A stretch of 64,000 nucleotides of DNA, taken from assembly GCF_028641065.1 (NCBI RefSeq), contig NC_073383.1, positions 20,336,001 to 20,400,000 on the forward strand, given 5' to 3'. Each line of letters begins with the position of its first letter. Within the stretch, counting starts at the first letter, position 1. Under the pieces are notes generated by a model. The model had not been told where the DNA came from. It saw only the letters and a program-made list of their open reading frames with translations, and made no database searches. Positions 1 to 64,000 of the stretch are shown here, piece after piece. This DNA is from Leucoraja erinacea. Its lineage: Eukaryota. The translations under genes and the position numbers were made by a program.

Positions 1-2419
1 AAAATTTGAAAAGTGAACAATTTTATTTCATTGTAATTTATAACAGCGGAAAAAAAATCACTAATAAAACTTAGTGCTACATGTTTAAGACACAATTAAT
101 TGGGACATTTTCTTCCCTCCTTTCCAGCTTTAATTTGTGCTGCTCAGCTCTGGATTCAATTTTTATCCAAGGGGCCTGATATTCATGCAAAACGCCAGAG
201 CAATATTAACAAACCTCAATGGATACAAAAAAAGGTGTGGCAGTTGACTGGAATGGGGAAGTCACGTAATTCCATCTTCACAGACATCTGAAAACATACC
301 CCAAGAGGATGGCAAAGTTGAGAAGAGATGGTAATTGAAATTCTGGTTGGATTTTCCTCTCCTGAGACCCAGGGTATCAACGTTCAAATTTGTTATTGGT
401 GCTCCAGCAGAGACCAGGCAGTTCACAAACGGGAGGCTTCCAGTTATCAGCTAAATTAGAACATCATGAATTTTAAGCTTGAATGCCTGAAGCTACGGAC
501 TTGTTAAAAATAAAAATGCATGATATAAATCTGTCCATTTTACAAATTCTGCATGCAAACTCTTAATATTCACAGTACTTAATATTCACAAAAGAACAAA
601 TTGATAGCATAGTTAATAGCATTAAATTACTCTTTCTCACTTGGTATCATTAATTCCATTATTTACTAGTATGTTGACACTTTTATTTGCTTAATACTAG
701 TTCTATCTTTAAAGGCTGGTTTGGGGGACCAAATTTAGACATTCTCCTCTTAGACTAGGCCTTGGGTTTTTGGACATTAAAGTGCTGTGTATACCCTGCA
801 CATCAGTGAATCTATGTTTAGAACACTAACATGTCTGAAGTGTAGTTTTTATAAATCATGGAATTATGAAATCATCACAACATGTTGTCTATTATTAGAA
901 AAATATGCATATATTGCAAACTTAAATATTTTTCATTTAAAACAATGGCATTTTGGAGAATGGAGTCTAAAAACACTGGAATGTTGTTATGTTTAATAGG
1001 CAGTAAAACAAAGTTTAACGCTACAACTGTTTCTACTAAATGTGTTAAAGTAATATAATTCCACCCTTTGTTGTAATCATATTGTTTATATTGGAAGAAA
1101 GATTGCTAAATAAACTGCATTGACAGCATACCCAGCATATAAATAAGAGCAACAAAAGTAATTGGGATTGAAAAGATTTTAACTGATGATTGATATTGAA
1201 TTGTTAATATATAAATGCATTACATTTAGGGAAAAGTGGTACAAATTATCCTTTTTCCGGTCATCTAATTTAAATCCAGGTAACAAATTTGTGTGAGCTA
1301 CAATTCACTATTCTGGCTTTATTTCAGACCTCTGCTTAAATATGGCACAAGTGATAAGGAAACACCAGAGCTCTGAAATCTCTTCCATTGCACAACAGGT
1401 TACATTTCTGCAAATAGACTGGAAATAACTGGTTTAAGAGAGTTACAAAATGTTTATTTTAAACCATTTAAACCAAATAACTTTTGCTTGCCATATTAGC
1501 CATTGAAGGTTTCAACTCAAATGAAAAACTTTTCCCTTTACCTCAAATGAAGATGGTCATATAAAAAAGTAATTTATTTTCTATAGTTGCCAGTTACAAT
1601 TGTACCTGGGTCACTATTGTATTTTATTAATGTATTTTTATTGAATAGAAAATACACCTTTTCATTCCTTTAATATTTAAGTGGATAGAATCTACTAATT
1701 TCTCTTTCAAAAAGGTAATGCAGAGCACAATAGTTTTAACTTTGTTTCAGAAACTGCTTCTATACCTATGAGTTCTGGTATAACCAGTACTAATTGTCTG
1801 CTACTAAAAAAATGAAGCACAATCCAAACCTCATCCTACAACAGTACTCAATGTTCATATACATAACAGGTTTCATTCAACATGTACTAACTACAAAGTC
1901 AAATAAAAGGTGTAAATAGAAACAACATCCAACTGCAATTCCTCCAGAATGCTCATTGTCCAAGGATACACGGGTGCATACAGTGAATTTGTGCAGCCCC
2001 AAGGATTTAATTCCTTCTCTCAAATCCTGGCCAACAATCCCCAAAGTGCACACCTCCGGCAATGCTGTCTTTAGTCATGTGTTGCGTCCTTATTTCACCA
2101 CTGAAGCTTCACAGTTGTTATTAATTCAATGGTACCATTGCTCTGTATGGCAAAGTTCTGAAATCAGATGATCACTGATCTTCAGTGGGTTTATTACACA
2201 ATACTGTAAAAATACAGTTGTAACTTACTGAAAATATATAATAGAAATAAGGTTGGGTAAGCTTCTCAGGTTTTCTGACGATGTCGTATTATAAAGTGCA
2301 GGGAAAACCATTTAACTGGGAAACCATTTCCCTCTTGTTGCAATATCTAAATGCTAGCAGTAATTGCATAGCAATATTAGCAGAGTGATCATATTTTAAA
2401 TCCACTTTAATTTAGATAT

Positions 2420-2569
2420 TCAACTTGAAAGTGCAACAAAATGACCCTCTGCCCCAGTTTTCTTCCTTGAGATTGCAGCATTTTCTTCCAGAATGGTCAC
2501 TGGAGGAAATTCACCATGTGAATTTCGAGAAATTCACCAATAAAGAATTTCGAGAAATTTAAGCAATCT
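2420..2569 (-). CDS. PLEKHA3: PLEKHA3 terminal exon; the FAPP1-like tail [11 protein letters not shown]...VALSS* is present but out of frame with the acceptor
   Basis: Acceptor TTCTTACAG| at 2570; spliced frame gives K-I-A-TAA (stop 2561-2559); the tail 2515-2420 lies in another frame after an internal duplication. Confidence 0.65.
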
Positions 2570-5500
2570 CTGTAAGAATCATAACAATTAATTTACAATT
2601 TTAGGACCAATATATATATATTTTTTTTTACTCACAAAAAATGTTTCAGTCCACAGATTTTAAAGATCTCAACTTAACGTTTAAATTTAACTTAAGGTTT
2701 AAAGCCAAGGACATACATTTGACACAAACCTAAGAATCACAGAGACACACAGAATTGCAGATGCTTGTTTAAAATAAAAAGACAAAGTGCTGGAGTAACT
2801 CAGCGAGTCAGGCAGCATCTCCGGAAAATACTGCTAGGTGGCGTTTCGGGTCAGACCCTTTTTCAGACGGATTATTGGAGGGATGAAGAAAGCTGGAATA
2901 GAGGGGTGGGACAAAGTCTGGCAAGTGATAGGTGAGAGGAGAGTTTTGAATGGCAGATAGTTGGACAAAGGCCAGAGATTAAAAGATAACAAGTGCGAGT
3001 CCAGATAAGAATAGAAGTGTGAAATAAAAAGCCAGTGGAAAGAATATGTGGAAGGGGATTGGGATGGGGAGGAAGGGGTGGAAAAGAGGGGACAGGGAGA
3101 AATGGGCGCAATACATGATAGAATTGTACATCACAGAAACGGGCCCTTCAGCTTTTCAAGTAACTTTGCTTATTCCACAGACAGCACCAGAGGTGGGAAA
3201 TAAGCTCAGGTAGCCGGAGCCAGGAGCATTTAGATGTGCCACTGTGGTGCTCCCAAAATAGCCCAAGTCATTGGCCTTTTACTTTGGTGTAGGTCTCATG
3301 GTGGTTCACAGCAACTATCATAGGTGTGATGCAAAATTCCAATTCAGCAATCTGGGTAGTAGCATTTACATTGTCCCACTCATTTATTTAGGCTTAGGAC
3401 TTTCGGCATGTCCCCAACAACTCTCACCAGCTTCTACAGATGTGCCGTTGAAAGCATTTTATCAGGATGTATCACAACATGGTTTGAGAATGGCTCCATC
3501 CAAGACCGCAAGAAATTGCCGAGTTGCGAAACTAGCCCAGACCTTCACACAAAGCAACCTCCCTACACTTCACGCTGCCTTGGCAAGGGCACCAGAATAA
3601 TCAAGGACGGGTCTCAGCCCCGGTCACCCCCCTCTCCCATCAGGCAAGTGATAATAATTATGAAAAGACACACCTCCAGATTCAGGGACAGTTTCTTGCA
3701 TGTTGTTATCAGTCAACTGTACCATCCTATCACCAAATAGAGTGCAGTCCTGACCGACCATCTACCTCATTGGAGACCGGACTATCTTTAATCGGACTTT
3801 ATCTTGCATTAAAAGTTACTCCTTTTATCATGTATCTGTACATGATGGACAACTTGATTGTAACCATGTGTAGTCTTTTTGCTGACTGGATAGCACGCAA
3901 CAAAAAGCTTTTCACTGTACCTCAGTGCATGTGACAATAAACTAAACTAAATTACAAAGCTCATAAATCTATTGATAATTAACTATAATGCAGAAAAATG
4001 TCCCAAAGCACTTCATAAAGGTAAAATAAAACTAAAATGGGTATCAAAACAAATCAGCAGTGGTAGGAGAGGGTCAATTAACAGCTTGAAGAGAAATATT
4101 GTTTTACATTGGGCCCCAAATTTTCATTCCTAATTTTTTTATGTACTAAGAATGACATTAAATCCATTTTTGAAACTACATACATGTATCGGCAGAATCT
4201 ATTTCAATGCTTACTTTCTGGATCATCCAGAGCACCATCGTTGTATGATTCAGTATCTGAATACGTCCGTATTCTCCTGTGCACTTCAGGCCGTAACGTT
4301 GCAATAAGCATTTCCTTTTGGTGAGGAGCGTCCAGTTTCCTGCTAAATGCAAAATGTAAACTTAACCAAGAATAAGATCAGATACAAATCAAGATGCAAG
4401 GTACTAAACAGATAATGCTCTGATAGCCAAATAATTTAAAAACACAAACCGGAACTTAAGTGAATAAGATGGATTAATTTGATTCGAATTTAGTAATAAA
4501 ATTTATAGCATTATCACAGTATTCATTTTCTTCACAGGTGAAGGAAGGCAATATACTGGCATTATCTAATACTATGCTATTACGCAGTCATGCAGAATAA
4601 TTAAATATTATGATAAATGACAATCACCAGTACATTCAAAAGCAAGTTTACTTGTACAAATTTGTGATAATATTGATCAAAATGTTAAGCCAGATAAATC
4701 TTGCACTTTCTTTCTTCTTTTACCCAACCCTTTTGAGATATACCAGTTATCCATATATCCATGCCAGGAAAGGTTTTGGGTTCTTAAACATCTGCCTAAT
4801 TACCACCACCACCACCAATTCCTACCCTAACAACCACATCCTAAATCCTCTAAATGCCCAGACATCTCCTTTCATATCCCCAGAACAGCATGAATACCTG
4901 GGCAGGATAATTATGTAATCAAAAGATCTCATCATTAAACAATTACAGGGAATATATGGTGCTGAAACAGCCCATTGGGTCCAACTTGTCCATGGCAGTT
5001 TGAGCTCTAGGCTCTTTTAGCCTCTCCTCATCCAAATTTGTTAGCTTAATTCTCTTTTCTCATCTTAATTGTATGCTTGTCCAGCCTCTCCTTGTTTGCA
5101 AAAGCACCATCTGCTTCTGGCACTCCCATATTTTTATCACGTTCCAGGCAATTACCAATATAATTTGCATTAATAACCAACAACAAAACTCCTTTCTCTT
5201 ACCCATCATAAAGAATGGTACCAGGATGACTAATTGATCGTTTCATCTGCAATATTGAAAAAGTTACCAACTTACAAAACATCTAAATTAAACTTGCATC
5301 AGTTCAACATATCAAGAGGGAACAAAACGACAATTAAACATTACACAAGAAAATAATAGCAGCATTAAAAAAAATGCAGAAACATTAACATATAGAGGAA
5401 TAAATGTGTATTTGTTCCTCTTAATAATACCATACCCGAACCATCTGAACTGGTGATGGTGAAACAGGAGAGACAAGTGGATCGGAGTGAGTAAACTGGA

Positions 5501-8500
5501 ACATTTCTGGCTTAAACTTGGCATTGGCTATTTTCATACACTCTTCAAGAGTTGTAATGAAGGTATTACACGTGGCACTGAGCAAAGAAGAGGCTTCATT
5601 CATATTCTAAGAAACAAAAATACATTCATTTTAGATACACAATTGGGATTAATGAATTTCTCAAAATACTAGCAGATTGAAAGAACCATCCCCTTACATA
5701 GGTACAGGTTCCAGGCCAGTAAATTAACAAATATGAGTCAACACTATTTCATATGGGAAAATTACTTAGTACCAAAAGGTATAATACATAAAAGAACAAT
5801 TAGCCAGAAAATAATCTCATACTCAGCTGAACAGAGATGTCTACACTATTCCATGTTACACAGAGGTTACCAAAAATCTTAACAATGTCGTCACTCAGTG
5901 TACAAAATCATGAAAGGAATAGAACGGGTCTCTTGCACAGTCTCTTGCCCAGAGTAGGGGAATCGAGGACCAGAGGACATAGGTTCAGGTAAAGGGGAAA
6001 AGATTTAATAGGAATCCGAGGGGTAACTTTTTCACACAAAGGGTGGCGGGTGTATGGAACAAACTGCCAGAGGAGGTAGTTGAGGCTGGGACTATCCCAT
6101 TGTTTAAGAAACAGTTAGACAGGTACATGTGGTCCTGGTAACTGGAGCTGGAAGCCATGAGGTATGACTGGAGCTGGAAGCCATGAGGTACGACTGGAGC
6201 TGGAAGGGTTTCGGCCCGAAACTTTGCCTATTTCCTTCGCTCCGTGAGTCTGAAGAAGGGTTTCGGCCCGAAACGCTGCCTATTTCCTTCGCTCCATAGA
6301 TGCTGCTGCACCCGCTGAGTTTCTCCAGCACTTTTGTCTACCTTAGACAGTTATATGGATAGGACAGGTTTGGTGGGATATGGACCAAGCGCAGGCAGGT
6401 GGGACTAGTGTGGATGGGACATCGTTGGCCAGTGTGGGCAAGATGGGCCTGTTTCCACACTGTATCACTCTATGATTGGATTGGATGGTCGAACATAGGA
6501 ATAACGGCATTGGGTGAATGAACACAATTTTCATGGGTGCAAGGCATAGTCTGGTTCCATTGTAATTTCAATGCATTTTTCTAAGTCACTCAGATAGTCT
6601 AGTTGAAGCAGAGAGAATTGCCATACTGCACACAAATGTTTTAATTTGTATTTAGGATCTTCTCATCAGTTTCAACAGATACTAGCTATAACTAATAAAA
6701 ATAAATACATACAAATATTCCAAATACATATATATAAATATATATTCTGATACTATACCTCAGCAGGTGGCGTCAAACCTGGCTGATCCTGTTTAACAGA
6801 CTCTTGTATTGTATGAACTTGCTGCATTAGCAAGTCACAATACAACCGAAGTTCGGACATCTTAGTTCTGAGAGATTCAATGGTCTCATTGATTTCTGCA
6901 GAATTAAAATAATACACAATGTGAACTAATGAATTAGTGAAACGTATTTATACATCAAAATTCGTCGACATGGTTAATTATGAGCAAGACCCACCGAATA
7001 ATCTGACATGGACCAAAACCAGTATTAGGCTGACAATTTATTTGTTATATTTTGCAAACCATATATAACTTATAAATTAATTATTTTACAGTTAAAGAGT
7101 GCAATTAATACTTTTTACTGTTTACCAACTAGGTTGTTAAGAGTTGTATTTACTTTCTTGAGCAACAAATAAAGTGCTGGAGGAACTTAGCATGCTAGGC
7201 AGCATCTGTGGAGGGAAGTGGACAGACAACGTCTTAGGTTGCAACTCTTCTTAAAACTGTCTGGAGTATCACAACATTTAAAAAACATTTGAGTGGGTAC
7301 ATGGATCGGACAGGTTTGGATGGATATCGACCAAAAGCAGGCAGGTGGAACTAATGAAAATGAGGCGCGTTGGTCGGTGTGGGCAAATTGGCCCCAAGGG
7401 CTTGTTTCCACGGTGTATGACTCTATGAGTATGAAGAGGAGTCCTGAACCAATATGTCATCTGTCCACTAAATGCTGCCTGACTCGATGACTCCTCCACC
7501 ACTTTGCTTATTGCTCAATTATTAATATAAGTTCATCAAATAAAGTTACAGCAGGTAGTTTTGAATTTACTTTATGTATGTTTTTATCCTGCTTGTATTT
7601 AATGTTACCTTTTTCTTTTTTAGTCCTTGTATCTGCAAGACATGCTTTCGAACTGCCTAGTGCCACCAACCATCTCTGCCTCTCAGCAGCATTGACTGAT
7701 TTGACATAGAAATGTTGTTCTCCAGGAATAATCAGCTCCATTCGTGTGTTATCTGTTGAATGTACTAGTTTTAAAGAAGAACAAGTGATGAAGTGATCCC
7801 ATAGTTAAATACAACTAAACTCACAAAAAAGTTATAGAAATAAAAAATACTTCCAGTATTCTAATTTCTACAAAACGTTAATCAGTTTTTGGTGTTCTGA
7901 AAGTGCCTGGATATCCTACCCTAAGAGCTAAATAAAATATCTATGGAAATCTGCTGAAGATTAAGGATGGTGGTATTTTCTTTACAGAAGATAAAATAAT
8001 CTAGGTCAAATTAATTTCATTTAATATTAACTGATTTAATTTGATTTAGGAAAAGTGTTTATCACTTGCCTTTAATTTCGCAAACAGCCATTTTGATACT
8101 CCCTTTGCTGCCTTTGTTAACATCATCCTGAGAATCATAATAAGAAAGTATTCCATTGTCCAGTACGAACCAACGAGGCTGCCAACCTGAGGAAGAGAAA
8201 TAACATTTACATTACTATTTAATTCTTTGACGTATCAATTTTCACAGGACAGATACCAGGCGCAGGACTGAAAATGTTGTGAAAATAGCCAGTATATAGG
8301 TGAGAGTTTAGTTTACAGATGGCATGGAAACAGGCCCTTCGGCCCTCCGAGTCCACGTAAACCTGGAGCACCTGGAGAAACCCACGCAGTCACAAAGACC
8401 TGGAGAAACCCACGCAGTCACAAAGATTGGACAGCACCCATAGTCAGGATCTAACCCAGGTCTCTAGCGCTGTCAAGCTGCAACTCTACAGCTGTGCCAT

Positions 8501-9360
8501 GTGCAACCCGAGTGGGAGGGGAGGTAGGATGATCATAGTTACAATCAGATTTGGGGAGAATGGGAGAGATAAGGATGACGGGCAGATGGGGCTATGGGGA
8601 TGGGTGGGGGGAGTAGAGAGGAAAGGTGAATCAAGAAAGAAAAATCCAAACCAGATAGATATGTGGATGATAGTCATATGGAACGAGGTGGGGGAGGAGA
8701 TAGGATTGAAAAGGTGAATAAAGGGGGACTGAACTTGGGTGAACAGATGGGGGTTCACTTGAAATTGGAAAGTTCCATTTTTATAACTTTGGGTCTTGCC
8801 GCTCAGGTGGATCTGTTTTATACTGGACATCATCCTGGAAGATTGAAGGCAACAAATCAGTGTAGTAAAGGAAGGAGTGAAGTTGAAACAGTGAAGTTGA
8901 AATGACATGGAACTACAGGGATCAAGATGGTCATTGCAGATAGCACAAGAATTCTGCAGAACAATCACACATCTATCTACGTTGGGTCTGGCAGATGTAA
9001 AGACCATATGTCAAGACCGCATGTAGTAGAGAATGTAGTAGACGAGGATGGAGGAAGTGCATGTGAATCTCTGCCTCACTTAGAAGGGCTGTTTAGTTAG
9101 TTCCCTGGATGTTGGTGGTGAGGGAGTGTTGGGGCAAGTGTTGCATCTCCTACAGTTTCAGGTGAAGTGCCAGAGGTTGGAGATTGGCGAGTGGGAAGGG
9201 ACAAAGGGGATGAGCTGATGAGGGAGTGATGGAGAGTGTAGTCCCTGTCAGGGGTCAAGATGACAGGACCAGGCGGCGCTCCCCCGGTGCGGTGCGGGCC
9301 GGTTCCGGGGCCTCCCTCACCCGTCAGGTAGTTGGTCCACTTGTAAAGTATTCCTTCCAT
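2420..9360 (-). CDS. PLEKHA3: Pleckstrin homology domain-containing A3 (FAPP1), 8 coding exons: 9360-9321, 8186-8070, 7764-7609, 6895-6759, 5606-5442, 5246-5203, 4342-4215, 2569-(2559 or 2420)
   Basis: Spliced translation [95 protein letters not shown] is the FAPP PH domain, followed by [20 protein letters not shown] and [17 protein letters not shown]. No GLTP domain is seen, so FAPP1 rather than FAPP2. Head-to-head with FKBP7. The last exon is anomalous (see findings). Confidence 0.95.
3370..3950 (+). mobile_element. Degenerate Rex1/Babar-type LINE 3' end
   Basis: [21 protein letters not shown]...RIIKD...RFRDSF; tail GTGACAATAAACTAAACTAAA. Confidence 0.7.
4215..4342 (-). CDS. PLEKHA3: PLEKHA3 exon 7 (128 nt, or 125 nt with the NAGNAG acceptor)
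   Basis: TTAG|CAG acceptor, ...[21 protein letters not shown], donor A|GTAAGC. Confidence 0.85.
5203..5246 (-). CDS. PLEKHA3: PLEKHA3 exon 6 (44 nt)
   Basis: TTGCAG|, [15 protein letters not shown], donor GG|GTAAGA. Confidence 0.9.
5442..5606 (-). CDS. PLEKHA3: PLEKHA3 exon 5 (165 nt; in-frame alternative donor at 5436)
   Basis: TTAG|, [23 protein letters not shown]...SPSPVQM, donors ATG|GTTCGG or CGG|GTATGG. Confidence 0.9.
5890..6480 (+). mobile_element. CR1 3' fragment with a nested Penelope-derived repeat
   Basis: ACTTTTTCACACAAAGGGTGG...TGGAACAAACTGCC; TTAGACAG repeated around an insert containing CTGAAGAAGGGTTTCGGCCCGAAAC. Confidence 0.65.
6759..6895 (-). CDS. PLEKHA3: PLEKHA3 exon 4 (137 nt)
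   Basis: TGCAG|, [32 protein letters not shown]...PPAE, donor GAG|GTATAG. Confidence 0.93.
7609..7764 (-). CDS. PLEKHA3: PLEKHA3 exon 3 (156 nt)
   Basis: CTAG|, [19 protein letters not shown]...TRTKKEK, donor G|GTAAC. Confidence 0.95.
8070..8186 (-). CDS. PLEKHA3: PLEKHA3 exon 2 (117 nt), GC donor
   Basis: Acceptor TTCCTCAG|, [11 protein letters not shown]...MAVCEIK, donor AAG|GCAAGT. Confidence 0.93.
8510..9200 (-). mobile_element. Degenerate Penelope-like element fragment in PLEKHA3 intron 1
   Basis: Remnant [14 protein letters not shown] near 9080-9038 (GIY-YIG entry motif) and a pyrimidine-rich 3' region like that of the 25337-25747 copy. Confidence 0.55.
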
Positions 9361-9750
9361 CTTCACACGGCGCGGCGGCGCCGCGTCACACGCAGTCGGC
9401 GAGCCCGGCCTGCAGCCGGAGGCGCGGCCTCAGAGCGGCGCCAGCGGCACGGGAGGAGCCTGCGCTCGGCAGCATGGCGGCCCGACCCGTCCAGTCCAGG
9501 GAACCGGCGCCTGCAACACACAGGCGGGCAGTCACAGACAGACAGGCCGTCGGCGCGGCCGCTGCCCGCTCACCCCTCACCCCTCGCCGCCTGCGCAGCC
9601 ACGTCGGACAGAGACGTGACGTCACCACGTGATCGACCAGCGAGATGGTCCCGCCCCCCCGCCGTGGGCGGAGCCAGATCCACTGATTGACGTGTTAATT
9701 GACCAATGCACGTCATCAGGGGGGGTGGTGCCAGGATAACCAATGGAAAG
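9200..9750. promoter_or_regulatory. CpG island / PLEKHA3 promoter (divergent from FKBP7)
   Basis: GC- and CpG-rich; CRE TGACGTCA 9617-9624, E-box CACGTG 9626-9631, GC boxes about 9650-9672, TGACGTG 9688-9694, CCAAT 9703-9707 and 9740-9744, CACGTCA 9709-9715. Confidence 0.75.
9321..9360 (-). CDS. PLEKHA3: PLEKHA3 coding exon 1 (40 nt)
   Basis: ATG at 9360, [14 protein letters not shown], donor G|GTGAG, inside a CpG island. Confidence 0.95.
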
Positions 9751-9838
9751 CTAGCTTCGCCATAAGATCTTTGATGGCAAGGGTAACCCTGTTCAAGAAG
9801 GAACTGCAGATGCTGGAAAATCGAAGGTACACAAACAT

Positions 9839-10375
9839 TGTATTGTATTGTGTATCTTTATTGTCATTTCCTGAGTATTCACATACCCAGAGGAAACAAA
9901 AAAACGTTGCTCAACCAGTGTCCATTCAGTGTACATTAAAAATAAATAGAAATAAAAATACATATATCATGAACAAATTTAACACTCTACTAAACATTCA
10001 ACAGGCGTTCCGATCGGCAGCGGCACAACAGTGGCTCTGCTGCAGTGTGTCCAGGTTGGTGGGCGATACTTTGGCAGGGGGCAAAGTCCGTTTAGCAGTC
10101 TTATAGCCTGCGGGAAGAAGCTGAGGAGCATCCTGCTGGTTTTGCAGCTAATGCTCCTGTACCTCTTCCCAGATGGCAGGATGGAGAATATGTGATGCGA
10201 TGGGTGGTAGGGGTCTTTGATGATGGAGATGGCTCTGCTGATACATCTCTTCCTGTATATGTCCAGCAGGAAAGGGAGTGGAGCACCAATAATCCTGCTG
10301 GTGGTCTTCACAAACCTGTCTAGTTGGTGCCGTTCGTACGCCTTGCAGCTCCCGAACCAGGAAGTGATGCCGTAG
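9839..10375 (-). mobile_element. 3' fragment of a Rex1/Babar-type LINE with TSD, between the PLEKHA3 and FKBP7 promoters
   Basis: YGITSWFG...IIKDPYHPSHHIFSILPSGKRYR...SFFPQAIRLLN; (CAATA)n tail; TSD CAAACAT 9832-9838 / 10376-10382. Confidence 0.85.
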
Positions 10376-11595
10376 CAAACATGCTGGAGTAACTCAGCGG
10401 GTCCTGCAGGCAGCATCTCTGGAGAGAAGGAATGGGTGACGGCTCGGTCTGAAGAAGGGTCTCGACCCCCGAAACCCATTCCTTTTCTCCAGAGATGCTG
10501 CCTGTCCCGCTGAGTCGCTCCAGCATTTTGTGTCTGTGTGGAATGACTCTAGCACTTTGTGTCTTTTTAATTATTCCCTGCTGTTTCCCTGCATGTATGC
10601 ATGTGTAGGAAGGAACTGCAGATGCTGGTTTAAAGCGAAGATAGACACAAAAAGCTGGAGTAACTCAGCGGGCCAAACAGCACTTCTAACACATTGTCGG
10701 TATCTGCACAAGGCAAGGCAAGTTTATTTGTACAGCACCTTTCAACAACAAGGTAATTCAAAGTGCTTTACATAAAATATTATAAGCATTGGAAAACACC
10801 AAACTTTTTTTTCTCCTTTATTACATTGCTTACAGAGGACGTTGTTTACATATTCTGTTGTGTTCATAAGGTCATAAGGAATAGGAATAGAATCGAGGGA
10901 TATGGGGAGAATCTAGGCACGGGTTTTTGATTGGGGACGATCAGCCATGATCACAATGAATGCTGACTCGAAGGGCCGAATGGCCTCCTCCAGCACCTAT
11001 TTTCTATGTGTCTGTTTAATTAGGCCGTTCGGCCCATCAAGTCTACTCCGCCATTCATTCAATCATGGCTGGTCTATCTCTCCTTCCTAGCCCCAATTAC
11101 CTGCCTCCTCCCCATAACCTCTGACACCAGTACTAATCAAGAATCTATCTATTTCTGCCTTAAAAATATTCACGTGTTGCTACTAGTAAGAATTTCATAA
11201 TGCTATCTGGGACATATGACGGTACAAACACTCATGAGTCGAGAGTCAAGTCAAGAGTCAATTTAATTGTCATGAAGGATCTAGACTCCATTCCTTCTCT
11301 CGAGAGGTGCCGAGTTACTCTAGCTTTTTGTGTCTAACTTCGGTATAAACCTGCAGCTGCAGTTGTTGCAGACTCACACATTCTTGGACACTTCTCACAC
11401 AATCCTGCATACTCTTGGCTCTTGTTTCCCGGGAGCGACAGGCCGATTGACTGACGGGGGTGGTGACCAGTAGGGAGGATGGCCCGCCCTGCTGTTGTGT
11501 TGTCAGGGGCGACGGCGAGCTCAGGCGGGGCACGGAGACGTGGCAGTTGGGCCGGAGGAGCTTCAGCAGTTGCAGCACAGCCTTGTCTATCCACA

Positions 11596-11798
11596 ATGAA
11601 CCGTCCTGCCGCCTTACTCCTCTTTTTGTTGGCTTGCTCTGCCGTCTTTAATCAGGTTGACGCCGACACCAAAGAAGAAGTGAAGATAGAGGTTGTGTAC
11701 AGGCCGGACGACTGCCATCGGAAGAGCAGGCGAGGAGACGCGCTCAATGCTCACTACGATGGCTACCTCGCCGAGGACGGCTCGCAGTTTTATTGCAG
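11596..11798 (+). CDS. FKBP7: FKBP7 exon 1 (203 nt)
   Basis: ACAATG start, donor AG|GTATCT. Confidence 0.93.
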
Positions 11799-14700
11799 GT
11801 ATCTTTTACCTTTGGTGTGGGAAGGATCTGCAGATGTTGGGTTAAACCGAAGATATACACAAAATGCTGGAGTAACTCGGCGGGTCCGGCAACTGGTGTC
11901 TGATGCTGCCTGCCTGACCTGCTGAGTTACTCCACTCCAGCATTTTGTGTATCCACCGCTTACCTTTAACTTGCACTTTGTAACCCCGCTTTTTTAAAAC
12001 AAAATATTTTGCATTTGATGTTTTTGTTCTTTTGAATTCTTTATTGATGCTTTGAATCTGTCAGCACCGTTTTGCTCTGTGGGTGGTGATCTGCTCACAC
12101 TCTCTGTCCCCTGTGCTCCACTCGCTCGGATCACCAAATAGTCCGAGTGATGTACTTACGAAAAGTTTCCGACTTTCTCGAGTTTACTGCCGACTTTTGC
12201 AAGATGGGTAAGTTCTTCTGTTCGGACACACAAGAAACTGTAGGTGCTGGAATCTTGAGCAAAGACTGAAGAAGGGTCCCGGCTCGAAACGTCACTTGTC
12301 TACTCCCTCCATAGATGCTGTTTGACCCGCTAAGTCCCACCAGCACCTTTGTGTTTTTCTCAAGCTCTTCGCTTCGTCTGCAACTCTCCTACTTTAGAAA
12401 CCAGAGTTCGTTGCTCCCTCTGCGATCATTCCCATTGCATTTCTCAGGCGTTGCCACGTAAGATGATGAAAACATGCTTATTGTTGTGTACTAAACAGAA
12501 ACTTCTAATTAAATAATCACCAGAGTCTCCAAAGAATAGATAACGAAATCAGAATGGTGGGAGCCTGAACTAAAATCAGAAAGAACTAAGCAGGAATGGG
12601 GCAAGAGCTGGCAGATGATGGGTGAATCCATGTGGAATGGTTGAATTGCAGATGTGTAAGGTGGGGGAGAGTACGGTGGTAATAATCAAGATGGGAGGTG
12701 ATAAGTAGATAAGACAAAATTGTGCCATTTGTGAATTCTGATAAGAAAGGAAAGTGGAGAGGGAAATGTAGAAACCGGATTGGGGGGTGCTGAGCGGGTG
12801 GAGGGGTTTCCACCATCTCTCTACATTTCATTTGCGCAATTTCTGAAGTCATGGTTTTAGCATTTTATTTTTCTGTGCTTCTACACCAGGTGGCACTCTT
12901 GCCTCCTTTAGAATTTCTACAACTATTGCAGGAGCTTCTATCATACCGGCTTCCCAGCAATTGGGAATTCTTATCACCTGCCTACTTTACTACTATATTT
13001 ACATTTTAATTCTTTTTTTAGCCTACATGATTACAGTTCCATTTTCTGCTATTGGTTCCTGTTGTAAAATCAATGGTTGCGACCTTTATAGCCATTGCTG
13101 ATGACTGAATCCTTTTGATAAATTGCCTCATTTATCATTTCAGACCTTGTTTGGCTAGGAATGATTCATACAATTTGAAATAAATTAGTTGCTTCCGATG
13201 ACAAAAAATATATAGAACTAGACTAAGTGGGACCCATTGGGTCCCAGCTTCACACGGGAGGGCTGGTCCCCCAACGGAATATTCCACCTCTGCACCAATT
13301 CCAATATTGCTGGCCGGGGGGGTGGGGCTTTCTGGAGCGCTAGTATGTGTGTTGTGGGTCAAAGTGACTGGTTTCCAGAGGGCTAGTATGGACATTGTAG
13401 GCTGAATGGATTATTGGGCTGGCACATCAGTCACTCTGGCCGGGCAGCTCAGTCACTCTGGCCGGGCAGCTCAGTCACTCACTTTGTTGTGCGCTGAAGG
13501 GACTGGTTTCCAGAGGACTAGTATGGACATTGTGGACCGAATGGATTTTTGGACTTGCAGTTCAGTAAGTCATGGCTGGTGGGCTGGCACTTCAGTCACT
13601 TACAGCTGGTGGGCTGGCATTTCACTTACTCGTGGCTGGTGGGCTGGCAGCCCAGTCACTCACAGCTGGTGGTGGCAGTTCACTCAGTCACCCGTCCTCC
13701 CTTCACCCCCCACTCTGCTCCATGCCATTCCCCTCCCCCACACGAATTCAGTCCATCTCCCCTCAATCTCTCCCCCATGCACTCTTAGTGGCTCTCCGAC
13801 AGCGCAGCCATTCCTGCCTATTAGGTTACTATTGTGATGAAGAGCACGCAGGCATGGCAAGTGGAAAAACGATGTATTAAAGTTTAAAATGTGAATGACT
13901 TAAAATATAACAACAATTTAAATGTTAAAGATGAGATTTATTAAGTTATTTTTTGTTGTGTCTCTTGCTGTGTTCTGCTGCTCACTGCCTCTTGATAACA
14001 CTTTGCTTTTGATATTAAAAAAAAAAGATAATTTTAATATAGAGAGATTAAGCGGTCAAATTTTAACAAAGAAAATCTGAGAATTTACCTCAAAAGTCAT
14101 CACGGAGTGTAGGCCGCAAGTCCAACCTCACAGCACTCCATGCCAATTTCACANNNNNNNNNNNNNNNNNNNNNNNNNNNNNNNNNNNNNNNNNNNNNNN
14201 NNNNNNNNNNNNNNNNNNNNNNNNNNNNNNNNNNNNNNNNNNNNNNNNNNNNNNNNNNNNNNNNNNNNNNNNNNNNNNNNNNNNNNNNNNNNNNNNNNNN
14301 NNNNNNNNNNNNNNNNNNNNNNNACACACACACAGACAGACACTCATACACAGAGACACAGTCAAACACTCACACACATACACAGTCACTCACACATACA
14401 CACTCATCCACAGACACTTACACAGACACAGCAACACATACATACGCACACACAGACAGACGACACGCACACACACTTTAGAAGCAATAGAGATACTATC
14501 TGCAAGCATTTTAGAACCAATAGAGACACTTTTCAAGCATTTTAGAACCAATAGACATTTTTTCGCAAGCATTTTAGAACCAATAGATTTTTTTGCAAGC
14601 ATTTTATAACCAATAGACACTTTTGGCAAGCATTTTACAACCAATAGTGACACTTTTGGCAAGCATTGTAGAACCAATAGAGACACTTTTTGCAAGCATT

Positions 14701-17700
14701 GTAGAACCAATAGAGACACTTTTTGCAAGCATTTTAGAACCAATATACACACTTTTTGCAAGCATTTTAGAACCAAGAGACATTTTTGGCAAGCATTTTA
14801 GAACCAATAGACATTTTTGGCAAGCATTTTAGAACCAATAGACATTTTTGTGCAAGCATTTTAGAACCAATAGAGACTTTTTGCAAGCATTTTAGAACCA
14901 ATAGAGACACTTTTTGTAAGCATTTTAGAACCAAAAAAGACACATTCTGCAAGCATTGTAGAACCAAAAGAGACACTTTTTGCAAACATTTTAGAACCAA
15001 AAAAGATACATTCTGCAAGCATTGTAGAACCAAAAGAGACACTTTTTGCAAACATTTTAGAACCAATAGACACTTTTTGCAAGCATTATACAACCAATAG
15101 ACATTTTTTTGCAAGCATTTTACAACCAATAGACATTTTTTTGCAAGCATTTTACAACCAAAAAAGACACATTCTGCAAGCATTGTAGAACCAATAGACA
15201 CTTTTTGCAAGCATTTTAGAGCCAATAGACACTTTTTGCAAACATTATAGAACCAATAGACACTTTTTGCAAGCATTTTAGAACCACTAAGGGCACTCAC
15301 ATTTGAGTAGGCATGTGTTCAGTGTTATTCACAGCTCAGAGAAACGTGACCCTCTGCCTTCCTCCATCTTGAAGAGACTGCGAGGCACACCACTTCTGGG
15401 TTTATAGTCCCTCCCCCTCCCACCAGCAGGAGCAGCAGAGAGAATGGCAAATCTTTTAAAAACATTAATATCTCTCTGATTTTTCATCAATGGGAAAAAT
15501 CCTCCGGTCCCGTAAGGCGGAGGGGGGCTCTGAGCGAGGTGGCCAAAAATGACGGCCGTAGGTGGCGGCGTTATGTCAGAAATTGCGCCACAGTGTGCCA
15601 AAAGCGGTCAAGATCAGAGTTGTATTAATATATAGATTATCAGAGTAAAAGGATGTACCTTTAGAATGAAAAGAGGAGGAATTTCTTTAGCCAGGGGGTG
15701 AATAACAACTTGGATAAACATTTGATATCCAAGGATCTCAATTTTTATTCTACATGGGGAAAAACATTCTGCCTTCATTTTGCACAGTGGTCAAATGCTT
15801 CATTTTCTCTGTAAAACCATTTTCACTTTTAGATGTTGCTACTCTGATGTATTGAAATGTATATCTTTAATCAGAAATATTTTGTTTTCCTTACAGTCGT
15901 GAAGACAATGAAGGTCATCCTAAGTGGTTTCTGCTTGGTGTGGGGCAAGTAATAAAAGGATTAGACATTGGTATGGCTGATATGTGTGAAGGAGAGAAAA
16001 GAAAATTAATTATACCACCTTCACTGGCATATGGAATAATTGGCAAAGGTAATATTTGCAATGAAAGTAGCTAATTGGTGGCCCTGTTTATTTTTCAATA
16101 TTACTACTGCTATGTGGAGATTAATTTAGTCTAGTATGTGTTACCTGGAAGATCTTGCCATTTAAGATTGAGGATCATCAAACTGTGACAGATCATGTTC
16201 GGTATTGGCATGGATTTAAGGAAAGAATGCATGTTTTAATTTGTGTTGCATCACAAGGCATGAACAATATTTTAAAATTAATTCGAGGAATTATCTTTGA
16301 ACACCCGACTATAAAACAATTGTCTTTTGCACCGTCACTGCAAGGATGCATGGTTATCTGTTACAACCTTTCGTGCATCTTTATTTACAGAATGTTGGCA
16401 TTGTTTTTGCATTGGTTTATTGTATAATCATTTCTAACAGTGCTTATTTTCTTTTTGCATGTGATACTTATTTATGTGACTATGTGTCGAATTATCTGGC
16501 AATGTCTCACTTCTGACTTTTAACCTTTTGTACAGTTTTCCAGAAGAAGTTTATCCAACTACAAATCCAGTGATATGTAAGAGTATTCATGCATGCTGCA
16601 AAAGATGACCCTCTTATCTTCTTAGAGTAGAATGCATGTATTTGTTTCAATATGGTATGTACACTCTTAATTGATTGAGTTACTAACTACTAATGTGAAT
16701 GATAAACTTTTGACCAAGTAAGCATTTGGTGAAGAATTTCCACCAGGGTTGCATTGTTCAGGAAAAAGATGACAGAAAATAAAAGCTTGCCTGTATTATG
16801 AAAGTACCAGGAACAGATTTTGTTTTAAAAAAAAAAAAAGCTTAAACTCCTAGATAATATATGGGCACTTCCTGACTTGTGTAAGGGTTATGTTCCATGA
16901 ACCCTTACACAGTACAGATTTTAGGTAAGTCGGAATCACCGTCCCCATCCACTGAACGAAATAACTAGCTGAATGTGTTAACTGGCTCAGCGCATCTGAC
17001 TGAATCCGGGGAACTCCCTGCAGCGTGCAGCCTTCTGCGTAAGCACTGCTGCCATTATCTGCTTGAGTTGGGGCACTTGGTGCTGAGCACGGCCTTGTGA
17101 GTAAACACCTCTGCCATTGCTGGTATGTTTCCGATTGAAGACTTGAGTATGGTAATCGTTTGGTGTTGTGGAAATGCAAACTACCTTGATTGCACTAGGG
17201 ACTGAGTACAACATGGTTTACGTAAGTGCAAGTTTATGTTAATCACCTAATGTTTAAGCCGGGGAGTATCTAGTTACAGAAGGATTAGTGGGTGCTCAGA
17301 TTATCCAAAGTAAAAATAATACAGTAGTTGGAGGGTGGATCTGGAATAAGCACGAGCAAGTTTCGAAACAACTGGGTGTTGCGCTAATAAGGTTTTAACA
17401 TTTTAGAATAATAACTTATAGGAAAGAAGGTAGTTGTGAGGAGGTTTGCAGGTGGAGATTATTAAACTTGCCCTTCGTACACTGGGCAATGAATGTCTGG
17501 GCGTCATTTGCAAAGTGGGATTCCAGTACACCTTCTGGATGAGCACAATGTTTCTCCCTCCATTTGGAAGATCCTGTGGTATAATGCTCTTCTACACCAT
17601 TGACCTTGTTATGGATGTCTGGAATCTGAGCCACCACAGATTCTCCATAGAATCTAAAATTGAAACTAAAAAAGGACCAGGCAAAACAATCGTGGGAAAT

Positions 17701-20700
17701 GGCTTTTCAATGTCCTTGCATTAAACATTATTAGCAAAGATCTGAAGCATCTGTCTTTCGTACAAGATGTATAAAGACAGATGTATCTTTGGTGTAAACT
17801 AGCATCTGCAGTTCTTTTCTACAGTGCCCTCCATAATGTTTGGGACAAAGGCCCATCATTTATTTATTTGCCTCTGTACTCCACAATTTGAGATTTGTAA
17901 TAGAAAAATTCACATGTGCTTAATGTGCATATTGTCAGATTTTAATAAAGGCCATTTTTATACATTTGGTTTCACTATGTTGAAATTACAGCAGTATTTA
18001 TACATAGTCCTCCCATTTCAGGACTCCATAATTTTTGGGTCACAACAATGTCATGTAAAAGAAAATAGTCATTTTTGTCATGTAAAAGAAAATAGAGCAT
18101 AGAGTCCCACTTGTCCAGCAATAATACACGGGAGGTATGGCGGGGCATACAAGACATTACCAACTACAGAGGCTGTGCCACAAAGTCAGAAGACCTGAGT
18201 GCGCCGCTGGCAGAAAAGCTAAATTGCTTCTTCTCCCGCTTTGAAACATCACAACAGCAGCACTCACCTGCTACAGCCCTGTTTCGACCCTCACCTAGCT
18301 CCTGTACTACTCCACTCACTGTAACGGAGCACGATGTCAGACGGGTGCTCCTGGCAGTGAACCCCAAGAAGGCTACCGGCCCAGATGGAGTACCTGGTAA
18401 GGTGCTCAAAGCGTGCGCCCACCAGCTCACTGCCATCTTCACCAGAATTTTCAACCTCTCCCTGGCCCAGGCAGTTATTCCGTCCTGCCTAAAATCAGCC
18501 ACAATCGTCCCTATGCCGAAGAAGTCTACCATCACCAGCCTTAATGACTACCGTCCTGTGGCCCTCACTCCGGTAATCACGAAGTGCTTCGAGAGGTTGG
18601 TCCTCCAGCACATCAAGGACTATCTACCACCAGACCTCGACCCCCACCAATTCGCCTATCGCCAAAACAGATCCACAGAAGACGCCATCACCGTAGCTCT
18701 CCACTCTGTGCTGAGCCATCTGGAGCTGGGGCAGAGCTACGTCCGGATGCTCTTTGTGGATTTTAGTTCAGCCTTTAATACAATCATTCCGGACATTCTC
18801 ATAGGTAAACTGGTCACTCTCGGCCTCCCCACTGTCACATGTGCCTGGATAAAGGATTTCCTCACCAACCGGCCCCAGACTGTGAGACTCGGCCCCCACC
18901 TCTCCTCCACTCGCAGGTTGAGTACCGGTTCCCCACAGGGCTGTGTGCTAAGCCCCCTCTTATACTGTCTCTACACCTACGACTGTAGTCCGGCCCACAA
19001 CAACAACCGCATCGTCAAATTTGCTGACGACACTACTGTGGTCGGACTTATTTCGAAGGGAGACGAGGCAGCCTACAGAGAGGAAGTCCTGAAGTTGACA
19101 ACCTGGTGCTCAGAAAACAATCTGGCTCTGAACACCAGGAAAACAAAAGAGCTCATTGTCGACTTCAGGAGGCACAGCACCGACTTAGCCCCCCTACACA
19201 TCAACGGCGAGTGTGTGGAGAGGGTCAACACCTTCCGGTTTCTCGGTGTCCATATCGCTGCCGACATCTCCTGGACGGACAACACGACAGCGGTCATCAA
19301 GAAGGCTCAGCAGCGGCTGCACTTCCTGAGGGTCCTCAGGAAGCACAACCTGGACTCTAACCTGCTGCTGACCTTCTACCGCTCGTCCATCGAGAGCCTG
19401 CTGACATACTGCATTACAGCATGGTATGGCAGCTGCACCATGGCAGACAGGGAGAGGCTTCAGAGGGTAACCAGGACAGCGCAGAGGATCATTGGCTGCC
19501 CTCTCCCCTCCCTGATGGACATCTACACCTCCCGCTGCCTTAGCAGGGCAAAGAAGATCATCAAAGACAGCTCCCATCCTGCGTTTGGACTGTTCGACCT
19601 GCTGCCCTCTGGAAGGCGCTATAGGTGCATCAAATCCAGGACAAACAGACTCAGGAATAGTTGCTTTCCGAGAATTATATCTACCATAAATTCAAATTCA
19701 CACATGCACACTGACTACACCGCCCAACACGGACTTCCATCTGTATATATGTATATATGATGTATGTATATATGTCCCCCCCCCCATCTCCCTTCTGTTT
19801 TTTGTTTTTTTTCTGTTTCTTGTTTTTTGTGCTAAATTGTATGTATGCACTGAGTACGAGCAGCTTTCAGTTTCACTGTACATGTATAGTGACAATAAAT
19901 GACATATCTATATCTTTGCTGCATATTCTTTGCATGCAATGACTGCTTGAAGTCTACGATTCATGGACATCACCAGTTGCTGGGTGTCTTCTCTGGTGAT
20001 GCTCTGCCAGGCCTGTATTGCAGCCATCTTTAGTTTATGCTTGTTTTGGGGGCTAGTACCCTTCAGTTTTCGCTTCAGCATATAAAAGGCATGCTCAGTT
20101 GGGTTCAGGTCAGGTGATTGACTTGGCTCCTCAAGAATTGACCATTTTTTAGCTTTGAAAAACTCCTTTGTTGCTCTAGCAGTATGTTTGAGATCATTGT
20201 CTTGCTGTAGAATGAACCGCAGGCCAATGAGTTTTGAGGCATTTTTTTTAACTTGAGCAGATAAGATGGGTCCATATACTTCAGAATTCATTATGCTACT
20301 ACCATCAGCAGTTGTATAATCAATGAAGATAAGTGAGCCATACATGCCCAGGCCATAACACCCCCACCACCATGTTTCACAGATGAGGTGTTATGCTTTG
20401 GATCTTGAGCAGTTCCTTCTCTCCTCCATACTTTGCTCTTGCCATCACTCTGATATAAATTAATCTTCATTTCATCTGTCCACAAGACCTTTTTCCAGAA
20501 CCATGGTTGCTCTTTTAAGTACTTCGTGGCAAACTGTAACCTGGCCATCCTATTTTTGCGGCTAACCAGTGGTTTACATCTTGCAGTGTAGCCTCTGTAT
20601 TTCTGTTCATGAAGTCTTCTGTGGACAGTGGTCATTGACAAATCCACAGCCGACTCCTGAAGAGTGTTTCTGATCTGTCGAACAAGTGTTTGGGGATTTT

Positions 20701-23700
20701 TCTTTATTATGGAGAGAATTCTTCTGTCTTCACCTGTGGAGGTCTTCCTTGGCCTGCCGGTCCCTTTGCGATTAGTAAGCTCAGCAGTGCTCTCTTTCTT
20801 CTTAATGATTTTCCAAACAGTTAATTTTGGAAAGCCTATGGTTTGGCTGATGTCTCTAACAGTTCTATTGTTTCTCAGTCTCATAATGGCTTCTTTGACT
20901 TTGGCACAACTTTGGTCCTCATGTTGATAAACAGCAATAAAAGTTTCCAAAGGTGATGGGAAGAATGGAGGAAAGACTAGGTGCTGAGAGCTCTCTTATA
21001 CCTGCAAGGAGGCAATTAAAAACACCTGTGAAGCCATGTGGCTCTAACATTTTGGTGCCCTGAAATGGGGGGACTATGTATAAACAAAGCTGTAATTTCT
21101 ACATGGTGTAACCAAAATGTATAAAAATACCCTTTAATAAAATCTGACAATGTGCACTTTAACCACATGTGATTTTTTTTCTGTTACAAATCTCAAATTG
21201 TGGAGTACAGAGGCCAATAATTAAATAATGGGTCTTTGTCCCAAACATGGAGGGCATGCCAATTGGAGGGACAACCCCTCATATTGGCCGTCACGGTGGC
21301 GCAGCGGTAAAGTTGCTGCCTTGCATCAAAACGCAGCGCCCGAGACCCGGGTTCGATCCCGAATACAGGTGCTGTTTGTACGTTCTCCCCGTGATTTGCG
21401 TGGGTTTTCTCCGAGATCTTCCTCCAAAGAAGTATAGATTTACAGGTTAATTGGCTAGATAAAAATATTAAATTGTCCAAGTTGGCGATATGCAGATTAC
21501 TGCCCTGCCGATTACAAAATTCAGAAGGTATTCACTTGGGCAGCCTACAACCCAGTGGTATGAATTAATTTCTCCAATTTTACGTAGCTCTTGAATTCCC
21601 TCCCTGTCTGCCCCTCCTCCGCCATAGTCACAGTTTGCATCCATATATCCCTTCATTATTCCCTCTTCCACAACCAACAATGGACCATTTTGGACTCTAT
21701 CTTTCCTTGGTCATCGGTGCTAGCTCTGATTTCTTCTGAAACTTTTCATACCTCTAGTTTTCCTCCTCCCTGACTCTCAGTCGGAAGAAGGATTATGACC
21801 CGAAACGTATATTAAATAGATAATGCACTCAGTTAAGCATCTTTGTATTCAGCATGTGATCTCCCTCACTCAATGAGTATTCTTACTAGTTGCTATATGA
21901 AGCAACATTCACAGGGTAACCCCCCTGCAGCACAAGCTTGGTGCTCTTTTCAGCAAGAGTGCAGCACTCTTTATTTAAAGGTAAGACCAGAAGCTATCCA
22001 ATGCATATGAATGGATGGAAAGGCAGTGAAAAGAAGTGTGGGGAAGAAATTGAACTGAAAATTAATTAAGTGCTCTTAACTTTCAACTCTTCTATGTAGG
22101 TAAAGTACCCCCAAATGCAACTCTGATTTTTGAAGTTGAACTCTATTCAGTGAGAAATGGACCACGAAGTGTGGAGGCGTTTAATGTCATTGACTTGGAT
22201 GGTGACCGTCTGCTTTCTCTAGATGAGGTTTGTCAGATTTCAAATGACTGTTGTTTTTCTGTGTGGACAGCAGATAGCACAATGCACTGGTTATGAAGTC
22301 ATAATCATTGAAGGTACTGTGTCCGAAAATCTGGATTAATGAACTGATGCCGCAAGTTTGAATCCCTTTGTGCTCTGCAACAAATATCAAACAAGCAATT
22401 TAGTGTAATCAAGGCCTTGGCATAATTGTTCTCCAAACACACTCCACTCAAATCAGAAGAGTTTCATGCAGTGGAGAACCATTGAACAAAAGCTTTACTT
22501 TGTGCAACATGCACGTAGTCCCAGATTTTTATTGGTTTTGCTCTTCTTGAAAGTTATATTGTGATTCTGAAAATTAGAATATAGATTAGTAGTAGTTTGT
22601 ACTATGTCTTACCCAAAACCTTACATACTTGGGAAGCATGATGGGGGAAGAGACCAGGGTAAGCACTAAACTCCCTCCACATATTGTGTAACACACTAAC
22701 ATGGAATTGTGTGATCCCATTTTTAGGCAATAAAACATTGGTACAGATGTGAGAATCTTGCATTTGTTCAGTTTTGTGCTATTGCAGCATGCTGGCGACT
22801 TGCTATTCCATTTGTCAGCATTAGCATTGTTCTGCTGATGAACATAATATTAAAGTAAAAAGTTCCGCAAGAAACATATTCTCCTGAATGTCACCACCAA
22901 TGATGTAAAAATAAAACTGGGAAGTTGGATTAGACTGCATAGCCTCTTTTTCTTCTGGCCAGCAGAAACACAGTTGGCCACTTTTTCAAACTACTCTACC
23001 CTATGCCAGGTTCCTGACCCTTGCCTCCATTCCTCCCAACCTGACACACATCCCGGTGTCTTTAGATTTAACATTACATGCTAGTTCCGTAAAGATCTAT
23101 TAGTGTGAACTATGGTCAGCATTTGATTTTTTTTAATAGGAAATGAGCAAACAGTGGATTGTAATGAATTGTTGCCATTCCCAATAGGGGCATATTTGAT
23201 TGATTGATTGATTGAAAGATACATGGAAGCAGGCCCTTTGCTAACTGAGTTCACACTGATCACCTTATGAGCGGCATGGTGGCGCAGCGGTAGAGATGCC
23301 GCCTTACAGAGCTTGCAGCGCCAGAGACAAGGGTTCGATCCCGACTACGGGGGCTGTCTGCACAGAGTTTGTACATTCTCCCTTTGATCTACATGGGTTT
23401 TCTCCAAGATCGTCCGTTTCCTCCCACACTCCGAAGACGTAGGTTAATTGGCTTGGAGTAAGTGTAAATTGTCCCTAGTGTGTATAGGGTAGTGTTAAGG
23501 TGCGGGGATTGCTGGCCGGTGCAGACTCGGGCCGAGGGGGGCTGTTTTCGCTCTGTATCTCTAAACTAAACTAAACCTATTCATATTAGTTCTGTTATCC
23601 TTACACACCTGGGGCCAATTTTACAGAGGCCCATTGACCTACAAACACACATCTTTAGGATGTGGGAGGAAACCCAAGTGGTCACAGGGAGAATGTGCAA

Positions 23701-24188
23701 ACTCTACACAGGCAGTGCCCTAGGCAGACAGCGCCAATGTTAAATATACATCCCACCAGTCTGCAAAATCACTCATCTCTGACCTGCCCCATGTTGCCAC
23801 TGCATTTTTAATTCCGTGGCCTTTCATTATGTTGGTTTACTTCATTAAATGTTTTGAAAATCTACACATCTTCTAGAATATCCTTATTAACAATATCCAT
23901 GACTATTCAATTTGGAAATGTTGTTTAATGATCTTGAAGGAGCATTCACTTTTGTATCTTTGCGGTGTTTTCTAAGTCTCGTATCTATTTGTGTAGATTT
24001 GAAATGCATTTCTTTTATAATTTCAGTTAAGGTCGTATGTGTACGAAGAGTTTAAGAGAGATAACAGGATCCAAGATCCTACATATAAAGATAAAGTCCT
24101 CGATGATATTCTTCGGAAGAATGATCATGATGGTGATGGGTACATTTCTGCCAGGGAATATAATGTATTCCAGCATGATGAACTATAA
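11596..24188 (+). CDS. FKBP7: FKBP7, ER-luminal peptidyl-prolyl isomerase with EF-hands, 214 aa; exons 11596-11798, 15897-16048, 22100-22227, 24027-24188
   Basis: Signal peptide [22 protein letters not shown] domain ([23 protein letters not shown]...[18 protein letters not shown]...[15 protein letters not shown]...[12 protein letters not shown]), two EF-hands ([24 protein letters not shown]), C-terminal HDEL*; 645-nt open spliced frame with GT-AG introns. Confidence 0.96.
12266..12296 (+). ncRNA. Minimal hammerhead ribozyme core in a Penelope-derived repeat
   Basis: CTGAAGA A GGGTC-CC-GGCTC GAAA CG TC ACT: CUGANGA and GAAA boxes, stem II paired with G-U wobbles, palindromic ACGT helix III, UC cleavage site. 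Confidence 0.55.
14154..14323. other. Assembly gap (170 N)
   Basis: Run of N. Confidence 1.
14324..14477. repeat. Degenerate (CA)n microsatellite
   Basis: ACAC/ACAG/ACTC runs adjacent to the gap. Confidence 0.9.
14478..15290. repeat. Minisatellite, about 30-nt unit TTTTGCAAGCATTTTAGAACCAATAGAGACAC, roughly 27 copies
   Basis: Direct reading; explains the repetitive ORFs at 14390-15300. Confidence 0.95.
15897..16048 (+). CDS. FKBP7: FKBP7 exon 2 (152 nt)
   Basis: TTACAG|, [11 protein letters not shown]...AYGIIGK, donor G|GTAAT. Confidence 0.95.
16861..17272. mobile_element. Degenerate Tigger/pogo-type MITE
   Basis: Imperfect inverted ends GGCACTTCCTGACTT / AAGCCGGGGAGTATC and subterminal TAAGTCGG-type motifs. 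Confidence 0.45.
18099..19912 (+). mobile_element. 5'-truncated Rex1/Babar-type LINE with an uninterrupted 549-aa RT ORF (18111-19760)
   Basis: [65 protein letters not shown]; 3' UTR ends GACAATAAATG(ATATCT)n; no endonuclease domain. Confidence 0.9.
19908..20950 (-). pseudogene. Tc1 transposase, frameshifted near 20345
   Basis: Two overlapping ORFs together give HTH, DD34E and C-terminal [13 protein letters not shown]. Confidence 0.88.
21285..21480 (+). mobile_element. tRNA-derived SINE, 3'-truncated
   Basis: TGGCGCAGCGG ... GGTTCGATCC, same family as 23270. Confidence 0.7.
22100..22227 (+). CDS. FKBP7: FKBP7 exon 3 (128 nt)
   Basis: TGTAG|, [15 protein letters not shown]...LLSLDE, donor GAG|GTTTGT. 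Confidence 0.93.
23270..23575 (+). mobile_element. tRNA-derived SINE (HE1/V-SINE type)
   Basis: A box TGGCGCAGCGG, B box GGTTCGATCC, central GAGTTTGTACATTCTCCC domain, (CTAAA)n tail. Confidence 0.8.
24027..24188 (+). CDS. FKBP7: FKBP7 exon 4 (162 nt to stop)
   Basis: TTTCAG|, LRSYVYEEF...QHDEL TAA. Confidence 0.95.
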   Translation, partial: LRSYVYEEFKRDNRIQDPTYKDKVLDDILRKNDHDGDGYISAREYNVFQHDEL

Positions 24189-24441
24189 ATTTGTGCTGTA
24201 AAACTAAATTTCTACTAAAGTGAAGTGCAGTGTTTTTTATTTTATTTTGCATCTTCACGAATGTTTAACTGATATGTTCTGTGGTACTGCAACAGGAAAA
24301 ACACTTAATGCAAATCATTATCCTTTGATACTTAAAATGTTTCCTAAGCATGATGTAGATATTCGCAAAAAAAAATAGCAGAACTGAATAACTGCCTTTT
24401 AGAATTCAAATGACGTTGTACTGTACTGTTTTGATCACTCA

Positions 24442-24447
24442 AATAAA
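24442..24447 (+). terminator. Candidate FKBP7 polyadenylation signal AATAAA
   Basis: First AATAAA seen downstream of the FKBP7 stop (about 250 nt). Confidence 0.5.
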
Positions 24448-25249
24448 TATTTCGAAAGAATGAACTGTAATCGCTTTTATGCCTCGTTGTTGGATGTTGA
24501 ATCACAGATTAATTATGTAGCCGTGGACATGTCAATCGATGGAGCGGTGAAGGTTTGGCTGTATAAAGATGTTACGTTAACTGGTCAGCAACCCAAGAAT
24601 GGCCTCTGCCATGCATTTCCACTGGAATAAGTTAATCAACCATGAGCCATCCATAATTTTCAGTTGCTGATCAATTTACTCTCCTTAGGAAAACACTTTT
24701 TCCAGTTCACATTTATAACTTAAATTATTCTGGAATGAAAATGTTTTTTGTTTATCTGTAAAACTGGGGATGGGCGAGTAAACACTTGTAATTATTGACC
24801 AAATTGGAATAGAAAATTCATAAGGAATATTAAATACTGGCAAACCATCACCAAAATGACAACAAAAACAATATCATTGCTTGCAAAACAGTTTAAAATA
24901 GTTTTTAGGATCAATGTATTCACTGTGATTCCTAAAATTGATGCCTAACAAATTATAAAACTCTCGGAGCTATAAAATTTGAAATATGTGACCTTTTTGA
25001 TTGGCTTAATGTTTGCAAACTACTTTTAAAATGTTATTCCTAAATTTTTACTTTTTGGATTTAAAGTTCCATAGCTTTAGTTAAGAACAAAATTAACTCG
25101 GTATACAGTGGTGCTGTTATTCTCGTGGCTTATGCAAGCTATTGAAATATTTTATTCAATGCAAGTAAACCCAGTCCACCTAATGATATTGCTCTGCCTG
25201 AATATTTACATTTTTTGTGTAATGTAACCAGTGAAAGGCAGGACCTGCA

Positions 25250-26060
25250 CAGTGAGTGGCATCGCAGGTAGATAGGGTGGTCAAAAAAGAGTTTCAGCAC
25301 AATAGCATTCATCAGTCAAAGTATTAAGTGTGGAAGGTACACAAAAAAGCTGGAGAAACTCAGCGGTTGCAGCAGCATCTATGGAGCGAAGGAAATGGGC
25401 AACGTTTCCGGCCGAAACCCTTCTTCAGACTGATGGGGGGGGGGGGGGCGGGGAGAAGAAAGGAAAAAGGAGGAGGAGCCCGAAGGCTGGGGGATGGGAG
25501 GAGACAGCAGGGGGAGTGAGGAAGGGGAGGAGGCAGCAAGGACTAACAAAATTGGGAGAATTCGATGTTCATGCCCCCAGGATGCAGACTCCCCAAACGG
25601 AATATGAGGTGCTGTTCCTCCAATTTCCGGTGTTGCTCGCTGTGGCCATGGAGGAGACCCAGGACAGAGAGGTCGGAGACGGAGTGGGCGGGGGAGCTGA
25701 AGTGCTGAGCCACCGGGAGGTCAGCTTGGTTATTGCGGACCGAGCTGAGTGTGGAAGTTGGAAGGTCATGCTGCAGTTATATAAACGTTGGTGAGGCCAC
25801 AGAGTATTGTGCTCAGTTTCAGGCACCATGTCATGTTGTTTAGCAGGAAAGGATGTGGAGAAGATTTACGAGGATGTTCCTAGGACTCGAGGGCCTGAGC
25901 TACAGGGAGAGCTTGAGCAGGCTAGGACTCTACTCCCTTGAGCACAGGAGAATGAGGGGTGATCTCATAGAGGTCTATAAAATCATAAGAGGAATAGATC
26001 GGGTTGAGTGACGCACAGAGCCTCTTGCCCAGAGTAACGGAATCGAGAATCAGAGGAATG
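25250..26060 (+). mobile_element. CR1 fragment interrupted by a Penelope-like element
   Basis: LQLYKxLVRP and RGDLIEVYKI remnants on either side of the insertion. Confidence 0.7.
25337..25747 (-). mobile_element. Penelope-like element 3' portion (GIY-YIG C-terminus, pyrimidine tract, hammerhead-type motif), nested in CR1
   Basis: Frame reads SVRNNQADLPVAQHFSSPAHSVSDLSVLGLLHGHSEQHRKLEEQHLIFRLGSLHPGGMNIEFSQFC*; TSD AGTGTGGAAG 25327-25336 / 25748-25757. Confidence 0.85.
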
Positions 26061-26173
26061 GGTGTCGTTTCGGGTCGAGACCCTTCTTCAATCTGAGTTT
26101 ATCTAGAGATGCTGCCTATCCCGCTGAGATACTCCAGCTTTTTGTGTCTACCCTCGGTTTAAACCAGCATCTG

Positions 26174-26900
26174 CAGGTGGTCTCCAATCTATGGCCCGCG
26201 CAGGCCACATCCGGCCCGCAGCAAACTCAGAGCAGGAAAGATCGTGTGTCAGACGTCAAACGCGGCACGAAAAACAAAGCGATGTCAGAGGACGGCAGGC
26301 GGATGATCAGCTGGCGCACACCAGCTGATTGGCGAGCTTCCCAATACGGTTGAATTAAAGGAACCCCGTTTTTATTAGTTAGTTAAAATAATTTAACCTC
26401 TTTATAATTTACAAACCGAAGGAAGGTTAAAATAAGGATAGTTGAATTAGGACAACGTTAATAATAAAGAGCTTTAAGGGCAGTTGAAGAGCTCGAGGGA
26501 GTCGGAATGTTTTCTGGATCTTATATTCTATGTGTTCATAACGTAAAAAGTCTTCAAATGTATTAACTTTTCAGGTTTTGGCAGCATTATCATGATTAGC
26601 ATTTATTAATGGACTCATTGGCTTGGCCATTTCAGAAGATATTTTAATTATGTTAAAGTCCAAGTGACGTGTAGAAGAAACATCCTATTCAGGGACGAGA
26701 GATTACATCTATACCAGTAAACTGGGAAAAAGTCAAATTTGATAGAAAATTATGACTGGTATGGTGTAAACTGAGAAATGGTTCTGCTTGGGAGATGGTT
26801 CAATACCGTGGAAACATGCAATCAAAGTGTTTGCGGGCCATAGAGTGTGTTTGTTTCCGTGTCTTTTATTCAGTGACTGTGCCATCAACAGAGGGTCGGG
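26174..26900 (+). mobile_element. hAT 5' end and degenerate transposase remnant
   Basis: CAGGTGGTCTCCAATCTATGGCCCGCG...GGCCACATCCGGCCCG is a typical Charlie-like terminus; RVCLFPCLLF resembles a TTF-type zinc finger. Confidence 0.45.
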
Positions 26901-27169
26901 CATGAGATCTGGAGTCTATTATTTTCCCGGTGGGAACTGCAGGTTTGCCACGGGGGTGAGTTTGGAGGAAGCTTGTGTTTTATTTATTATTTGAGGTTGG
27001 TATTTGGAACAACGGATTTTCCTTTTCAAATTTCTCGATGCTACTGAGATTATTTCCACGGGCTTGTTTTTAAAAAAGGGAATGCTTTTCTGTATGTAGT
27101 TAAAATACTCAGACGTCAATGTTTGGGTTAACACATAATGGCTGACTGCTCTGGGATGAATGGGTTAAC

Positions 27170-28180
27170 ATATAGTGACCGTTTGACTGCTCTGGGCCTG
27201 TATTCCCTGGAGTTTAGAAGGATGAGAGGGATTCTCATTGAAACTTACCCAATATTGAAAGGCAACAGACAATAGGTGCAGGAGTAGGCTATTTGGCCCT
27301 TCAAGCCAGCACTGCCATTCACTGTGATCATGGCTGATCATCCACAATCAGAACCCATTCCTGCCTTCTCCCCATATCCCCTAACTCCACTATATTTAAG
27401 AGCTCTATCTAACTCTCTCTTGAAAGCATCCAGAGAATTGGCCTCCACTGCCTCCTGAGGCAGAGAATTCCACAGATTCACAACCCACTGTGTGAAAAAG
27501 TTTGTCCTCATCTCCGTTCTAAATGACTTGCCCCCAGTGGCGGACTGGCCAAAGGGCCCCCTATATCAAGTCAAGTGGGCCCCTTTGTCTCCTGGCAACC
27601 AATATTTTTAGACCCAGTCCACCACTGCTTACCCCTTATTCTTAAACTGTGGCCCCTGGTTGTGGACTCCCCCAACATCGGGAACATGTTTCCTGCCTCT
27701 AGCGTGTCCAAACCCTTAATAATCTTATATGTTTCAATAAGATCCCCTCTCACCCTTCTAAATTCCAGAGGATACAAGCCTAGCCGCTCCATTCTATCAA
27801 CATATGATAGCCTCGTCATCCCAGCAATTAACCTCGTGAACCTATGCTGCACCCCCTGGATAGAGTGGATATGATGAGCATGTTTCCATTAGTGGGAGAG
27901 TCAAGGATCAGAGGGCAAAACCTCACAATAAAAGTATGTGTCTTTAGAAAAGTAAGGAGAAATTTATTTAGCTAGAGGGTGGTGCATCTGTGGAATTCAC
28001 TGCCACAGGCAGCTGTGGAGGCCAAGTCATTGGGTACTTTTAAAGTGGATATTGATAGGATCTTGATGAGTAATGATACCAAAGGTTACAGGGAGATGGC
28101 AGGAGAATGGGGTTGAGAGGGCAAGATAGATCAGCCATGATTGAACGGCCAAATTCTGCTCCTATGTTTTATGAACTTCA
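27170..28180. mobile_element. Nested CR1 3' fragments (a minus-strand copy, about 27266-27855, inside a plus-strand copy)
   Basis: [22 protein letters not shown] on the minus strand; plus-strand GGTGCATCTGTGGAATTCACTGCC and tail. Confidence 0.8.
27535..27627. mobile_element. 93-bp hAT MITE inserted in CR1
   Basis: TIRs CAGTGGCGGACTGG / CCAGTCCACCACTG; 8-bp TSD CTTGCCCC / CTTACCCC. Confidence 0.85.
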
Positions 28181-28920
28181 GTTGATCTCATCTGACTGCA
28201 ATATTGGTCCATTACAGGCACCGGGGGTGTCAGGTATAAATATTGGCTTTGGATGGATTGTTAAAAGAATGCTGGGTGACAGATAGCATCTAATTTCTCA
28301 GTCTAGTCAATGTAATCATTTTTCATTAAGGTATGGTATATTAATGAAATTATGTTCATTCATAAATGGCTGTATGTCCAGTATCTAGTCTTCTGTTGGC
28401 AGCATTGGTGGTAAGAACATGTGATTCTAAAATACACACTTGGATTTTAATAGGATTGTGTTGTTACTTATTCCTTGGGTTTATGTTGTTAAATATTCTG
28501 TAATGCAAACCAACTGTGAAACATATGGCAATTGGTTTAGTTATGCAAGCGCCTTCCAGTTTATTGAAGCATGTTTTCTATTATGGGGCCCAGGACCCAG
28601 AATTCTTGAGCCGATTCCAAACTGGCCTAACATGCTGCTCATTTTGGACACAACCAGGGATAAAGAGTAAAGGTTCGCTAAGTCAAGTCGGGTTAAAATG
28701 AATGAATCAATAGAATTAAAACTGGAATGAATAGCTATGTAGAGCACTTTGTAATAAAGTATTTATCATCTTTAGTGTTTGCATTTTGGACACAACCAGG
28801 GATAGAGAGTAGGAACTGACTAAGTCAATTCTGCAAACTATGAATGAATAGTTAATTAAGTATGTGTAGGAAGGAACTGCAGATGCTGGTTTAAAACAAA
28901 GATGCTGGTTTAAAACAAAG

Positions 28921-29030
28921 AATATTGCGTTGGGGGAATAGGGAGTGGTGGAATATTGCGTTGGGGAATGGGTTGTGTTGGGGGACCAGGCCTCCCGTGT
29001 GACTGGGACCCAACGTGTCCCACTTACTCG
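28921..29030 (+). mobile_element. Helitron 3' fragment
   Basis: GGGACCCAACGTGTCCCACTT hairpin and subterminal repeats shared with the other copies, in the opposite orientation. Confidence 0.6.
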
Positions 29031-29583
29031 TATTTTGTATGAGTGAAGTCCTCTCGTTCTTATTCAAAGACAAATTTAAGTTAAAATTTAAGTACAAAAT
29101 GGGTGGATGTGGAAGAGTTTTCAGAAGGAGAAACTGGTCATACAAACTGGAGGCTTGGATGTTTTAGGCTCCTGTATTATGAAGTCTTTGAAACTGTAGG
29201 CTTTATAAGGTGGTGCTGCTAGACTTTACAGGATAGACTAACAGGCAAATGAGGGTGGGCGAAGAAAAGATTAATTATATTTTCCTGCAGACTGTAAATA
29301 AAATAAATTACACATCTTATATCAAAGATAGACATTTGGAGTTTGCATTTGGAAAAAAAAAAATTAGATTGCAGGGAGAATGAATTATTAAAGATTTTGA
29401 ATTATTTTACATGCTTGCTGAACTACCAGGGGTATTCTTCACATCAATACTGTCCTTTGAGGAAAATCGAATTTTTGGACAGTTCAATATGGTAAGTTTA
29501 CAAACAGTGAAATAGGTGAAACTGGTAGTCAAATGAACTCTCATCAGAGACATATGAATATATGGCGCATTTATAATATAGTA

Positions 29584-31828
29584 TTAGACCAAGTGGGACC
29601 CGTTGGGCCCCGTTCCCCCAACGAAATATTCCACCACTCACTCATAGCCCCCAACTGCGCAGGCATGGCTGACGTTTTTAAAGTTTAAAATGGCAATAAA
29701 ATGTGAACACATCTCACTCTCCTTCTTCCCCTAGTCCTCTCCTCCATTATCCTCCCTCTCCCCACCCTCCACCAACCCTCCTCTGCTTCCTCCCCTCCTC
29801 TCTTCCCCCTCCCTTACCTTATCATCCCCCTTCCTCCCCTTCTCTTAACCCTCCCTCTTCTGTTCCCTATCCTCCTCACCTTCCTCACTCCCTCCCTCCC
29901 TTTCCTTTTCCCTACCCTGTCACTCCTTCCCTCCATAACCTCTCCCTCTATCCACCTCCTCCCCCATTCCTCACTTCCCCTATGCCACCCACCCATTTTC
30001 CCTCCTCACCTCCCCTCCTCTCCCTCTGTCTCCCCCTCCTCTCCCTCTATCTCCCCCTCCTCTCACTATCCCTCCTCTCCTCCCCCACCTTCCCCTCCCT
30101 CCCAGACCCCCTCCTCTATTCCCCCCATCCTCCCCCACTCTACCCCTCCCACTTTCCCCTCTACCCCACTGCTCCCCCACTACTCGCCTCCCCCCTATCC
30201 CACACCCCACAATGAAAATTGCAATGGTTTTTTTTATGGAATTCTCAACAAAACGTGCATTTTTCTTTAAAATAACCCAAAGAAAATGATAGCTGTTAAT
30301 GAAAACGGAATAATTTGATTAAAAGGGGTTTTTCTTCAGAATAAAATAAGTCAATGAAAATGGCGATTTAAAAAAATGATTTTCGGGATCCCAATGTGAC
30401 ATCATCGTGACGTCGAATGCGGCTGAAAAATGATTTTTGTAATGTTTAAAATGTCAATAACGTAAAATATACCATAAATCTGAACTAAATTTGTTTCATT
30501 TACATCGCACGACAATGGTAAGGTAGGCCAAAAATTGTAGCGCTATTGTGTACCATTTTGGCGGTATTTTGGGATCTCACATGCATGCACGCATACAAAC
30601 AAACGAACAAGATGAGAGTTTTAGTAATGTACTAGAACAAGTGCAGACCCGTTGGGTCTGCTCCCCCAACGCACCCGTTCCCTACCCGTAGCCCCCACGG
30701 GAGGCGTGGTCCTCCAACTCGAGCCGTTCCAGAACGTAATTAAAGCTGTTCACTGCTAGCCGAGCCATTGTGACGTCATCAGTTGAACCGGTCGTTTTAA
30801 ATTCAGTCTTTTGATTTTTTTTAAACTTTTATCAGTAATAAGTCGAGAATAAGTTGAGAAATAAAGCATAAAATGTGCAGTGAAGGTGATCGCTGCCTAG
30901 TGGGGAAAAATGTGAATCAGAATATGTACAAATCTTGTGAAAGTACACATTTTTAAAGCTTTAATCGCACGTTTTTTAATAAGTACTGGACCAAGTGCAG
31001 ACCCGTTGGGTCTGTGCCCCAACGCACCCGTTCCCTACCCATAGCCCCCATGGGAGGCGTTGTCCTCATATAGGATGAAATCTTCAGTGAAGCTGATCAC
31101 AGCTAGCCAAGCCATTGTGACGTCATCAGTTGAAGCTGATTGTTTTAAATTCAAAGCATTTTGATTTTTTTTTTAAACTTTTAATCAGTAACAAGTCGAG
31201 AAATAAAGCATAAAATGTCAGTGAAGGTGGTTTCCGCCTCGGGGGGGGGGGGTAAAATGTCAAACAGAACATGTAAAAATGTTATTGTTACCACACATGG
31301 ATATATACACATGGACAAGATCAAACTTTTAATGTACTAGACGAGGGGGGAAGTTGACAGGAGAGGGGGGTGAGAGAGAGAGGAGGGGGGCGGGTTGGGG
31401 GGGAAACCGCTTCCACAAAGGGTGGGGGAGGGGTCCCCTGTGTGAGAGCGATGGAGGGGGCAGAGGTGCGGAACCCACAGGGGAGAGCGAGGCTTCACGA
31501 GCTGCGGGTAGGGAGAGCGGGGGAGAGAGGGGAGGAGAGGAGGGAGGGTGTAGTGTAGACGTAACTCGGCCTCGCGCCGCCCGGGGTGGGGGAAGGGGGG
31601 AGAGAAGTGAGGCAAGAGTGGGGAGGAGTGGGGAGGAGGAGAGAGGGGTAGGGGGAGTGGTGGAAGAGGGACAGATAGGGGGAAGGGGGCAGGGGAGAGA
31701 GGGAAGGAGTGGGGGAGAGAGTGGATTTGCGAATGTAAAAGTGAAATCTCTACCGAAATGGAAAACATTCTCGGAGTTTCTGTGTGTGGTTTTGGCGGAC
31801 CAAGGAATCAAAGGCCAAAAATCTAATC
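29584..31828 (-). mobile_element. Head-to-tail cluster of non-autonomous Helitrons
   Basis: Hairpin plus CTRR-type termini at 29584, 30632 and 30986, and a CTAG junction at 31337; internal CT-rich and purine-rich tracts; runs into an N gap. Confidence 0.75.
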
Positions 31829-32055
31829 NNNNNNNNNNNNNNNNNNNNNNNNNNNNNNNNNNNNNNNNNNNNNNNNNNNNNNNNNNNNNNNNNNNNNNNN
31901 NNNNNNNNNNNNNNNNNNNNNNNNNNNNNNNNNNNNNNNNNNNNNNNNNNNNNNNNNNNNNNNNNNNNNNNNNNNNNNNNNNNNNNNNNNNNNNNNNNNN
32001 NNNNNNNNNNNNNNNNNNNNNNNNNNNNNNNNNNNNNNNNNNNNNNNNNNNNNNN
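31829..32055. other. Assembly gap (227 N)
   Basis: Run of N. Confidence 1.
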
Positions 32056-32816
32056 GTTTGCAATTGGATACCTTTCATATAATTTAATAACCTAGCTAAC
32101 ACTCATTACACTCAACTATACCCTTGCTAAGCAGGAAGATGAACCTCCTTGTATCTGCAATTGGATATAGTACAACTGAAGGAAAACAAAAGCTTTAATC
32201 CTGATTTTTTTTTTAAACACAAAGGAGAAAATGTTCTGAGTTGTACTATCACCTGTTAATTTGCTCTATTCAAATTAAAATAATAATGACATTTTAGAAC
32301 TATAATTTCTTACACATATACTTGATAATTAGTCCTTTACAATCAACTTGCAATTTAAAACCCAAGAGAGAATATGCTTATTCATATTTAAAAATAATAA
32401 ATGAACAACAAACATTAATGTGTTGCCGAAACAAGGAACTGCAGATGCTGGTTTACAAAGAAAAAAACAGTGCTGGATTAGTCAATGGGTCAGGCAGCAT
32501 CACTGGAGAGCATGCCCTTCTTCAGAATGTTTGTAGCAGGGAGAGATGGAAACTTGAAAAGAGGAGGGCAAGTCAAAGCCTGGCAGGTAATAGATTGATA
32601 CAGGTTAGACTGGGTTTTTTGAAAGCCAGATGGTTAGACAAGAAAACAGAGATGAAAATGCAGAAGGAGTGAGATAAAAGGATTGAAGAATTGGAAAACT
32701 AGAGGAAGGAATGAGGGGGAGGGGAGAAATTAGTGTGAGTCCAGGTGGGGCCACAGAGGTGGGGGGAGAAGAGGGAGATGTAGGGGAGGAGGTCCAATTC
32801 AGGCAAACCATGTACA

Positions 32817-33118
32817 TTATCTGACTCTTTTGTGCCACAGATCAAAGCAGGGCACTACATGCAGTCTCACATATTTCTGTCCATTGAATGAGCACTCGAG
32901 GCATCCGTACACTGTCTCTCTTCGGGAACTTCCCATGCCACAAAGAACGCAGGGTCCTTTAGCAATATTGTTGTTGAGAAGGTTGACTCGCGTGTGGGCG
33001 TTATCCCGAAGGTAGTTGGTGGAAATATCTGTCATACTCGTAGCCTTCTCGTAATAGTCGGCGACCAAATCCTCCAAATAAAGATCAGAATTCCTGATGC
33101 CATCCAACACTTTCTCAT
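32817..33118 (-). CDS. PJVK: PJVK last coding exon (302 nt to stop)
   Basis: AACAG|, [14 protein letters not shown]...[14 protein letters not shown]. Confidence 0.95.
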
Positions 33119-36100
33119 CTGTTCACATAAACAGTAACACCATTGTTGCATGTCACCAAAAACATTTCTCGTGAGAATCCAAAGGCTAACTTTGACTTCT
33201 CTGGACTATGAGCAACCATTGTAAAAGATAAACAGCATTACCAACTAGTATTAAGCTTTCCATAGTAGGATACCTGCCTTTATGCATAGAAATGAAAGGT
33301 TATTTTTGATCAGGAAACTCGAGATAAAGGAGCCATTAGGAGGTGGTGACCATAATATGATGTTTTAATCTACAATTTGAGAGGGAGAAGGGTAAATTGG
33401 AGGTGTTGGTATTACAGTTGAGCAAAGAGGTCTATGGAGCCATGAGGGAGGAGTTGGCCAAATTTGACTGGAAAGAAACCCTAGCGGGGATGACAGTGGA
33501 ACAACAATGGCAGGTATTTCTAGGAATTATAAAGAAGGTGCAGGATCGGTTCATTCCAAAGAGGAAGATAGATTCCAAGGGGGGGTAAAGGATGAATTTA
33601 TTATGGGGAACAAGGAAATGGCAGATGAGTTCCACAGGTACTTTCGACCTGTCTTTACTAAGGAGAACATAAACCATCTTCCTGATGTACTAGTGGCCAG
33701 AGGATCTAGGGTGATGGAGGAGCTGAAAGAAATCCACATTAGGCAGGATTTTTTGAGGATGTAACCAGGATAATGGACAAGGGAGAGCCAGTGGATGTAG
33801 TGTACCTGGACTTTCAGAAAGCATTTGATAAGGTCCCACATAGGAGATTAGTGAGCAAAATTAGAGCACATGGTATTGGGGGTCGGGTGCTGACATGGAT
33901 AGAAAATTGGTTGGCAGACAGGAAACAAAGGCTATGAATTAACGGGTCCCTTTCAGAATGGGAGGCAGTGACTAGTGGTGTACCGCAAGGCTCGGTGCTG
34001 GGACCACAGCTATTTACAATATATATTAATGAAGTGATTAAAGGTAACATTCGAAAATTTGCAGATGACACTAAGCTGGGTGGCAGTGTGAACTATGAGG
34101 ATGCTATGAGGATGCAGGGTGACTTGGACAGGTTGGGTGAGTGGGCAGATGCATGGCAGATGCAGTTTAATGTGGGTCAATGTGAGATTATCCACTTTGG
34201 TGGCAAAAACAGGAAGGCAGATTGTTATCTGAATGGTGTCTTCTTCTTGCGTTTGAGGCAGCAGAAGTCTGCAGCAGGGTGATGCCATCTGGTTCTACAT
34301 CCGTAGGTGCACGCCCTAAAAAGGGCACATGCTCCGGGTTGGCGCCAAGCTGCAGCGCTGCTGCTGTCTCTGTTTGTTGTCGTTCACCTGACTGAGGTCA
34401 GTTGACAGGGCTCACCACGGGGAGGTTGACAACATGAGCCGGGAAAAGGGGAAGTACAACGGGATCTGGGGGTCTTTGTTCATCAGTCACTGAAAGTAAG
34501 CATGCAGTGAAGAAATCGAATGGCATGTTGGCCTTCATAACAAGAGGAGTTGAGTATAGGAGCAAAGAGGTCCTCCTGCAATTGTACAAGGCCATAGTGA
34601 GACCACAACTGAAGTATTGTTTGCAGCTTTGGTCTCCAAACTTGAGGAAGGACATTCTTGCTATTGAGGGAGTGCAGCGTAGGTTCACGAGGTTAATTCC
34701 TGGGATTTCGGGACTGTCATAAGTTGACAGATTGGAGCGGCTGGGCTTGTATACTCTGGAATTTAGAAGGATGAGAGGGAATCTTATTGAAACATATAAG
34801 ATTATTAAGGGTTTGGACACGCTAGAGGCAGGAAACATGTTCTCAATGTTGGGGGAGTCAGGGGCCATAGTTTAAAAATAAGTGGTAAGCCATTTAGAAT
34901 GGAGATGAGGAAAAACTTTTTCACACAGAGAGTTGTGAGTGTGTGGAATTCTCTGCCTCGGAGGGCGGTTTAGGCTGGTTCTCTGGATTCTTTCAAGGGA
35001 GATTTAGATAGAGCTTCTAGGGATAGCGGAGTTATGGAGAGAAGGCAGGAATGGGGTACTGATTGTGGATGATCAGCCAATCATCAAGGGCCGAATGGCC
35101 TACTCCTGCACCTATTGTCTATTGTTATTTTCAGAAATTTGAATTGATTATCTACATGTGCTGACTATTTGAAGGGAGGAATGAATAAAATAATAGAATT
35201 TGTGCATGGGTGATCAATGGCTGGTGCAGACTTGGTGACCGAAGGGCCCGTTTCCACACTGTATCTCTAAACTAAACCTATAGTTTCCTCTGGTCTAGGT
35301 AGCTTTCAACAGGAAAAGCGTAAAAAAGTCCCCGCCCTTATAAATGTCTAATATTTTCATTATTGCAGAGAGGGAAGTATATAATGACAAAGGCATTTCA
35401 AAGCAAATTAAGTCAAACTTGTCATCCCATCTACTTACAAAATGCATGCTCCTAATGAATAAATGCTACTAATAGATGACATCAGGCTTCTAGCTACAAA
35501 AAGCATTTCGATTTGTTACAGCTTGCATGTAAAATCACATAGACATAATTTGTGACAATGGAAGTCCAAATTACCTTCCATTGTATGATGCCAGGATGAT
35601 ATCTGGCATCATCTGGGTTTAGTTACTGTAGATGTGTCCCAGCCAGTGCACAAAACATCCTCTGGGCTGATCGAACATGCTTAAAAACATCTTTGTTGCT
35701 TCATTCGGGGTAACATGGTGTACATGCGGAATAATTTGTAGTCTTCAAGGGGACTTTTGGTAACTTCCAACAAAACTTTTATTGAGCTCCAAGAGATCGT
35801 ATGATATAACATGTTAATATTTCTGTTTCAACAGTGATTTTTAACGATGTAATTATGGGAATACAAGATTTCTTGTTGCTTAGAATTGCTTCATTTTGAC
35901 TACAGAAATCCAGTAATCTGGATGAAACATCTATTGAGTAAAAAGATAAGTTACTATCCTTTTTGTAAATGATGAGTTGAGCAAAGTTTTGGATGAAGTC
36001 ATGATTAGCCAAATGAAAACTGCACCAAATTATACATTTCCCATTTTCCTTTGGCATGCAGTATGTTACCAAAAACTGTAATCAGCATTTGCCTGCCAAA

Positions 36101-39100
36101 TCAGTTCTGCTTTGCAACTGGAGAAGCCAAAACATAAGAGCCAAGATGATGAAAGATGCCAGTGTGATTACAGAGTGTATTTGTACCAACTGTGATCTCA
36201 TCATGGGAATTTCAGTAATATGAATTATTCCGCATTTGTAAGCAAAGACCATAATTGTGAGTAAATGCATAGCAGTTCATCCAAAAACTACAGATCTTCA
36301 TTGTGCGAGTAGTTTTAAAGGGAAACAATGAATAATATTGAAATGGTGGAAATTGTGTAAATTGGTTTTCAGTGCAAAGTAGAACATTTGATGCTAAATC
36401 TGGAATAATAAAGTGTAAAGTGCGAGGTGATAAGTTTAGTTTAGAGATACAGCATGGAAACAGGCTCTTTGGCCCAACGAGCTGTCGCCGACCAATGATC
36501 CCCCGTGCACCAGTTCTATCCTACACTCTAGGGACAATTGTTTTACAGAAACCAATCAACCTACAAACCTGCACATCTTTGGAGTGTGGGAGGAAACTGG
36601 AGCACCGGGAGAAAACCAACAAGGTCACAAGGAGAACGTACAAACTCTGTACAGACTGCACCTGTAGTCAGGATTGAACCCGGGTCTATGGTACTGTAAG
36701 ACTGCAACTCTACCGCTGCGCCACCGTGCTGTTCAATGTGGCAATTCACTTATCCTATTTCCATTATTGAGCACATTTATAACATAATTGCATCATGGCT
36801 TTGTGCGTGGGAAATCGTGTCTCAAATCTGGTATCTATCGTTTTTTGAAGAGGTTGCCAAGAGGGATTGATAAGGGAAGGGCTGTGGACATTATCTGTGT
36901 GGAATTTAGCAATGCTTTTGACAAGGTCCCGCATGGTAGGTTCATCTGGAAGGTTAGATCACATGAAATCTAAAGTGAGCTAGCCAATTAGTTTCAAAGG
37001 AAGGAGTCAAAGGGCAGTTGTAAATGGTTGTAGTTCGGATTGAAGGCCTCTGACCAGGGGTCTGTTGTTGTTTGTCTGTTGATGGGGTGCAATATAGGAC
37101 GCAGACATCACATGCTGAATCTAAACAATATTGTAGGGAAATTGCATTAATGCAACAACTTTGCAAACCCCTTGAGTTACTCCAGCACTTTGTATTGTTC
37201 TTTTAATACTCAAGCTGCTGGAGAAACTCAACAGGTCAGGCATCATTTGTGAGGGAAATGGACAGGTGACGTTTCAGGTCTGAAGGAGAGTCCTGACCCA
37301 AAACGTTGTCTGTCCATTTCCCTCCACAGGTGCTGCCTGACCCACTGAGTTCCTCTAGCACTTTGTTTATATTTAAGATTGCAGCTTCTTATTACATATT
37401 CTATGTAATATAATACACCATCAGTAGGTGTGGGATGCCATGGGACTGCAATGTGATAAATTAATTATGTGTTTATTCTATTTAGACCTGAATTATACTT
37501 TTAAATTGGTGTAATATATTAAAATGGCTCTCCAGTATTGGAGGGAGATCTCACCTGATCTGAACGAGCTACCATAAAAGAAGTCCGACAGACATCTCCG
37601 CAATTTCCACACTGAAAATCGGTTCATGAATCCACCCAATTGGTCTGTTAATTGTTCCTTCTCAAACCCACCTTTTGATTCGGATGTTACGCACAATTCT
37701 AAATGAAAAAGAAGCAGACGCAGATTTGAACAGTTGGGCAGCATTTTTTAGATTAAATTTAATCCTGCTTTAGGAGTCAAAGTCATACAGCATGGAAACA
37801 AGCTCATTGGCCCAACTCGCCCATGCCGATCAAAAATGTCTGTCTGAGCATGTCCCATTTGCCAGTATTTGGCCCATATCCCTTTAAAACCTTTCTTACT
37901 CGTGTACCTGTCCAAATATATTTTAAAATATAATTATTCCTGTCTTGACCACTTAGTTGGGCAACTTGTTCCATATACCCACAACCTGCTGTGTGAAAAA
38001 TCTTGCCCTTGGGGTACCCTTGAAATCTTTCACTCTCACCTTAAACTTATGCCCCTCAAGTTTTTTACTTCTCTAACCTGTGAAAAAGACTGTGACATCT
38101 ACCTTGTATACCCTCATGATTTTATAAACCTCTGTAAGGTCCTCTCTCAGTCTCCTTCATTCCATGGAAAATAGATCCAGCTTATCTAGTCTCTCCTTGT
38201 AACTCAAGCCCTCCCGTAAGGGCAATATCCTTGAGGGTCTTTTCTGCAGCTCCCTCTCTAGCTGAATCACATTCTTCCTATTGTATCGAAACCAGAACTG
38301 CCAGGGTCGTCTTAATTCTAGTCCCCCGGGCAAAGCAATGCACTGGGGCCGCTATACTTCCAGTTTCTTTATGCCGCATCAAATATGCCGTCATGCACTT
38401 GCGATGTTCTTCTCCGTTTTCATGTTCTACAATTGTTGGAGGAGGAGCCATCTTGGGGAACGGCTGCTAACCAGCAGCCGTCCGTTTAATTCACTTTTTT
38501 TGCAGTTTTAGTGAGTCCTGTGCTTTGCTTGTTGGAGAGTTAGACTTTTTAATGTGGCCTACCAGGGGTGGAGCGCCGTTTTTCTAGCCGCCCCTACCTC
38601 GGCTTCGGTGAGGCACTGGTTTTTTTCTCGGAGGCTGCCCCGTCGACCCGTGCCTGGGTCGCCGCGCTGGATCGACGCGCTGGAGTTCCGGTGAGCTGTG
38701 ACCGCCGAGTTCAACACCTCCGGGCTGCGGGTCTGCGGAGCGGAGCGGGCGGCGCTGACTTCAACATCGGGAGTCTGGGAGCTCCAAACCGGCGCGACCT
38801 TGTCGGCTTTGAAGCCGCGGTCGCCGCGTAAGGAATCGAAGCGCTGGTGGCTCCAGTGTGCAGGAACCGCCTCCGAGGCAATAGCGGAGGCCTCCGGGCC
38901 TGCTTTCTGAGAACTGGGGATGGGGGCTGGACGCCGCCTTCCCCAACATCGGTAACCATTGTGGGGGGATGAGCTGTATCCCCCGGCATGGCCTTGTAAC
39001 CTTAAGGATAATAAGGGGAGCCCCTTTCTCCGGTGAGGAACTTTTTTCACACAGAGTGCCCAGCCATCTGAGGGACTCTCTGCCACAGAGGGTAGGGGCA

Positions 39101-42100
39101 AGGCCACCCGGCCAGAACGGGGAGAACATGTGGCTCTTCCGTCAGAGGGGTATAGCGGAGGCCTCAGGTACGGGATACTGACTTTGGGAGATCAACTGGG
39201 ATCATATTGAATGGGTGCTGGACTCGAAGGGCTGTGGCCTACTCCCCACAGTGGTTTCTATGTGGGGTCTATGTCTTTTTTGTGTAAGTGAATATTTAAG
39301 TTTGTGTCCAAGATGGCTGTCGGAAGGGAGAGTGGACGCTGGCGCAGTTTAGCTGCCGCTGCTCTCTCTTCACATTGTGTTTTTGATTTTTTTTGTCTTT
39401 GGATCGAATTCTGTCTTTAATTTATGTATTGGTGATGTCTTTATTATTTATTTTATTCCGATTATATGGTTCTTTTTACTCTTGTTTCTGCAAGGTGTAC
39501 TTGAGACTTTTGAAAGGCGCCCTCAAATAAAATGTATTATATTATTATTACAATAACATTCTACCAGACATAGATTAGCATTGGGCCCCTGTGCTCGTGG
39601 GGCACCGAGCAACTGCCCAGCCTGCCCATGCATTAAGATGGCCCTGAGAACTGCACATAACACTCCAAGTGCAGCTCGCCAACATCTTGTACAGCTGCAA
39701 ATATAGTTTCACCATAAATAATTTGCACATTATTCCATGTCGCTCCAAATGGCAAATTTATCCACCCACCTGTTGAGAATTTATGTATTTCAAAAGGACA
39801 ACAATTTTGATCATTGATCCTTGAATAATTGTGCTTGAATGATACCTTACAGATACATGTGTCAGCTTGGACAGGCTTATTAATTCCCTTATATTTAAAT
39901 TAAATAAAGATTATTAATTGGTTACATGTTCATTGATAAATTCTGCAATGTTAAAAGTGGCGGCAATAATATTGTTGAAGGTTTACTTACCAAAATGGCC
40001 ATCCAAATGGACATATAGCTCAAAGACACTAAATGCAATTGTTGTGTGTGCCGGGATGACAAGGGCTTTGTCCCAACCCTTATGATTTTGTCCATTATCG
40101 ATCTGAAACTAGAGTGAGCACCATAAACAGAACAAACAGTCAGCTTTAATTGAAAAGCATACATTTTCAAATGCAGAAAGCCTGAAATAAAAACAGAAAA
40201 TCGTAGAAACAGTGAAATCGTAATTCGTAATTGAACTGAGCCAGCCTTTTCTATTTTTCTTTTTAATGTTTCCATTTCACTACAAGTAGGTATGTTGCAA
40301 AACTTACCTTCAACGGCGCTGCAGTTCTGTGGCTGCCCGTGTGAGCGACTTTGGCGCCTTTGAGAGGGGGCGGGTTTAAAACGCGATTTTCTCTAGGCTG
40401 TTGAAATCGATGTTGTTCAGCCTACTTAGTTGCTGACGGAAAATCGCTGCCAAATTTGTTCGCTGCAGGTATTTTTAAACTAAATTGGATTATTTAATTG
40501 TTAGAGTAGATTAAAAATCATTCTCTAAAGCCGCGAACCCCGACAACGGGACGGATCTCATGTAGGGGACAACGCAAGGTAGGTTGTTTATTTTTACATT
40601 AAAAAGGGCTTCTTAAGATCCCTTTATACAAAATTTTATGTTGCGAGTAGCTGACTTGGGGGCCCATTCAATCCCGCACTGTTTTTCATGCCATATGGGC
40701 TTCTAATTCACCGCAATGGCAGCGTTCCAAACCAGCGCGTCCCACTTGCAAGCTGATTTAAATGGCCATTAATTTACAGCAATTGAACACTAAATCCCTT
40801 CCATTTGGCCTATAAATTAAAATCATGTTTTATTGTGAATTCTTGTGTGAATGTTCTTTGGACACTTAGGCTATTTAAAAATGTTAATCTTTCCTTAAGA
40901 AATGGATAGATGTTTAGATCTAGTAATTGAATTTTGGAATTAGCTTCAATTGGGTAACCAGGTCATCCAAGTAAGATTGTTTAATATTTGTTTCAGAATG
41001 CTTCTATCTATAATAACTGAAAATGTATTTCAGTTCCCTTAATTTTTAATAAAGTTATGGCCATTTCACTGTCCTTCATCACAGCTTTTGTGTTGTCAAT
41101 GGAAAATCAATAGGGAGCAAGATGCTAATTTCCGAGAATGAAAATGGCCATACTTTTTTTAATACTGAAGATATGAAAGTGAATTAGATGTCAAATTAAA
41201 CTTCTTTTTATGCTTTATCTGATGGGATAAATTGCAGACTTGATTTTTTAAATCTCAAAATTTTGTATCATTGCTACTACAAGTAAGAATTTCATTGTTC
41301 CATTCCGCATAATAAAACGCTCTTGACTTTCAGAACAAAATTAAATTCCATCTTACAAAATTGCAAAGTTACAATTTAGACTTAATAATGTTTAAATCTG
41401 ATGTCTGACACTGAATGTGTCATCGGAGTGGGAGATTGCAACCTTCACGTGGTCCGCCCTGTTTCGACGAATGCAATCAACCTGGTGTGCACAATCGAAT
41501 AAGATCAAATAGAACAAGTTGTCCTACAACATTAGGCTTGCACGCAATACACAAGAAGAAGAAGCGTGTCGTCACTTGAGGTGGTTCAGTTTATCTTAAA
41601 TAAGTAATAACGAGATTGGAGGGATGGGCTTTGGTGTCACTTCCAATCTTGGACTTCTCTAATTATCCCAACACTCCCTAATCTCTTCATGAAGCTCCCT
41701 CCCAGCTACAATCCTCTCTCTATCAGCACATTAAAATAACTCCTGAAGGACATCCACCCTATCTATGTTATCATTCAAGCACAAATATGGTTGCCATCTT
41801 ACTATAAGCTTTAAAATACTAATACAATGATTTGTGTAGGAAATAACTGCAGATGCTGGTTTAAATCGAAGATAGACACAAAATGCTGGAGTATCTCAAA
41901 ACTCAATGCTGAAAGTCTAAAGAAGGGTCTCGACCCGAAACGTCTCGACCCGAAACGTCACCCATTCCTTCTCTCCACTGCCTGTCTCGCTGAGTTACTC
42001 CAGCATTTTGTGTCTATCTTCAATACAATAATTTGTGTTTGTTGAATGGGTTGTTGTTTCATCGTTGCCTGTGGATATGTGTAAACAAAGAAAATGTTAT

Positions 42101-45100
42101 GAGATTGGCCTACCACTTAAATTCCTGGCAAGTTTCCTTTCCATCAAAGTCAGCTCAACTGTTTTTGTCCCTAAGCATGGTAAAACACCCAACATGGAAC
42201 ATATTTTGAACTGTAACTGTTAATGTTATACAAACTTTATAGCAATCAAGCAACTGAATAAGGGCACAAAGTGCTGGGGTAACTCAGCAGGTCAGGAAGC
42301 ATCTCTGGAGAACATGGATAGCCAACCTTTTCTGTCAAAACCCCTCTTCAGACCCATATGCTCCAGAGATACTACCTGACTTGCTGAGTTACTCCAGCAC
42401 TTCATATCCTTTTATGTATTAACCAGCATCTGCACTTCTTTGTTTCAACTAAGCAACTGAATAATCCATGTGTAAAATACTGTAGTGGGGAATATTATAG
42501 AACAAAAATGTAAAGGTGGGACCAATGGGAGAAAACGTGAGTGATGGTGAAGGAAGGAGAGCAGTAGAATATCTAACATTTTGTGATTCTCTCAAATAAA
42601 TAGAGCTAGTTGACCCCAAAGTGTCGTGATGATGATGATATTTTATTGTCACTTGTACTTGGGTAGAGTGAAATTCTTTTTTTTGCAAACAAAATACACA
42701 AAGGCACTGACAAAGTTACAATAAGTAACTAAGTAGAATAATTAAACTTTGTAAATTACTTTGTAATTAAAGCACTTTAATCAAACCTTATTGAACTTTA
42801 TCTTGTACTACACATTATTCCCTTTATCCTTTATCCTGTATCTGTACTCTGTGGATGGATTGATTATAATCATGTACTAGACCAAGTGGGACCCGATGGG
42901 TCCCCGTCACACGGGAGGTCTGGTCCCCCAACGCAACCCGTTCCCCCAACGCAATATTGCACCACTCACCCATTCCCACAACACAACCCGTTCCCCCAAT
43001 GCAATATTCCACCACTCACCCATAGCTCCTCATCCTTTCTCTTTTTAAACCTTTAAAAAAATGCAAGCACTTGTTGCCATGACTTAAAATAAAATCCATT
43101 TCCACTTCCCCTGTCTCCCCCTCCTGTTCAGCCTCACTCTGCCAGGACTCAGTGTTCTATGATTGCAACATTGTTGCAAATGAGATCCCATTGTGACATC
43201 ATAGCTGTAACTGCCAGCAACTGCCAGAGCAGTTGAAGTTATTGGTCTTAAAGTGGTGTTTTGTAAAGCTAAAAATGTTAATAACTTGTAAAATATAACA
43301 CCAATCTGAATGAAACGTGTTGAAAACACACCACAAGACAATTGTGAGTAACGTGATACAAAAATGTTAGCGCTATCGGGTATCGTTTTGGCGTAATTTC
43401 AGGATCACACGTCCGCACATAGAAACAAACAAGATGAGAGTTTTAGTAATATACTAGACCAAGTGCAGACCCGTCCCCCAACGCACCCATTCCCTACCCA
43501 GAGCCCTCACGAGAGGCGGGGTCCTCCAACTCAAGCAGTTCCCGAACGTATGATTCCAGCCGTCCGCTTGCCTCCCTCAGTAGTGCTCTTTAAAACAAAA
43601 ATTCCAATTGCACTTGTCCTGCATGTTGCAATAGCAATTCGCCCGATGTTCCAGGCCGTTCTCGCCGGGTGATGGTGCTTCGGCGTCGGGAGAATCCTCT
43701 CAGCGGCTTGGGACACCTGGAACGGCCGCCTCCTTACTCGAGACCGCGGCTTCTGAAGCCAACAAGGCCGCGCCGCATGGAGCTCCACTACTGGCGATCT
43801 CGTCGCGAGATCTCAGGCTCCCGATGAAAAGTTCTGCGCCGCCGCCCGCAGGCTGGCCGCTCCGCAGATATTTTTACTCGGCGGACGTTTCAGCTTACCG
43901 GAGCTCCAGCTTACCGGAGCTCCGGGCAAGTCATCGCCCGCTCCTCAATAGCGCTCCAGCGCTGTGCCGCCGCTGAAGCCGAGGTTCTGGGTGGTCCCCT
44001 CAGGAAACGCCGCTCCAGGCCCGCTGGTAGGCCGCGAGGACGGGTCGACGGTGCAGCCCGGAGAAAAGCTGCCTCTCCGACCATGTAGGGACCCTGAAAG
44101 GTAGTTTCCCCCTTCCCCCCCACCCCCCACATAAAAAAGGCTAGAACTCCATAACAAAAACACTTTAACTAACTAAAAATTTAAAAAAGAGATGAAAAGA
44201 CGGACAGCTGCAGGCTGGGCATCCACACCATAAAGTACGGCGCCCCCTATCTTGCCAAAATCTTGTGAAAGTTGGCATTTTTAAAGCTTTAATTGCAAAT
44301 AACGTGTCAAATATTGGATGAAATCTTCACTGAGGAAGATCACTGTTAGCAGAGCCATTGTGACATCATCAGTTGAAGCTGGTGGTTTTAATTTCAAAGT
44401 CTTTTGACTTTTTTACACTTTTAATCAGTAATGTCGACAATAAGTTGAGAAATAAAGCATAAAATGTTCAGATAAGGTAGTCCCGGCCTCGACGGGAAAT
44501 ATGTCAATCGGAATATATAAAAATGTAATCGTTACCACGTAGTGTTTTTGCGAAGATGTAAAAACACCACATACACACATACAAGATCAGACTTTTAATA
44601 AGTATATGATATAGATAGTCTTTCCGCTGACTGGCCAGCATGAAACAAAAAGCTTTTCACCTGGGTACACGTTACAATAAACAAAACATATTTGAGACAT
44701 CACTCAAGCACAATATGAACAGTAACCATGCTACTAACTATGATGGAGCAGATAGTGGGACCTACCCTCATTGTTTTTCCCCTCATGCCGGCATGCACAG
44801 TGAGTGAGCATTGCCGGGTGGTGCGGATGCTCTCCATGACAACACAAAGTACAGCACGTTGCCTTTCTTTCAGCTGGCGAACAAGGCAATGCTCCACGTC
44901 AATTTTTCTGAGGCAAATTCAACACGTTAGTTTTTTTTAAAATGACGAAACCAGAGATCCAAATCGTTCATTTTTTCTATTGAGGTTAAGTTGTTCAGAT
45001 GATCATATCTGTAGTGTCTTTGAAAGATATGATTATTGAGTCAACATAGTTAAGCTCAAATGAATGGTCACGATTAAAACTCTTGAAGACTTAATGTTTG

Positions 45101-47654
45101 GATCATTTGAATTTGCTGTTTTTAATAATATTACTAGACCAAGTGGGGCCCAACAGAATATTCTACCACTCACCCGTTCCACCAACGCAACCCGGTTCCC
45201 CCATCGCAATATTCCACCACTCACCCATGGCTCCCAACTGCGCAGGCGCAGCTCATTTCACCTCATCCCCCACCCCATCCCCTCCTCTTCAACCTCCCTC
45301 TTCTTTCCCCTCCCCCACTCCCTCTCTCACCTCTCCCTCCCTCTCCTTTCCCCTACCCTCAGTCAGTCCCTCCCTTCCTCCATAACCCCTCTCCCCTCCC
45401 TACCCCCCTTGACGTCATTGTGAGGTGGAAGCTGCTGGGTTTTTTTTTAACTGAGTTTTTATGTAAATGAGATCCCATTGTGATGTCATTGTGTGGTGGA
45501 ACACTGCTGATGGGCAGTCTTTTTTTTAAACTGATTTTTTAAAATGAAAATGAGATCCCATCTCATGGGACCCTCTCGCTCCCCCATCTTGCAGAGACTG
45601 ACCTGGGCACTCAACACGTCCGGGTTTTATAGTCCCTCCGGAAAGGGCGTGGCCTTCAGGAGAGAGAATCTAAACTTTTTTAAACACTAATAAGTCTTTT
45701 ATTTTTCATCGATGGGAAAAATCTTCTTGTCCTGCTCAGCAGAGGGGGACTGAGTAAGATGGCCAAAAATCACAGCCGTAAATGGCAGCGAAAGTTTTTC
45801 TAAAATCAATATGCAGAACAACAGGAAGTGGTCAAGATCAGACTTTTAGTAATATAGATATAGAATATAGATATTAATTAGGTTTGGCATCAAGGAGAAA
45901 GTTCCATTCACTTTTTAGTATCAATGCAAATGTAATGTTTACGATGCACTAATTCTTCTTTGTTAATGTATCCATTCAATAATTATTTTATGGTGCTTTA
46001 ATAATGTTAAAAGTACCTTAAAAATATCACCATTAAATTAGATTGGAAAATGGCCAAAATACCTGTTGATGATCTCCCGGAGCAGTATTGGCACCTCAAC
46101 CTCGTGTTTTGTTACTATTCCAAATGAAGCTTTAATTGCCACTGAATATGATCCATTAATATTGAATCCAACGTCATTAATAACGTGATTGCCTAATTTC
46201 CCTCTGAGCGAAACATCTGACTTATCTTCATAATTGAGCAGCTGATATGAAGAGACACCTATTAAATAACAAACAGATGTTTAACTATCTTTGTTTTCTT
46301 TTTTGTGTGTTTTGAACATATTGTACATTTTTATCAGGATGTTTTAGATATGTTGCAATTTATTGATGCAACTTTGGTTGGGAAACCCTGCACAAGATCA
46401 CTGATTATTGCAATAAAATTAATCTCTAATTGTGATTATTATAAAAAGATAGAACTGAAGGAATAATAAACTGCAATTTTGTAACCATATATTAAACTCG
46501 AGTGACATGCAACTTGTAAAATGTCCTGCTGAGTTCTGATTTGAAATGTCATCTATCCATGTTCTCCAGAGATGCTGCCTGACCTGCTGATTTACTCCAG
46601 CACTTTGTGTCTATCTTCGGTATAAACCAACATCTGCAAAGGTGAGCAGATGGATTTCAGCAGCAGATGAACAGGGTAAGGCAGAGTCATGTGATGTAAT
46701 GGAGATCGTGGTCTTGGGAATGACACAGTTAAGTGACCCACAGCTTGTCTCGAGTCAAATAAGATGCAACAGTTACTGGTCCACATTTGGGTATTCTATG
46801 GAGATGGATGGAGAAGATGAATTTGTTATGGAGATTAAAGCCAGTGGTCTTTCCAGTATCTGTTGTTGGTCTTTCCAGTATCTGCTTGAGTTCAATTTCC
46901 ACACATCCAACATCGTATCTGGGGGAATACACAACTTCAAAAATGGTGGTGGGGCTAAAGAGATGGTGCTGTGGGAGAACTGAATATCATCAGTGTTCTT
47001 TCGAAAACTTGGACTCCTTTCAAATGAATAGGCTTCCAAATAAATTGACATTTACTAAATGGGAAGGAGGATTGCCAAATGACTTTCATGGATATTTTGT
47101 GTCTTTTATATTTGACCTTGTGTATTGAATCATGATTGGTAATAGGATGCTAAGGGAGGTTAAGCAGTTTAATCATTTCTTTGTAATAACACAGTTTCTT
47201 ACAGCAAACAGCAGAATTTAGACAGAAGGAAAATAATACACAGAGTGCATGAGTAACTCAGCAGATCATGCAATATCCCTGGAAAACATAGATAGGTGGC
47301 GTTTCAGGATGGGGACCGTTCTTCTGAAGAAGTTACCTATCCATGTTCTCCAGAGATGCTGCGTGACCCACTGAGTTACTAGTGTCTTTTATTTTTGTAA
47401 ACCTGCATCTGCAGGTCCTTGTTTCTATAAAATAAATACATACCAGCTGACACCTCCTTTTCCCCGACAAGAATGTCCTTCAGCGTGAATGGCGTGGAGT
47501 GGTATTTCTTCTTTTTCCATGGAAAGGATTTTGTCCGTTTTGTGACAAGACTGAGTGGCTGATATCTGTCGGCCTCGCTCAGATCAGGAACAGGTTTCAG
47601 TCTGCCTGTATCCCCAATCTGTTTCACAAAATTCTTAGTGGCTGCAGTAAACAT
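32817..47654 (-). CDS. PJVK: Pejvakin (DFNB59, gasdermin family), 370 aa; exons 47654-47444, 46258-46063, 44907-44766, 40108-39991, 37698-37555, 33118-32817
   Basis: [19 protein letters not shown]...[16 protein letters not shown]...[17 protein letters not shown]...[14 protein letters not shown]...[12 protein letters not shown]...[14 protein letters not shown]...[15 protein letters not shown]; 1113-nt open spliced frame, all GT-AG; lies between FKBP7 and PRKRA. Confidence 0.96.
33310..35125 (+). mobile_element. CR1-clade LINE fragment (RT to 3' tail)
   Basis: [56 protein letters not shown]; tail GGCCGAATGGCCTACTCCTGCACCT(ATTGTCT)n; stops and deletions. Confidence 0.9.
34240..34440 (-). mobile_element. 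Second short retroposon family with a decayed HDV-like ribozyme and (GAA)n tail, nested in a CR1 fragment
   Basis: GGCTC A TGTTGTCA ACC TCCCCGT GGT GAGCCCT GT CAA CTGAC-CTCA-GTCAG G TGAA CGACAACA; tail CGCAAGAAGAAG. Confidence 0.7.
36433..36730 (-). mobile_element. tRNA-derived SINE
   Basis: Reverse strand GCACGGTGGCGCAGCGGTAGAG ... GGTTCAATCC ... (CTAAA)n. Confidence 0.8.
37555..37698 (-). CDS. PJVK: PJVK coding exon 5 (144 nt)
   Basis: TTTAG|, [17 protein letters not shown]...GSSFRS, donor CAG|GTGAGA. Confidence 0.88.
38302..39646. mobile_element. Non-autonomous hAT element with a nested GC-rich retroelement
   Basis: TIRs CAGGGTCGTCTTAA / TTAAGATGGCCCTG; perfect 8-bp TSD AGAACTGC 38294-38301 / 39647-39654. 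Confidence 0.85.
39991..40108 (-). CDS. PJVK: PJVK coding exon 4 (118 nt)
   Basis: CTCTAG|, [39 protein letters not shown], donor G|GTAAGT. Confidence 0.93.
40289..41275. mobile_element. Non-autonomous DNA transposon, superfamily unresolved
   Basis: Flanked by direct repeat ACTACAAGTA (40279-40288, 41276-41285); imperfect inverted ends GGTATGTTGCAAAA / TTTTGTATCATTGC. Confidence 0.7.
41425..41478 (+). ncRNA. Minimal HDV-like ribozyme fold (54 nt, one P1 mismatch)
   Basis: P1 GGAGTGG/CCGCCCT, P2 GATTGCA/TGCAATC, P3 ACC/GGT, L3 TTCACGT, mini-P4 T-TTCG-A, J4/2 CGAA. Confidence 0.8.
41425..41565 (+). mobile_element. Short retroposon with a 5' minimal HDV-like ribozyme and (GAA)n tail
   Basis: TSD GTGTCATC / GTGTCGTC; ribozyme fold 41425-41478; tail AAGAAGAAGAAG; second copy at 52635-52769. 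Confidence 0.85.
42877..44615 (-). mobile_element. Tandem non-autonomous Helitrons inserted at an A|T site without TSD
   Basis: CTAG termini at 42877 (with hairpin) and 43454; TC terminus 44615; flanks rejoin as CATGTA|TAGTCTTT, matching the uninterrupted repeat at about 3862-3880. Confidence 0.85.
44766..44907 (-). CDS. PJVK: PJVK coding exon 3 (142 nt)
   Basis: CTCAG|, [11 protein letters not shown]...GKTMR, donor AGG|GTAGGT. Confidence 0.95.
45134..45858 (-). mobile_element. Non-autonomous Helitron
   Basis: Same termini (ACTAGACCAAGTGGG... and CAAGATCAGACTTTTAGTAATATAGAT); its 5' part is homologous to 15350-15636. Confidence 0.8.
46063..46258 (-). CDS. PJVK: PJVK coding exon 2 (196 nt)
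   Basis: AATAG|, [13 protein letters not shown]...LLREIIN, donor AG|GTATTT. Confidence 0.95.
47444..47654 (-). CDS. PJVK: PJVK first coding exon (211 nt)
   Basis: ATG 47654, donor G|GTATGT. Confidence 0.95.
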
Positions 47655-48269
47655 TCTTATCAGCCGGAAGCCTTATCTGCCTTGATGAGGTTGCATCTTG
47701 CCCGGAATTAGAATGTGGAAATCAAAACCTAACTATTGCAAGGAGTCAAATGAATTAATGAAGTCGCAGCAGCTCTGAAATTGTTGTCGGCCATTTCCAT
47801 TCTGACGACTGCACACTTTTTTGTACTTGAGCTCTAACTTATAAATAATAAGCAGGTAGGGTAACCTGATAAGGATGTTTGTGACAATAGAGTTACAGTT
47901 ACAAGTTCGTTCTAATTATCAAGTGACGAGTTCAACGAAATTAGCAAGCCGATAGACTTTTTAATTGCATGTAATAATAGCGTGCAAATGATAATTGCTA
48001 AAACTTTGTGGTGCTTTAATGCCACAAAGAATAGTGGTTCATGATTTGAAAGTGTGTGTGTAAATACCGGAAAAGATATTTTTGGCAGGATTTCTGTTTT
48101 AAAGCTACAATATTATAGTAATTAGTTTGGATTTAATAATGATTGATGTTAGTGACTTTAAGGATTTAATTCAAAGTTTAGATAAGCTTTAGATTTTGGA
48201 ACTGACCAAGATGAAGCTGAGATGACATGGGATTCAGAGTGAGAAAGCCAACTGGATAAAAAAGTTGGC

Positions 48270-48920
48270 TTGGAGAAAGAAGTCAGAGGATGGCAGGGGA
48301 GGGGTGCTTTCTAATTGAAGACCTGTGACCAATGGCGAGCTGCAGGAATCTGTGCTATTTGCCATATATTGTAATAATATGGATGAGAATGTAGGTGGCA
48401 TAATTGGTAAGTTTGTGAATGAATCAACACTGGTGGTGTAGTGGACAGTGAAGATGGTTGTCTATGGTTACAAGATCATCTGGGAAGTCATAGTCATACA
48501 GCGTGGAAACATATCCTTTGGCTCAACTTGCCCACGCTGACCAACATGTCCCATCTATACTGGTGAGCAAAGAAATGGCAGATGGAATTTAACTATGAAC
48601 AGTGAATGCCAGCGCCCCACAGAAAGTTGTACTACAGACCTAGGGGTACAAGTACATAGTACTCTGAAAGTGGTATACAGGTATAGAAGGTGGTGAATAA
48701 GATGCGAGACATGCTTGCCTTCATCGGTCGAGGCATTGAGTCCAAGAGAGTTGGCACATCAGGAAAAGTATTGATGTACCAGCTGTACAAGACGTTGGTG
48801 AGAATGCACCTGGAATCTTGTGTGCTGTTCTGATGACCTACTATCGGAAGGATGTGATTAAGCTATAGAGGGTGCAGAAAAGATTTTCAAGGATGTTGTT
48901 GGGACTAGAGGCTTGAGTTA
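48270..48920 (+). mobile_element. Old CR1 fragment
   Basis: Degenerate RT remnants (AATGGCAGATGGAATTTAA, CTGTACAAGACGTTGGTGAG, AGAGGGTGCAGAAAAGATT). Confidence 0.6.
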
Positions 48921-49761
48921 GAAACAGTTGATTCCAGGAAAAGTATTGATGTTACCAGCTCTCCACTTAGTTAAACCGTTGTATTGTATTGTATTGTATT
49001 GAACATAGAGTGATTCCAGAATGCACAAATTGACTTTTATAAATTGTAAGGGTCTAATTTACAGATTAGAAGAGACAGTTAATGAAAATGTCATTCAACC
49101 TTTCACGCCTAGATGCTGTTCTTGGAGAGTACTCCAATTATTCCATCCCACGCCATACCCCAAAAACAAAAATCTAAAGGAGGAAAGGGACGTCAAATAA
49201 GATAATATCTGGGTTACTCTCTGGGCCACAGACCAATGAATGTACAATTTGGAGTATATACATGTATGTCTGGAGAGGTGGTGCAGGAGGGAGATTCTTG
49301 GGACATGGAAACCACTTCTGAAGGAGGTGGAATCTGTATGGACTTGATGGATTGCATCTTAAAGGACCTGGGATATGTTCCTGAGGAGATTCAGTTTGGG
49401 GGGAGAGGGGGAATTAATTTGGCAGATAGTTCGGTAAAGGAAGATAGGAGAAAAGGGACTTGCAAGGGGATTGGAGGAGGCCTTGTCCAGTTTATGGGAA
49501 TGGTAGAGAGGGGAGGAGGGAGAGAAGGCACCTTGCTTGGGAGAGTCTGGCGGGGAAAGAGGTGCTTTGCTTGGGAGAGTGTGATGGGAAAAGGGGCGAC
49601 TTGCTTTGGCGGGAAGGCATTGCCTGGGGATGCGGCTGTTGTGACAAGCGGCCGTCATGACGTGTGGCCATGGTGACGTGCTCCATGGCCCTACTGGAAC
49701 GTCATCAACAGCCATTGTGACATATTTAATGACTGCCGTGACGGCATCGTGAAGCTGGCCC

Positions 49762-50495
49762 TCACCACGTCACCGTGGCAGCCACGTCACCACAGCGGCA
49801 CCTCTGCCACGGCCACCAAGGTAGCCAGGTCACTATGGCCGCACGTCACCATGACCTCAGGTCACCACGGCACGGCATCACGTCACCACGGCATCACGTC
49901 ACCACGGCGGCACGGCACCACGGCATCACGTCACCGCGGCCTCACGTCACCACGGCGGCCTCACGTCACCACGGCCTCACGTCACTACGGCCTCACGTCA
50001 CTACGGCCTCACGTCACCACGGCGGCCTCACGGCGGCCTCACGTCACCACGGCCTCACGTCACCACGGCATCACGTCACGGCATCACGTCACCACGGCGG
50101 CCTCACGTCACCACGTCACCACGGCATCACGTCACCACGGCACCACGTCACCACAGCCTCACGTCACCATGGCATCACGTCACCACGGCATCACGTCACC
50201 ACGGCACCACGTCACCACGGCATCACGTCACCACGGCATCACGTCACCACGGCATCACGTCACCACGGCATCACGTCACCACGGCATCACGTCACCACGG
50301 CATCACGTCACCACGGCATCACGTCACCACGGCATCACGTCACCACGGCATCACGTCACCATAGCCTCACGTCACCATGGCCTTACGTCACCATGGCACA
50401 CGTCACCACGGCGGCCTCACGTCACTGGCCTCACGTCACCATGGCCTTACGTCACCATGGCACACGTCACCACGGCAGCTTCACGTCACCATGGC
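49762..50495. repeat. Minisatellite, 16-nt unit CACGTCACCACGGCAT, about 40 units
   Basis: Direct reading; homogeneous core at about 50170-50360. Confidence 0.97.
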
Positions 50496-50499
50496 TGTA

Positions 50500-50800
50500 A
50501 GCTTCCCATCAGCCCCCGCGCAGCCACCCTCAGTCGGAGCTCGGCGCATGCGCCGCCGCGGTGGCCCCTCCCCGCTCCTTCCTTTCCGCCGGAAGCAGAC
50601 GGACTGGGCCGAGGCCGAGGGCGCCGGCGAGGGGATCGCTCCAAACCCGGGGACACAGAGCACCTTTTCCGCGCGGCTACAATCCTACCGCTGGGAAGCA
50701 GCATGTCTGAGGAGAGGTTTACAGCCGCGTCCAAAAGGAGCTCTGGATGCACCGGGTAAGTGGCTGCGCTCATCCGGGAGCGAGTGTTCCGCGCTGCTTC
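50500..50800. promoter_or_regulatory. CpG-island promoter of PRKRA (divergent from PJVK)
   Basis: NRF1-type palindrome CGGCGCATGCGCCG 50542-50555, ETS/GABP-type CCGGAAG 50589-50595, GC-rich, directly upstream of ATG 50703. Confidence 0.7.
50703..50755 (+). CDS. PRKRA: PRKRA exon 1 (53 nt)
   Basis: [24 protein letters not shown], donor GG|GTAAGT; phase matches exon 2. Confidence 0.8.
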
Positions 50801-53800
50801 CCCTACAGCCATGCACGTTGTACCCCCCCCCCCCCCCCCCCATAGCAGCCATGCATCGTTGTACCCCCCCCCCCCCTGCCCAAGTATGGTTGTACCTCCT
50901 GCAGCCATGCATCATTGTACCCCTCCCCTGCAGCCCCCGTTGTACCCCCCCAGCGATACATCGTTGTACCCCCCCCCCTGCAGCCATGTATCGTTGTACC
51001 CCCGCTGCAGCCATGCATCGTTGTGCACCCCCCCTGCAGCCATGCATCGTTGTACCCCCCCTTAGAGCGATACATCGTTGTACCCTCCCTGCAGCCATGC
51101 ATCGTTGCACCCCCCCTGCAGCCATGCATCGTTTGCACCCCCCTGCAGCCATGCATCGTTGTGCCCCCCACTGCAGCCATTGCATTGTTGTACCCCCCTG
51201 CCCCCCCCCCCCGCAGCCATGCATCGTTGTGCCCCCACTGCAGCCATGCATTGTTGTACCCCCCCCTGCAGCCATGCATCGTTGTACCCCCCCCCCAGCC
51301 CCATTGTACCCCCCCATAGAGCGATGCATCGTTGTACCCCCCCCTGCAGCCATGCATCATTGTATCCCCCCATAGAGCGATGCATCATTGTACCCCCCCA
51401 TAGAGCGATGCATCATTGTACCACTCCCCCATAGAGCGATGCATCATTGTACCCCCTCCACTGCAGCCATGCATTGTACCCCCCCCCCCAGAGCGATGCG
51501 TTGTTGTCCCCCCCCATAGAGCGATGCATCATTGTACCCCCCCCCCCCCCCCATAGAGCGATGCATCATTGTACCACTCCCCCCATAGAGCGATGTGCCA
51601 CCTCCGCTGGAACGATACTTCGTTGTACCACCTCCCCTGCAGCTATGCATTGCTGTACCACCCCCTGGAGCGATGCATTGCTACCCGTGTGCCCCACACT
51701 ACCTCCCCTGGAGCGATGCATTGCTGCCTGTGTGCCAACACTGACTTCAATAAAATTATGACTTCAATTTGACACCTTGTTAATGTTTGTTTATCTTGTA
51801 CAGTAACTGCATTTTTGCAATTTGGTGTTTAATGTTTTAATATCTAGTCTTCATCTCTTGTGCTGGTAGTTTTAATTCTGTTTCACGGGATGAGTTGTCT
51901 GAATGTTACTACGTCAATCCTGGCTTTGCATGCTCCGAAAGCAAATTTTAATATTTACTAGCTTTAATATTGATTTATTGTTTCGTCCACCTTTCACATT
52001 GTTTAAAACATTCCCTTCTCAGTTTGGAACAGGTGATTGTAGCAAATCCTGGGAAGACCCCGATCAGCTTGCTGCAAGAATACTGCACAAAGAATGGCAA
52101 AACGCCTCAGTATGAGCTTGTGAATTCCGAGGGTCAAGCTCACCTGCCCAGCTTCACCTTCAGAGCAACAGTGGGAGAAGTGAGCTGCAAAGGTCAGTAA
52201 CTGTTGCTTTACTTCATGCTGCTAATTCTCCTTGTATGTGAAAAGAAAATTGACCAAAATCAGTCATTACTTGTGTGCATCTTTCTGATTTTGAAAAAAA
52301 AAGACACACAATGCTGTTTAGTTTATTATTGTGTCATGTGTTGAGTTACAGGGAAAACTTTTTGTCGCGTACTATCTAGTCAGCGAAAAGACTATACGTG
52401 ATTACAATCAAGCTGTCCACAGTACAGGTAAAGGGAATAGCATTTAGTCCAAGATAAAAGTCTGATTAAAGATAGTTTGTGGGTCTTCAATGAAGTAAAT
52501 GGGAGGTCAGGACCACTCTCCAGTTGGTGAGAGGACGGTTCAGTTGCCTGATAACAACTGTGAAGAATCTGGAGTAACTCAGTGGGACAGGCAGCATCTC
52601 TGGAGAATGTAGGTGACATTTCAGGTGGGGATCCTTCTTCTTTCATGTGGCGTGCACAGCCTAAAGTTGTTGGACAACTTGTTCTATTTGATCTTCCGTT
52701 TGTGCACGTTGAGTTGATTGCATTAGTCGAAACAGGGCGGACCACGTGAAGGTTGCAATCTCCCACCCCGTGGGGACCCGTCAGTCACCTATCGATGTTC
52801 GCCAAGGATGCTGCCTGGCCTACTGAGTTTCTCCAGCTTTCAATCTCTTTTTGTAAACTAGCATCTGCAGTCCTTATATCTGCATATTTGTGATTGAGTT
52901 GCTATAGTGTTCAAACATTGTCCAGTGTTTTCATAGGCACTGAACTAGAACTCAACAGAATCCTATTTGTGTGCTCTACCTTGCAATATAATATCCTTGT
53001 GCAATGGGAAAGTTTAACATGGGAGAAGTATGAGGTGATGCATATTGATAGTAAGTAAGAGGAAAGATGATAGCTTTCTGTTTAACAGCTTCTCCATTCA
53101 CTTGACAGAAGTTTGGAATGCCTGAACAATGGAGGAAGCTCCAAATCTGCCTACAGCTTTGTATAGAAACATAGAAATTAGGTGCAGGAGTAGGCCATTC
53201 GGCCCTTCGAGCCTGCACCGCCATTCAATATGATCATGGCTGATCATCCAACTCAGTATCCCGTACCTGCCTTCTCTCCATACCCCCTGATCCCCTTAGC
53301 CACAAGGGCCACATCTAACTCCCTCTTAAATATAGCCAATGAACTGACCTCAACTACCCTCTGTGGCAGAGAGTTCCAGAGATTCACCACTCTCTGCGTG
53401 AAAAAGGTTCTTCTCATCTCGGTTTTAAAGGATTTCCCCTTTATCCTTAAGCTGTGACCCCTTGTCCTGGACTTCCCTAACATCGGGAACAATCTTCCTG
53501 CATCTAGTCTGTCCAACCCCTTAAGAATTTTGTAAGTTTCTATAAGATCCCCTCTCAATCTTCTAAATTCTAGAGAGTATAAACCAAGTCTATCCAGTCT
53601 TTCTTCATAAGACGTCCTGACATCCCAGGAATCAGTCTGGTGAACCGTCTCTGCACTCCCTCTATGGCAATAATGTCCTTCCTCAGATTTGGAGACCAAA
53701 ACTGTACGCAATACTCCAGGTGTGGTCTCACCAAGACCCTGTACAACTGCAGTAGAACCTCTCTGCTCCTATACTCAAATCCTTTTGCAATGAAAGCTAA

Positions 53801-56800
53801 CGTACCATTCGCTTTCTTTACTGCCTGCTGCACCTGCATGCCTACCTTCAATGACTGGTGTACCATGACACCCAGGTCTCGCTGCATCTCCCCCTTTCCC
53901 ATGGTATAACCATGATCAACCAACATCCATGTCTATAAATTGCTCCTCCTCTCCCTCCAGCTGTTGCCCACAAGCTTCTCTCTCTTCCAACCCTATATCC
54001 CTCCCCGTGTCTTTACATTTCACCCCTCTCCATATCTAACACCCTTTTGTCTCCTTTTCACCTCCAGCCTTTGCCACTTACCCATCTGCCAATAACCCCC
54101 CTGTATCCACCTATCACTTGCCAGGTTTACCACCCTCTACCTAAATCAACCTGCAGGTTCCCAACCTGAAACATCACCTGTCCATTGATGTTTCAGGACA
54201 GATGATGCCTTGGGCCAACCCTCTACCTATCTACCCCCGTCCCCATCTCACCTATTACCTGTTTGTCCTGCACCTCCTTCCTTCTGGCTTTCTCTCTCCT
54301 CATTCTGCCCCCTCCCCCATACTGTCACCTATCCATGTTCTCTAGAGATGCTGCCTGACCCACTGTGTAACTCCAGCACGTTGTTTACCTCCTCAGAAGT
54401 TGTCTGTCCCTCTGTGTTCCTCCAGCACACTTGTGGTATTCATGATTCCAGCCACTTGTGGCTCCACGTAACCATGTTTACTGCCGGATTCTTCAGATCT
54501 GGCACCTAAGCAGGAACTAATATTGATTTCTGAGTACGGGCACAAACAGCCCAATGATCCTGTGCAAAATTAACATGCTGCACTTCTGGTAGGGCTATTG
54601 AATTTGACTAGAAGAAACTGTTGCAGAGAAGCAAAAGTAATTTCCTCAATTCTGACAGGTCTGGCACCTTGGATTGACCAAATCTTAAAGCAATACATGG
54701 AGAACTCGGATGCAGAGTGTTTTGGAAAAGTTGGTCTTTAGAGTTACTATGTGGAAACAGGCTTTTTGGCCCACCGAGTCCGTGCCGACCAGCGATCACC
54801 CCGTACACTAACACTATCCTACACACTAGGGGCAATCTGCAGAAGCCAATTACCTACAAACCTGCACGTCATTGTGGTGTGGGAGGAAACCAGAGCACCC
54901 GGAGAAGTTCTTTAGATATTTAAGAGATCAATGGATGAACTATAGATCAGTGCACAATCACCACAAAATTGTTCCAAAAGTTTAAATAATGATTTATGGG
55001 ATCTGCATCCTTTGCATAAAGCTGAATGTAGCAATGACTCAATGTTGCATTGGTGTATAATTTTAGTATGAGTTCAGTCTAATGTGTAGAATCAAAAGTG
55101 CATAGAAAGGATATAATTGGGATTTCCTTGGTTGTAGGCCAGGGTCAGAGCAAGAAGGCTGCAAAACACAAAGCAGCAGCAGCGGTTCTTAATATTCTGA
55201 ACGGAGGAAGTCCACAGGACACAATATACGATGGTATAAGGTGAGAAGGATGCTAATTTCATAAACTTATATATTTAATTTGCATGACCTTTACACCTAT
55301 TTAGCAACATGCTGTAAACGCAGCTTGATTTCTATTCATTGAAGTGTTTTTGCTCTTAACAGTACAAGAGATCAACATGTTAAAAATGAAGTACAGTAAT
55401 TATGTTCCTGGACTGGATGTTTTATGCAATACACATGTTACACTCTTTCCAGCTACGCTTTACAAGATCCAGAACCCATTACTTCCCTGAAGCAAGCTCA
55501 AAATCCTCCCAACCCCATTGGTGCCCTTCAGGTGAGTCAGAGGATAGACCTCTTCTTGTTTTACTTTTATTCAATTTGCAGTTGTATTTTTTATCTCTAT
55601 AATTCATTATAATAACAGGTGCTTAGGGCTTTTTATAGATTTGTGTGGATCAATTGCTAACATATAGTTTACTAGGAACTGGTGGTACAGAAAGGGTGGA
55701 GACTTCCAGATTACAGCATTGCTGAAGAATTGGGGCCTCCTCACAAGAGAGAGTTTGCAATCGTTTGCAAGGTAGAAACATTTGAAGAAACAGGTAGGAA
55801 CCTCGGCAGAATCTTCTTTCCAATTACATGTGATATTTTTACATGACTTTTAGTGTAGGATAGCATGCCTTTAAAGTTTATCTTTTGCAGTATGTAAACG
55901 ATTGGTGCAAAACCATTATTTTATGACATTTAACATTGTTTACAGGTAGTTCGGCTGATAATGTATGTTTCCTTAAAGCAAATTGGATATGATTGAACTG
56001 GGAATGGTATTTTATTACATGGGCCATATTGGTTATAGTGCGATTTCGATTGCGAACCACTTATAAAGGTTACTTTTAAAATTGACAAGCAGAAAAAAAG
56101 CTGTCTTGGAGGGGGAAAAAAACTTTCCCTGTAATCTTCCCTGCAGCCATCATACACCATTGTCTCTCTCAAGAACGTAATCTGTCAGTTTCACGCCAGA
56201 TAGTTATAGAAATTGACAAGTCAACACTTCTATTGACACGTGTGCAATGATATTCTGTTAAACAATGTAAAAAAAATAAACATAGCCTTTAAAGTGATCT
56301 TTATTTTTGAAAATGTGGAGGGGGTGGGGATTTTTTTTTTAAATTGCATGTCTAAAGCTAACTCCCTTTTCCCTCTTGACAAGATTGATGTTATAATGTG
56401 ATTTTGTATAATACATTTTTTATATAAACACAGTTTCTCAAAAACGCAAAAAAATTCTCAGGAACGTAATGATCACGGTATTGCAGAATTACCCGTATTT
56501 AGTTAGATTACAATATGGAGTTAATGATTTGAAATAGCCACATTAATCGCGAGTATTTTGTGATGGGTTCATAATGAGCTACGAGTACATTTCATACGTA
56601 GTTAGATTTCTATTTGAAAGAGTTAACTGATCTTCAGTCTTTCCATTGCCACCTTATGCATAGATTTTGCCTGTCCTTGCTCTCTACATATGCCTCAAAT
56701 ATAAATTGGGATTCAAACTCCTGCAAAATATTAGATGATGGCATGCCCAATCATATATTAATTAGTCGGGATTATGCACAATCTAAGGAGGAGGGATTTT

Positions 56801-59264
56801 ATCCAAGACTGTTTGGGGCAAGGGGATAATGAGGAAACAGACTCCCCACCTCTCTACTAATTTGAATATTCCATTTTCCTTTAATTTTTTGGGCTCTTTT
56901 CACAACTTGATTTTCAACATAAAAGGCAGTATTTAAAGTAAACTAGATAAATAAATAATTTTCATATGCAATAAAAGTTTAAGCCTTTTCAATTTCTGTG
57001 TACTTAGATTTTTTTTAAACTGCTTAACTTGAGTAGCAGAATTACTTTGCAGGTTTTGGTACTTCAAAGAAATTAGCAAAAAGGGCAGCTGCAACAAAGA
57101 TGATTGCCAAGCTACAGAATATTCCTACAGGCTGGAATGGGGGAGAAGAATTTAAAACTGAAGGCGTTTCTTTGGTAAGAGTAAATTTTGAGAGATGCAA
57201 TGAGCCAATGTCCACTAAGCAGCCATTAGGAAATCCCAAAGGGTCATCTGGCTGGCAAAATGGTGCTTGCAATCTCCCCACTGGGACCTCTTGTTCTCTC
57301 ACTCCCTAGTGTGCAATGCTGCTGATTGAATAAACATTTAAATTCACTTTAAAATTAAGTATCAATACAATAGTAGTGTTGGATAAACAGTTGTTAAATG
57401 GAGACAAGAAATTGCAGATGCTTAAATCTGGAACAAAGGAACATACCATTTGAGAAACTCTGCAGGTCAGGCAGTAGCAGTGGTGCAGGTATAGGGATAG
57501 TTGATCGTTGCTACTGCCTGACTCGCTCAATCGCTCAATTCTTGAAGCGCATGGTACATTCCTGAGAGTACCAAAATAACACAGTTTTATTGAAACAAAA
57601 CAGCAGTTTGTAGTCATCTGACAAGATATGGTTGCAATTCTCCAAACTGAATTCACAAGCATTTCGACATCATCATCTCAAGCAAGGAGCTTGAAGGGAC
57701 AAAAACAAAATCGTTGATGGAACTTGGTGGGTCAAGCATCATCTGTGGATTCAAGAAGATATTTAACATGCCTAGTTTCTCCAGCATTTGGTTGTTTGCT
57801 CCATATTCCAGTCTTGTTTGTCTTGTATCTGAAGGGACTTTTAGCATAAAGAGAAACAGACAGCTTCTAATACCATGAGCCTTTAAATTTTAATTGTATC
57901 TTCCTTGAGTTTACATTCAAACATTGGTACAAACCCTAGAAAGAACTACTTGTCTTCAATTTAGCTCATTTTTACTACTCAATCATAAGTCGTGTAGTTC
58001 CATATTTTCCCTAGTAAATGTTCATGGTGCCCAAAATAACCATGCTAATTAAATTAGATGGCTACAGGCTTTTGAGTATGTCTTTTGGAAGCTATCAGGT
58101 CTTTTCTCATCTCTAGGGAGATAAACTGATTTTTTTTATAAATTCACAGAAATAAGATGACCTGTTTCTGAAATCAGCCACTGTTCCAAATGATACATTA
58201 TTGTATTTATCCAAACTTTTCCATTGAAATCAATCCACGTAACTTAGTCCCTTTCTCCCAGCCTTTAAAGACTAAATCCTTATTTATTTTAACCTGATGG
58301 AAATTCATTTCACATTCTTACCAACGCATTCAGACTAAAATAATCTAAATTGAATTAAACAATTTTATATTCTAAATGTTTCACTTTAATTTTGCTCTCG
58401 AGTCTAATCAGCTAACCCTATTAAATGTCAAATAGTCAAACCTCAAGCATGATTGTGCTCAGAAATCAGGAAATGAATGGAACGGGTCAAGGGGCACCTG
58501 GGACCTTGTAAGGAGGTCACCTGGAGAAAAAATTAACCAACTGAAGAGAAGCCCACTCAGCATTCCCAACACCGACTACACCCAGATGTTGGGGGAAGTG
58601 GTGGAAGAACAAGGATTTGATGTCACCTACCTTGATATAGGTATGTATATTAAACAGGAGCTCTTGTCATTGTTTATTTGCTTACAAGCATTATAAGTGG
58701 AATAACGAGAGCAATTGTGATGAGCGTTATTTCTAAAATTTTAGATTGACCACTGCGTTTAGGTGCTAATATTGCTTTGAAAAGATGTACATTATCTGCA
58801 CAATGACTGTCATCTCCATCTTCAAACGTTGGCTAAATGTTATATATCCCAACTGTATTTTCATAGCTACATTTATGTATTTATGCAGATTTATACTGTA
58901 TGGACACAAGCCCTTTGACCTACACTTAGGGACATTCTGGACTTGAACCATTTGCCTGCATTTTGTCGATAGCCCTCTAAACCTCTCTATATATACCTGA
59001 TCAAATATGTCATTTAAACGTGGCAATTACATCCATTTCTACAGCTTCCACTCCTCTGTGCCCCTTTTTAATCCATTTCCAATAAAATATTTTTTTGAAA
59101 ATGTATGTACCAAAAAAGTAATGTTCTTTATTTTAGTGTGAGTTTTGTACCATTATTTTAATTTGACTGTGATTACAGAACTAGCAGTATAATGTCATTG
59201 AAAATGTCCACTATATAAAGGTTGGATAAATTATTTAGACTGATTCACTTGGGATTTTTTTCTC

Positions 59265-59295
<31 letters not shown>

Positions 59296-59458
59296 ATCAG
59301 ATGAACTAACTGTGAATGGTCAATATCAGTGTTTGGCTGAACTCTCAACGCTCCCAGTTACTGTGTGCCATGGTACAGGGATTTCCCGTGGTAATGCCCA
59401 CAACGAGGCTGCTCACAACGCACTCCAGTACGTGAAGATTATGGCTGGACGAAATTAA
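50703..59458 (+). CDS. PRKRA: PACT, dsRNA-dependent protein kinase activator A, three dsRBDs, about 335 aa; exons 50703-50755, 52023-52192, 55138-55240, 55453-55531, 55676-55793, 57053-57174, 58436(or 58463)-58640, 59301-59458
   Basis: dsRBD1 [11 protein letters not shown]...[10 protein letters not shown], dsRBD2 [18 protein letters not shown]...[11 protein letters not shown], dsRBD3 [21 protein letters not shown]...[11 protein letters not shown]...[16 protein letters not shown]; PACT-type domain 3 and synteny with PJVK favour PRKRA over TARBP2. Confidence 0.93.
50805..51725. repeat. C-rich minisatellite, about 27-nt unit CAGCCATGCATCGTTGTA(C)nTG grading into CATAGAGCGATGCATCATTGTA(C)n
   Basis: Direct reading, PRKRA intron 1. 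Confidence 0.95.
52023..52192 (+). CDS. PRKRA: PRKRA exon 2 (170 nt)
   Basis: CTCAG|, [20 protein letters not shown]...EVSCK, donor G|GTCAGT. Confidence 0.95.
52635..52769 (-). mobile_element. Short retroposon with a 5' minimal HDV-like ribozyme and (GAA)n tail
   Basis: TSD GTGGGGATCC (52625-52634) / GTGGGGACCC (52770-52779); inserted into a Penelope-derived repeat in PRKRA intron 2. Confidence 0.88.
52716..52769 (-). ncRNA. Minimal HDV-like ribozyme fold (54 nt, fully paired)
   Basis: GGGGTGG GA GATTGCA ACC TTCACGT GGT CCGCCCT G TTTCGA CTAA TGCAATC: G1-U wobble, nested pseudoknot, C at the catalytic position of J4/2. Confidence 0.85.
53165..53900 (-). mobile_element. CR1-clade LINE 3' fragment
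   Basis: [50 protein letters not shown]; tail (CTATGTTT)n. Confidence 0.9.
55138..55240 (+). CDS. PRKRA: PRKRA exon 3 (103 nt)
   Basis: TGTAG|, [18 protein letters not shown]..., donor AAG|GTGAGA. Confidence 0.9.
55453..55531 (+). CDS. PRKRA: PRKRA exon 4 (79 nt)
   Basis: TTCCAG|, ...[10 protein letters not shown], donor CAG|GTGAGT. Confidence 0.93.
55676..55793 (+). CDS. PRKRA: PRKRA exon 5 (118 nt)
   Basis: ACTAG|, [13 protein letters not shown]...ETFEET, donor G|GTAGGA. Confidence 0.95.
57053..57174 (+). CDS. PRKRA: PRKRA exon 6 (122 nt)
   Basis: TTGCAG|, [14 protein letters not shown]...EGVSL, donor TTG|GTAAGA. Confidence 0.9.
58436..58640 (+). CDS. PRKRA: PRKRA exon 7 (205 nt; in-frame alternative acceptor at 58463)
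   Basis: CTAAC branch-like motif then AATAG|; [14 protein letters not shown]...TYLDI, donor G|GTATGT. Confidence 0.85.
59301..59458 (+). CDS. PRKRA: PRKRA exon 8 (158 nt to stop)
   Basis: C30-ATCAG|, [17 protein letters not shown]...MAGRN TAA. Confidence 0.95.
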
Positions 59459-59612
59459 GAGAAAAATATATCCACAGAGAAGTCTAAAATAAGTAACCAA
59501 TTCTAAAGAGAAGTATTTTTGTAAGTTACACGAAGGAATCTCGGCTTCTAGTTTGGTTGTGTGTACGCACACGTGCAATGTTTCAATGGTATCAAGTCTA
59601 ATTCGTTGAAAT

Positions 59613-59618
59613 AATAAA
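59613..59618 (+). terminator. Candidate PRKRA polyadenylation signal (second candidate 59732-59737)
   Basis: AATAAA about 155 nt after the stop. Confidence 0.5.
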
Positions 59619-62600
59619 AGGATTTTTCAAAGTACTTTATAGAAGTAATGTTTTGAGCAATTCATTTTTAAATTTCTACCCTTGCTCTACTGCACAGCCA
59701 AATTGAATGACGGTCTGATTATTCTTTGAAAAATAAAATAATCAGATGCACAAATACTCCTTTGTGTATTTAGTTTAATTTGTTCAACCATCAAACATTT
59801 GGAACTTTAAAAAGCCACAAAACAGACATTAGGTTGTCAATTGTAGTTAACTATAGCCTGCCATGTAGCCCTGTGTCTTGTGCAACATAGTTCAGATGGG
59901 GAACTGAAGAGAACTATGTTGTTATCAGGATACTTAAAATAGTTATAGAAAAATGGCATATAGCTGAAAAACTGATTTGATTAAAAATGGTATGTATGAA
60001 CATGAGGCCTAAATAGTTGTTGAACAATGTGTTATCTACACTATCAGGATATTTTTGTAAATAGAACTTTCAATTTATACTTGGAAATATGTATAAACAT
60101 TTTCCAGGGTTTTTAAAGGTAATTAATTTGTGCTTGGTTGAAAATGGGGAAGAATATACCAATATTTGCTTTAAGAGCCGTGACAGTTTTCATGCTACAG
60201 TTTTTAAACTTTTCTCAATTACCTTCGGCACAACATCCTTTAATAAAATCCTGGACATTGCCTGTTCACCCAGTAAATGAAAAAAAAGACTGACCTTGCA
60301 GTACGTTCCCAAGCACCCAGGCACAAAGGAAGGTTCCATACATAGAACAGTAATCTGCCCACTACATCTGTGCTGAATATGATACAAATCCAGCCACTCT
60401 CATCGGCCTCCACATAGTCCATATCTCATAATCCCTTGCCTGTTCATGTTCCTGTTTAAATGCCTCTGCAATGTTGCTATTGTATCTGCTTCCACCACTA
60501 CCCCCAGTAGCTGGCACCCACCATTATGTGTAAATAAAATAAAATTGCTCCACACATCATCTTTAAACTTTGCCCCTCACTTTAAAACTATGCCATATAG
60601 GCTTTGACATTTCCACCCTGGGAGAAATCTGACTGTTTATCCTAACATTGCCTCTCAGTTTTATACCTTTAAACCTATGGCATTCCAGAGAAAACAATCC
60701 AGCCTTTATTGACAACGAATACCCTCTAATCCAGGCAGCGTTGTGGTAAACCTCTAATGTATCCTCTCCAAAGCCTCCAACTACCTTTGTTTTTTCTTCC
60801 TTACCACCAGCTGGAGGTCCAAAAGGTCCTTCCACGTGAAGCAGTGTTTCGCTTGTCTTTCTTCTAATTGAGTGAATTGCATGACATTGCTCACAACATG
60901 GATTTACGGGACAGAGAAACCAAACAACACTTGGGTGTCTTCTTTGTGGAGCACCTACATTTGAGTCAGGGGTGCCTTGGATCTCCCTATTGTGTGTCAT
61001 GGTAATTCCACATCCCATCCTGACCTGTGTGGCCTATTCCCTGATAACAAGGCCAACCATACACTTGAGGAATAGCAAGTCCGAAGAAGGGTCTTGACCC
61101 GAAACGTCACCTATTCCTTCTCTCCAGAGATGTTGCCTGACCCGCTGAGTTACTCCAGCATTTTGTGTCTACCTTGAGGAATAGCAACTCATTTTCCATC
61201 TGTGCCTGTTGAAACACTTCAGCCACAACACTGAATTCTGCAACTTCAGGCATCTCACTTTCTCCGTCTTTGTCGGGACATAGCCATGACCACTAAGTCT
61301 TCCATCTGTAATATTGTCCTTATCTCGCTGCATCAATACAGCCTTACCTGCTGGACATGTCTTGCAGCCTTGCGTAACACATCTTCCCTCATTCCCTAAA
61401 AGGATATAAAGGGCTGAAGTAACTCAGCAGATCAGGCAGCATCTCTAGAGTATGTGGATGGATGACGTTTCCAGTCAAGACCCTTCTTCAGACTTAACAT
61501 TCTTTAAATCCCCCCCCCCCCCCCCCATCATGACCAGATGCCCTCTACAACTTCTACCCACAGTAAAGCTCACCTCGGCCTGTGTAAATTGTCTCGTTTG
61601 ACTTGTAACGCTCCTAGGTGGCTGTTCACAGTTTGATTCTTAGAGAACGGAATGTGGAGTGATTTTGTTTTCTAACCTTTTGTATTAAACAATTGCTGTT
61701 AGTGATACGTATCATTGTTAAGACTACAGAATAATTTGTAATTATGTAAATGATTAATGTTTTCAGTATTTACTCTATACGTGACTCAAGAAAACCATTT
61801 GGAAGCTTTGATTTATTTTCAAAGCCTGATCCTCAGCTTTCAGGTTTTCCATTGCCTAGTAATGTGACATTCTTTATCTGTAGATCGTTTGCATTGAGTT
61901 GCTCTGAGTTAATTCTGTAGGAAGTCTGTAAAGATGAATGTACTGGTAAAAGTTTTCAATTTGCTTACAAACGGTGGTCCCGAAATCGAGGCACGCAGTT
62001 CCTATTTTGCACGCGAAATGGCCTGAGTTACAAATGCAGCAGGGAACTTGCTCTCTGAAAAAAAAGTCAGTTAATGTAATTTTGAATGCCTCAAAAACAT
62101 TAAAAGCTGGACACAAATGAAAGATTGTTAAATCATTACAATAAATACATAGGGTCCTGTACTCTCAGGATCTGATTTCTTACTTTCAAATGCCGAAGCA
62201 TTCCATTTGCTTGGCTCATACAGCTCGGTCTCTACGTACCTGACATGTAGGAATAGGATACTGGGAAAAGTATTTCTTCCAACCTGAGCTGAAAGGCCCA
62301 AGGAATGTTGTCCTTTCATTTGCCTACTGGAAGGCAGGTGTTGGAGATGCAGCCAACCTGTGTTTGAACACTGTTCCATAGGGCAAAGAAGCCCGGAGCA
62401 CAACATATGTCACCATGCGCTTGAATTTCCAGAGCAATATGCCAATAAATTTGAGGGGGGGGGGAAATGTTTCCATGAACAAATGACCGATGGGAACACT
62501 TTTCTGAGGTAGGGAGGTAAAATGCTGGCAGGCAAAGCATTAAAGACAATGAAACAAGAGATTTAAGGTCAATCATTTTTTCTCTCCAGTGAAATACATT

Positions 62601-63239
62601 TTAAAGAAATTCAAACTGCAGCCCTCTAGATTTCCTTTAAAGAATGAAGCATCCTTTGATTTTATATCAATGCCATATATTAGCAAACATTAATGATGGA
62701 ACATTTTGATATGGTTGGTAATTTCTTTATATCAAATAAATGTACATATTTACGCAATTACTTAAAGTGATATATTTAAATGTATCTTTACGCCACTATT
62801 ATCGCAAATAGATTTGGATAGTTCATCTGCAGAACCAGGATAATTTATCTTATTTCGAGGAATAAACCATTAAACTGATCAAAATGATATTTTACTCCAT
62901 GAGCGATGGGAGAAATCAACATTAATTGAAATTTATTTCGTTTTTAGTTTGAGACATTCCGTGGTAAGTGATTTAACCATCTTATAAATCAAAGTTTGTT
63001 TGTACTTGACAAAAAAACACTTTTGCACAGCGACGCGAAAGATTGTAGCTGTTTAAACGCTGGAGAAAGATGTAGTCCATAAGACCAAAAGGAAATAGGA
63101 GAGGGAGTAGCCACTTGATCCCTCCAGTGCCTCAGGAGGGCTATTCAGATCCAAGCAGAAGAACATTGGCTACAACCATTAACATTCACTTGTATGTGTT
63201 CACACACAGACTGATGGTCTGTGTACTGGTGCCAAACCA

Positions 63240-64000
63240 TATAACAATTACAGCACGGAAACAGGCCATCTCGGCCCTTCTAGTCCGTGCCGAACACTTA
63301 CTCTCCCCTAGTCCCATCTACCTGCACTCAGACCATAACCCTCCATTCATTTCCCATCCATATACCTATCCAATTTATTTTTAAATGATAAAATCGAACC
63401 TGCCTCCACCACTTCCACTGGAAGCTCATTCCACACAGCTACCACTCTGAGTAAAGAAGTTCCCCCTCATGTTACCCCTAAACTTTTGTCCCTTAATTCT
63501 CAAATCATGTCCTCTTGTTTGAATCTTCCCTACTCTTAATGGAAAAAGCTTATCAAATCTGTCTATCCGTCTCATAATTTTAAAGACCTTAACCTTCTGC
63601 GCTCCAGAGAATAAAGACCTAACTTATTCAACCTTTCTCTGTAACTTAGTTGTTGAAACCCAGGCAACATTCTAGTAAATCTCTGTACTCTCTCTGATTT
63701 TGTTGACCTTTCCTATAATTTGGCAACCAAAATTGTACACCATACTCCAGAATTGGCCTCACCAATGTCTTATACAATTTTAACATTACATCTCAACTTC
63801 TATACTCAATGCTCTGATTTATAAAGGCCAGCGCACCAAAAGCTTTCTTTACCACCCTATCTACATGAGATTCCACCTTCATGGAACTGCAGTTATTCCT
63901 AGATCCCTCTGTTCAACTGCATTCCTCAATTCACTACCATTTACCATGTACGTCCTATTTTGATTTGTCCTGCCAAGATGTAGCACCTCACATTTATCAG
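63240..64000 (-). mobile_element. CR1-clade LINE 3' fragment running off the window
   Basis: Reverse strand LVRPILEYGVQFWLP, WNELPVEVVEAG and a CR1-type tail. Confidence 0.75.

Follow-up and report, generated by a model that had tools for sequence, protein, structure and literature searches.

The last ~55 residues of pejvakin (PJVK) very probably represent the C-terminal cysteine-rich domain (CRD) of a piggyBat/PGBD4-type transposase, acquired in a single event in the vertebrate stem. Whether made with profiles, pairwise, with a language model or on predicted structures, the comparisons led to CRDs of the piggyBac superfamily; no host zinc finger matched along the whole tail. When direct capture is taken together with an indirect route through a host gene, we hold a transposase origin of these residues with high confidence. 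An earlier sequence-only reading of this DNA had proposed that PJVK is a gasdermin-transposase fusion; the comparisons support this proposal, with the restriction that transposase ancestry can be traced no further than the final ~55-60 residues, and the protein is therefore better described as a gasdermin-plus-CRD fusion without the catalytic core. Consistent with this description, the DDD core (PF13843) was not found in PJVK.

The window analysed is a stretch of 64,000 nt of the cartilaginous fish Leucoraja erinacea (NC_073383.1, positions 20,336,001 to 20,400,000), and it carries a six-exon PJVK gene on its minus strand. The six coding exons were located by tblastn with shark pejvakin and their AG/GT boundaries were read from the flanking sequence, giving a coding length of 211+196+142+118+144+302 = 1113 nt, or 370 amino acids plus the stop:

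47444..47654, minus strand: coding exon 1, with the ATG at 47654 (tblastn and flanks; also a PF04598 match)
46063..46258, minus strand: coding exon 2, gasdermin N-domain (tblastn and flanks)
44766..44907, minus strand: coding exon 3, gasdermin N-domain (tblastn and flanks)
39991..40108, minus strand: coding exon 4, gasdermin N-domain (tblastn and flanks)
37555..37698, minus strand: fifth coding exon (144 nt, phase 1-1), covering the linker and the final part of the gasdermin N-domain
32817..33118, minus strand: last coding exon, 302 nt with the stop, AG acceptor, phase 1, a segment of about 42 residues followed by the CRD
32997..33118, minus strand: acidic segment preceding the CRD in the last exon, a low-confidence predicted helix, unlike transposase linkers and unlike the GSDME exons of this genome
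32832..32996, minus strand: predicted piggyBat-type cross-brace zinc finger (CRD) with eight candidate ligands
His 32996, Cys 32951, Cys 32942, Cys 32903, Cys 32894, His 32861, Cys 32849 and His 32834, minus strand: candidate ligands of the CRD, each given by the first base of its codon, corresponding to H294, C309, C312, C325, C328, H339, C343 and H348 in mammalian numbering

Among the best 120 of 256 matches, the last exon shared 93% identity with sequences named as pejvakins of sharks and rays, and nearly all of these 120 belonged to the gasdermin family or were pejvakin by name. The junction between exons 5 and 6 is consistent with annotated orthologues, and PF04598 and the CRD-like tail occur within one ORF from hagfish to mammals, so that host domain and tail are conserved in frame. 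The exons adjoining PJVK encode FKBP/EF-hand and dsRNA-binding domains, and we take the neighbouring genes in the window to be PLEKHA3, FKBP7 and PRKRA. Elsewhere in the window, tandem low-complexity repeat tracts (14600-15320 and 49740-51770) give long spurious frames on both strands.

The tail follows the pattern H-x14-CxxC-x12-CxxC-x10-H-x3-C-x4-H and is encoded by the minus-strand frame 33122-32817, in which the stop lies four residues past the last His; ending a few residues past the eighth zinc ligand is also what transposases do. The letters of the motif noticed earlier at 32820..32960 were exact in this frame and the entire motif lies within a single terminal exon, as had been stated, but the domain starts further upstream, because the His at 32996-32994, the first of the eight ligands, had been missed. 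The full eight-ligand pattern was present in 146 of 148 PJVK proteins, the two exceptions being cut-short sequences, and with these two left out all eight ligand positions were invariant in an alignment of 104 sequences (A4). In the same alignment the acidic segment at 32997-33118 (minus strand) carries near-invariant Y13, D16, D20, Y21, Y22, S27, M28, T29, D30 and S32. The distribution in cyclostomes, which had been suggested as a check, showed the tail in both lamprey and hagfish, and no non-PJVK cluster with the tail was found.

Pfam gave a divided answer. The zf-Tnp_2 family (PF13842), a profile of 60 positions, aligned from 11 to 59 with 18 of 18 PJVK tails at a best E of 0.0038, with scores of 15.5-17.7 bits that remain below the cut-off of 24, while C1_2 reached 16.8-18.6 bits against a cut-off of 26 and matched 15 of 18 over positions 13-42 of 48 (best E 0.00099). 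In the Pfam scan of two full-length PJVK proteins (P0002 and P0139) C1_2 appears and zf-Tnp_2 does not. The lack of a profile hit or a better match to a non-transposon finger had been named beforehand as observations that would speak against a piggyBac origin, and Pfam goes half of that way, with zf-Tnp_2 below its cut-off and C1_2 about equal. Pfam alone being indecisive, transposases were gathered by their catalytic motif in order to build a profile of the CRD itself. From 80 metagenome loci, 59 with an open frame of at least 120 residues to the stop were combined with 17 stored proteins, yielding 73 distinct C-termini, of which 56 fitted H-CC-CC-[C/H]-C-H, a selection pattern composed after PJVK had been seen; the other 17, being truncated, frameshifted or variant, were left out.

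An HMM of these 56 CRDs scored the PJVK tail at 32.0 bits in this fish, 31.8 in a teleost, 30.4 in a mammal, 30.0 in hagfish and 26.0 in lamprey. When the eight ligands of these five tails were held and the remaining residues shuffled, the mean was 4.9-6.3 bits and the maximum 20.7-24.4, and for each tail none of 2000 shuffles reached the real score, so that the resemblance exceeds what the spacing of Cys and His alone would produce; hydrophobic positions required by the fold were not preserved in these shuffles. True CRDs scored 21.8-63.4 bits when their own family was left out (median 48), only two of the 56 falling below 32, which places PJVK at the low end of the range. A PJVK-free profile of 36 CRDs (A3) gave 147 of 149 PJVK sequences 21.3-32.5 bits, and in HHalign the PJVK alignment A1 matched A3 with a probability of 97.5% and an E of 8e-12. 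Run against 177,635 PDB sequences, A3 gave piggyBat 47.3 bits and the best non-transposase 18.8, and in a CRD-profile scan of the window together with 43 loci the PJVK exon scored 29.6 bits and the next best sequence 10.4. The signal between CRD and PJVK profiles is one-directional. Of 1.84 billion proteins, a profile of the PJVK tail retrieved 14 at E<=0.001, every one of them PJVK and none a transposase, and against the PDB at E<=10 it did not find piggyBat; its best match there was ribosomal L37e at 19.3 bits, a chance match scoring above the 17.7 bits that the tail profile gives to the transposase L076. The L37e match, obtained with the single exon as well as with the tail profile against the PDB, covers the first CxxC only and was rejected, and a second match of the tail in its own genome (L126, E 0.35) was discarded as a chance frame opposite retroelement-like ORFs with no Pfam match.

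In pairwise comparison L076 was the nearest of the 56 CRDs for all four tails tested, none of 300 shuffles scoring as high, and its alignment with PJVK continues ungapped across the first His. At this locus (733-2869) the transposon is intact: its inverted repeats are flanked by TTAA, and the transposase ORF is open. In an exploratory tree of 55 columns, with long branches and an unsettled bootstrap, PJVK was joined with L076 and a second transposase, L058, at 98/95. At E<=0.1 Pfam zf-Tnp_2 misses the CRDs of these two true transposases, the nearest to PJVK, and hence the family under-detects the subfamily to which they belong. No piggyBac was found in the viral contigs searched.

Support that is independent of the alignments built here came from the ESM Atlas, in which 14 of 30 and 15 of 30 feature matches fell into the zf-Tnp_2 set. 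Among the structure neighbours of the hagfish tail, eight of nine non-PJVK rows were piggyBac by name or family (PGBD4-like clusters, TM 0.70-0.74), the ninth was unnamed and no C1 row appeared; none of these rows reaches the level at which the tool assigns a family name, and the query model had a mean pLDDT of 0.59. Two AlphaFold2 models were poor (pLDDT 49 and 51). A cluster of insect lola BTB isoforms, 32% of whose members carry zf-Tnp_2, was also a structure neighbour of the PJVK tail, and on these predicted structures it appears to be a parallel capture of the same finger.

The earlier assignment to the piggyBac superfamily is supported, and within it the tail agrees with the CRDs of piggyBat, PGBD2-4 and PiggyMac (H-CC-CC-[C/H]-C-H, C1-like topology), a cross-brace with a small beta-sheet and a C-terminal helix, and not with the PHD-like CRD of T. 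ni. The CRD of piggyBat (Myotis; PDB 9C0F) combines one Cys3His and one Cys2His2 site, and the same fold is predicted for PGBD2-4 (PMC11707139). It has the ligand order of PJVK (H,C,C,C,C,H,C,H) with the same spacings x12, x3 and x4, and carries R-S-E-T-R-Y before the second CxxC where PJVK has R/K-R-E-T-V-Y. At the position of the L(H/C) block where a Cys had been expected, PJVK carries His; this does not set it apart, since piggyBat itself has His there (L-H-x3-C-F-x2-Y-H). His is the sixth ligand in four of the 56 CRDs (five were counted, one of which, L080, is a mis-parse). The piggyBat residues R543 and E545, reported to contact DNA bases (PMC11707139), align with PJVK K/R318 and E/D320, which are present in 141 of 144 and 144 of 144 PJVK sequences. 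The non-ligand signature is complete in PJVK: T at -4 and an aromatic residue at -2 before the second CxxC (each in 35 of the 56 CRDs), L before ligand 6 (52 of 56), and the ending C-F-x2-aromatic-H, in which 50 of the 56 CRDs have F after C7 and 51 have an aromatic residue next to the final His. Like the CRDs of the piggyBat/PGBD2/3/4 type the PJVK tail occupies the extreme C-terminus; in contrast to them, PJVK has a gasdermin N-domain in front instead of a transposase core, fewer basic residues (median net charge +3, against +7 in the 56 CRDs) and a C4-to-ligand-6 loop that is six residues longer than theirs. This loop measures 10 residues in PJVK and four in 49 of 56 CRDs, the longest among them being eight, so that PJVK falls outside a short-loop definition.

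PiggyMac-type CRDs of Paramecium use an upstream His as a ligand, pair ligands 1,4,5,8 and 2,3,6,7, and have a C1-like fold unlike the PHD-like CRD of T. ni (PMC8086355). PiggyMac resembles PJVK in its first-ligand His at a variable distance upstream and its terminal His in last place (PMC8086355), whereas it differs in having Cys at ligand 6 (His-Cys2-His and Cys4) and in retaining the transposase core. Its CRD is domesticated and is described as binding a peptide and not DNA (Guerineau et al., PMC8086355). The T. ni piggyBac CRD belongs to the same superfamily and shares with PJVK a cross-brace of two zincs, those of PJVK being predicted, but it has another ligand pattern and another fold and was not listed when A3 was run against the PDB.

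How the tail became attached is best followed by comparison with GSDME (DFNA5), which shares with PJVK the gasdermin N-domain exons, a phase 1-1 linker exon and a paralogous chromosome segment (PMC8742441). In this genome GSDME lies on contig C2, with its linker exon (locus L014, 9751-9569) of 183 nt, phase 1-1, similar at its start to the 144-nt exon 5 of PJVK. GSDME continues with repressor-domain exons, whereas PJVK has kept the first five coding exons and carries one finger-bearing terminal exon in place of the rest. A Gasdermin_C family search of this genome returned no match, although the GSDME exon that follows the linker did match Gasdermin_C when scanned directly (E 0.0009). The two genes also share neighbours, as a PH-exon paralogue and near-identical C1 exons, presumably chimerin-like, lie within a few Mb of both: C2 81.7-85.8 Mb (GSDME, chimerin-like C1 exon, PH paralogue) mirrors C7 20.3-22.7 Mb on the PJVK side. 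This pairing of segments agrees with the reported HOXA/HOXD-linked duplication of PJVK and GSDME (PMC8742441), a duplication that has been dated after the lancelet split (PMC10659411). Since lampreys and hagfishes alike have the tail, no cluster other than PJVK has it and the duplication followed the lancelet split, we place the capture in the vertebrate stem. After the duplication, a piggyBac element would have inserted in sense orientation behind the linker exon, and the transcript would have entered the 3' end of the transposase ORF through a cryptic acceptor and ended at the transposase stop; entry by read-through from a decayed next GSDME exon would fit as well. The 42 residues before the first His matched neither transposase linkers (HHalign 0.2%) nor the two GSDME exons (negative scores), and thus the fusion junction cannot be placed within them. 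For the same reasons they were rejected as the last helix of a transposase (HHalign 0.2%) and, given the negative scores just mentioned, as the linker of GSDME retaining part of a caspase site.

The published view that PJVK is a truncated GSDME, its tail being a diverged next GSDME exon or having arisen de novo, has in its favour that the gene has been read by intron phase as GSDME minus the last three exons (PMC10155998, PMC8742441), and the upstream 42 residues could be an exon remnant. However, the post-linker exon of GSDME matches Gasdermin_C and the last exon of PJVK does not, both GSDME exons receive negative scores from the profile of the 42-residue segment, and the CRD match would be left unexplained; we therefore give this explanation hardly any weight. 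A host C1/DC1-like or other treble-clef finger, whose piggyBac likeness would reflect a shared fold or convergence, is improbable for other reasons. It draws support from C1_2 scoring as high as zf-Tnp_2, from the topology that the piggyBat and PiggyMac CRDs share with C1 domains (PMC11707139; PMC8086355), and from the neglect of fold-required hydrophobic positions in our shuffles. On the other hand, the C1_2 match is partial as well as below its cut-off, the zf-Tnp_2 match being nearly full-length in all tails, and twelve C1 domains of this genome scored 0.2-17.2 bits on the CRD HMM, against 26-32 for PJVK. HHalign gave PJVK against C1 pieces 0.4%, and PJVK scored no better than shuffles on a C1 HMM, itself a weak one built from 20 mostly partial exons. 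Moreover, C1 domains have two Cys3His sites (PMC11707139) and end in Cys, while PJVK ends in CF-x2-aromatic-His.

Only slightly better placed, and still unlikely, is an indirect route, in which a finger of piggyBac stock had first been domesticated in some host gene and was passed on to PJVK through exon shuffling; fingers of this kind are present in BTB genes, lola among them. The lola cluster with zf-Tnp_2 among the structure neighbours fits such a route, as do the top feature matches, which are short stand-alone hypothetical proteins, the upstream 42 residues that are not transposase-like, and the 400 nt of PJVK 3' flank, in which no transposon end was seen. Against it, no donor host gene was found among the 1.84 billion representatives or in this genome, and the nearest CRD, that of L076, sits in an intact element. 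Direct capture from a transposase is thus preferred over these three alternatives.

To relate the CRD to deafness variants we used the numbering of four 352-residue mammalian pejvakins, and not the human sequence; these four agree with the human variant table at T54, R183, L224, H294, N303, C312, G324, V330 and C343, and F317 is found in one of the four. The published zinc motif of PJVK spans 305-331 (PMC12605547), and the missense or in-frame deafness variants reported for the last exon are H294D, N303del, G324W and C343S (PMC8775161). All four lie within the CRD, a weak observation because the CRD makes up more than half of the last exon, and H294D comes from one family. H294D and C343S affect predicted ligands 1 and 7, both outside the published motif. 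According to a review, C328 and C343 are needed for ROS-induced binding of LC3B (PMC8147788), and of the four positions given by the two ligand variants and the two LC3B-relevant cysteines (H294, C343, C328 and C343) three are at or beyond the annotated edge. By the PiggyMac pairing, the fold would contain two cross-braced zinc sites, H294/C325/C328/H348 and C309/C312/H339/C343, in which C328 and C343 would fall into different sites and hold one zinc each. Oxidation would then loosen the fold and switch LC3B binding, and earlier results with cysteine mutants may likewise reflect unfolding, since both residues would be zinc ligands of different sites. The eight-ligand reading offers a reason for the pathogenicity of H294D and C343S, widens the motif from 305-331 to 294-348, and predicts that changes of H339, H348, C309, C312 and C325 are harmful as well.

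PJVK has been localised to peroxisomes and stereocilia rootlets (PMC8775161) and is reported to be non-lytic (PMC8742441). Its CRD most likely would have ceased to read DNA and would serve, outside the nucleus, as a docking module folded around zinc. If direct capture is accepted, a redox zinc switch and a purely structural docking domain appear about equally plausible, each falling a little short of an even chance, while retained nucleic-acid binding is unlikely. Tentatively, these elements may be joined into one account, in which PJVK is a fusion predating the split of jawless and jawed vertebrates, the piggyBac finger replaced the repressor domain and became a two-zinc redox switch (or, with less likelihood, a nucleic-acid reader through its R-x-E), and DFNB59 missense variants of the last exon break a transposon-derived fold.

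CSB-PGBD3 and SETMAR are host-transposase fusion genes, and as in such genes the presumed transposase domain of PJVK forms, in frame, the terminal part of a host protein and is under strong constraint. A survey of tetrapods by Cosby et al., which relied on annotated Pfam domains, recovered 106 host-transposase fusion genes with KRAB as the commonest host domain (bioRxiv 10.1101/2020.05.07.082677), and PJVK is absent from its main text. PJVK differs from the fusions presented there in that a gasdermin would have gained the zinc finger alone, before cyclostomes and gnathostomes diverged. If the capture is correct, it would be a very old transposase capture that did not produce a transcription factor and that screens of domain annotation would pass over. 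Full-text searches of the open literature returned no statement of a transposon origin for the PJVK tail; a prior notice could still stand in domain databases, in papers under subscription or in Table S3 of Cosby et al. In the publications consulted, the tail is called a zinc finger of unassigned function in a review (PMC8775161) and is said to lack homology to other gasdermins (PMC13631336), and PJVK is either treated as a truncated gasdermin or absent (PMC10155998, PMC9355259, PMC10659411, PMC13475620, PMC13631336, PMC12631165, PMC12984700, PMC8742441, PMC5381638). With the assignment proposed here, the tail gains a template of known structure (9C0F) and a complete set of candidate ligands.

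The genomic searches also revealed an intact piggyBac frame of 558 codons (locus L001, 1-1677; contig C32, about 11.106-11.108 Mb), the only PF13842 match in this genome, with counterparts of 64-81% identity in a chimaera and six further cartilaginous fishes; this frame is a candidate domesticated PGBD gene of chondrichthyans. Finally, eight more matches to the gasdermin first exon (L004-L011) were identified on contig C27 at 1.16, 6.66-6.80 and 7.79-7.81 Mb, five of them within 140 kb, and these probably represent a tandem expansion of the GSDMA/B-like type.
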